A DNA stretch of 64,000 nt from Octopus vulgaris (Eukaryota). A program made the translations under genes and the position numbers. The stretch spans positions 42,098,001-42,162,000 of the forward strand of contig OX597834.1 in NCBI GenBank assembly GCA_951406725.2, given 5' to 3'. Shown here piece after piece: positions 1 through 64,000 of this stretch; the stretch's first letter is position 1, and each line of letters opens with the position of its first letter. The notes below the pieces were generated by a model. That model was given only the letters and a program-made list of their open reading frames with translations, was not told where the DNA came from and ran no database searches.

Positions 1-190
1 TGTTTTTTTTTATAGTATATGTTTTCTATATGGTGTGAATAACATCTTTCTTTATTGAATTGTTTAATAGAGGTTTTTCTCTAAGTGTTATACATATATT
101 ACATATAGTGAAATTTGATATAAAATTGTTAAATTGAACTTTTCCCTTTAAGTTTTGGAATTATTTTCTCTATTATTACTATAATATATA

Positions 191-247
<57 letters not shown>

Positions 248-250
248 TAC

Positions 251-430
251 ATCACGTGATCACATGATTGACTAGACCATCAGATGTTGCTACACATCGC
301 TGGTCACAATGCGTTCGCATTGTTTTAGCCTTCGTACGACGCCACCCCACTGGCTAAGCGAGCAGGCCAATATATATATATATATATGTATACCTACATA
401 TATGTATATATATGTATACCTATATATATG

Positions 431-465
<35 letters not shown>

Positions 466-578
466 ATAAAAGCGCCAGCGGGGTGGCGTCATTTGAAGGC
501 TAAAACAATGTGAAGCGCATTGTGACCAGCGATGTGTAGCAACATCTGATAGCTTGGTCGGTCGCGGTGATCACGGTG
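251..578. mobile_element. Two inverted 3-prime fragments of SINE family C flanking a TA/TG microsatellite
   Basis: 251-370 and 476-578 are reverse complements and match the tail of the element at 12908-13172. Confidence 0.8.
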
Positions 579-711
579 GTGTGTGTGTGTGTGTGTGTGC
601 GTGTGCGTGCGCGTGTGTCGCTGCAAACCGTTTGACAAGTGCCAACGCAGAAACTCTCGAGTCTTGAGTCATTTTGACACTCCTGCTCAATATCAATAAA
701 ACACACACACA

Positions 712-764
<53 letters not shown>

Positions 765-893
765 GTGGGACTCTTATAGAGTTACTGTTTACAAAATTCA
801 CTCACTGAGCTTTAATGAAAACAGATCAACACCCGACGTATGCCTCACTTGTTATTCTGGTTTCATCATTACTCGTACGGTTACCACCTCGTC

Positions 894-2281
894 GCTGATA
901 ATCGCCTGCATATACAGGTTGCATTCCCTTGTCGTAAAGACTACCAAAAGAATATGGCTGCTCGGTCGGTAATCTAAAGCACGTTAACATTGCAAAGTAG
1001 GTCTGTGGTACAGCAAAAAGTAAATGGCAAGATGTTTTTAATGCGACCGCTTTGTGTCTTTTATATAAACAGCTTCAATATAAACTTCTTACTGCTGTTG
1101 TACAAAACTAACGTACCCAGCAAAGGGGCACCCGCAGAAGCAGACTCGCGTTCCTCAACACATAAAATTGATGGGGGCTAACAAGAGATTTACCCCCCCC
1201 CCCCCTAGACAACAATGAGTGGCCGGTATTAGTATGACTATTATGACGACAAAATAAGTACTACCGTTTCTGCAGTTTCTCAAGTTGATTATGACTCTAT
1301 CCTCGAAGTATTTCTGTTTTTAATCTTTTACTTGTTTCAATTACTTGACTGCAGCCATGCTGGAGCACCGCTTTGAAGGTGCTGGGGTCGATTTGTTCGA
1401 CTAAAACCCCTTCCAGGCGCTGCTCCAGCATGGCTGCAGTCAAATAACTGAAAGAATAAAAGGTTAAAAAATAGACATACGTCGAGGATAGAGTCATAAT
1501 CAACTTGAGAGACCGCAGAAATGGTAGTACTTATTTTGTAATAATAGTAATACTAATACCGGCCGCTCATTGTTGTCTAGGGGGGTAAAGCTCTTGTTAG
1601 CCCCCATCAATTTTATGTGTTCAGGAACGCGAGTCTGCTTCTGCGGGTGCCTCTTTGCTGGGTACGTTAGTTTAGTACAACAGATGTAAGAAGTTTACAT
1701 AGGCGTAGGAGTGGCTGTGTGGTAAGTAGCTTGGTTCCGGGTTCAGTCCCACTGCGTGGCACCTTGAGCAAGTGTCTTCTACTATTCCACGGGCCGACCA
1801 AAGCCTTGTGAGTGAATTTGGTAGACAGAAACTGAAAGAAGCCCGGTGTATATATGTATATATATATATATGTATGTGTATGTGTGTATGTTTGTGTGTC
1901 TGTGTTTGTCGCCCCAACATCGCTTGACAACCGATGCTGGTGTTTTTGAGTCCCCGTAAGTTAGCGGTTCGACAAAAGAGAACGCTAGAATAAGTACTAG
2001 GCTTACAAAGAATAAGTCCTGGGGTCGATTTGCTCGCCTGAAGGCAGTGCTCCAGCATGGCCAAAGTCACATGACTGAAACAAGTAAAAGAGTAAAAGAG
2101 TATTTAAACTGTTGATATAAAAAGACCCGAAACGGTGGCGCTAAAAATATCTTACCATTTTCTGTTTGTTGTACTATAGACCTACTTTGCTGGGTCAATG
2201 TACTCTAGATCATCGGCCGAGTAGGTTTTGGTAGTTTTTGCAACTAAGGAATGCAACTGTTATATGCACGTAATTATCAGC
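894..2281. repeat. Long imperfect inverted repeat (foldback), arms about 480 bp; right arm interrupted by a SINE
   Basis: 894-1375 aligns with the reverse complement of 1411-1697 plus 2101-2281. Confidence 0.95.
1701..2100 (+). mobile_element. tRNA-derived SINE family A, near full length, with internal microsatellite
   Basis: A-box-like TGGCTGTGTGG, B-box-like GGTTCAGTCCC and an (AGTAAAAG)n tail; many copies in the window. Confidence 0.9.
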
Positions 2282-2516
2282 ATAACGGTGTAAGTAAATA
2301 TGTTTTGTAATTTTAATCTTGTTGTGAAATGAAACTGTTTTTGGTGAATATGTTGATTAATTAATAAATTAATCTGTTTTTATAATTTGATAGAAAGGTT
2401 TGACATCTTCTGATATTCTATTTAATATATTCATTGAAGAAATATCTTTTCAAAATTTTTTGTATCAAACCTGTGCATCTTGGATAAATAAGAGGTTGGA
2501 ATATCCTCATTGTGAC

Positions 2517-2598
<82 letters not shown>

Positions 2599-3109
2599 TG
2601 TATGTATGTATGTACGTACGTACGTACGTACGTATGTATGTATGTATGTATATATATTCCAAGAAAGTTAGAGGTTGTGAATCCAACCCACTAAAGGATA
2701 ATATCTATCCAATATATTGCTGGTAGAATACCCAGTTATTAATACACAAGTATTTTGATTGCATTGCTATTACATTACCAAGTGTACTAAATGGGTGAAG
2801 GTAAAGAGATATTTTACCATTAATTTATAGAGCAAATAAGAAAATGGAGGAGAACAATAGGTGGTTCATCAACTTTTAGACATTATATTATGTTAACTTA
2901 TTTATTTATTTACTAAACTGATAATTACAATAATATACATACATATAACATATCATTCTTTACATATAAGATATAAGATATAAAATACAGTAATATATAA
3001 GGATGAAAGATTAATATGTTATATGTATGTATGTACATTTTGATTGATTCGGAGTACATCGTTTCCGCACCTAGGATTATATATATATATGCATATATAT
3101 ATATATATA

Positions 3110-3890
3110 TATATACGACGGGCTTCTTTCAGTTTCTGCCTGTGAAATCCACTCACAAGGCTTTGGTTGGCTCGAGGCTATAGTATGTTCTTTTTTACTC
3201 TAGGCACAAGGCCCCAAAATTTTGGGGGAGGGGGACAGTCGATTAGATCGATCCAAGTACGCAACTGGTACTTAATTTATCGACCCCGGAAGGATGAAAG
3301 GCAAAGTCGACCTCGACGGAATTTGAACTCAGAACATAAAGACAGACGAAATACCGCTAAGCATTTCACCCTGTCTGCTAACGTCTCCTATTTCTTTATT
3401 GCCCACTAGGGGCTAATCATAGAGGGGACAAACAAGAACAGACAAACGGACTAAGTCGATTACATCGACCCCAGTGCATAACTGGTACTTAATTTATCGA
3501 CCCCGAAAGCATCAAAGGCAAAGTCGACCTCGGCGGAATTTGAACTCAGAACGTAGCGGCAGACGAAATACCTATTTCTTTATTACCCACAAGGGGCTAA
3601 ACATAGAGGGGACAAACAAGGACAGACATAAGTATTAAGTCGATTACATCGACCCCAGTGCGTAACTGGTACTTAATTTATCGACCCCGAAAGGATGAAA
3701 GGCAAAGTCGACCTCGGCGGAATTTGAACTCAGAACGTAGCAGCAGACGAAATACCGCTAAGCATTTCGCCCGGCGTGCTAACGATTCTGCCAGCTCGCC
3801 CACCTTTGGCTCGAAGCTATAGCAGAAAACACTTGCTCAAGATGTCACGCAGTGGAACTGAACCCGGAATCATGTGTTTGGGAAGTAAGC
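3110..3890 (-). mobile_element. SINE A fragment containing a tandem trimer of SINE family B (about 3190-3805)
   Basis: The trimer is flanked by the duplication TTGGCTCGA(G/A)GCTATAG and holds three copies of the ATCGACCCCG...AAAGGCAAAGTCGACCTC core. Confidence 0.85.
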
Positions 3891-3955
3891 TCGACGGCGA
3901 AATTTCGAACTCATTTTAGCATTCTGTGCAAAAAATTACGATATTCCTGCTGTTT

Positions 3956-4358
3956 ACTCTTTTCTCTTTTACTTGTTTCAGTCATTTGACTGCGGCCATG
4001 CTGGAGCACCGCCTTTAGTCGAGCAACTCGACCCCGGGACTTATTCTTTGTAAGCCCAGTACTTATTCTATCGGTTTTTTTGCCGAACCGCTAAGTGACG
4101 GGGACGTAAACACACCAGCATCGGTTGTCAAGCAATGCTAGGGGGACAAACACAGACACACAAACACACACATATACATATATATACATATATACGACAG
4201 GCTTCTTTCAGTTTCCATCTACCAAATCCACTCACAAGGCATTGGTCGGCCCGAGGCTATAGCAGAAGACACTTGCCAAAGGTGCCACGCAGTGGGACTG
4301 AACCCGGAACCATGTTGTTGGTTAGCAAGCTACTTACCACACAGCCACTCCTGCGCCT
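3956..4358 (-). mobile_element. SINE family A, full length
   Basis: Reverse complement of the 1701-2100 and 29515-29927 copies. Confidence 0.9.
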
Positions 4359-4919
4359 ATGCTAGTTATTATTTATTGGTAACTCCCGCTATATTGGCAC
4401 CGCAGTAATTAATAATCTCGGCGGCAATCTTTACGACATTATATAAGTTCTTTGTGCATCTTACAGTCTTGTTTACAATTTACGATGTCGCTCATGACGC
4501 CTGAAGTTCGGCAGCTTTGAAGGACGTGGGAAAAGAACCTTCATGCGTCAAAGTCCGATTAAACACATATAAATATAACTTCCTGATATATACTTATTAT
4601 TATAAAAAGCAGGTCAATTAGGGTAAGGTTATTCAGTGCAAGGAGCAGTGCATGACGGCCTTGAAATAAAATAAGAGAGCCAGAGGGAGAATGAAAAAAA
4701 CCACAACAGCAGCTGTTGTCTAATGATTTAATGACCAGAAGAAACACCTCCGCCGTGAGATCTGTGTCTGCTTGGCTTTAAAACGTTGACCACATATATG
4801 TGCGCTCGCGTGTGTATTTGTTTGTGTGTATGTATGTTTGTATATATATACGTAACATATGGTACAATTATAAACAGGGCAAATTTAAGCCATTTCTCTG
4901 CAGACTGAAAAAAAAAAAA

Positions 4920-4989
4920 AGAATGATGAAGAACCTTAATCGATTTTCGAACCTTATTGAGTTCTCATCAGAGGCGTCCACATCATTCT
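4920..4989 (-). ncRNA. Minimal type I hammerhead ribozyme
   Basis: Minus strand reads AGAATGATG-TGGACGCCT-CTGATGA-GAAC-TCAATAAG-GTTC-GAAA-ATCGAT-TA-AGGTTCTT-CATCATTCT. All core nucleotides are present and stems I, II and III pair. Confidence 0.8.
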
Positions 4990-5316
4990 GACAGTCTCCA
5001 GAGAAGCAAGCAGCCAAACTGTTTATATACTCAACAGTGCGGCAAGGTTAGGGTTTAACAGTGATGTGATCGCAAGCCACCCGTACAACTATTACTGTTT
5101 TGAAAGCGGTAACAAGAATATATAATCAGTAAGTAATTAAGTTGCTTTGATATTGCTTTCGAAGTCCAGCAAGTTCGGGGGAAAGAGTAAGTCGATTACA
5201 TCAACCCCAGTGCTCAACTAGTACTTATTTAATCTACCCGGAAAGGAAGTAAGGCAAAGTCAACCTCGGCGAGAATTTGAACTCAACGTAAAGACACGTT
5301 TGATATAGCAGTTCAT

Positions 5317-5667
5317 GGAGGCGCAATGGCCCAGTGGTTAGGGCAGCGGACTCGCGGTCGTAGGATCACGGTTTCGATTCCCAGACCGGGCGTTGTGAGT
5401 GTCTCCGGCAGGGATGGTGGTGATCCCTGCTGTACTCTTTTACCACAACTTTCTCTCACTCTTACTTCCTGTTTCTGTTGTACCTGTATTTCAAAGGGGC
5501 CGGCCTTGTCACTCTCTGTGTCACGCTGAATATCCCCGAGAACTACGTTAAGGGTACACGTGTCTGTGGAGTGCTAAGCCACTTACACGTTAATTTCACG
5601 AGCAGGCTGTTCCGTTGATCGGATCAACCGGAACCCTCGTCGTCGTAATCGACGGAGAGCTTCCACC
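5317..5667 (+). mobile_element. tRNA-derived SINE family C (tail type 1)
   Basis: Head GGAGGCGCAATGGCCCAGTGGTTAGGGCAGCGG...TTTCGATTCCC; closely similar to 47825-48195. Confidence 0.88.
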
Positions 5668-6416
5668 ATAGCAGTTCATAGGATAAAACCTCGGTTGTGG
5701 ACATGTTTAAACTATGACAGAACTGTGTCTTGAATTTAGCGCGTGGCAAAAGCCTTTAGCTCGAAGTTTTTTTCTAGCCGTATTTTTGCTAGCTTTTTGT
5801 ATGAACTGTTGCAATTTCGACAGTTTCTTTTCTCTTTTCACTCAATGCATGTGTCATGTATCTTGGGGCGATCATCTTCCTGCGATTTGATATGTGAGAG
5901 ATGGAGAGATTAGCCGTTTGGTATAACTCATGCTGAGACATTAATGATTAATGATTGATGAAAGTGATAAACTAGCAAGAGGAGAAGAGATCACGCTTTC
6001 TCGACTCTAACAATAAGGTGGTGCATAAAAACGTGCGTCTTTAGTTTTCAAACTTCTGTTTTTTTCCTCTGCAAATCGAAAATATTCGAAAGAAAAAACG
6101 ACAAAAAAGAAACAAAACATGAAGCATATTTATTTTATGAAGATATTGATAGCATTCATATCGGATTATTCCCGTATTATTGATATCTGGTTAGATATTT
6201 GAACCCGCAAATAGTTACATATCTAGATAATGACGTAGAAAGAACACTTTTAACTAAGATTATACAATGAAGACTGATGTAAACTTTGAACACAATCACA
6301 CAGCACTATGGAAACTAATGCATTTCCGTTTTCTGTGGTTTCAGGTTCAGTCCCACTGCGTGAAACCTTGGGTAAGTGCCTTCTTTTATTGCTTCTGTTC
6401 GACCAGTGCCTTATAT

Positions 6417-6794
6417 ATTTGACTGCGGCCATTCTCGAGCACCGCCTTTAGTCGAGCAAATCGACCGCGGGACTTATTCTTTGTAAGCCCAGTACTTATT
6501 CTATCGGTCTCTTTTTGCCGAACCGCTAAGTGACGGGGAAGTAAACAGACCAGCATCGGTGTCAAGCAATGCTAGGGGGACAAACACAGACACACAAACA
6601 TATACACACACATACATATATATACATATATACGACAGGCTTCTTTCAGTTTCCGTCTACCAAATTCACTCACAAGGCATTGGTCGGCCCGGGGCTATAG
6701 CAGAAGGCACTTGCCCAAGATGCCACACAGTGGGACTGAACCCGGAACCATGAGGTTGGTTAGCAAGCTACTTACCACACAGCCACTCCTGCGC

Positions 6795-6796
<2 letters not shown>
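6417..6796 (-). mobile_element. SINE family A
   Basis: Same sequence as other family A copies. Confidence 0.88.
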
Positions 6797-6831
<35 letters not shown>

Positions 6832-6959
6832 TAAATAAGGGCAAAAAAATTTCTAGGCCAATATGCCGAGAAACAGACTTCATATTTGTAGTTTCGCGCA
6901 TGCGCATTGTTTGTCTTTGATTTTGTCGATTACATTGTATAGTAGGGTCAGTTGGGTAC

Positions 6960-8085
6960 CGTCTGTGAGAAAAACAGCACCATCACGCAGTTCACTCGAC
7001 CAGAAATTTGGAAACGACACGCTGTACTGCTTGGCGTTCATGCCGGAAGCTCCAATACCAACAGTTCAAAGTGTCTGGATGTCATTCTGGGGACTGCAGA
7101 GAATTCGGAAAGAGTTGGATGAGTCTAGTGGCGATTTCGAAGGTACGGCAACTCGGAAAACTCACTCTGATCGTTCTGAGAAGAAGAGAACTCCCGAATT
7201 TGTTGATTAGATCCAGGCCATGATTGACAACGATCCCTCCAAGTCAATCAGGTCCATCACCAGGGACATGGGAGTGTCTGAATTTCTTATCAAGCAGGTG
7301 GTGCATGAAGACATTCAGTATTCGTCATACAAGACGAGAAAGGCCCAATTTTTATCCCAAGCTATCAAGGACAAGAGGAAATACCGCGCTACGAAGCCTT
7401 GGAACAAACTCAAACATCTCCTCCAAATGAACATGCTTTTTTTTTTCAGACGTGAAAAATTTCTACCAGGATCTGATGGTGAACGCATAGAACAACCGTT
7501 GGCTTACTGTATTCCCAGAACATGTACAGAGAGTGATAAAAATCAAACATCCAGCCAACATCATGGGGCTTCGAGTGATCACTAGTGATGGTGACGTTAT
7601 GCCTCCATTCATCTTCCCAGACGGCCTCAAACTCAACACGGAGGCCTACATCAAATGCCTGGAGTGGGTAGTGATGCCCTGGGTCAAGAGGGTTGCTGCT
7701 AGAAGACCACACAAGCAGGAGTACCCAGTCATGGCTGTCAGACAATTTCTGCGACCACGCCAGCCCTAACATCTGGCCACCTAGATCCCCAGACAGTAAC
7801 CCCCTTGATTATTATGTGTGGGGCACAGTTGAGCGAGTTACCAACAAAACTCCTTGTAACACCAAAGATGAACTGAAGGCAAGGATTATGGCTGCATTCA
7901 CCAACTTAAACAAGAAGACCATCCAGAAGAATCGCGAGAAATTCCAAAGTCTCCTGGAGGCTGTGGTTGAAGTCAATGGCGATTTTCTTGAATAAATTTA
8001 CTCTTTAGTATTTCAAGATATTTTAATGCACTTTTGGTAAATATATCTGCTTAATTTAGACGACAATTTATTCACCACACCCTGC
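6960..8085 (+). mobile_element. Decayed Tc1/mariner transposon (maT/DD37D-like); frameshifted transposase
   Basis: Overlapping ORFs give an HTH region (DPSKSIRSITRDMGVSE), ITSDGDVMPPFIF...NTEAYI and WPPRSPDSNPLDYYVWG. The central DDE segment appears deleted. A second 3-prime fragment lies at about 11560-11715 (-). Confidence 0.88.
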
Positions 8086-8888
8086 CGTGCGTTGTATCCT
8101 TGAGCAAGACACTTTATTCCACATTGCTCCAGTTCACTCAGCTGGCAAAACTGAGTCGTACCTATATTTCAAAGGGCCAACCTCGTTATTTTCTTATTTC
8201 TTTATTGCCCACAAGGGGCTAAACACAGAGGGGACAAAGAAGGACAGGCAAAGGGATTAAGTCGATTAGATCAACCGCAGTACGTAACTGGTACTTAATT
8301 TATCGACCCCAAAAGGATGAAAGGTAAAGTCGACCTCGGCGGAATTTGAACTGAGAACGTAACAGCAGACGAAATACCTCGTTACTTTCTGTGTCACGCT
8401 GAATCTCCATGGGAACTACTGTAATGGCACACGTGACTGTGGAGTGCTCAGCCACTTGCATGTTAATTTTACGAGCAAGGCTGTTTCGTTGATCGAATCA
8501 ACTGGAATTCCCATCGTCGTAATCGAATGGGTGCCACCTATATTGTTTTCATACCTTTGTATTTGCTGAATGTCGTATAGATTCAATGGAATCTTATATC
8601 GGTGTTGGTAAACATGTGCTTCAAAAACTACACCGACCACATTAAATCTCGTTACGACCTTGCATAGTGCAAACCAGCAAGATTTCGTCGCCGTTGTTTA
8701 TGTTTTGAATGGCCTTCAGAACTACAAAGAGAAGTTGCGAGTGACCATCTCCTTTGATCTCAATGTCTTCAGTCACATGTCCTTTCTAGTTTTAGATCTC
8801 GCCTTTCTCTTTTCCAGGTCATTGATTATTACTTGTTCGCTTTGTTGTGGAAACATTGATTCCTGAGCGACTACAGAATATGTAGTAA

Positions 8889-9192
8889 CTAGCAGTATCG
8901 CCCGGCGTTGCTCGGGTTTGTTTCGACCCTTTAGAATTGGAATTTTTGAAAAGTAAAAATTTTGCTTTATGTAGCTTGTTATTCTCTTTAAGTGAACATT
9001 TTTCTGGTTGAAATACACCGAAAAATGGCGACACAGCAGTCAAAGAATCGTAAAAAATAGGGATTTTCATAGAAAAAAAGCACCTTTCTTATGTAAATAA
9101 CTTTGGTGTTAACATGGTCCGATTTGAATTTTATCTTCTACGGAAGGAAGAGCAAGCCTTCTTCTATCATACTCTCAATTTTGGTCAACTTA
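8889..9192 (-). mobile_element. Non-autonomous Helitron-like element, 3-prime part
   Basis: Ends GAGCAACGCCGGGCGATACTGCTAG on the minus strand, the same terminus as 42366-42742. Confidence 0.65.
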
Positions 9193-9212
9193 GATATATA
9201 TATACATAGAAT

Positions 9213-9474
9213 ACTCAGAACGTAGCGGCAGACGAAATACCTATTTCTTTACTACCAACAAGGAGCTAAACGCAGAGTGGACAAACAAGGACATACAATG
9301 GAATTAAGTCGATTACATCGACTCCAGTGCGTAACTGGTGCTTAATTCATCGACCCCGAAAGGATGAAAGACAAAGTCGACCTCGGCGGAATTTGAACTC
9401 AGAACGTAGCGACAGACGAAATACCGCCGAGCATTTCGCCCGGCGCGCTAACGTTTCTGCCAGCTCCCCGCCTT
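9213..9474 (-). mobile_element. SINE family B, full copy joined to a partial second copy
   Basis: Family B core; junction GACGAAATAC|CTATTTCTTT is the same as at about 3571. Confidence 0.85.
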
Positions 9475-11084
9475 CTTTTATGTGACACATTCTACCAGTA
9501 TACGAAGTTTGAAAGTGTTTAGCTACAAAAAATTATTTTTTAAAATCTGTCGGTGAAAAGGTCAAGATCCGAGATACTTTAAATGTTTTATACGCTTTTT
9601 TTTAATATTACATTATCTTTCAATTACCGTGTCCTTGTTTGTAATTACTGAGGTATTTTTTTCTTTTAGATAATTACTGTATTTTTATTACATTATATCA
9701 TTACTATCTCACTATTATAGATGTTTCAAGCTATTTTTAACAAATCGATGAAGGAAAACACAGAACCAAGTTCTTAATTTATTAATAGCAACGATCATCA
9801 CAAAAATTTATGTAGGACAGTAAGGAAAAAAAAATGTTATAACAATGAAACGTAACGTGTTACTGGTGGCCTATTGTCATTCGTTCTTTTGGCGGCTCTC
9901 TTTTATCTGCTGCACATGTGTCGCCCGATCTTTGATGTCTTTCAGAATTATTTCGTGTTTCTCAAGCATTAATTCAGTATTTCCCAAACCTCTCATTGTT
10001 TAGATGTCTTTGTAAGCAGTGAAAAGAAAGCAAACATCAGTAACAGCAACTACAGTGGAGGCGCAATGGCCCAGTGGTTAGGGTAGCGGTCGGAGGATCG
10101 CGCTTTCGATTCCCAGACCGGGCGTTGTGTGTGTTTATTGAGCGAAAACACCTAAAACTTCACGAGGCTCCGGCATCTGTCTCTCCTCCCTTCTCTCTCT
10201 CTCTCTACCGCTGTTTCTGTCTGTCTGTACACACACGAACGTACATACATATATACACGTGCATGTATGTGTGTGTATATACATATACATACATTCATAC
10301 ATATATACATATATATATATATACATGCATGCATACATAGATACATACATACATACATATCTATACATGCATAGATACATTCATAAATACATATATACAC
10401 ACATGTCTGCAGGCATGCAACCATGCATACAAAACTGTATGTATTTATATACATATACACATATGCATTACACACTCACACACACACACACACACACACA
10501 AATATTGAAGCAATGTAGCTTATATTCTGCCTACATTTGACTTTATTACCTAATCGCGACGGCAATGGACTCGAAGGAAATGTCACGGGCAATGTTTCTC
10601 CTAATCATTTCTATTGAGTTCTGTTGTTTTTTTTGTTGTTTTAATTTGAATTTTATTTGAATTTTATTTTTGGAAGAAGACATTTAATGTGCAATGTTTC
10701 TGTTCACAGCAGCAAAAGTATTTGCCTCCCGAGTACAGGAACACTCGAAATGTTAAAGATAATTCTGGCTTGTTTTTAGACTGGCTTCAGTCCATTATCT
10801 CCACGTGTCAATCAGCAGGTTTCTTCGTGGTTGCCAAAAATAGTGGTCAAATATCTTCGTCGAATCACACTTTTCAGGTTGTTTTGAAAGAAAAAAAAAG
10901 AAGATTTATTACAAAATAAAACTATAACAACAAAAAAAAAAAACAACAGTAGTACGAGACATCGTTTATGTGTGGTAAAGAAAAGAAAAAAAAAGTAGGA
11001 GGGACGTTCACGGATGGAATGTTCTTTTTAATTATAGTTCTTAAAAGATTGGGTCGGAGGTGAGCTGAAGCTCAACAACGACCA

Positions 11085-11125
11085 TACCTACAACAACAAC
11101 AACAACAACAACAACAGCCGCTGTA

Positions 11126-11156
<31 letters not shown>

Positions 11157-11345
11157 CATCAACAACAACAACAGCAACAACAACCGTTGTAGCAGCAGCA
11201 GCAATCAACAACAACAATAACAGCAACAATAACAACAACAACAACAACAATAACAGCAACAACAGCAGCTAAAACAACAACAACAGAAACAACAGAAACA
11301 ACATAAACAATAACAACAATAACAACAGCAACAGCAGCAACAGTG
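11085..11345. repeat. (AAC)n/(CAG)n compound microsatellite
   Basis: Seen directly; followed by a truncated SINE C at about 11344-11540. Confidence 0.95.
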
Positions 11346-12239
11346 GTGGCGCAATGGCCCAGTGGTTAGGGCAGCGGACTCGCGGTCGTAAGAACGCAGT
11401 TTCGATTCCCAGACCGGGCACTGTGAGTGTTTATTGAGCAAAAACCACCTAAAGCTCCACGAAGCTCCGGCGGGGGAGGCTGGGTGAACCCCGCTGTACT
11501 CTTTCACCTCAACTTTCTCTCACTCTTTCTTCCTACTTCTGCCACAAAGCAGAAGATAACACTGACATCTCATTTTAACAGATATATTTACCAGAATTAC
11601 ATAAAAATATCTTGAAATGCTAAAGAGTAAATTTATTCAATAAAATAGCCATTGGCTTCAACCACATTCTCCAGACGACTTCGGAATCTCCTGCACTTCT
11701 TCTGGACGGTTTGTTCGACGCTCGAACTGTCCTGAGAATTTATCGTTGTAAATAATTTTCAACATAGGCAAAAGCCAGAAATTTGGGAGGGGCGGGGGCT
11801 ACTCGATTAAATCAAAGTGGACTTTAGTGATTTTTAATAATAAAAGTAAATATAATCTGTATATTCCATTCGTAATACGCTTACATGATATTACATCCTG
11901 TCCCATTAAACTAACATTATCTCTTAATAAATTAGGCGTTGGGCTTTTTTTTTTGGGTGGTTATCAGTTAAATAAAACCTACATTGTAAAGTGATATGGA
12001 AGTATTTGGACAGGTAAAAAAACGAGACACCTGCCGTGACTCGAACCGCCCCAGGGGCGATTGCATCACCAGATACACTACGGAACGTAACCATTTCCCG
12101 GCCCTCATTAAATACAACGAAGCAGCAAGGCCCTTACAAATTCAACGTTATTATTTCATTCTTATGTATGTCCCAGTCCTCAGGTTGTGGCCATGCTGGA
12201 GCAGTGCGAGTGTAATAACCTTTTCAAAAGCCAGTCTTA

Positions 12240-12392
12240 AGTTTTTTTTGGCTTTTTGGTAAAGAAAGGAGCTCGACAGTGCTGCCCTCTTTCGCGTTTC
12301 CTGCCCTGATATAGGTTCATCTGAGACCTTGGATAGCAGAAGGTTAAGTGTTTTCCTGAAAACATCTACCCCTACTCTATGAAGATCCTTGA
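12240..12392 (-). mobile_element. 3-prime end remnant of a CR1/Jockey-group LINE
   Basis: Peptide DLHRVGVDVFRKTLNLLLSKVSDEP...RAALSSS resembles LINE ORF2 C-termini (recalled pattern). Confidence 0.5.
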
Positions 12393-12393
12393 G

Positions 12394-12577
12394 TAGGAGT
12401 GGCTGTGTGGTAAGTAGCTTGCTAACGAACCACATGGTTCTGGGTTCAGTCCCACTGCACGGCACCTTGGGCAAATGTCTTCTACTATAGCCTCGGGCCG
12501 ACCAAAGCCTTGTGAGTGGATTTGGTAGACGGAAACTGAAAGAAGCCTGTCGTATATATGTGTATATATATATATAC

Positions 12578-12627
<50 letters not shown>

Positions 12628-12838
12628 TTGTGTGTCTGTGTTTGTCCCCCCCAACATCGCTTGACAACCGATGCTGGTGTGTTTACGTCCCCCCGTAACT
12701 TAGCGGTTCGGCAAAAGAGACCGATAGAATAAGTACTAGGCTTCCAAAGAATAAGTCCTGGGGTCGATTTGGTCGACTAAAGGCGGTGCTCCCGCATGGC
12801 TACAGTCAAATGCCTGAAACAAGTAAAAGAGTAAGGAG
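12394..12838 (+). mobile_element. SINE family A
   Basis: Family A head, internal TA/TG tract and tail. Confidence 0.9.
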
Positions 12839-12907
12839 TATGCTTTGAATCCCAACCTATTGTAGTACATGGACACCACTTCAAAAATGATTGCTGGGAC
12901 CTTTGGA

Positions 12908-13169
12908 ACATCGCTGGTCACAATGCGCTTCGCATTGTTTTAACCTTCATGTGACGCCATCCCGCTGGCTAAGCGAGCAGGTCAACTGAAGGAAGAGTGA
13001 AAGAAAGTTGTGGTGAAAGAGTACAGCAGGGATCGCCACCACCCCATGCCGGAGCCTCGTGGAATTTTAGGTGTTTTCGCTCAATGAACTCTCACAACGC
13101 CCGCTCTAGGAATCGAAACCGCGATCCTACGGCCGTGAGTCCGCTGTCCTAACCACTGGGCCATTGTGC

Positions 13170-13172
<3 letters not shown>
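12908..13172 (-). mobile_element. SINE family C (tail type 2)
   Basis: Family C head at 13172 going down; tail ...GACCTGCTCGCTTAGCCAGCGGG...GTGACCAGCGATG. Confidence 0.85.
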
Positions 13173-13204
<32 letters not shown>

Positions 13205-13421
13205 CACACACACGCACACACACACACATATTGATATATGTATGTATATATTTATGTGCGTGTTTGTTCCCCCACCATCGCTTGACAACCGACGTTGGTG
13301 TGCTTATATCCCCCGTAACCTAGCGGTTCGAAGTCCTGGGGTCGATTTGCTCGACTAAAAGTAGTGCTCCGGCATGGTAGCAGTCAAACGAGCGATACAA
13401 ATAAAAGAATAAACGCATATT

Positions 13422-13474
<53 letters not shown>

Positions 13475-14677
13475 CGGTGACATGAACTGTACAGGTCTTT
13501 GTTAAGTTTCTACGTAATGTAATATAATTAACAAGGCATTTTGTGTGTTTGTGAGTGGTTGTGTAAAGGGTGTATAAACGTTTGTTAGGTTATTATTCAC
13601 GGTATGCGCTATATTAAAAAAAAAAATATTACTATTGTTCTCACTGCATATTTATTGTGCAGTGTTTGCGGTCTCGCTCAGCAGGTCTTGAACGTCTTTG
13701 CTCTTGGTATTGTTTACACCCTTGTTCAAAACTGATCCAGTTTATAAGTGTCGGTATATTTTCCTTGCTGTCGTCATCGTCGTAATAGCTGTTTCCGTTG
13801 TTGTTGTTATTGCCATTATTATCATCGACGTTGTTGTTCCTCTTGATATCGTCGTCTGAATCATCGTCGTCGTCGTCGTTGACGTAATTGTCATCGTCTT
13901 CGCTGATGTGTAGCCTCACGCCAGAGCTGGCTCGAGGCTAAGCAATACCTATAATCCTGCTCATGTCTTTGGCACTGTGTATCTTGGACTACATGATCCA
14001 ATGTGACTCTCTCTCTCCCTCTCTTTCTCTCTCTCTCTCTCTTTCTTTCTCTCTTCCTCTCTATCTCTCACGCACACACACACGTATATATGATGCTTAG
14101 TCATTCTGAGATCAACAACCTGGAGGTCAATATACATAGGCCTCAGAATAAAACATAAACTTCAGTATGAACTTCACCTTATGAGCTCCATTAGCTTACT
14201 GTCGTTTTCTGCTATATGATGGTGTGGACTCATAATCATCTGCATCTTATAGAAGAAACAGATGTAAGCTAATGAAATTCAGAAGATAATCGTTTATTCC
14301 TTTCCCATCTCATTTTCTTATATACGCTAATATATATATATATATATATATGTGTATGTGTGTGTGTGTGTGTGTGTGTGCGTGTGTGTGTATTTGTATG
14401 TGTTTGTGTGTATATGTATATGTGAAGCAAATAAGTAACAAGGATGTCAAGTTATTGTTTGTTCCTTCTCGAGCCATGCCTGGCTCATCAGGGCCGGTTT
14501 CCCGGTTTCCTTGGCGTATAAGTTACCCACCTGGACCGGACGTTGGGGTCGATTTGCTCGACTAAAGGCGGTGCTCCAGCATGGTCACAGCTAAATGAAG
14601 ACGTCTACTCTTAGCTATTCAGACATGTACTTAAAATTAAATATACTGTCCATAATATTTACACATCTATCTGTGTG

Positions 14678-14748
<71 letters not shown>

Positions 14749-15366
14749 ACACGTAGTCTAATGGCGTGGAGTCAATGTTTGACTAAACACCTCAAGACAC
14801 TACCCCAGCATGGCTGCAGACCATTGGCTAAACCATGTAAACACACTACAAGAAAGCAGTACAGTAGGACACCAAGTGAAGCGTAGCCAATTCTGAAAGA
14901 AAACAAGAGCGGGAGTGACGAATCTATCGTAGTGCTAAACCAGTACTTTATTCATCGAACTGGAGTTGATTTCCTCGGACAGAACTGAACTTGGAGCGCA
15001 GAGAGCCGAAACAAACATGAGGCAACGGATGCTCCAACACAAACAGTCACGTTGCTTTGTTCCAAATACACGTGCATTTTAATACCCACAGTATGTTGCG
15101 GCGATAATGTGCGCACGCGTGCGTGTGTGTGCATGGAGTAGGCTGCATGTGTTACGCGACACACAGACTGCAACTACTATTACTACTGCTACGACAACAG
15201 TTGTTATTGCATAACTTGGGTGCCCTGTACTCTGGCATAAGGTTAATCGGTCACCCAGTTGCGGAGGTAAAAATTAAACTTAATTTGCCGTTATGGCATT
15301 TCGTGTTCATTGTAAGTCAAATAAAATATATTAACTTCTTCCTTTCGTAATTGTTGTCCGGTAATT

Positions 15367-15409
<43 letters not shown>

Positions 15410-15520
15410 CACATACATATATATATCTATATGTATATATCTATATATGTATGTGTGTGCGTGCGCGCGCGTGCTTGTAAATACATCCACATATATATAT
15501 TTGTATGTATAAATGTATGT

Positions 15521-15574
<54 letters not shown>

Positions 15575-15737
15575 GAATGCATGAATATATGTATGCGTAT
15601 ATATATATATACACACACACATATATATATATGCATATATCTATGTTCACACACATACACTCACATCCGCACACACACACATATATGTATATATATATAT
15701 ACATATATATATATACATATACATACATACACACACG

Positions 15738-15799
<62 letters not shown>

Positions 15800-16112
15800 C
15801 AATATCTATGTAATGTGTATTATACATTATGTGTGAGAGTGTGCGTGAGTGTAATTCCGTTGTTTTTTCATTTGTCCGTTCCTTGTAATTTACTTCGGTG
15901 CCATCTGCAATTGTTACCTTTGCTCTTTACACAAACGCCTTTTGTGAGACACTTTCCATAAAGTGGACAGAACGTGCTCTTTCTACAATTGCAGCCAGTC
16001 AATTACCATGGGATATTTCTGTCTGTATGAGTTGGTTGTTCTCAATACATATATACGTACATGCATGCATACATACATAGATACATACATACATGCATGC
16101 ATACATGCATGT

Positions 16113-16149
<37 letters not shown>

Positions 16150-16643
16150 TATGTGTGTGTTTGTGTATTTATATATATGCATATATGTATGTATTTAAGA
16201 GCTGTAATAACCTTGTTAAGCCATAATTACTTATTAGTTCCATAATTACTTATTAGTTTCAAGAATACGCAAACAGGGCGAACGTTTTTGAAACATATAG
16301 TAATAGGTTTCTGTCTACTTGTTTCAGTCTTTGGATTGCGGCAAGGGTAGGACACCACCCTGAAGGATTTCGTCGAACAAATCGACCCCAGTACTTAATT
16401 TTAAGTTTGGTATTTAGTCCATCGGTTTCTTTTGCCGAACCGCTAGGTTAGGTGGGCTTAAACAAACCAACACATGCACACGCACGCACACACACATACA
16501 TACGACAGGCTTCTTTCAGTTTCCGTCTATCAAATACACACATAAGGGGCTGGTCGCCCCGGGGTTATAGTGGAAGCCACTTGCTCAATTGTCGTTATTA
16601 ATATTAATTTCCCGTGTTTTCCATGTTCCGTCTTTCATTTGTC

Positions 16644-16724
<81 letters not shown>

Positions 16725-16841
16725 AGTGTGTAAAAATACAAACAGAAACATGCTTAGATGCATATACGCATATATACACACTCACACGCACTTTTGTTTA
16801 ATTAGGGAATGACTTAGCTTTCAGACATGTTATACTAAAAC

Positions 16842-17318
16842 ATGCATAAGATCTGGTCATCAAATCTAAGTAGAGACTTCAAACTTGAAATCTTCAAAGC
16901 CACAGTCGAACCAATTCTACTATATGGCTCAGAAACCCTGACGTTATCAAAGAAGCTTGAGAGGCGGTTGGATGGAACTTACACTCGCCTCCTTATGAGA
17001 GCTCAAAATCTCTCGTGGAAGCGCCATCCAACCAAAATGCAAATATATGGGAAACTACCACCTGTATCCTCTCTTGTGAAAGGTAGGATAGTCCAGTTTG
17101 CTGGACATTGTTGTAGAGCTGAAAAAGAAGTAATTTCTACTCTTCTCCTCTGGAAGCCATCTGCTCGCAATACCAGAGGGCGCACACTCTCCTACCCTGA
17201 TGTAATCTCCAGGGATACAGGCATCCAGCAACAGGACCTCCGTAATGCCATGATGGACCGTGAAGTCTGGCGTAGCATGGTAAATTCCATTGTCTCGACC
17301 ATGGTCGAACAATGACTA
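16842..17318 (+). mobile_element. 5-prime truncated RTE-clade LINE (C-terminus of the RT ORF)
   Basis: Open 157-aa frame with KLEIFKATVEPILLYGSETLTL, FAGHC and AMMDREVWR, typical of an RTE C-terminus. Confidence 0.85.
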
Positions 17319-17878
17319 TGCTGAAGTATAATTTTCGTTTATTATCTTTTTAAAAAATATTCCCATATTAGTCCCTAATGTATGATTTGACACGGCGGCC
17401 TTCCGGAATCCATTTGTCTGAAGTTTCGAGACTTTCACGATCTTATTTTCAAAAAAAGCTTGTTGCAATGTCATAAGTTTTGCCATAAGCCGAGAAGGCC
17501 TCGAGAATGAATGACAAAACCCTCAGCACTCGTTATAAAATTATATTACTATAAATCATATTTTGCATGTTCAACATAGGCTTTTCTCATGCATAGCCGT
17601 CGTCAGGCGACAATAGATTATAGTTTTGTGGGAAAGGTTCTTTTGTGTCCCGAATGGCATAAGTCCGTCTTATTGGTTGTCTGAAACCATTTCTGTGGTT
17701 TGCTAATGTTCTGTTTTATGAGTTTTTTAAAAGGGCGTGTGTGTGTGTGCGTGTGTGTGTATGTATATGCATGTGTAAGTATGTATATATGTATATATAT
17801 ATCATCACCATTATACTGAGATAGTAACATGTTATATAGTGAGAAACAAAAAAAAAAGTATATATGTATACATACATA

Positions 17879-17914
<36 letters not shown>

Positions 17915-18284
17915 CATACACACACACAAACACACATATATGTATGTATGTATATTGGAATCGTAAAATCACTTGAAAACCATTAAAAGCACATAAATTC
18001 AAGTTACTGTGCAACAAATAAGAATAAAATCATATAAAATCATATTAAAATATGTATTGTAAATGTTAAGATACGCACCATAAAATAGTGTAGCTTAGTG
18101 AACAAATTCATGAAATCAGCTGTGTTACCTTATTTATCGCTCTTTCGGAGCTCATATTGCACTGTAGTTCCAATATCTACCGTTAGACGTCGGTGTCACT
18201 CGTGATTCCCGCGATTATTTTGAATTCAAATTTGGCTACGTTTGTTTCTCGGCTGCTTTCTCATTCTCATTCAATTTTGCCCCC

Positions 18285-18809
18285 ATGGCTCCTAAGAAAA
18301 TCCGTACTGAAAGTGCTAAGCGTCATGCTATAATAATGCTGGAAGATAAACTGGATGTGATAAAACGCCATGAAAAAGGTGAAAAAGGGATAGCAATTGC
18401 ACGATCTTTTGCGATGAGTCGAACAACTGAATCAACGATTGTATATAATAAGGACAAGATTTTAGCACATAGCAAAACTGTCATCAATAAGAGAATAGAG
18501 AAGTACCCCAAGGAGAAGGTTTTACTTATCTTAGATAATGCTCCTGGCCACCCGCAATGTACACTAAGACACAGACAAGTTGTATTCGTAAATTTAGATT
18601 ACCTTTTTTTTTACTGTGCTGTATTAAAAAATAAAAATTATTTGTTTCTAGGCTTAAAATAGGGTCTTTATTAACCATGCATTATTGAAAATGCATTCAT
18701 AAATAAAGTACAGAACTGGGAATGGCTATTATCCGTTTAGCCTAGAGACAAGTAAATTCGACTTAAGTTGTGTTTGCTGGAATCAATTAACGACGTAAGG
18801 TGAGGTATG

Positions 18810-18812
<3 letters not shown>
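18285..18812 (+). mobile_element. Internally deleted pogo/Tigger transposon
   Basis: CENP-B-type HTH (LEDKLDVIKRHEKGEK...IARSFAMSRTT) fused directly to the DDE motif KVLLILDNAPGHP. Tigger-like right TIR GAGGTATGCCT at 18802-18812; left end not located. Confidence 0.85.
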
Positions 18813-18854
<42 letters not shown>

Positions 18855-18858
<4 letters not shown>

Positions 18859-18926
18859 CTACACTATGTAAGTATTGTAAGCATATATATATATATATGC
18901 TTACAATACTTACATAGTGTAGTGAA
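18855..18926. repeat. Perfect 72-bp palindrome centred on (AT)8
   Basis: TTCACTACACTATGTAAGTATTGTAAGC-(AT)8-exact reverse complement. Confidence 0.97.
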
Positions 18927-19414
18927 GGCACATGACTAGTTAGAACATCGGGCTCACTAACATGAGGTCATGAGTTCGATTCTTGGACCGAGTTGCGTGT
19001 TGTGTTCTTGAGCTCAGCTCTTGGATAATATCGGTGGTGCGGACACGGTGGAGAATGAAGTGAAGAATATTTGGCTAATAATTCAAGTAAGTTGAGCAAC
19101 TGTACAGAGTAAGAACCAACGAAGGTGTCTTTAAATTATTGCTCAACCTGGCAAGAATAGCCACGAAATCCTCTTGGAGCTGCGTCCCCACCGTCTTTGC
19201 AGACATTGGGATAATGTGACACTGAAAGGCGTTAATTTATTGGCCGGGGACAGCTGAGATCAGGCTAAACAGCAACAACAACCACTTAAGTTTCCTCATC
19301 CTGAGCTTACCTTGATATGAACAAAAGAACTCCACTCCCTTCTACATCTCCTCGAAATCAGTCCAAGCTTTTCAGTATTCTTAGCTTTTTATAAGAAAGC
19401 CATTTGTCTATTAT

Positions 19415-19760
19415 ATACACAGGGTTATTTCAAAAATAATGAACCGATTTCATTACGCAATATTTTAATTAGGAAAAGCAGAAGAAAACTCCAGCTAAGT
19501 CACAAGTATTTACTCACAATCAACTTTTATTTCTTGACTTACAAGTGTTCGAAGTGGCCACCACCGGCAGCACGGTCAGTATCAATGCAATAAGAAGAAT
19601 TCCTCCCTGACGCGTATCAGCATATCACGATCCACTGAGTTTGATCGCTGTTGTTATTCGATGTTTAAGGAGTGACAGCCATTCAAAACATAGAAAACTA
19701 CCCGCTACCCACCAACCTCGATTACCTTAAACATCGAATAACAACAGCGATCAACTCAGT
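19415..19760 (-). mobile_element. 3-prime remnant of a Tc1/mariner element with a local inverted duplication
   Basis: Minus strand gives LKHRITTAI...RAAGGGHFEHL with frameshifts, ending in a TIR-like CAGGGTTATTTCAAAA terminus. 19634-19670 is repeated inverted at 19725-19760. Confidence 0.7.
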
Positions 19761-20134
19761 AGTTAAAAAAATATGCTATTTGGGTGACCGAAACTAATAA
19801 AAGAATAAAAGATTAAATCGCTTGTGGTGATGACGCCATTGCATAACTTCACGCATGAATGGCAGCCAACGCTAGGAAAAGATTCTCACTGTGAAAGAAA
19901 GAAGAGTTAAAGTTATGAAGTTATTTAATATCTGGAATTACGTAGACGTACTTGTGTGGTGAGACAGGACAGAGAGTCAGTCTGACAGACAGACACATAG
20001 ACGGACAGGTGGCTATAAAGAGAGGTAGACACGGACAGATAGATAAGCAGACAGACAGATAGACGGACAGACAGATAGACAGACAAGTGTCTATAAAGAG
20101 AGGTAGACACGGACCGAGAGACAAGCTGACAGGC

Positions 20135-20385
<251 letters not shown>

Positions 20386-21302
20386 TATATTACAATTAAT
20401 AAGAGGGATGACCACTAAAGTGGATTCCTATACGCTAGAGATAGACGTCAAATAGCCTTACCACCTAACAACTTTGCAAACCTGCTTAGTCGTTTCCATC
20501 TGCGTAAAAGGTACAGACAGGATTTTCCGAACATTGACTGTGAAAGAATGAAGAAACCACAGTGATGCATCTAGAGCATACCTAGACACAGCTTTCGTTA
20601 GTCAAAGAATATTAACAGTGAAAAATTAGCTTTGTAGACCAAAAATTTGGTATTTACAGGGAATCGACTTAGAATTCGTCGGGAAGGATGTTGTTACTAA
20701 AAGCTGAACATTTCTTCTGAAAAGATGCGCAAAGCTACAGAAACCGGTTTGGGACGGGAATGGAACTCAACAAGCGGTTACGGGGCGCCATGGGGAGAGC
20801 AATTAGTTAGCAATTAAAACGATAGAGAAAATAGATTAGTAAGTAAGTGGGGTGATTAAAAAAGGAATTGTAACCGACGTAACAGCGGCGAGAATGGTAC
20901 TCGACCGTTTCTTCAAAGCGAAGCATGAAGATTGTGTTGTCAGAATTTAAAGCCAAATCCGATTGATAGCTCCGGGCAGCGGAAGTGTGACATGGAAACA
21001 TAATAAACATCCGGTTTAGATGCCCTTAGCTGGCCAAAATAATGTCTTCACCACTTGACCCTTTCTAACCTCTTCTACTTCACCAAAAGCTAGAATAGAG
21101 ATAACAAGACCACCAACTAAATCTATTGTTCTCAACGATATGTCTATCCTTCTGGATCTTAATATAAGCAAGCACATCCCAAGCAGTCACCAGCCGGGTG
21201 ACGACTCAACGATGTCTAGCTGACCAGCTAGAACCTTGGTCAGAGGCAACTGTCAGACAACACCCTAAAATTCTCTCTCGCTCCAATTCTGTTCTCTCAC
21301 AG

Positions 21303-21521
21303 CAGTGCTTTTCGAACTTTTTGCTGGAGCGGAACCCCAAGGAAACATTCCACTGGCTCGAGGAACCCCTGTGCAATAATTTAATAGTCTTATGCACACA
21401 TATCTGCACAGGAGAATTAAAAATTATTGCCGATCTTAGCAGTTTTGTAACTTCTTGCGGAACCCCTGGACTGTACTGGCGGAACCCTAAGGTTCCACGG
21501 AACCCTGGTTGAAAACCACTG
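21303..21521. mobile_element. hAT-type MITE
   Basis: TIRs CAGTGCTTTTCGA / TTGAAAACCACTG, an 8-bp TSD TCTCACAG / TCTTACAG, and subterminal GGAACCC repeats. Confidence 0.88.
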
Positions 21522-21977
21522 TCTTACAGCATCGGTCTATCTGTCCCAGCAATTACTATTAACAATTTGTGTTCGCCAAACCAAGTACAAAACAGTTCTC
21601 CCACATCTAACTTAACTTTCGCATGCTTTTGGATTTATCATAACCTGTCCGTCGAGGCAAGGTATTTTAACGTAACGGTAAATAAACAATTTCCATAAAA
21701 CTTCGTAAATATTCAAACAATTTGTTTTTAATAGCATAATCTATGCTATTGATGAGTTTATGTTATTAAAGGGTAGAAAATATTGAAAAAAGCATCAATA
21801 CTCGTTACAGTGGAAAAGAAACCCTAGAGGTAGTCATGTGATATGCTAGAAACAACAGCTAAATATTTTCCGTCCGAAAATATTTACTGTTTTTTTTTTT
21901 TTTATCGAAAAGGGATTCTCTAATGGATTTAAGCGCGTGGTGACCAACCCGCTCTCAACCATCGTCGGACGTAGTAT

Positions 21978-22310
21978 CCACAAAACTGACCAAAATCGGT
22001 GTGTGTGTGTGTGTGTGAGTGTGTATGCGCGTGATTGTGTGTATACGTGTGTGTGTATGTGTATGCGCGTGTGTGTGCATGCGTGTGATTGTGTGTATAC
22101 GTGTGTGTGTGTATACGTGTGTGTATGTGTATGCGCGTGTGTGTGTATGCGTGTGTGTGTGTGTGTATGCGTTTATGTGTATGCGTGTGTGTGTGTATGC
22201 GTGTGTGTGTGTGCATGCGTGTGAGTGTGTGTATGCGTTTATGTGTATGCGCGTGTGTGTGTGTATGCGTGTGTATGTGTATGCATGCGTGTGTGTATGC
22301 GTGTGTGCCT
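21978..22310. repeat. Compound (GT)n/GTATGC microsatellite
   Basis: Seen directly. Confidence 0.95.
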
Positions 22311-22504
22311 GAGTCTATGTAAAGAAAAACAATTTTTTGCCAATTTTTTTTGCTAAAAATATACTCCAGAGCATTTGCAAGGACTCTGTGAAAAATAATC
22401 TGAAAAATCCCCGTCAAAACTTATAAATTCCTCTACAGCCCAGGGCCAACCAAAGTCTTGTGAATGGATTTGGTAGACGGAAACTGAAAGAACCCCATCG
22501 TATA

Positions 22505-22560
<56 letters not shown>

Positions 22561-22563
22561 CTA

Positions 22564-22611
<48 letters not shown>

Positions 22612-22875
22612 CATCTATCTATCTATCTATCTATCTATCTATATATATATATATGTGTGTGTGTGTGTTTGTGTGTCTGTGCTTATCCCCCCACCGTCGC
22701 TTAACAACCGATGTTGGTATGCTTATGTCACCGAAACCTAGCGGTTCGGCAAAGTACAGCGATAGAATAAGTACTAGGCTTACAAAGAATAAGTCCGGGG
22801 GGGGCGATTTGTCGGACTAAAGGCGGTGCTCCAGCATGGTCGCAGTCAAATGATTGAAATAAATAAAAAGAAAAT

Positions 22876-22919
<44 letters not shown>

Positions 22920-23207
22920 GTGTGTGTGTGTGTGTGTGAGTGTGTGTGTGTGTATTTTAAATTACTGTGAAAAGCGCATTTATATACATTCACATGCAAA
23001 TGGATGTATATGTGTGAATGTTTTATACATGCATATATACATACATACATTCACACATACACATACACATATATATATATGTATGCATGCATATCTATGT
23101 ATGTGTGTATGTATGTATGTATGTATGTATGTATGTGTGTGTGTATGTATGTATATAATTATATATATAATGCAAACATGCTTACACGCACACACACACA
23201 CACACTG

Positions 23208-23252
<45 letters not shown>

Positions 23253-24118
23253 ATGCAAACATGCTTACACGCACACACACACACAGACACACACACGAAT
23301 AAATGTCTGTTAAACAAGGGGATAAGTCAGTCCACTCGGCGAATTAGCCTAACACGCTCTGATCACGTGAAACATTTGTTACGTAACTGCCGAGACCACG
23401 AGGTGGAATTATGATAGACCTGCCTTTCATATCTCACAGCACTGCCACCCGCGCCGCCTCCACCCGCCCCACCGCCGCCGCGCCTCCGCCGCCATCATTT
23501 CCACCACCACCACCATCATCATCATCACCAGACTCTCCAAAGCAAACACCGATTGTGGCACCACCACCTCCACCACAATATCCCACTCACCCCATCTTGA
23601 CCAAAATTTTCTCAGACCCTCCCCCCTCCAATCACTATTTCCTCCAGCGCTCCTGTCTGGCCTCCACCGTCTTTCTCAAATCCACCCCGTTATCCCTTCC
23701 TATGCTAATACCCGTATTAATTGCGGGATGCGGGCAATTTTCCCGTTGTGCATTATTTTTGTTTGTTTCTTTACAAAAAACGGAAGTTTTGGCTTTTTGT
23801 TGTTGTTGTAGGTTAGACAATACCTGCTTGACCAGATCTATGACCAAAAGCACCCGTTTCCTACCATGCCCATCATGCTGATTTTTTAAAAGAAATACAA
23901 TTCTGCAATATGCAGTGCTCTTTTTCTAAGTATTAGGATGTATGATTTGAGGGAGATTTGGCTGCTATCTCTGTCATTCCCTCAATACAATCCTTACTCA
24001 AGTCTGAAAGAAAAAAAAGGGAGTCCTGAAGGATATACAAATCAAAAGGTCAGTCTCAGCAGCGTTGCTCGAGGGGTCAATGGGTGTTGCTCTTATGGTG
24101 ACGGCACTTTGGGGTCTG

Positions 24119-24320
24119 TACGAGAGGGGTGCGGGAAAGTTTCTGGTTCTGAATAAAAGAAAATACAGAAAGACCAGTTAATAATGATTTTATTCAACAT
24201 ATTCCTCCCTCAGATTCACGCACTTATTGCAATGGTCCTTCAGTTTTTCTAAGTCCTGTAAAAGAACTCGGAATGTTGGGCCCCCAACCAGTTTTTTCGC
24301 GACACCCTTAAAGCCAGTAC
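24119..24320 (-). mobile_element. Mariner 3-prime remnant
   Basis: C-terminal LEKLKDHCNKCVNLREEYVE-stop followed by a TIR-like end next to TA. Confidence 0.7.
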
Positions 24321-26119
24321 CCCTTAGTATAGGTTGCGGGATCCTGGGAGAAGCGGTGAACTCAAGGGCTGCCAAAGACGACACACACACACAGACACGC
24401 GGGCGCGCTGGCTATGTCACTTACGGGCCGAAATGAACCATAAACTGGATCTCACGGGCCGCGGATAGGGATAATTTGTTCTAAACAAAATGTATAAAGG
24501 GCCCCAAAATACATTTACCAACTCTGAGCGCATGCTAAGTAATATAATCTTTAGCTGTGTGGTTAATAAACTTGCTTTACAGCCGTTTAGTTTCCGGTTC
24601 AGTCTCACTGCGCGGCACCTTGGAAAAGGGTTGCACGATTCTTTGTGCCACCCAGGGGAGAAAAAATCGAAACATCTCTTTTCATCAAGGGTTATTTTTT
24701 ATATTTATTTTCATTTTTAAAAAGTGCAGACGCTATAATAATTGTTTGTCACATCCATAATTTCAACCATAAGTTGAAATCTCATCATCGAAAAGTGCCG
24801 TAAAATATTCACTTCCTGTTGATGACGGCCGTATCCATATAAAAGTTTTGAAACATTAATTAATAATGATTCCTTAAGGGTCAAAGTTACCCAAAAGTTG
24901 AAAACTAGGAAGCAAATGAAAACAAAAATGGTGAAAAACAGACGAAGAAAAAACCCTACGTAAATTTCAAAACGGCAGAATTGTGTTGATGCCTGATGTG
25001 TTTCCCCGTTTTGCGGAAACAGGCTTTAGCATATTCCTGGTCATCGTGAAGTATAGATCCTCCGAGTACTTATAAAACCATTCGTGGAAGTTTTTCAGGT
25101 GTTTTCCGAATATGATACACTGGGCGATCAAGACACGATACATCGTAATCTGACGCTGTCCTTGGCAGCCCCTGTTCCCACGAAAAATGATAAATGAAAT
25201 GAAGGGGGCTTCCTCATAATTGTTGGTTTCAGCAATTTCGAAGGAGAGGTTAAGTTGATTACATCGATCACAGTGTTCAATTAGTATTTCTTTTATCGAC
25301 TCCGTAAAGATGAAAGGCAAAGGTCGACTTGAATTTGAACTCAGAACAAGAAGACGGACGAAAAGCAGTTCAGCATTTTGTCCGGCTTGCTAACGGCTCT
25401 GCCAGCTCGTTGCCTTAGTTCACATAGAACAATACTGATTTCAAATTTTGGCACAAGGCCAGCAACTTCAGGTGGGGGCTGTGTGGATTGGTCGATTATA
25501 TCGATCGCAGTCCTCAGCTAGAAATGAAAGGTAAAGTCGACCTTGGCTGAATTTGAACTCAGAACGTGAAGACGGACGAAATGCCGCTAAGTATTTTGTC
25601 CGGCAAGCTAACAGTTCTGCCAGCTCGCTACCTTGTACTTCCTCTTAATTATTGAACCTGCGATTGACCTACAATCGTTATCAGAATTGATCAATGAATT
25701 TTTTATACACAGCTGTGCACATGACTTAAATGTAAATTTATCGATTTAAAATTTGACCTGGTATATTTTTATCTCTTAATTGTTTCCTTCACTGGACTGC
25801 GGCCATGCTGGAGCACTGCCTTGAATGGTTTTAGTCGAACAGATCGCACCCCCACCAGTAGTTTATTTTTTAAAGCCTTGTACTTATTATATCTGTCGCT
25901 TTTGTTGAACCGATACGTTATAGGAATGTAAACAAACCAACATCGGCTTGACAGTCGATGTTGGTTTGTTCACATAAGAAGTCCCTTGAAATCAAACTTA
26001 AAGATTACGTTACTAAATTTTGGTGGAAAATATCACCATAGTTAATACGCGAACCAGTTTTACAATGACGATATCGTCATATCTGCTGTCGATGCTCTGT
26101 TTTAACCAACAGAATGAAA

Positions 26120-26353
26120 GACGGTGAGCTGGCAGAAACATTAGCACGCTGAGTGAAATGCATAGCAGTATTTTGTCTGCTGTTACGTTCTGAGTTCAAA
26201 TTCCGCCGAGGTCATATTTGTCTTTCATCCTTTCGGGGTCGATAAATTAAGTACCAGTTGCGTACTGGGGTCGATCTAATCGAGTTAATCCGTTTGTCTG
26301 TCCTTGTTAGTCCCCTCTGTGTGTAGCCCCTTGTGGACAGTAAAGAAATAAGA
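26120..26353 (+). mobile_element. SINE family B, full length
   Basis: GGTGAGCTGGCAGAA head, GAGTTCAAATTCC B-box and AAAGAAATAAG tail. Confidence 0.88.
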
Positions 26354-26359
26354 ATGAAA

Positions 26360-26497
26360 GCTTCTTTACCAATGAAATCCAAGTACTGCAATACCAATGG
26401 AAAAAGTGTGTGGACTGCAAGGGAGACTATGTTGAAATATAAACCTCATTTGGTCATATTCCATGAGAGTATCTTGGCCAGTCTATGAAGTTTTCCG
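26360..26497 (+). mobile_element. Mariner 3-prime remnant
   Basis: Translates to LQYQWKKCVDCKGDYVE, a mariner C-terminal signature. Confidence 0.7.
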
Positions 26498-27359
26498 TAT
26501 TTTCTTAGCTGTTCTTCTCATCTTGACTTTCTTTGAATCTGCCTTATTTTAAAAATAAAGTAATTAGTCTTTTTTTGTTTCACCTTTTTCAAATTGTTTA
26601 GAGAATAAATTATTCGGAGGAGCTACCTGTGTTTAATATTTTAAGAGGGGCGCCTTAAATGGTAGATTTAACTGGTTGTTCTGTGTAGCATCGAGATCGG
26701 TCTCTTAGTTATCTTTAGCGGTCTTTACACTCCGTTGCAAACCATGAATCCAGGGTTAGAGAGTACTTCCTTTCGCAAATCGTGAAGGCCCAGAAAAAGG
26801 TCATGCGCACTGCACTTCCTACATCGACGAAGCCATTGAAATGCACATGGGATATATTCTTTTATTCTTTTATTTGTTTCAGTCATTTGGCTGCGGCCAT
26901 GCTGGAGCTCTGTCTTGGAGGGTTTTAGTCGAACAAATCGGCCTCAGGACTTATTTTTCAGCTTAGTACTTATTCTATCGGTCTCTTTTGCCTGCCAAAC
27001 TGCTAAGTTACGGAGGCGTAAACACACCAATTTTTTTTATGCATTATCATTAGCGCTTTCGAATTTGTCAAATAAAATTTTGTGAATGTGCAAAACAGGT
27101 GTTAATTTATTTAAAACATATTTTTGTTTTTTTTGTTTAGAAAAGAATATTTTTGTTTGTTTTTCTAGGTGAGGCTTCAGGAAAATGGAAATGGATAGAT
27201 AGATAGATAGAAAGATAGGCAGATAAATAGGTAAATAGATAGATAGACAGACAGATAGATAGGTAGAGTGAGGGAGGAGGGACGCCTCCCCTTCAATTTG
27301 ACATGCATTCACCATTTATTAATTTGTCTAGTCATTTACCATTGTATTGACACGAGTTC

Positions 27360-28620
27360 AAGGATGGTCAACTCTACAAGAGAAATGACAAATATTTAGA
27401 CGCATACATAGATACAATTTCAAAATTTCCCCTAAATATCTACAGATGCAAACAAAAACCTTCGTGAAGAAGAGAAGGAAGCCTTGCTAACACTGAAGGA
27501 GGACAACTCAATCATCCTAAAAGAAGCCGATAAGTGGGGTGGAGCGATATTAATCACGGGCAAGGACTATTATAAAGATAGAATATTGGAAATTTTAACA
27601 AACGAAACTTACGGCAAGGAAGAATCAAGACACCTAGAATAATCAATAATGAATGAAATCAGAACATTAATCAATGAATACCAAGATTCCTTCACAGACA
27701 AGGAGAAAGATTATATATGCAACTCTGTAATCGAAGAGAGCAATTTCTACAGACTGCCCCAAAGCCACAAAAACTCCGAAATACAAAGTGCCATAAATAG
27801 GTAGAAGAATTAATACATAAAAATACTAAGACCTGCTGACCTCAAACTAAGACCGATAGTAGCTGGACCTCAAGCACCAACACACCAACTAAGTCATTTT
27901 TTAGATACACTCCTAAAACCATTGTGTCCTTTGATACCCAGTTATATACGGAATGGCATACATTTCATCCAGCACACCCCACCCACTGTCCCAAGTTTTG
28001 ATGTCACCAATCTTTATACCAATATACCTCACGCCTTAGGTCTAGAAACAGTCAAACACTGGGTAGAGAAACATAGAGGACGGACAAATGAACGCTTCAA
28101 GACTGACTTCATCACCAAGGCCACATGCTTGGTACTAGAAGAAAATACCTTTAGATTCGATAATAAAACATCGACAGATAAAGGGCACGGCTATGGGGAC
28201 GTAATTTGCACCCTCATATGCAAACTTAGTCACAGGATACTTGGAAGAAAGACTTTACGAGGAAGTAGAGAACACTTTTGATCGGGAGTACAAGAAATAT
28301 ATCGTTAAAAAGTGGAAATGCTTTCTTGATGACTGCTTTATCTTTTCAGGCAAATGAAATGAAATATGTTGGTTATCCCAGGACAATGTGTGCTAACAAA
28401 CAGAATCATGTGTTCATGAATTTTTCCTTAAGTGTCCGTAGTAGGGTGATGCTCAGTTTCATTGCCCTTTTAGTTCCCTCATTAATTAATCCTAAGGGGT
28501 ATTTCAACTTTGTGAGGAGGCCTTTGAGCTCGTTCAGTTGGACTAAAGTTGGGTTGAGTATTTTGGGGTCAGTCACTATAGCACAGATTTGTCTTGCCAT
28601 GCTGTATTGGCTAACGTTTC
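27360..28620 (+). mobile_element. Decayed Penelope-like retroelement RT with an inverted distal segment (about 28380-28620 on minus)
   Basis: Motifs ILKEADK-WGG, LKLRPIVAG, SFDVTNLYTNIPH and KGTAMGT; minus-strand ARQICAIVTDP...KYPLGLINEG. Confidence 0.85.
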
Positions 28621-28664
28621 TGCCATCTCACCGCCTTCACAGCCATATATATTATCTCTCTCTC

Positions 28665-29121
<457 letters not shown>

Positions 29122-29514
29122 ATATTATATTACAAGGTCAAGTGCATATCGATTTGTCGCGTCACTGGGTTTTCCATTTTATATTTACAGAATTTATTTT
29201 AAGTATTTACCTATGCTCTTATAATAAAAAAAAATATACAAAAACAGGTAAAATAAATTTAGAATTCTGATTTAAAAAAATGCTGATATGCTAGAGTTAT
29301 TTCCCTTGCATAATTTGTAAAAATTGTCATTTCATATTGCGTTCTTCGAAATTTCTAAGAAATTAATTTCTTAATTATCTTGTTTCAAAACTATTACTCA
29401 GATAAGATTTATTTAAATTTTACCTTCGTGGATAGATATTATCTTAATCTATCTCGCATTTTTGCAACAAATAAGATGAGGACAAATATTCGTCAAATGT
29501 AAATAAATGTAAAT

Positions 29515-29686
29515 AGGCGCAGGAGTGGCTGTGTGGTAAATAGCTTGCTAACCAACCACATGGTTGCGGGTTCAGTCCCACTGCGTGGCACCTTGGGCAA
29601 GTGTCTTCTACTATAGCCTCGGGCCGACCAAAGCCTTGTGAGTTGATTTGGTAGACGGAAATTGAAAGAAGCCCGTCGTATATATG

Positions 29687-29719
<33 letters not shown>

Positions 29720-29927
29720 TTGTGTGTCTGTGTTTGTCCCCCTAGCATTGCTTGACAACCGATGCTGGTGTGTTTACGTCCCCGTCACTTAGCGGTTCGG
29801 CAAAAGAGACCGATAGAATAAGTACTGGGCTTACAAAGAATAAGTCCCGGGGTCGATTTGCTCGACTAAAGGCGGTGCTCCAGCATGGCCGCAGTCAAAT
29901 GACTGAAACAAATAAAAGAGTAAAGAG
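29515..29927 (+). mobile_element. SINE family A, full length
   Basis: Complete head, internal microsatellite and tail. Confidence 0.92.
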
Positions 29928-30656
29928 TATACATGCGCGAACTCACTCACACACGCACACACTCACGCATACGCACACGCACACACTCACGCATACGCAC
30001 ACGCACACACTGATATACTAGAGTCATTTTCCTTGCATAATTTGTAAATGTTGCTTGAATGCCAAACAGAAAAAAAGTGAGTACAAGGAATCTAATCTAA
30101 GGGAGATGACTCTGACGGGCTTAAAAGCCAGCGTATTTTATACACGTTTCTCAACAATTCTTTTTCTACGACTTTCATCGCGCATCTTTGACACGCACTA
30201 AGCGAGGTTTTCGGTGGTTTCGGACCCAAGCTATACTCTTGTATTCAGCGACGTCCGATTACTGCTAACTTATCTGCTTTTATCTGGAGGATTCTTCAAC
30301 ATCGAATTATTCTATAACATATATTGGCTGGTATTAAACTAAGTTTGTAATATCCTTTTCTACTCTAGGCACGAGGCCCGAAATTTTGGGGGAGGGGGCC
30401 AGTCGATTAGATCGACCCCAGTATGCAACTGGTACTTAATTTATTGACCCACCCACCACCACCACCTCGAAAGGTTGAAAGTCAAAGTCGAACTCGGCGG
30501 AATTTGAACTCAGAACGTAAAGACAGATGAAATACCGCTAAGCATTTGTTTTGCTAAGATTCTTGATGTGAAAACGTGTGTTGAAACATATATTGTTATA
30601 TTTGGGGTTGATCATCTTTTACCAATTAAACAAACACACTTTATTTGCTCTTCATT

Positions 30657-30659
30657 TTA

Positions 30660-30729
<70 letters not shown>

Positions 30730-30730
30730 T
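30657..30730. repeat. (ATT)n microsatellite
   Basis: Seen directly. Confidence 0.97.
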
Positions 30731-31686
30731 ATGGTTTCCGGTCATTATAACTTTATTTCAGCTGCCTTAGTACCGGGCATCCTCCAGAGGCCAAGAGTAG
30801 CAAGGGCACTTTTGTGTTGCTATGCATGCTAAAATTATCACTACCTTTAGTCCATTTTAGACGGAGTTTGCCTTCCGTAATATATGGGCTGCACCCATCA
30901 AGGTTAAAGTGCGATATTTGTGGGGCCACAAGCCACCTCAGGGCTTTCTTCACGCAGCGACGCTCACACGAACACAAACAGACTCTCACACTCTGAGACT
31001 GATTCTACAGACACTGGTGCCTCCACATAACGTAGCGAAGATGAGGAGGGATCACCGAAAGCACCCCACCAAAAAGCCCCCCACAAAAAATACAGAAACA
31101 AAAGACAGCGCAAAAGAAAAGTACCTGGGCCCACACCAACAAAAGAATGTTTTACCATTTTCTTCCCGCTCGTCCTGGTATCCTGCAAAATGTGAAGAGT
31201 GCTCTATCCTCCTCACGTTTCTTTTATCTGACCAAGCCATAAAGCAATAGATAAATAAAGTAAGTTTATTTAATATCAAATTACAATTCTTTTTCCTTTT
31301 CTGTTATCATTTACAATTAATAGAAAACAAACAGCGTAAGTGTTAGACTTAATCTGTTGTCCGTCGGGTTTAGGATTACCGCTTGTCTGTTGGCGGCATT
31401 CATCAGAATTCACACAGTTGTAAAATTCAGACCAGGTTTCTGGGTTCGAAGATAATCTGTTTCTTTGAGGTGTTGTTTCCTATTGAAGCAAACGTTGAAA
31501 CGGGGAGCCGTGATTTGTTTCACCCTCTCCTTCCTACAACGACCCGCTTCTCCTTGCCAAAGTAAAAATATTTGCTCTTCATCTTTGAAAAAGCCATAAC
31601 ATAAAAATAAAAGATAAAAATGTAAAGCTTTATTTAATATCCCTTCAAATATAGGCACTAAGCTAGAAATTTGACGGTAGGGAAAC

Positions 31687-31777
<91 letters not shown>

Positions 31778-31786
31778 GTATACACG

Positions 31787-31839
<53 letters not shown>

Positions 31840-32559
31840 TATGTTATATTTTCTAGACTCTGGAAATATTGAAAGCAAAGTTGCGTTAGGGGCATTTGAT
31901 CTCAGATCTAACGACTCCAGAAACTTGTAAGGGAGGGGTTAGTCGATTAAATCGAGTCAAGCACTGGACGGGTACTTTATTTTACTGACCCTGGAAAGAT
32001 GACAAACAAAGCAAACCTCAGGGAGATTAGAGTTCAAAAGTTAAAGCGCTCAATACATATGTTTGATGCCCCAACGGCTTTTCCAGTCAAGGGCCCTTAA
32101 GCTTTCTCTAATATCCTTTCTACTATCGGCACAAAGTCTAAAATTTTGGTAAAGAGGGCCAGTCGATTACATCGACCCTAGTACTCAATTAGTATTTCGT
32201 TTATCGACCCCGAAAGGATGAAAGGCAAAGTCGACATCGGCGGAATTTTAACTCAGAGCGACGAAATGCTGCTAAGCATATTATCCGACGTGCCACTGAT
32301 TCTGCCAGCTCACCGCCTTAAAGCCTTTCTCTAATACCAGCTGGGATTAATTTTCAAAACCTCACGATATATGAAGGATCTTCCATCGGTTTCTTCGATG
32401 AGCGTTCAGTTATTTGAACAACTGCATTACTTCGTCGTTGAATTAACATTAAAGTGGTTGAGTATTCCTCAGCCTCTAACATAAGATATGTGACCTTTAA
32501 CATAATTCTCGATTTTGATTTCTTTCCCCTTCCTTTAACCCTTTTGGCATTCACAGCCG

Positions 32560-34740
32560 CAGTAGAAAGACATTGTAGGGATAGCGTGAGCCATCTTTTC
32601 TAGATACTTTTTCCGGATGATAATACAAATGGTGACAAAACCTATGGACATTTTAGCAATGACATATCTTATAGTGGTGGTAGTCATAACGTAGCCTATG
32701 ACAGCAGTGTCATACCGCAGCTACGATAGCAGTGTCACAATTTATGACAGAGGTACCATAACCGAGAGTAGTGCTAATGATGTCATAACCTTTGCTAGTA
32801 GTATAGTAGTAGTGATATCCTAACCTAGAGCAGTGTCATAACTATAAATAGCCCTTCTAGTATGCTACAGATAGTCAGAGTGTCTGCACCAAAAGAATTT
32901 CTCTCCCAGAAAGACCACTGTGCAAGTCTCCCCTCTTTGCGTCGACGATGTTACCCAAATGAAAGGTGAGTCGAACACCCCTTAACATTAATATCATCAC
33001 AGGCATTGTCGTTAGAGCATAAAAATCGGGAGAAATACCACAAGGCATCCAGCCCAAAGCTCTCACAGTTCTGCTCATCTACCGCCTTGGATTGGTTCTT
33101 TATTTATCAGCTTCGAAAGAACGAAAGGTAAAGTTGACCTCGGCGGGATTTCAACTTAGAACACAGAGACCGGATAGAAATAGCACAAGGTTTTCTATCC
33201 GACGCTCTAACGACTCTGCCTCATCTCCGCCTTATAGTATAGTGATATCACAACCAAGGATAGTAGTAGTGATGATGTAAACTGTGATAGTGATGGGAAA
33301 ATCTTTGGCTCGCTAGGTGATAGCGGGGTCACGATCTGCTGTAATTGTAAGCTATTGTAGTAGTGATAATAGGGCCATAACATTTGGGAGTGATGTAACT
33401 TATATTAGCGGTGATAACACTATAGTTTGATAGCAGTGTCTTGTGGGTATAGCTGTGTTATCACAATGTTCTACAGTTGTAAGGCGGTTAGCTGGCAGAA
33501 TCGTTAGCACGCCGGGCGAAATGCGTAGTCGTATTTCGTCTGCTTTTATGTTCTGAGTTCAAATTCCGCCGAGGTCGACTTTGCCTTTCATTCTTTAAAT
33601 TAAGTACCAGTTGTACCAGTAGAAAAGAATATTTGACACTAGTGTGATATCCTATGATAATGTCCTAACACCTGGCAACGATGTCGTTACTTTCAGTAGC
33701 AGCGACATAATCTATAGCGACAGTGTCATAATCTACGTTGTTATTAGGGGTATCATAATCTATCGCAGACGAGGAATAATTTATGACATCGGTATCATAA
33801 CCCATGAAAGGATGGGATGACCTTTAGTAGAGGTAGTGGAAGGATAACGTATGATAGTTCCATCATAACAGATCTTTAGCTCACTATCTATAGTAGTTGC
33901 ATTATGACCAATATGCAACGTAATATATGATAGCAATAGCAATTGGTGTTATAAACTAAAGTCAACTGTTTCATAACGCGCAACTTGTATTATAAACCAT
34001 AATGACAGTATCAGAAACCTATGACAAGGTATCATATCCTAACTAGTAGTGGCAACAATTTCATAGCCTATGAGAGCTGTGTCATGATTATAACAAAGAC
34101 ACTATTATGGTCATAGTGGTTCTGTTATAATCTATATCATAGTAGCAGCGGTGGTGTCATAACTTATTGTATCAATGTGAATTGTTCTAAGTAGTATCAT
34201 AAAATATAGAAATTTTGTCAGAGCTTATAGTGGTGATTGTGGAATTATAACAGCTGGGTCATAACCTTTAGTAGCTAACTCTAAGTTCTTTCATCTTTTT
34301 ATTTCTTTTCTTACTATTTTTCACTCATTGGACACCGACCATGCTGGGGCACTTCCTTGAAGGGTTTAGTCGAACAAATCGCCCTCAGTACTTTATTTAT
34401 CAGAACTCATTGAATAGTGTGATAACCAATGGTTGCAGGGACATATATTATTACAGTGACATCATAACGTGTTGTATTAACCTTTAGTAGGGGCATGGTG
34501 ATCTATTTCGTAATTTATGATAGTGCTGTCATATTACAGCTTAGCACAATGATGTCATATTATAGCATATGATGTCATAACCCACGACAGTGATGTCATA
34601 AACTATTACAGCAGTATGTGAATTCACGATATATCACAATATCTGCTGCATCGCTGTCATAACCCACGATAGCGGTATCATATCATAACCTATGACAGCG
34701 GTTTTGTAACACGTGACAGCGGTGTCACCCGACGATATTT
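32560..34740. repeat. Decayed minisatellite, unit about 21 bp (GTCATAACCTATGACAGCRGT), interrupted by SINE fragments
   Basis: Recurring GTCATAA...ATGACAG variants, clearest at 32680-32850 and 34520-34730. Confidence 0.8.
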
Positions 34741-34857
34741 GAGAACAGTTTTTTTGTTTTTTCAGAAATCTGGATAAACAGAATTTTTTTGAAGAAAGAA
34801 ACAATTGATATAAAAAAATAGTATGAAATTATAAATCTTCAGATAATGAAATTTCAA

Positions 34858-35348
34858 TCAGTCAAGCACATCCATGAAGGTTTGCATAAGATACGGTGAA
34901 TGTTTAATTCCCATCGAATACTTCGGGGTAGAATTGCCAAAAGGTTTCGACAGCTGAACATTATAAGTTCCTGGTCCAGGGTTATCCATTTTATATTTGG
35001 GTATCGCCGTTCGACTCCTCAGAGAAAATAACGGTGGTTGCTTGTGTGAAGAATGTAACGGTACGGAGCCATACTTCGCAGGCCCCGGTGTCTTGGCGAA
35101 GTCGTAAGCATAACTGTTGTAATTCAGTCTTTTATTAATGCTGTAAGCAGGTACATTTGAAATATTTATGGGTTGCTCGCCCAGGATTCCTGGCAAAGAA
35201 TATGCACAAGGAGAAGGAACCGTATCTTTACTCGATTTCGGACGAGAAGTAAAACTGAATGCCGGAGCGGTACGTTCTCTCAAGACACGCACTTTCGGAC
35301 CGCAATATGTACCCGGAGCTGGGTTATCCAGGATACCTTCCCATAAAT
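34858..35348 (-). CDS. ODF3: ODF3/CIMAP1-like protein, last coding exon (spliced product 243 aa)
   Basis: TTTTTTCAG acceptor at 35351-35349. Repeated motifs PAPGTY, PSPCAY, TPGPAKY and NPGPGTY, and C-terminal PKYSMGIKHS, are typical of SHIPPO-repeat proteins. Stop TGA at 34860-34858. Confidence 0.93.
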
Positions 35349-36379
35349 CTGAAAAAAGAAAAAGATACAGCATTGAAAAGAAGAAATGTATATATAACCA
35401 GGTAGCTTAATGCGATATATAAAGAGTTCCTTTATTTGGCAGATAAAAGGCGATATCTGTTAATATCAGATTAATATCCTTCCGCTGGTCTTAAAAACAT
35501 ACATGGGAAACATTAAAATATAAAAATTTAAAATGACCAGCATCTTTGAGTCCTACATACATCGAGTCCTTATCTTTTCAGGGTGACTCATAGACCTGAA
35601 CAAGGATCGCTGCATGATTTGACTGTTCAATGCTGCAGAAATTTTGCTATGTTTTTTTTTTACAGAAGCCTAGGTCAAATGGTGACGAGACAGATATTCA
35701 CACATCATTCTTTAATAAATGTAGAACCATCCAGAACAATTGGTGATCTCACAGTAGCAATTTATTTTGGTAGAGACGAAACCATTGACAATTTTATTTC
35801 TCGTTCTGTCCCTTGGCACAAATCTTACCATTTAAAATTCAACAAAGTAGGTGCAAGCAGTTAACGAAGGGATAGTGCAAAGTAAAGCAGAACCAATGCA
35901 ATTAAAAGCCAAAAACTCAGAAAGCGTAAAGCATTGGACATGCAAAAGTTTATTCTGTGAGTAAACGAATAAGGATAGGGTTTTCGATGAAGGTTCGGCA
36001 TTTGATACAGACAAAAAATATCCAAGATATAATTATATATAATTATAGAGATGTTGAACGAGGAAGTTTTAGGGGAATTCCAGGTTCTGACTGAGAGAGT
36101 TTGAGGAGATTTAATGGAGGTTAAATACTATCCACCACTATAAGGTCCGGTCCTTGGTGTGGTGGCTTGCATGCCTCAGTGACTCTGAGAGATATGACAG
36201 CAGAGCACAAGCGCCTTGTAAGGCCTCCGTACTAGACAGGTGATAGGACAGAGGCCGAACTAATGTCGTTCCTCTTCACAGAGATAAAAAATGGCTTTGC
36301 GCAACACCAACATCGCTATCTAGAAAAATATAAAGTTAGAGAAGCATCGATGACAGTTCAAAATTAATAAGACCTGGGA

Positions 36380-36610
36380 GAAGAAGGCCCTCTCTCAAGC
36401 AAATACATCATACGTCAGGCCCTCACCTGGAACCCACAAGAGAGGAAGAAAAGGGAATGTTCTAAAAATAGCCGGAAGGAGGATACTGAGGCAGAACTAA
36501 GAAAACAGGTTTCGAACTGGAGAGAAAGAAAGAAAAAGATAGTCCAGAGTCAAGAACAATGGAGAAAAGTCGTCGATGGCCTCTCATCCATAGGGAGAGA
36601 AGAGATTCAT
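36380..36610 (+). mobile_element. RTE LINE 3-prime remnant inside an ODF3 intron (antisense)
   Basis: IRQALTWNPQ...WRKVVDGL motifs. Confidence 0.7.
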
Positions 36611-36921
36611 TAGATTAAATGGAAATGGAAGAATCTTATAATAAATGTTCAAGAATGAATACGTATTGGAGTAAGAAATGGACTACTTAAAATAAAAAAA
36701 ACTAAGAGAGGCTACTCTCAAGAAAACCAAAAGTCAAGTTCATGTCATTAAATTTAGATCAGAGAACATTATAAAGCTCGCTAGAAAGAAGAAGGCTGAA
36801 TTACATAGGTGGATTGAGTTTATCACTCTGTACTACCACAAATGCGAGTTCACAACATCTTATAAGGTTTACATTAATATCTCTAAACATTTGTTTAATT
36901 CATTTATAAAAGATATCTTAC

Positions 36922-37032
36922 AAGGCTTTTTTGTTCTTCCGGTAATCGTCACTGTGGGAACTGAAGATATTCCAAAATTACTCAGTTGGCTGGAATATCC
37001 GTAGATCGGGCCTGGACTTTGGTCGACGAATT
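36922..37032 (-). CDS. ODF3: ODF3/CIMAP1-like protein, coding exon 3 (KFVDQSPGPIYGYSSQLSNFGISSVPTVTITGRTKKP)
   Basis: TTCCACAG acceptor, GTAAGA donor, 111 bp, phase 1-1; SPGP-x-Y SHIPPO repeat. Confidence 0.9.
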
Positions 37033-37180
37033 CTGTGGAACGAGAAATATGGAAATATACAGACATGATACATACATACCCCAAAAGGATGAAAGGCAAA
37101 GTCAACCATGGCGGAATTTTGAACTCAGAACTTAGTGGCGGACGAAATATAGTCTCCTATGATAATTAATCAGAACTTAC

Positions 37181-37285
37181 TGAATGTGTGTTTGCCAATG
37201 CTGTAAGATGGCGCCCTTGGTTTCGTAGCGTCATGGTAATCAGTTCCCACTGTTGATGGTAATCTGTAATTATTCGGAGCAGGGC
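37181..37285 (-). CDS. ODF3: ODF3/CIMAP1-like protein, coding exon 2 (GPAPNNYRLPSTVGTDYHDATKPRAPSYSIGKHTF)
   Basis: TTCTTTCCAG acceptor, GTAAGT donor, 105 bp, phase 1-1. Matches the ODF3 N-terminal pattern GPxP..Y.LP.TVG...HD.TK..AP.YS.G. Missed by the ORF track. Confidence 0.9.
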
Positions 37286-37685
37286 CTGGAAAGAAATATT
37301 TCAACATAAATTTATCACGGTCCATGTTTGTCATTGACTATCTATCAAGCCTTGAACTCAGATCGCAAAAAGGCGAAACTAGAACAGCAACGTATTTTAT
37401 GCCTAGGCACAAACAAGAACAAGGACGTCGTCACAGGTTAAGAATATAAGGTTAAGAAGCCACGAAGAGGCTTTCAGGTTTTCGTTGAGAAATACCAGTT
37501 ATTATACCTGTCAAGGCATTGACAGATATATTTGTATACGTATGTATATGTATATATAAATGCGTGTGTGTGTGTGAATGTGTGTAATGCTAATCATCAG
37601 AATATGCTTCTGCCTAGGGCTGTGTATATATCTGGAGATCGAATTTGTTTTTCATCCATTCACGTTGTGAAATAAATCACCAGAC

Positions 37686-37710
37686 CTTTTGTAGATCGAT
37701 ATTTTTTCAT
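37686..37710 (-). CDS. ODF3: ODF3/CIMAP1-like protein, coding exon 1 (MKKYRSTK-G); whole exon 37722-37686
   Basis: On the minus strand a poly-T/CAG acceptor lies at 37725-37723, followed by 12 nt of UTR with an in-frame TGA directly before ATG. The phase-1 donor AAG|GTCTGG joins in frame to the next exon. Confidence 0.7.
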
Positions 37711-37838
37711 TCAACTGTCTTTCTGAAAAAAAAAAATGGTTGTAGTTAAATTGGAGATGAACTCCGTCAGGTCTAAGGATACCCATGTTAGCCGTATGTT
37801 ACGACGGCGTCCCTACGATTCCATGAAAAAAAGACAGG

Positions 37839-37894
<56 letters not shown>

Positions 37895-38095
37895 ATTAAT
37901 AATAAAAGGGTAAAATTAATTAAATTGATTAATCAATCAATCAATTAATTAATAATCTTACCAAGTAGATCGGTACGTGTTACTGTCTATGAGATTCTTA
38001 CGGTTGTAGAGAAGGAATTTTTATTCCTAATTCTAAATTCGGTATGTGGTGAAGCAATTAGCTGACCCTTAATTGTAATTATGTTTATAATTATA

Positions 38096-38154
<59 letters not shown>

Positions 38155-38568
38155 GTATATATGTATACTTTTTTTATTCGTCGGTTTATCAGGCTATCAT
38201 TAGTTTCATGTTTAGAGAGGCAAATCTCTTCAAAAATTTTCAAGCCTATTGCATGGAACATCGGTGTTCGTCTCCATCTTGGTGTTTTCATCCAAGATGG
38301 ATATGAACACTAACGTCCCATTTAATAGGCTTGAAAACTTTTAAGAGATATACCTCTCTTAACATGAAACTTGTGGTAGCCTAGTTAACCCACAAATAGA
38401 AAAGTATATATAGATACATACATACATACACACACACATGACTGATTTTATAAGAGATGCCGTGTTTTTACAATTCTGTAATGATAATAATATTTTCATA
38501 AGTTTGAAACTTATAAAAATATTTTTATATAAGTGTGTGCGTGTATGTGTGTGTGTATGTATATATAT

Positions 38569-38632
<64 letters not shown>

Positions 38633-38649
38633 ACACATATGTACAGCAT

Positions 38650-39390
38650 TGGAAAGGCACATCCCTCTTTCTAGTAAATATCGTATATTATTCAATAGGC
38701 AGACTAATAAATTTTCGTACTCCACCACACCTAAGTTAGCTGATAATATAAGCCCTATTAATAATGAAATAAACGATATTGGAAATGATGTATGTGATTC
38801 TAAGTATCCTAGTAGTTAGTCTGTCTCTAGTGTCTCTGTTAACCTAATACTTTATTAATCATGAATGTTACTATTGGTTATTGATCCTGTGCCTCTTTTT
38901 AACAAAAGCTTTAGTAACACTACAATCAATAGTTCTTCACTTGCTAGTAAACGTGATAGTTTTGTAACTTTAAGGATCAATATAAAAGCCTGCAAACATC
39001 GAGTGCCTACGAACAAATTTAGTATGAAAATGTTCCGTCCCGACAACGATAAAGTATACTGCTATATGGGTGTTACAGCGTGAAATGTAGATGGAGTCCT
39101 CATATATTCTTTCAGTATTTCCTAATACATCATTAGCAAAATGTATTTGGGATCTGAAAAATAGAAACATCGATTACTGTATTTTGTAGTCAATTATCCG
39201 AACTGCACCTCATAGCCATTCGATATCATGTCTAAAAGCTATCATTATATTTTTATGATTAAATATTAGGAACTGTATTTTAAAAATGCTTAAATATTTT
39301 GTGTATTGTAGAAATACTGGTTTCAAATTGTAGCGCAAGTCCAGCAATTTTGGGAGAAGAGAGTATTTGATAATATCGATCCTACTATTC
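38650..39390 (-). mobile_element. Probable highly decayed Penelope-like remnant
   Basis: Fragmentary coding-like frames with weak resemblance to the PLE RT thumb/linker; many stops. Confidence 0.35.
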
Positions 39391-39620
39391 AAAAGGATGA
39401 AAAGCGAAATCGACCTCCGAAAGGATAAAAGGCAAAGTCAACCTCCGAAAGGATGAAAAGCAAAGTCAACCTTCGAAAGGATGACAGACGAAATCGATCT
39501 CTGAAAGATGAAAGGCAAATTCGACTTCGGCGGAATTTCAACACAGAACATAATGACGGATGAATTGCTGCTAAGCATTTTGGCCCTCAAGCTAACGATC
39601 CTGCTCGACCGCCGCCTTAT
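39391..39620 (-). repeat. Five tandem 28-bp units derived from the SINE B core, attached to a SINE B head
   Basis: GAAAGGATGAAARGCAAAGTCRACCTCC x5 at 39391-39530, followed by the remainder of the SINE. Confidence 0.88.
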
Positions 39621-39759
39621 GTATTGTAGAAATGTAACCAGTTTATTGCACGTAAATTTCAACAACAAAATCTTAGACGGACCCTTAAAGATCACAAGAA
39701 CCCCGATTGAGAGTCACTCTTCTCTATTATACTTCCTGATTACGTGGTTCTTGCTGCCA

Positions 39760-40040
39760 GTGCCGTCGTCATATGATATCTTTTTATTTAGCCCTGGGCA
39801 CATGAAGCAGGTCATTGATAGACAGCTTTGTAATTCTCCCTTGTGTGACAACTGGAGAGGAACATTTATCTTGGCCAAAGTCCAGCCCTTTATCCTTTAA
39901 GAATGTAACCAGGTCAAGGCTTCTCTTCATACTATTCATATTTTTTGCATTTACTTTCAGGTCACCTACAAAGAAGATATCGAGTCTGGCTGATGTTTCT
40001 GCCTTCCTGAGCGCCAATTATCGTTCAGGTTGCTTCCAAC
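39760..40040 (-). mobile_element. LINE RT fragment (R4/Dong-like)
   Basis: FFVGDLKVNAKN...SLDLVTFLKDKGLDFGQDKC is a decayed LFMDDLKLYAK...DIGMxFGxDKC. Confidence 0.7.
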
Positions 40041-40061
40041 TATAATTAACAGCATCGCAGA

Positions 40062-40115
40062 TGCATGTATGTAAGTATGTATGTATGTATGTATGTATGT
40101 ATGTATGTATGTATG

Positions 40116-40146
<31 letters not shown>

Positions 40147-40176
40147 TGTATGTATGTATGTATGTATGTAAGTATG

Positions 40177-40207
<31 letters not shown>

Positions 40208-40470
40208 GTATGTATGTATGTATGTATGTATGCATGTATGTATGTATGTATGTGTGTATGCGTGTATGTATGTATGCATGTATGTATGTATGTATGTATG
40301 TATGTATGTATGTATGTATGTATGTATGTATGTATGCATGTATGTATGTATGTATGTATGTATGTATGTATGTATGTATGTATGTATGTATGTATGTATG
40401 TATGTATGTATGTATGTATGTATGTATGCATGTATGCATGTATGTATATGCATGTATGTATGTATGTATG
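40062..40470. repeat. (TATG)n microsatellite
   Basis: Seen directly. Confidence 0.98.
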
Positions 40471-40794
40471 TCTTGATGTTGCAACATGATAAAATGTACT
40501 TTGATGGAAGATACATATCCAGACTGTGTGGATGGGTTTCTGTCTTTCCGAAGGTGGGTGTATGAATATATATATCAATGTATTGCGTGTGTATGTGTGT
40601 GTGTGGATGCATTGTTCGTGTGATGCATCGAACAGGGCGTGTGAGGATGTGTATGTGCGTGTTTGTGTGTGTGTGTGTGTGTGTGTGTGAATTATTTATC
40701 ATCTTCATGCCACACTGGACAATTAGCAAACACCTTTCACTAAGCACTTCCTTCCCCACTACCATTGCACTTCACAACGCATCATCACTGTCTC

Positions 40795-41150
40795 CGCCGC
40801 CGTCACCACCACCACCACCACCACCACCACCACCACCACCACCACCACCACTACTACCACCACCACCACCAAAACAACCGCCACCAAAACAACACCACCA
40901 CCACCACCACCACCACTACCACCACCACACCACCACCACCACCACCACACCACCACTACCACCACCACTACCACCACCACCATTACAATCACCGCCAACA
41001 CCACCAACAGCTCAACCATCAGTAACAGCATCACTACCACCACCGCATCCTACAGCTTCCCGATCACCACCCCCCACCCCACCCGCCGCCGCCGCCGCAG
41101 CAGCAGCCACCCTCCTTCCCGCGAGACCACCTCCACCGCCACCCCACACC
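40795..41150. repeat. (CCA)n microsatellite and C-rich low-complexity tract
   Basis: Seen directly. Confidence 0.93.
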
Positions 41151-41493
41151 GTACGGCGGTCGTTATGTTTGTGTCTGTGTCGGATTGTGGTCGTGTACAG
41201 ACACGTCGACGGCGTCGATATTGTGTCTCTGTACATTCGTGTATCATTAGCTGTGAGTTCGATCTTGTATTATGCATCAGTGAGCTATCGCCTATACACA
41301 CACGCTCATATACACATACACTCATGTACATATGCAGATACATCCATACATATGTATACACGTACATACTATTTCTTTACTACCCACAAGGGGCTAAACA
41401 CAGAGGGGACAAACGGATTAAGTCAATTATATCGACCCCAGTGCGTAAGACCCTACACGCAATCTTTTTCTCTCCTTGTTTCTTTTCTGTGTA

Positions 41494-41531
41494 TCTTTCT
41501 GTCGAAGAGCGTAGGCTCGAAACGTAAAAGA
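41494..41531 (+). ncRNA. Variant minimal hammerhead-like motif in a probable Penelope-type pseudo-LTR fragment
   Basis: TCTTT-CTGTCGAA-GAGC-GTAG-GCTC-GAAA-CG-TA-AAAGA. Stems I and II are perfect, but the core is 8 nt and non-canonical. Confidence 0.45.
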
Positions 41532-41611
41532 CTTGTTTTATTTCTATTCCTGAGCGCCTTACTAATACTCCACCTGCCTTCGTCTTTTGTTTATTTTCGT
41601 AAACCTTCCCG

Positions 41612-41642
<31 letters not shown>

Positions 41643-41660
41643 CATACATACGTACATACG

Positions 41661-41696
<36 letters not shown>

Positions 41697-41858
41697 TATT
41701 TCTTTACTACCCACAAGGGGCTAAACATAGAGGGGACAAACAAGGACAGACAAAGGGATTAAGTCGACGACATCGACCCCAGTGCGAAACTGGTACTTTA
41801 TTTATCGATCCCGAAAGGATCGATAAATCATTAACGCGCTGTTACAGTACATGTCCCC

Positions 41859-41931
<73 letters not shown>

Positions 41932-42365
41932 CACCACCACCACCACCACCACCACCGCATGATAATTTCTAATCGTTTCCACATTTTCCATGAACCATGC
42001 CTCCCCAGATGTATGCAACTGTGCCTGAAGTGCACAACCGTAAAGGAAGAAAAGGACAACTGAATCGGAGATGTTATAGGAGATGTAAAACTGAACCAAA
42101 TGTCTGAATATGAACTTCAAACAAAGACAAAAAAACATTGGATACGACCAGACAAAACAGATCGGTCGAGATGTTTCAGACATAAGGATCATCGGACAAC
42201 AGGCGACTCCGGGATACAGACAGAAGAGAATGAATTAGCTTTCTCGCCGCTGAGGTGTATCATTATAAGTACGCCTGAACTAAATCGTTCAGACAAGTGC
42301 AGAAGCCGTTATAACCACTAATGAGCAGCTATCATAACAGCTGTTATAGAGTTGTGTTATAGCCA

Positions 42366-42742
42366 TCTCTCTCTATATAAACGGCAGTTTGTCTGTGCGT
42401 GTTTCTGTGTGTCTGTTTGCTTGTACCTTCACCCTGACCACGGCTTTCAACCGATTCTGATGAAACTTGACACACACATAGCCCAATGTCATAATTCAAA
42501 ACTAAAGCAGTAAAAATTTTGAAAAGTTCCCCCAGTTCTGAAAAAAATCGATAAATTCGACATGGGGTCCAGAATCAGAAACACAAACTGTCTAGGGGAC
42601 GCAACTCCACCTTTTTTAACTAAAAAAAAAAAATTACCATCATTTTTTTCCATTTTTTTGCTATTTTTTGGCTATAACTCTCTAAAAATGCTTTATAGTT
42701 ATTTCCCTTACAAACCTGAGCAACGCCGGGCGATACTGCTAG
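42366..42742 (+). mobile_element. Non-autonomous Helitron
   Basis: Starts TC, ends CTAG, sits between A and T without a TSD, and has a GC-rich subterminal motif. Confidence 0.75.
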
Positions 42743-42924
42743 TCACTTATACAAGTTATTTCATAGCAACCACGTCTTAGTCGTGTCATTACGACTACAA
42801 CTTTTCTTTTCATCGTTTTTTTTTTTTGCCTTTACTTGCTTCAGTCGTTAGACTGCGGCCATGCTGGGGCATCGCCCTTGAAGGATTTTTACTCGAATGA
42901 ATCGACTCTGGTACTTATATTTCT

Positions 42925-43226
42925 TATTTCTTTCTTGCCCACAAGGGGGTTAAACGCAGAGGGGACAAACAAGGACAGACAAATGCATTAAGTCGATTAT
43001 ATCGATCCCAGTGCGTAACTGGTACTTATTTAATCGACCCCGAAAGGATGAAAGGCACAATAGACATCGGCGGAATTTGAACCGAGGTCGACTTTGCCTT
43101 TCATCCTTTCGGGGTTGATTAAATAAATACCAGTTACGCACTGGGATCGATATAATCGACTTAATCCATTTGTCTGTCCTTGTTTGTCCCCTCTATGTTT
43201 AACCCCTTGTGGTCAATAAAGAAATA
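42925..43226. mobile_element. Head-to-head inverted pair of SINE B 3-prime halves forming a hairpin with about 145-bp arms
   Basis: 42925-43070 versus 43082-43226, spacer about 11 nt. Confidence 0.92.
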
Positions 43227-44769
43227 TCTACTAGTGATACTCATTTTTGCCAGCTGAATGGACTGGAGCAACGTGAAATGAAGTGTTTTGTTCACGAACA
43301 TAGTGCTTAGCTCCGTCCAGAGATCGAAACCACAATCTTACGGTCGTGAATGCAACAGCCTAACCATTAAGCCACGCGCCTCTGTTATTATAGACTTTCC
43401 TAAATAAATATCCATACTCGGGCATTTGAACAGCGCTATACTGTAACAATCGGTCTTCACACTGTATGTCTGGCTGGACGGATTGGTCTGGCTAGGCTGA
43501 CCGTGGGTGTAGTATATTTATTGTGAAAAAAAACTAATAATAAATAAATAAAAATTAAAAAAAAAGGCAATTTTCACAATTTTATGTCCTTCAAACCGGA
43601 AATCTGGCCCAGGTGCTTTGGACAGAGTAGATTCCTTTAGAAGTACCTAAGAACTAGGAGGACTTTTGATTCCGAGTGATGGACTAAGTCCACCTCTCCT
43701 CCGCGCATATAGGCCCAGGGTGGAGTTCGAATTCAGAAGGCAAAGAGCTGGAAGCGATACTGCAACTGCAGGACATTCCGTTCAACGTCTAACGATTCAA
43801 CCAATGTACTAATCTAGACTAGTACTTTTTTTACCGACCCTGAAAGGATGGAAGGCAAACTTTACCTTGGCAGGATTTGAGCGCAGAACACAGGGAGTTG
43901 GAACAAACACAGCAAGGTATTTCGTCTAACGACTCTGCCAAATCGCTTGAACTGCAATCATGAGTTCAAGATACGATAATGTTTGATTTAAAGCATGGTG
44001 GTCATAATTTTTAGTCATAAGCTTGTTTAATCATTGCTTGCCTGTGGCTAAGCAACAACAACAATAGTCGGCACTGTTCTGTCGAGGCTGTGTCTTTGTA
44101 CGCGCGCAACATCTTTTACAACTGACGTACACAAGATTTTCAAATGAAATCCAGAACCTAAATTAAGTACATGACTCTTTGGTTTGGCCGTTTTGTTTGA
44201 TCTGCACCGTTTTCATCGCTACAAGTTAAAGTATATTATTTGGCATTCTTGTATCTTAAGGACGAGGAACACACACGCACACACACGCACACACACGCAC
44301 ATCTTCTCGTGCAAAAAACACTCATAGTATGTAATACATTCACTAATTTTGATAATCACATCTAAGATGGCGAACTGGCAGGATCGTTAGCACAATGAGC
44401 AAAAATGTTTAGCGGCATTTCGTCCGTCTCTACGTTCTGAGTTAAAATTCCGCCGTGGTCGACTTTTTCTTTCGTACTTTCGGTGTCGATCGAATAAGTA
44501 TCAGTTGGGCACTGGGGTCAATATAATCGACTTACTCTTACATTGAAATTGCTGGCCTTGTGCCAAAATTTGAAGCCGGTATTAATATCCACATAGGCTT
44601 TAGAATGAAACTCCTTCAACAACACACGTGTTCTCTTCCTGGTGGATTTTCAACTCAAAATCACAAAGGAGGGCGATAAGTGCCAATTTCTACAGGAAGG
44701 TCGCTTGCAGAGATATGCCTGAACACTATTAATTCATGTTCTTCAATGTTTGTTAATTAATAGTCACGA

Positions 44770-44828
<59 letters not shown>

Positions 44829-44865
44829 CATACATACATATATACATACATACATATATACATAC

Positions 44866-44953
<88 letters not shown>

Positions 44954-45070
44954 TATATATATATGGGATGAATAGATCTTTATATTAATGATGCATGCAG
45001 CAAGACAGGGAATCGGACACCAGTACCAAATAGTTCCAAATGTTGTTAAAAGTTAACAGCATCAAATCCC

Positions 45071-45230
45071 AGAAATGGACCACCGTTTCGAATCTTTCCT
45101 CATCAGATTCCTCCTCTCCCAGTTGACCCAGCCGGGGTTGATGAAGTCCTAGCTTGTGACCTAGCAAACCACTGGTCAGCTCTCTTATCCAAAGCCACCG
45201 AGTGGTCTTGCTCTGCAGCTTCAGCGATGG
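45071..45230 (-). mobile_element. Probable HERO (R2-like) LINE 3-prime end
   Basis: TRWLWIR ORF end followed by ATCAACCCCGGCTGGGTC...TCTGATG...CGAAAC, as recalled for HERO 3-prime UTRs. Confidence 0.5.
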
Positions 45231-45502
45231 AATTTATAGCCCGCCTCATTACAATTTGAAAAAAACTTGCAGTGATGGAAAGAAATTCAAGAGGGAACCC
45301 CTGTGTGCGAGCGTTATAACGTATGCAGAAGACATTCCCATCTGTTAGTACAAATCACTTATGGACAATACATATGAAATAAGTGACAAATGAAATAGCG
45401 AATCGATGAATAATAGATGATTAGAGGAATAATTAACGCGTTATTCATCAACATGGTGGGTTTATACAACTGCACAGCATGCATGCGGTTTCACGCACCA
45501 AC

Positions 45503-45652
<150 letters not shown>

Positions 45653-45979
45653 CATCACCCATTAAGGTGCATTCACTCGAGGCGCGCGCGCACACACACA
45701 CACACACACAAAATAACAAAAATACTAAAAACACTAAAAATACAAAAATACAAAAACACTAAAAATAACAAAATAACACACACACATATACATGAATATT
45801 TGTATGCATATATGTGTGTGTGTTTTGAGTTCTATTTTCATGTTTGCATCACCAACCTATATGTATACATACATACATTCATACATACATACATACATAC
45901 ATGCATACATACAGACTGACAGACAGAAAAACACATACATACATACATATATTTTATATTTCATCATTGCTACCACCAG

Positions 45980-46017
<38 letters not shown>

Positions 46018-46334
46018 GACTCTGGGTTGCCTTCCCAAGGAGCTGTGATCGAAACATTGCCATCTAATCATCCCCCATCGAGCCTTGAATCATCTTCAAT
46101 TATATTTATAAGCAACAAACATGGATCTCGTGCCAATAGAACCTGGATACATTCAAATACTCGCGTGAATGACAGGTTTTTTTTCTTTATGTTCAAAGAA
46201 CGTATTACAGACAATTAAATTCAAATCCTATTCGTAAAACTAGAAAAAAAAAAAAATGCTCAACTTGAGTTTGACTTAGTTTCATTTCATGATGTGCTGA
46301 ACAATTTCATTTCTATACAGCTTTGTTGTACAGA

Positions 46335-46920
46335 AAATATTGAGCAGAGTTCTTCTTGACCGGCTTCGCCAACATGCTGTGATATCCTTCTGTCTCTGGC
46401 CTTTTGTGAAGTTTTCCCACTGCGCGTGGAACCGGTTTCATTGTTCTTTCAGCTCGTTAGTTGCATGGAAATCCATCGAACGGTGATACAAATCTAACCT
46501 TGTTTCGTTGATCTCACGAAGGTTTTCGATTCAATGAACCATGGTATGCTATGAATTTGCTTGGCTCTCCGTCGGTCACGGCGATGAGGGTGCTAGCGCT
46601 GATCCGATTAACAGAACAATCTGCTCGTGAAATTATCGTGCAAGCGGCTGAGTACTCCACAGACACGTGTGCCCTAAACGTAGTTTCTCAGGGAGATTCA
46701 GCGTGATATAGAATGTGACAAGGCTGACCCTTTGAAATACAAATTCGACTCATTTTTGACAGCTGAGTGGACTGGGAGCAACATGAAATAAAATGTCTTG
46801 CTGAAGGACGCAACTCATCGCTAGAAATCGAACTCACAACTTTACAATTATGAACCGAATGCCCTAACCACTAAGCCACGCGCTATGAATGTCTCAGAAA
46901 ATTTGGCTCTCCTCATAAAC
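46335..46920 (+). mobile_element. RTE RT fragment interrupted by a minus-strand SINE family D (about 46560-46882)
   Basis: LSRVLLDRLRQH and FVDLTKVFDSMNH motifs; GCTATGAAT is duplicated on both sides of the SINE. Confidence 0.75.
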
Positions 46921-47824
46921 GTATAATTTTAATTTCATTTGTTTTCATTTAAAAAGAAATTATAATAGCCTAAAAATTTTAAGAGTATACACAGAAACAC
47001 ACACGTACGCTAACAAGGAAAAACAGTTTGTTTGTGGCTGAGATGATTTTGATTAGAAGTCTATTCAATCCGGACGTGTTGGAGACAAAACGGCACTAAT
47101 AAGGCAAAAAAAAAAATTTTTTTTAATCTTCTTGAGAAACCAAATAGTCTTTCCTTCCTTCTTGCCAAGTTTGAAGAAAATATCTCTTTTGCATCTTACT
47201 TTTTTGGTCTCTTAAATATACTGCATTCTGTGGCATTATTTCAAGCCAGTCGGCTTTTTTTTTTGCGCAAACTGCACGTGCATTTTTTTCGATCACAACA
47301 GCTGATGTACATGAATGTACAAATGCACGTTCCCACGGCTTTATCGATCGCATTCTCATTTGGAATCGATTTTTGTAATTTTTTCAAGACTTATACACGC
47401 CCTGATACCGTCGGTATCTACATATCTAATTTGAGCGCAATCGGATGGAGGATGCCCGAGATCCTAGAAGACACACACACACAGACAGACAGAACGGATT
47501 TTATATAAAAGATATACATACATATGCGTATGTACGTTCGCATGCATGCGTGCATGTATGTGCACGTAAATATGCATGAATGTATGTTGTACATGTGTCT
47601 GAATTCCAGTTTTATTTCAAAAGATTCTCACCAATAAAGAACCGGTTTCCAAACCCGATAAAATGCTCTTTCTTTGGAATTTGCAAAACATTAACTATTT
47701 ACTCCTACTTTGTATATATGTATATCTGCAAATGAATGTATGTTCGCATGCGTGCATGTCATTGCCTGTCGAAGCCTGTATATTTTGATTGAAGCATTCG
47801 TACACATACACGTGGATATGTCTG

Positions 47825-48195
47825 TGGAGGCGCAATGGCCCAGTGGTTAGGGCAGCGGACTTGCGGTTTCGATTCCCAGACCGGGCGTTGTGAGTGTTTA
47901 TTGAGCGAAAACACCTAAAAGCTCCACGAGGCTCCGGCAGGGGATGGTGCTGATCCCTGCTGTACTCTTTCACCACAACTTTCTCTCACTCTCTCTTCCT
48001 GTTTCTGTTGTACCTGTATTTCAAAGGGCCGGCCTTGTCACTCTTTGTGTCACGCTGAATATCCCCGAGAACTACGTTAAGGGTACACGTGTCTGTGGAG
48101 TGCTCAGCCACTTACACGTTAATTTCACGAGCAGGCTGTTCCGTTGATTCGGATCAACCGGAACCCTCATCGTCGTTACCGACGGAGTGCTTCTT
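47825..48195 (+). mobile_element. SINE family C (tail type 1), near full length
   Basis: Matches 5317-5667. Confidence 0.9.
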
Positions 48196-48349
48196 CTTAG
48201 GATATGTCTCTACGCGTACATATGAAACTATTTCAGGCTGAACGCCTGGAATGTTTTACATTATTTCACAGATCCATTAATGACTCGTAGATCTAATTTC
48301 CTAATTAGCTGTATGCTTCCTAGTTTAGAGGAGCTCTGGGTGTGTACGT

Positions 48350-48677
48350 AGGCGTGGCTGTGTGGTTAAGAAACTCGATTTTGAAGCATGTGGTTTCGGG
48401 TTCAGTTCCACTGCGCGGTACCTTAGTCAAGTTTCTTCTGATATAGATGCGGCCCCTTCAAAAGGCTTGTGAATGAATTTGGCTGTGGAAAACTGTGTGG
48501 AAGCCCGTCGTACATACATACATACATACATTTATACATAGATACATACATACAGACAGACATAACTGCAACATACATACATACAGACATACATATATAC
48601 ATACATACATGCATACATATATACATACATATATACATGCATACATACATACATACGTACATACATACATACATACA

Positions 48678-48711
<34 letters not shown>

Positions 48712-48725
48712 CATACATACATACA

Positions 48726-48756
<31 letters not shown>

Positions 48757-49030
48757 GAGTGTGTGTGTGTGCGTATGAATATATATGTGTGTTTATGTGT
48801 GTCTTCGATTTTGTTCCCGCCTTCGTCACCGCTTGACAACCGGTGTTGATTTATTTATGTCCCTGTTACTGGAAGTTCAACATAAATGATCAACAGAATA
48901 AGTAATAAACTTTAAAAAAAATATATAAAAATGGTTCTGGGATCAATTTGCTCGACTAAAGCTAAGACCTTTAACAAATCGGGGTCCCCAGCGCATCCCC
49001 AGTCATATAACCGAAACAAGAATATAAAAG
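48350..49030 (+). mobile_element. Older SINE family A copy with an expanded internal (TACA)n
   Basis: Diverged head and tail around a roughly 250-bp microsatellite. Confidence 0.75.
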
Positions 49031-49092
49031 ACACATGCGTGTGTATGTGTGCCTGTGTTTGTGTGTGTCTGTGTTTATGTGTGTGTATAAAA

Positions 49093-49319
49093 TAAGTGAA
49101 AAAAATATTTAGTAAAGACACAAACGAATAGCATATATTGAGGGCGCAAACAGACGGAAGGCAGACACATAAGGTCCCTAATCCATCATGGTGCGAAACT
49201 GAGTAATGCCATCTGGTTGATAACTGATGATGAATTAGGGACCTTCTGCTTGTGCCCTAGATATAAGTTTTACGCTGTTTACTTTACGTTTGTGTATTTA
49301 CTATATATCTTTTCACTTA
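49093..49319. repeat. Imperfect foldback, about 230 bp
   Basis: Inner AAGGTCCCTAATCCATCAT / ATGATGAATTAGGGACCTT; outer TAAGTGAAAA...CACAAACG pairs with its reverse complement. Confidence 0.85.
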
Positions 49320-49630
49320 AGGAACAGAACGCAACCCACACCGGCTTTTATTAACGGTAAGTTCTATGCGGGGGTGGCCCTCAAAAGTAGGTTTACAATT
49401 ATCACGTAGGCACTTTAAATTTCTTTTAAAACATCTTATTACATTTAAATTCCTATCTTACAAACTGAAAAAGGAGCTTGACAATAAATGTTTCTATTTT
49501 TCATTCCCTTAGAGTTTTTATCCCTTATAGTGGTTTGGACTTTAGCTGTTCCTTCTAGCGTGAAAGGCATCCTATGAAAGATACCTCTTATGTGTTTAAA
49601 TGTACACTGTATTTATATATATATATATAC

Positions 49631-49773
49631 ATACATATTAGAGGGAAACCACTATGTGGACACCTTTATGCTAGAAATAGATCCGCTATGGTCTTACCAC
49701 TAAGAAATGTTCTCATAGCGAATCTATTTCTAGCATAAGGGTGTCCACATAGTGGTTTCCCGCTAATATGTAT
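49631..49773. repeat. Inverted repeat, 60-bp arms (57/60), 23-nt loop
   Basis: 49631-49690 versus 49714-49773. Confidence 0.95.
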
Positions 49774-49910
49774 ATAATACAATTTTACTGAACCTTCATT
49801 TTTTTTTATATGATAGACCACTGGTGTGAAATCGATGTTAATTAAATTAATATCTAATTTCTCACCCTACATACATACATACAGGGTGGCCCAAAATTTA
49901 TATATATGTA

Positions 49911-50148
49911 CAGGGTGGCCCAAAAGTAGGTTTAAAGTTATCAAATTTCTTTTAGAACATTTTAGTAAATTTAAATTTCTATCTTACAAGCTGAAAAGGG
50001 AACTTGACGAAATTAACCAAATTATCATAGAATAAACGGTTTCGGTTTCATGTTATTTTTTTATATATATATATAAGATCTAAACTGTTGATACATGAAT
50101 GTGAAAGTGATAGTTGAATAACTGTAAACCTACTTTTGGGCCGCCCTG
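49911..50148. mobile_element. Tc1/mariner MITE
   Basis: TIRs CAGGGTGGCCCAAAAGTAGGTTTA / TAAACCTACTTTTGGGCCGCCCTG with TA flanks. Extra TIR stub at 49882 and a partial copy at about 49370-49490. Confidence 0.88.
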
Positions 50149-51166
50149 TATGTGTGTCTGAGTGTATGTGTTCAAGGGGCGACAGATGTCAGCTTCCCTT
50201 TAAAACTTACCCACAAACTTTGCAAAAATCTCGTAGGCTTTCGACTTCTTTTCATCCGTCTTTATTTTCAATGACATTTGACTCCTATTGTTTTGTCGTT
50301 TACCCGTCATCTTAAGCAGTTTTTTTTTTTGTCTTTTTCGCGAATCGTTTAACGTAGAAACAATCCCTGCCGAGTGCAATTAATTGTCTGTCAACACGTA
50401 CATCTCCCGACAAGACTTCCAGATGTGTAAATAAATCCTGGACTGACTCCGCGCTTCTAATCGAACCACCTCACCGATTTGTATCGAAAGTGGTTCGCGC
50501 ATATACATACATGGATACCATATACGCACACACAGGTATGCATACACGCATACATATTTAAAAGTATCTCTACAAACACACGCACCTGCGTATACACGCT
50601 TGCACATAATATGTATACACCTGTGAGAGTTTGTATGTGTGTGTGTATGTATGTATGTGTACTTGTGAACTGTGTTTATAGATACGGCATCACTATTTTA
50701 CTTATAAACAAAGCCCAGCCTCGCCCTCATACATACATACATAAATACATATTTATACACGTATATATATACACATATATACGTACATGTGGCCACGCAA
50801 TGCCAGCAACAAAGATGCGGCCAGAAACGTGTAACTATGCATAAACGCATACATATCGTAAGTACACACACACACACACACATACACACATGCACGCATA
50901 CACACACACACACATTGGCTGACTCACACTCACACACACAGTCTTGTCGCTAACGTTGGTATAGGATAAGAGAAATCAATCGATATGTGTATATGTTCTG
51001 TGTGGGGGTGGGGGTGGGGGTGTTAGTAGGTACTCGCGCGCACACGCACAGTCTTACAAACACATACGACTACATATGTACACACACGCACACTGATGTA
51101 CTCACAGGTGCACACACGTATATACGTATGTATTTATATATATATATACATACGTATATATACATG

Positions 51167-51202
<36 letters not shown>

Positions 51203-51229
51203 CATATATATACATATATATACATATAT

Positions 51230-51270
<41 letters not shown>

Positions 51271-51388
51271 CACATACATACATATATATATATATATACA
51301 CATCTATGTATATATATATATATATATATATGCATATATATATACATGCATATATATATACATATATATATATGTATACATCTATGTA

Positions 51389-51424
<36 letters not shown>

Positions 51425-51572
51425 CATACATACATATATATATATCCATCTATATATATATGCATAAATATATACATATACATATATATATAAGTGTATA
51501 CATATATACATACATAAATACATACATACATACATACATACATACATACATACATACACATATATTATATAA

Positions 51573-51587
51573 AACAACGGGATGAGC

Positions 51588-51629
<42 letters not shown>

Positions 51630-51644
51630 GCTCATCCCGTTGTT
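51573..51644. repeat. Perfect 72-bp palindrome centred on (TA)12
   Basis: AACAACGGGATGAGCGTGTGTGTC-(TA)12-exact reverse complement. Confidence 0.97.
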
Positions 51645-51717
51645 GTGTCTGAAGTGCATTGAATTCCAGCCAACATAGAATTGGCACATCTCAACTTATA
51701 TTTACACATGCATACAT

Positions 51718-51756
<39 letters not shown>

Positions 51757-52050
51757 AGTGATTGCGCTCACACACACACATACCCCCCACACGCACCCAT
51801 ATTTACATACATTTCCTTATCGACCAGGCTATCTGTTGTCCCTATAAAATGCGCATATATATTATTCTTCCCTTGAATGCGTCCGTCTCTTCCATTTGGG
51901 TCCCGATTCTTTCTCCGTGTCTTTATTGTATTAATGAATGAATATATAAATGTATACAAACACACACACACGTATGTACGTATGTATGTATGTATCTGTC
52001 TCTCTGTCTCTCTGTATGTCTGTCCGTCCGTATATCTGTCTGTCTGTCTA

Positions 52051-52528
52051 CCGTAAATCCTCGAGTATAGTCCGTCCTCGAGTATAATACGCAGAAGATT
52101 TTTAGTGGGCTGTACCTCTGAAAAACCTAAACCTTGTGTATAACGCGCACCCCTTCTCTAACTTGAGTCAAGGAGGTCTATATAACGTCCTTTGTTTGTA
52201 AAACTGTATACGGTAACATCCTTTATTATAATTGTATATATAACATAATGCAAACGTGTAACTTTTTTGTGCATTTTGTTTGCAGAAAATAAAGAAATAA
52301 CAGTAATAACGTTTAATAATGTTGCTTACTGCAAGTTATGGATGATTTAAGGTATTTTCACGCCTGAAATCACAAAACGCATCCGAATAAACATTGCCAG
52401 AAAGCAAATAGAGACTCGGACATTGCTTAGAAAATAATTTTCAGTTTTAACCTCGTATATAGTACGCACTAGGGATTTTGACCTTTAAATTTGGGAAAAA
52501 AATGCTGATTATACTCGAGGATTTACGG
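52051..52528. mobile_element. pogo/Tc2-type MITE
   Basis: Perfect 19-bp TIR CCGTAAATCCTCGAGTATA with TA on both flanks. Confidence 0.9.
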
Positions 52529-52620
52529 TAACTGTCTGCCTGCCTGCCTATATGTCTGATGGCCTGCCTACCTATCTGTTTGTTTATCTCTCTATCTTTG
52601 TCTCTGTCTTGCTCTCTCTG

Positions 52621-52685
<65 letters not shown>

Positions 52686-53722
52686 GTCTGTCTGTCTGTC
52701 TGTCTATTTACATACACACATATTCATGCACGCACACCACAAACATACACACACGCGCGCACACCACCCGCACGCATACACATATACATAGATATTTACA
52801 ACCCGGTATGTTGATGTGGTTAACAGGTTTTCCGTAGCAGCTACCTGACTTCTGGTATAGTCCCACCCTCCATTGTTTTGCGAGTAATTCTGATAGACGG
52901 AAACTGTGCAGAAGCCTGATAGATAAGAAAATGTATGTAAATATGTGCGTGTGTATGTCTATTCATACGTGAGTGTGTACGTCTATGTATTTGTATGTAT
53001 GTGCACGTTTGTTTATGTCTCCATCTGTTGACATCTCTAGAAAATTTGTAGTCAGTACTTATGTCCTGCACCTTCCGGTTCGACAAATATACATTTATGA
53101 TATAAATAGCGAACTTATAAGTAAGTGTTCTGTATTCCTCAGTATGTTGTTGTTTAGTGACTGCAGTGTGTGTTGTATGTTTCCAAAGTTCGTTTTCCAT
53201 TTTGTTGAGCAGCTATCATTTATCATAGGTTCTGGAAATTTTCCCTATGTATCACAGAAAAATGCAATTTAATCACACAAGACACACACACACGAACTCA
53301 TTAAATAAGAAGAATGAGCATATATCATGCAGCAGACACCAAAATAAGTTCATCTTTAAAAATGGCTCGAACTTCAAGTAGAATAAGACAACCACGAATT
53401 TCTCACACATTAAAAGAAAAAAAAATCCACCTCCGAATATCGAACCACAAATATCCGGCCCAATTAAACACACGGTACACAGTATTTATGCATGCGCAAA
53501 TACAAAGTAAGAAAAAGCATCTGCTAAAATACACAGAATTAGAAAGGTAATGAACCATAACAAAGTCTTATCAGAGCTCACACACTCACATACATACAGA
53601 AAGACACATGCACACCCCCATCAATGAACCAAGCCAAGGACCTTGTTCAAATAACACAAGCTGTCTAATGAATTAAACAAGCAAAAGTCCTTAATTAGTT
53701 TAGTTGAAACTATCAACTAGCA

Positions 53723-53956
53723 AAGCGGCGAGCTGGCAGAAACGTTGGCACGCCGGGCGAAATGCGTAGCCGTATTTCGCCTGCCGCTATGTTCTGAGTT
53801 CAAATTCCGCCGAGGTCGATTTGCCTTTCATCCTTTCGGCGTCGATAAATTAAGTATCAGTTACGCACTGGGGTCTATATAATCGACTTAATCCGTTTGT
53901 CTGTCCTTGTTTGTCCCCTCTGTGTGTAGCCCCTTGTGGGCAGAAAAGAAATAAGA
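53723..53956 (+). mobile_element. SINE family B, full length
   Basis: Complete family B sequence. Confidence 0.9.
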
Positions 53957-53959
53957 AAG

Positions 53960-55010
53960 ATTCAAGACAAGAACACCATTGTAGGAATGTACTCGAAACG
54001 ATGGAATTCGAGGATAAAATGAAGTGAACGATGTGATCGCATAACATCGAAAGCACAAGACTCCCTGTGCCGGACATGTCACAAGACTCAAAGCAACTGG
54101 TAGACCCGTTAAATTTTCGAGTGGTATCCAAAAGATTAGAAGAGATCAGCCTGAAGACATTCAAATCTGTGAGAAGACGACATAGTCAAACAATTTGGGT
54201 CCTAAATGGAAGAGAAGAGATCAAATTTCATAGGAACTCAACCAAATGAGTGTATCTCAAACGGAAAGGGGTCTCCTACTGGGGTTAACAAAAGGAAGAT
54301 TCTACTGATACTGAAAGGAAAGCAGTTTCAAACCCCCTATCAATTACACGTCTACTTCCTATGTGAAATCTCCCATCAGGGATAATTGCAGATGAGGTAC
54401 ATGAACACCTGTGCTTAGAGCATTTCGAAATGTTGGGAAAATGGTTTGGTACCAGTTAGAAAATAGAATGCGACATTAACGAGTAGAGTGAAAGTCAGGA
54501 AAGAGAAGATTAGCGGACATACTGGTAGGGAGAGAAATCTTTCAAGGGGACAGCTTATCCTTTGTCTTCTTCGTAATCGCACTTGCCTCCTTGTCGATTA
54601 TACTAAGCGAAATTAGGGAAGGACATATATTGGAAAAGAATATAGGGAAAAGTGAATTATCTATTTATGGAGAATTTAAAGTTTCGTGGTAAAGACAAGA
54701 ATCAAGTGGTTTTATTTGTACAAACAATAAGGATATTTAGGGGCGACATTGTGATGACATTCGAAATAGAGAAATCTGTTATGACAGCGATAAGGTACTG
54801 AGATAGATCTGCCTAAAGAGGAGAATATAAAAATGATTAAATGTAGAATCATATAAATATATATAGGAATACTGAAAAATGACAAGAAAATTATCCCCAC
54901 CTCTAGAGGAGGACGTGTCCATGAATTCCATATGGAAGTTGAGACCAATTCCATACGAGAAGGAGAGATAATAACAATAATCAAATATTCTCCACAACTG
55001 AAAAGACTTT
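53960..55010 (+). mobile_element. Decayed LINE RT (R4/Dong-like)
   Basis: FQGDSLS at 54541, followed by LFMENLK and VQTIRIFRGDIVMTFEIEK, with frameshifts. Confidence 0.75.
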
Positions 55011-55324
55011 TACAAAAAGACAGGCTTATTGCCCGGGCTTAGACAATAAATGCTGACACGTGTTTCTGACTCATTAACCCTTAATTACTGTATGGTAATT
55101 ATGAAAGATCCTCTAGAGGCGGAGATAATTATAATAAATCAAGAATTTATGTTGTATGGTATTTGATGTACCTGTATTTGTTTATGTTGTTCAAATCCAC
55201 GCCACTGGCAACTTTGAATTATTTCTTTTAGCAAATATTTAAAAATTAATATATGAATATATTTAGATTGAAATTTATAAATATATAGATATATTGAACT
55301 GAAGTTCCTTAGTATATTACTCTA

Positions 55325-55531
55325 TACTCTTTTACTTGTTTCAGTCATTTGACTGCGGCCATGCTGGAGCACCGCCTTTAGTCGAGCAACTCGACCCCGG
55401 GACTTATTTTTTGTAAGCTCAGTATTTATTCTATCGGTCTCTTTTGCCGAACCGCTAAGTGACGGGGACGCAAACACACCAGCATCGGTTGTCAAGCAAT
55501 GCAAAGGGGACAAACACAGACACACAAACAT

Positions 55532-55568
<37 letters not shown>

Positions 55569-55740
55569 CATATATACGACAGGCTTCTTTCAGTTTCCGT
55601 CTACCAAATCCACTCACAAGGCATTGGTCGGCCCGGGGCTATAGCAGAAGACGCTTGACCAAGGTGTCACGCAGTGGGACTGAACCCGGAACCATGTGGT
55701 TGGTTAGCAAGCTACTTACCACACAGCCACTCCTGCGCCT
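55325..55740 (-). mobile_element. SINE family A, full length
   Basis: Complete family A sequence. Confidence 0.92.
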
Positions 55741-56053
55741 ATTATATTTTAAAATACTTTTTATGCTGTTAAAATGATGTTAAACCCAGCCGCTCCCTCC
55801 ATCTTTTTGTAGATTCTGAATCTGACGTCCAAAATATATAAATCGAAGGGGAGGGTTAAGAATTCACGCTAAAACGAATAAGAACAGAAGATGCGATAAG
55901 ATAAGATCAACTACTTCATCTCGCATCGATCGACCTCTCAACCACAAGGTGAGGGCGCTTGGAAACAGGTACGAAACAGGTACACACATGTAAGGAACTA
56001 TTAGGCATATTGCCACACATACACGGATTCAGATACTCGCGGACACAGTCAAG

Positions 56054-56155
<102 letters not shown>

Positions 56156-56494
56156 GGGAGACAGAGGCATCGACTCAGACACCACATATTTATACTTATA
56201 AAATATATATTCAAATATTCATGTATTCAAGAGAATGAGTGAGCTGGGTTAAAGATCTATCTATCGTTTATTATTGATGCAATGAAGAGTGTCAACAAAG
56301 AAGCCGTTGATAAGAAAAACACACTATCTTTATCTTCACACTTATTTCACGCCACAATCGACCTGTCCCCGACATGTTTTGTTCCGAAACAAACCAACAC
56401 CGCGTGAGATAACGGGGCGTTGCGTCGAGGCAACCCATCCTACACGAAATAGCAACCAAATTGCCCTTCAATCCTCATCTTAAAACCCTAGCAA

Positions 56495-56701
56495 AAGGCA
56501 GAAACGTTAGCGCGCCGGGCGAAATGCGTAGCCGTATTTCGTCTGCCGTTACATTCTGAGTTCAAATTCCGCCGAGATCGACTTTGCCTTTCATCCTTTC
56601 GGGGTCGATAAATTAAGTACCAGTTACGCACTGGGGCTCGATGTAATCGACTTAATCCGTTTGTCTGTCCTTGTTTGTCCCCTCTATGTTTAGCCCCTTG
56701 G
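56495..56701 (+). mobile_element. SINE family B
   Basis: Family B core. Confidence 0.88.
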
Positions 56702-57058
56702 GAAATATTACGTTACATGATATGCGCTTAAATATACAAGCCAACCAGAGAGCCTCTGCGTCGATAATCCCTCCGCTAGATACAGTAGCTAAATCTCCTG
56801 CGACTGAAACTCAACTGTCCCAAGTTAAGAAAAAGAGATACATTTCGGGGAAGCATCGGACATAATGCTATGCAGTAGTTGCTCCAGCTCTGCGTTTTGA
56901 GTTCAAATTCGACCGAGGTGAACTCTACTTTTTATTGTTTTAGGATTCGATAAATAAAGTACCAGTCTTGTCGTCGAGCCGATTTTTTCCATTCTCTCAC
57001 TCTTTCTGCCTGCCTGTCTGTCTGTAAGCCTGTGTGTATGTCAGCGTGTGTGTGTGTG

Positions 57059-57101
<43 letters not shown>

Positions 57102-57404
57102 CATACACACATGTGCGTATGTATATATGTATAAGGTGTCGCTAGTACATACAAATGTACTCCACAAAGCAAGTCTCAACTTATCTACGAAAACAAAAGA
57201 ACAAAATCAGAAAACAAAACGGATTATTATTTTGCTGAAAATACTCAATAAATGATAAAAAATTAATTAGAGCTATGACGACAACAATGTTTATGGGAAG
57301 CAAAAAGAACGGAATGGTGGAATCTCGAGTGAATCATACATAACGGATCCCTCCCCGCCCGCTCTCTCTCTGTATACACATATATATGTATATGGAGATC
57401 GATC

Positions 57405-57466
<62 letters not shown>

Positions 57467-57487
57467 GTGTGTGTATATATATATATA

Positions 57488-57526
<39 letters not shown>

Positions 57527-57819
57527 ATATATATGTATATATATATATACATATATATACATATATATATTTATATAAAGAGAGAGAGAAGGCTAGAGAA
57601 ATTATTGATATGTAATTGTGCGAACCAATCTGTTAACCAAGGTATCTTCAGCCTGGTAGTGGAGTACCTCTTATTGAGGATCTACTAGTTAGGAAACATA
57701 CGTAGCCAAGATTTTACCTTGTCTCAAGATTTTACATTGTCTCAAGTGTCCTATTTATAGGACATCGAGTATTTCCATTTCTACTTGAAGTAAAGGAGTT
57801 TCAAATAAAAAAATAAATT

Positions 57820-58066
57820 CGCCCTTTTAAAGCCTAGCCAGGCTCATGAGCCCGGTTTCCCGGTTTCTATGGCTTATGTGTTCCACAGCTGGACGGGACG
57901 CCAGTCCATCGCAGCGTTACTCACTTTTGCCAGCTGAGTGGACTGGAGCAACGGGAAATGAAGTGTTTTGCTCAAGAACACAACGCGTCGCCCGGTCCAG
58001 GAATCGAAACCACAATGTTACGATCATGGTGCTGACACCCTAACCACTAAGCCACGTGCCTCCACA
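57820..58066 (-). mobile_element. tRNA-derived SINE (family D-type body) with a V-domain-like segment
   Basis: GGCACGTGGCTTAGTGGTTAGG head and GCGATGGACTGGCGTCCCGTCCAG segment. Confidence 0.75.
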
Positions 58067-58533
58067 TAAAGGAGTTTTAATAATTATTTTTTTTTATCTT
58101 AACCTATTGTCAATCATCTGTAAGAATTTAAAAGTAATATTCGGAAATTTAAGTAGTCTGGGAGTGAATAGGTTAAAGAGACAAGCTATTGAAACGCTCG
58201 CCATCTTGAAATACATCCAAATACCGCGACCTCTGCAACAAGGCATTTTATTTCCCGCTCTATCTGAAAGATGTGAAGCAATAATTCGACTGAAGTGTGT
58301 TGGTAATTGAGTCTTTACCAATCTGACTTTCCTGTAAATACCATCCGCTATGTCTGTATGTAGAACGGCAGTACTCTTTCGGGTGTGTGGGCCACTACGC
58401 CGATAGAAGTTTCATTTGTTCTTTGAAGAGAATCGACAATACGTTAAGACTGATGTATTTTCTGGCTTCGAAGAGAATGAGAGAAAGAGAGAGAGAGAGA
58501 GAGAACGAATGAACTAGTGAATGAATGTATATG

Positions 58534-58624
<91 letters not shown>

Positions 58625-58818
58625 TTGTATGTGCTTGCATGTGTGTGTGAGTGTGTGTTTAGCATGTTCGATTCACTTCTGACCCTATCCAAATGTGAAA
58701 TCCCAATGAGAGACAAACGGAGGTTACGATGCTTATGACTCGCGATGATCTTCCAAGCTCCACATGCTGTTTCATGGATGAAAAAAGTTTAGGCCTATAA
58801 GACTGTTTCATACATACA

Positions 58819-59558
58819 TACTCTTTTACTCTTTTACTTGTTTCAGTCATTTGACTGCGGCCATGCTGGAGTACCGCCTTTAGTCGAATCAAATCGACCA
58901 AAGGACTTATTCTTTGTAAGCCTAGTACTTATCTATTGCTCTGTTTTGCCGAATCGCTATGTTACGGGGACCTAAACACACCAGCATCGATTGTCAAGCG
59001 ATGGTGGGGGGACAAACACAGATACACAACATATACACACACATACATAAATACATATATACATATTTACATTTATACGACGGGCTTTTTTCAGTTTCCG
59101 TCTACCAAATCCACTGTGGCCATGCTGGAGCATCCCAGGACTCATTCTTTGTAAGCCTAATACTTACTCTATCGGGGCCAGTCGAGTAGATCGACCCCAG
59201 TACGAAACTGGTGCTTAATTTACCGAAAGGAAGAAAGGCAAAGTCGACCTCGGCGGAATTTGAACTCAGAACGTAAAGACAGACGAAATACCGCTAAGTA
59301 TTTCGCCCGGCGTGCTAACGTTTCTTTATTTCTTTACTGCTCACAAGGGGCTAAACATAGTGGGGAAAATAAGTACAGGCAAATGGATTAAGTCGATTAC
59401 ATCGAACCTAGTTTGAGACTGGTACTTATTTAATCGACCCTGAAAGGATGAAAGGCAAAGTCGATCTCGACGGAATTTGAACTCAGAATGTAGCGGCAGA
59501 CGAAATACCGCTAAGCATCTCGCCCGGCGTGCTAACGATTCTACCAGCTGGCCGCCTT
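58819..59558 (-). mobile_element. Cluster: truncated SINE A (58819-59115) plus a SINE B dimer (about 59175-59558)
   Basis: Matches to other copies in the window. Confidence 0.85.
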
Positions 59559-59619
59559 CCGCTGAAGTATTTATCCGAGGTCCACTCTGGTGGTGGAGGC
59601 TGTTCAAACCTCGCGTGTA

Positions 59620-59632
59620 GTTACTAGGTAAC
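59620..59632. promoter_or_regulatory. Candidate RFX X-box
   Basis: GTTACTAGGTAAC is a near-palindromic match to the X-box consensus, in non-repetitive sequence beside a minus-strand GTGAGT donor. Confidence 0.4.
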
Positions 59633-60807
59633 ACATCTGATACTCACAACAACATCGAATCCAACTACGGTATATCTGGCCACCAGCGTGGAGAATAGAT
59701 CTGAGCACTTTAACAAAACGCATAATTGTTTCGCAGACCAAATAAATACAATCTTTGTATTGATTCTCATATTGATATCGATCCTTATTACTGAATATTT
59801 CATTATATTCCACACACTAATTCCATTCAATAAATCGATTTACCAAAGCGTTAATGTCATTTTCCTGTTTCCTTTCACAAATATTTCGCAAAAGAATTCA
59901 AACCTCACACATTTCATTCTTTTTGTTTTTAAATATGGTTTTCCATCCTGCTCTGACAAGAAAAAAACGTCGAAACGCCGGCATGGCTTCTACGTGGCTT
60001 CTCGATATGCTAGAAATAACAGCTTGATTTCCCTCAGACACATTCTATTGCTTTTTTTTTTAGAAAGCTTGGGCTCATTGAGCAAATTAGACAAATATAT
60101 AAAAAGACAGGATGTCCAAGGCTGGAATGTCTTTTCATCATATATCTGTTTGAAAGAACTGACCTAGAGATAAACGATTAAGCACTCGAATATCTACAAG
60201 AAAGGATTTACTAGCTGGTCGCCGGGCATCCTAGACATAGTAGCCAAATCTCATTCAGTTCACACCCTACAGCCTAAACTCAAAGATATCCTTTCTTACA
60301 TCAAGACTTTCTTTCTTTCTTTCTTTCTTTCTTTCCTTCCTTCCTTCATTTATTTCCCAACTTTCCACTGAGTGATACTCCAAGAGGACAGTGACACTCG
60401 CAACCATTAAATTACTGCCCTGCGGCCAGGTTTGGAAGTAGTAGAAAATAGAAGAAATAGCAGTCAAGTCGTCCTCAAATCACACCATTTTATCTTTAAT
60501 AAAAGAGTACAGGTAGAACAATGCAGTCCTCAGTATACAAGAACCGGAACACTTCAGATGGTGTGTCACGGCAGGATTGTCTTTGATTATAACGCTGCTG
60601 AATAAGGTGTGTCCTAGAGTTAAATGACAACAGCTTCACCAAATCAATGCCGGGGTCGGGATTGTATGGGGTCGTAGGACCAGCAGAAAATAGCAGCTGC
60701 ATCGTCCTCGATTCTCTATTGTCTGAACCAGGCACCCAAAGGCTAAAACGCATACACACATTAACCTTTCGACAGATATATGCAAAACAGATGGGGTGGG
60801 CATGGCT

Positions 60808-61100
60808 GTGTTTATTTATTGAGCGAAAACACCTAGAGCTCAACGAGGCTCCGGCAGGGGGTGGTGGCGACCCCTGTTGTACTCTTTCGCCCTAACTTTC
60901 TCTCACTCCTTCTTCCTGTTTCTTGTCCCCGACTTCCTACGCAACCGCTGAGCCTGGATGCGCATTCATCCATCTGTCGATGCTCTCGGTGTCGGGGGTT
61001 GACCTGCTTTCTCTTCTGCGGGTCTTACGAATAGCAAAAGACCACGATTCGGACTTCTCCCACTGCGAGCTCTGGGACGAAGACCGTTTCGTGAAATATT
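60808..61100 (+). mobile_element. SINE family C body with tail type 3
   Basis: TTTATTGAGCGAAAACACC...CTCTCACTCCTTCTTCCTGTTTC, then a tail unlike types 1 and 2. Confidence 0.7.
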
Positions 61101-61574
61101 AATAATGTTTACTTTATTATTTATTTATTGTTGTCACACCAACATGTCACACCCTCCAACCACACAAAGAAACAACGCAGTGGTGCGTGCAGAGTTCAGC
61201 CGTACGAGTGGGCACGCCCAGCGAATAGGACCAAGAGTGCAAACAGAAAACCGATGTTTGAGGTGCGAGAGGGCCATACCTAAAGCGGTGTCGTTGCTAT
61301 CTTTCATTGTACATTGGAGAAGTTTCTTGCAACCCCCAACTCCAGGCAAGACTACTTGGGTGCTGATTTTAATGTCGTTCAGCCGACCATGACACAATTT
61401 GAACTAGATTACTCGTTACCAGTGGATATTGGGAAATTGATGGTTGTTTGGCAATATATTTTGATAAAACAATCAATAATTCATTAATTGATCAATGAAT
61501 TAATTATCAATTAAAACATAAACTGCAATCAATGCGAGTACTTTTATTGAGAGGATAACTTCTCCAATGTACAA

Positions 61575-62160
61575 TGACTATAACAACAGGCGGTTGTGCA
61601 CCATCGCCTCAATGCTCAGGATATTGGCTCCCCTCAAGTCTTCTGTGTTAGGAGTTAGCAAGGACACATTTAGAATGTGTCGTAGACATCGCTGATGGAA
61701 GCGTTCAAGAAACTTTACATGATGCCTGCAAAGGATCCATGCCTCAAATGTGTAAAGGAGCGGCATCAGCACACACGGTACACAACACCTTAAGGCGGCA
61801 GGCTGGCAGAAACGTTAGCACGCCAGGCGAAATGCGTAGCCGTATTTCGTCTGCCGTCACGTTCTGAGTTCAAATTCCGCCGAAGTCGACTTTGCCGTTC
61901 ATCCTTTCGGGGTCGATTAAATAAGTACCAGTTACGCACTGGGGTTGGTGTAATCGACTTAATCTGTTTGTCTGTCCTTGTTTGTTCCCTCTGTGTTTAG
62001 CCCCTAGTGGGTAGTAAAGAAATAGGTACATAACACCTTTTATTCGCCTTGTGATGCCATGTTGGGACCAGACACGGGACTCAAGATCCCTGATTGAACC
62101 AGTTGCCTTCTGAAGCTTTAATGATGCTTCATCATCCTGGTCAGCTCTGACTTAATGGAC
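61575..62160 (-). mobile_element. RTE LINE fragment interrupted by a plus-strand SINE B (61792-62026)
   Basis: LLYTFEAW...LERFHQRCLRHIL...SIEAM motif; TSD GGTACA(C/T)AACACCTT around the SINE. Confidence 0.8.
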
Positions 62161-62445
62161 ATCTGACCATTCAATGTTTTTTTCTTCATTCAGACATTGT
62201 GTAACCAGAATTACATTATTCAATTTATTCTTCTATTCTTTAAGATGGTGCTCTTTGATGTGATAAAATTTGTCTTTTATTTCTAGCACAATGTAAGACC
62301 ATACAAAGCCTCATTCGTCATGCAACACCGAGAAATCTCTGAGCAAACATAGCTATGATCGAAGACATTTAAAAGGTGATTTTTTGGATTCTGTTTTAGA
62401 AGTGAAAACAAATACAACAAAATAAATACAATCAGATTTTAACAT

Positions 62446-62451
62446 TTTATT
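62446..62451 (-). terminator. Candidate polyadenylation signal of the BHMT-like gene
   Basis: AATAAA on the minus strand about 830 nt after the stop, followed by a GT/T-rich tract (TTGTATTTATTTTGTTGTATTTG). Confidence 0.45.
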
Positions 62452-63074
62452 GGTTTCCGTATGTTCTTGAACATTCTTTTAAAAAATATATTCCAATAAA
62501 AACCGTGACTTTCCATTGAATATAGTTTGAGTTTTGTAAGTTGACAAAACATGTTATAAAATAAATAAAATGAGCTAAGGGGAATAGTTCAGCGGGTCAT
62601 AGGCATAACTTTTCAAAAGTTTAAGGGTCATACCCTTGAGACGCCGTATACAAATATATTTTCTTAATTATTTGCTTCAAATTTCCCTTTTAACAGAGAA
62701 AAATACAACGAAAAGCCAATGAACATTACTAGTTTTATGACAGTTCACAATGGCAAAAAAAAAAAAAGGATTAATTTCAAGCTACAAAGAATTATTTTGA
62801 CTGGTATGAAAATACTAGCGCCGGGCACTGAACTTTTCTATATTAACAAAATTACTTTTACTTTTCGTGTATTGAGTTCTCCCTTCTTTCTGTTAAGTTG
62901 TTTTCTAACTATTACACTACATGCACTCACACACACACATTTACTCGCACAAATGCGGTGTGTGCACGCACGTGCGCGTACATGTGTTTGTGTGAGCGCA
63001 TATACGCTTATACACACACACACACACACACATATGTATAATATATATATATATATATTATGTATGTATGTTTG

Positions 63075-63139
<65 letters not shown>

Positions 63140-63275
63140 CCTACTAATTATTGTGGAATATATTTACATTTGCAGAGTTCAAGAAAATACCATCGTCACA
63201 TCTGAAGTAGATTTTCTGTTTGTTGTTATAAACACAAAGAGCGAAGTTCTTCGAGCGATACGATCGTTGGTAGTT

Positions 63276-63547
63276 TTACAAACCAAGGAGTGCTTTCCTC
63301 ACTTTTGCATTGTATTCGCTAAGACCCTTGTCGGTGTTAAGATAATGATTCGACATATCTGTTGTATAGCGGCTGGCCTTGGTCGTTTTTCCACAAGTCT
63401 CACACAGAAGGCGGAAGTAATCAGACGTATTTCCGCAGCAAAGACCGATATACTGGACTCCAATCTCTTTACAGGCATTGCCAAAGAATTCAATTTCATT
63501 CCTGCTGCACTGGAACTGTGCCATGTTGCTCGGGAAAGTGTATTGTT
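63276..63547 (-). CDS. BHMT: Betaine-homocysteine S-methyltransferase-like (homocysteine S-methyltransferase family), last coding exon; upstream exons lie outside the window
   Basis: TTTCAG acceptor (CAG at 63550-63548). Peptide ...KEIGVQYIGLCCGN...GKTTKASRYTTDMS carries the Zn-binding GxCCG motif and an ASRY..DMS tail like BHMT. Stop TAA. Confidence 0.82.
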
Positions 63548-64000
63548 CTGAAATTATATTAAACCCAACTTTATCAACAAGCATGTAAACGTACTTCTCA
63601 ACTGTTTCATTTTTCAAACACATCAAGCGGACAGTTAATACAAAGAAGATAAAAATACAAGGGTGATAATAATTTTTACATAATATTTGGCGGGATTAGA
63701 AGTGTGAATACAAAAAGATACATAGAATACACCTATCTATATATTTTATTTTGTTGCTTCCTTATTACGAAGTTCTTAAAATTTCTAGTCAGTGATATCC
63801 ATGCAAAGAACTATTTCATCCCTTTCAGAAACCTCCAGCATGATACAAGATATAGGAATTAAACTGCATAACTTAATGCGTCTCTGTGTTCTTTGTGTAC
63901 ATGTAGTGTTTTGTTATGGCTCGTATTATACTGGTTACCATATTCGCTGACCACAGAAGGATGAAATGCAAAGTAGACCTCAGCAGGTTACTAACTTTAA

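Follow-up and report, generated by a model that had tools for sequence, protein, structure and literature searches.

The hammerhead motif on the minus strand near one end of our window, a stretch of 64,000 nt of Octopus vulgaris DNA (contig OX597834.1; positions below are counted from its first letter), is very probably a 5′-truncated copy of an old, dispersed 304-nt repeat of the non-LTR retrozyme type, likely inserted by a Penelope-like element (PLE) and probably inert at this site. The first-pass annotation had left two interpretations side by side, a solo PLE or retrozyme relic and a compact self-cleaving RNA unit of about 90 nt. Our comparisons favor the relic, as the window holds a 5′-truncated copy, running from unit position 205 to 83, of a tandem hammerhead family with a 304-nt unit.

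The hammerhead motif and its predicted fold

The sequence elements that make up the proposed ribozyme were all confirmed on the minus strand. The type I hammerhead core (CUGAUGA, stem II, GAAA, a palindromic stem III region and a UUA triplet; 4937–4971) starts with CTGATGA at 4971–4965 and continues through stem II (GAAC/GTTC, 5 bp with a U·G closing pair and the loop CAATAA) to the GAAA box at 4948–4945 and the palindromic stem III ATCGAT at 4944–4939, which lies within the 8-nt palindrome AATCGATT; the UUA triplet is present and puts the predicted cut between 4937 and 4936. By motif and folding, stem I (4920–4989) consists of GCCT/AGGT (4975–4972 with 4936–4933) plus AGAATGATG/CATCATTCT (4989–4981 with 4928–4920). 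The TATA-like motif TATATAAA is found at 5029–5022 and the run of 13 T residues at 4920–4908, the latter looped out of the long stem in the predicted fold.

A loose core pattern occurs in the 64-kb window at chance level (4 found versus 3.3 expected), and the interval originally delimited by the annotation folds no better than its shuffles (z = −1.3). The 121-nt region 4890–5010 reaches z = −4.6 versus shuffles because the stem goes on past the T-run, where 5005–4992 pairs with 4907–4894 to form an outer stem (4894–5005) that is seen in the folding and in the subfamily comparison described below. Further out, the TATA-like motif takes part in the pairing (5019–5029), as 5027–5019 is complementary to 4877–4869, which closes a predicted hairpin of ~150 nt. 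This folding score, together with 52 exact genomic occurrences of the 35-nt core versus 0 in a reversed control, indicates that the full motif is not a product of chance. A check against Rfam (3500–6500; 4880–5040) found no hammerhead at E ≤ 5 or E ≤ 10, and identification as a hammerhead therefore depends on the motif together with its stems and the compensation seen in them; snoRNA and miRNA matches from the same database scored far under their gathering thresholds and were dismissed.

As a monomer, the window copy is predicted to mispair its core, as the core-open fold lies 3.7 kcal/mol above a minimum in which core bases are paired, and the unpaired probability is 0.03 at three core positions. 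The 8-nt palindrome is computed to form an 8-bp intermolecular duplex of −6.1 kcal/mol. For hammerheads of this kind, weak activity of the monomer and cleavage as a dimer are reported in the available text of PMC4209133 and PMC7229834.

A dispersed family with a 304-nt unit

The motif does not stand alone, as the annotation had proposed. Window positions 5036–4844 (minus strand) are a truncated copy of the dispersed 304-nt unit and cover unit positions 205–304 and 1–83, counted from the predicted cut, at 91% identity to the consensus; that there is no second copy nearby holds true within the 64-kb window. A DNA search of the octopus's own genome returned 1798 first-look candidates, the 40 of them that were scored giving at least 47 matches, the window itself included. 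From the exact 35-mer being found in 4 of 79 copies sampled without regard to the core we estimate ~890 hammerhead-bearing copies (95% range 360–3200), and core bases are retained in 35 of the 79 unselected hammerheads. The copy-number and flank analysis suggested for the presumed solo element thus does uncover a family, to which the description as solo does not apply.

The unit is 304 nt long, has a GC content of 38%, is non-coding and occurs in head-to-tail dimers. Core-to-core spacings range from 268 to 317 nt with a mode of 304 (36 spacings, four loci being counted twice), and one locus, L040, carries three cores. Copies longer than one unit run into the previous unit, and at least 60 nt are held twice in 45 of 171 unique copies. 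Apart from these head-to-tail dimers the dispersed copies are mostly sub-unit fragments, and no long arrays were seen in searches that could not favor arrays. Three exact-pattern samples yielded 136 loci, or 125 once 11 duplicates were removed, with a mean identity to the consensus of 90.0% and a best of 96.4%; the ~10% divergence of the copies looks neutral. At seven of 43 exact-core loci (L032, L034, L035, L038, L039, L046 and L220) a common foreign upstream flank is joined 6 nt before the core, and these are secondary copies in which a truncated copy is carried inside a larger, younger repeat or duplication.

The window copy amounts to ~0.6 unit, although weak likeness may extend to ~5052, and its 5′ flank (5030–5175) is single-copy. 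Downstream, the element extends about 65 nt past the T13 run as far as 4844, where the 3′ tail of the family gives way to a TA/CA microsatellite that is the likely insertion target (tail and microsatellite, 4810–4893); a target-site duplication was sought at this copy and none was found. Over the 100 nt that precede the cut the window copy matches the consensus at 98% identity, and as a whole it is as diverged as its siblings (91% versus the family mean of 90%). Both the TATA-like motif and the T-run are inherited from the family and lie inside the ~150-nt hairpin, and the 13 T residues are a local expansion of a run that measures 4–10 nt in 67 other copies. Core, stems and palindrome are all retained in 5 of 79 copies sampled irrespective of the core, so the intactness of the window copy is no sign of selection. 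Since it has one ribozyme and the upstream part of the unit is missing (two thirds, the conserved octamer included), the window copy could not release unit RNA and would at most slowly nick a passing transcript.

An older sister subfamily, traced from loose ends of RNA reads, has the same unit and is also tandem (1006 candidates, 40 scored). The two subfamily consensuses are 82% identical. They share 33 of the 35 core positions, the two changes making up one compensated stem II pair, and are identical at 37 of 38 positions in the TATA arm, at 14 of 16 in the octamer region and at 16 of 29 in the spacer that intervenes. The predicted hairpin has 52 pairs, of which 38 are the same in both consensuses and 14 differ: two by two-sided changes, six by one-sided changes that still pair, and six that are broken or gapped, three of these last owing to a one-base register shift. 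One outer-stem pair is compensated in the sister subfamily from C–G to U–A, and the region past the T-run shows one two-sided and several one-sided changes, a comparison that involves two lineages only and is not a statistical covariation test. Together, the compensation past the T-run and the complementarity of the TATA region to the 3′ tail suggest that the selected RNA was longer than a transcript from TATA to oligo-U. Folded as a circle, the unit has a computed energy of −82.6 kcal/mol versus −62.8 ± 5.0 kcal/mol for 60 shuffles.

The octamer ATGCAAAT, at unit positions 165–172 and 47 nt upstream of the TATA-like motif, is present in both subfamilies and is carried, for example, by L107, L227 and L229. 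We take it to be a putative promoter element of the snRNA type.

Insertion, tandem copying and RNA

Copies of the unit share a 3′ end that is set off from the ribozyme cut. Of 125 copies, 95 have it at 55–97 nt beyond the predicted cut and 5 no more than 10 nt from the cut; among 168 unique copies, 83 run from it into TA/CA/TG repeats, versus 22% at random positions. The 5′ ends are variable and spread across the unit and into the previous unit. This polarity points to target-primed reverse transcription of hammerhead-sense RNA, primed at the TA-rich stretch of the unit and not at the ribozyme cut. Microsatellite targeting, partial tandems and inverted 5′ arms are described for PLEs in the available text of 10.1101/2021.04.23.441226; an inverted arm was found at the 5′ side of none of the 168 loci searched, and an inverted piece at the 3′ side of two. 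Two features of the 5′ ends were set aside. An excess just downstream of the cut in a 55-locus sample was absent from two other samples (pooled, 18/37 versus 4/19, p = 0.08), and part of the piling up at TA-rich unit positions comes from alignments that run on into microsatellites.

The dimers carry information on the template. At the non-CpG A/G marker of unit position 262, 27 dimers are informative (a G/C pair was left out), and 21 of them carry the same base in both units (Fisher p = 0.006); neither the upstream nor the downstream unit is biased. Identity between units is 85.2% within a locus versus 84.1% between loci (p = 0.002). Both results argue that the two units of a dimer were deposited together, from a single type of template. 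Such concordance fits more-than-unit copying of a circle, which is proposed in the portions available of PMC4209133 and PMC7229834, and is equally compatible with uniform linear tandems.

These observations can be accommodated in a model in which an ancestral master tandem would have been transcribed through more than one unit. Its hammerheads, whose stem III would be weak alone, would have worked mostly in pairs joined by the 8-nt palindrome, and their cleavage would have set free unit-length RNA that probably became circular. The enzyme of a PLE would then have nicked (TA)n DNA and started synthesis at the TA-rich stretch of the unit, and the resulting copies may have been anything between a fraction of a unit and more than two units long.

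By class, the mobilizing enzyme is likely that of a PLE. Intact 775-aa frames with reverse transcriptase and GIY-YIG domains are many in this genome (6010 candidates, 150 scored). The linker of one PLE family is of the CX4CxxC type, which the literature text available describes for Neptune/Nematis; the family bears its own hammerhead-like motif about 170 nt ahead of its (TA)n end; a young copy of this family lies directly downstream of a unit dimer at L065. When four PLE proteins from two families were compared by tblastn with 145 unit loci, six loci matched and none of the matches abutted the 5′ end. The sole upstream match on the same strand, at L077, is 1.2 kb away and was dismissed as a partner, unrelated repeats and microsatellites lying between. 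An autonomous partner sharing the unit was not found in the two young PLE families examined, and a 39-nt likeness to the end of a young PLE, which is AT-rich and in opposite orientation, is not a partner link.

Further elements lie in the window and elsewhere in the genome. A degenerate fragment of a PLE-type reverse transcriptase lies at window positions 27814–28281 (plus strand), and among its relatives are young families whose 775-aa reverse transcriptase and GIY-YIG frames are intact. At L169 a hammerhead-like motif of a young PLE family is located ~500 nt past the end of the ORF at 4648; its core reads CCGAAGA and not CUGAUGA, its palindromic loop is 4 nt long, and its stem I has 5 bp. 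The window itself holds a second, unrelated hammerhead-like motif at 45070–45125 (minus strand; CTGATGA at 45106, GAAA at 45089); TATAAA precedes it by about 130 nt, and (TA)n is entered about 110 nt downstream. This motif probably marks the 3′ end of a further PLE-type family. Two other features of the window are a reading frame with sperm-tail PG-rich (SHIPPO) repeats at 34858–35406 (minus strand; Pfam E 1e-14) and, at 18168–18662 (plus strand), a remnant that matches CENP-B N-terminal and, weakly, DDE domains and is likely a fragment of a DNA transposon.

Raw RNA reads of a relative matched one unit at 121 in 12.9 million and 143 in 12.0 million, figures that represent about 6% of each run and a library type that may lose circles. 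The matching reads are mixed, mostly less than 95% alike, in both directions, and 79–83% of them run into unlike flanks; they look like read-through of scattered copies without abundant unit RNA. The family is present in reads or contigs under six organism labels. Run X2 gave a 264-nt contig on the unit with a depth of 205, and one variant, at a depth of ~205–245, covers roughly one unit; in run X6 the contig depths sum to 100,000–700,000 over the TATA and core parts of the unit. For both runs, which were compared with L107 and L063, the status as RNA is guessed and contig depth is not expression, so these figures are no more than hints. No circle-closing piece is among the X2 and X6 contigs listed. 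It is conceivable, if doubtful, that the 304-nt unit is a self-promoting retrozyme whose octamer and TATA would drive transcription of a short, U-run-ended hammerhead RNA and of read-through multimers closing into circles, with descendants that some related species would still produce in large amounts.

Rival readings and relation to known retrozymes

The end structure of the copies is also what would be seen if the unit were the pseudo-LTR of an old autonomous PLE whose 3′ end is tandemly repeated, and the copies its short 5′-truncated ends. PLEs, too, end at a fixed 3′ position, are truncated at the 5′ side, target microsatellites and have a small palindromic stem III; retrozymes and pseudo-LTRs are reported as related in the available text of 10.64898/2026.07.22.740005, and few copies as short as these would be expected to reach an ORF. 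However, copies longer than one unit enter the previous unit, and with two PLE families as queries no PLE ORF appeared at the 5′ end of any of the 145 unit loci, which leaves this reading unlikely.

We regard it as highly improbable that the window copy is a functional gene for a compact self-cleaving RNA of ~90 nt, with a TATA promoter and an oligo-U terminator. TATA, intact core and T-run are plausibly spaced, and the ribozyme is among the better preserved ones, with 5 of 79 unselected copies as intact; all three elements, however, are inherited from the family, the conserved octamer that goes with them elsewhere has been lost here, the compensated hairpin passes the T-run and takes in the TATA motif, and the core of the monomer is predicted to be mispaired. 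Hundreds of decayed copies are present in place of a single or a few conserved loci, and among hundreds of copies dozens would be intact by chance, this one having been noticed for its intactness. Most remote of all is the proposal that the tandems are local DNA duplications made after insertion and that an ordinary short interspersed repeat carries the hammerhead along as a passenger. Identity within loci is indeed slightly higher than between loci, but the excess is one point, where later duplication would give a much higher within-locus identity, and a passenger would not be expected to keep 33 of 35 core positions and compensated stems while the neighboring spacer is identical at 16 of 29. 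A truncated retrozyme-type copy is thus our preferred account of the window motif.

At the level of sequence the unit bears the marks of metazoan non-LTR retrozymes as given in the available text of PMC7229834 (Cervera and de la Pena 2020). The retrozymes of coral, mussel and axolotl described there likewise have a type I hammerhead and are ~300-nt, low-GC, self-paired, non-coding dimers; the mollusc case in that text is the mussel, and PLEs are likewise present in the same genome. Unlike them, the octopus family is old, consists mostly of dispersed sub-unit fragments with no long arrays seen, has a lineage-specific sequence and is known here from sequence and from low numbers of apparent read-through reads. 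Vertebrate non-LTR retrozymes, as far as the text of Li, Clavereau and Pollet (10.64898/2026.07.22.740005) is available, are likewise scattered solo monomers and dimers with a unit near 300 nt. An origin from PLEs and mobilization by them are proposed in that survey, and 1 of 9 genomic dimers cleaved when tested; its available text contains no mollusc, and the pseudo-LTR homology it reports was not found for the octopus unit.

The minimal hammerheads of PLE pseudo-LTRs, as characterized in the available portions of PMC4209133 (Cervera and de la Pena 2014), have in common with ours a small palindromic helix III and a G10.1–C11.1 pair, and they are likewise predicted to be active as dimers and mostly occur as single truncated motifs. 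The octopus motif differs from them in its stems of canonical size with no extra base between 9 and 10.1, in its very long stem I extension and in having no attached ORF. Hammerhead repeats of ~300 nt in newt satellite 2 and in schistosomes are reported to have internal promoters, for polymerase II of the snRNA type in the newt and for polymerase III in schistosomes (PMC2220036 and PMC7229834, in the text available). The conserved octamer and TATA-like motif of the octopus unit are a putative counterpart of such promoters; the spacer in which a proximal element would be expected, however, is the least conserved part of the octopus unit.

The suggestion that this might be an undescribed cephalopod family stands, as we found no publication on it. 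Literature on retrozymes, hammerheads and PLEs in octopus and other cephalopods, survey supplements aside, did not mention the family, and the paper on the giant squid genome gives a count of 235 Rfam hammerhead loci but, in its available text, no analysis of them. The window locus carries little weight, being one decayed copy among hundreds, and with the family a known class, the retrozymes, gains a cephalopod-type example. Its two subfamilies provide natural compensation evidence that the selected RNA was a ~150-nt hairpin that takes in both the T-run and the TATA motif, and the subfamily markers shared within dimers are what copying a single repeated or circular template more than once would give. 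While a circle and a uniform linear tandem are not separated by these data, the hairpin and the dimer markers both bear on how animal retrozymes are copied.
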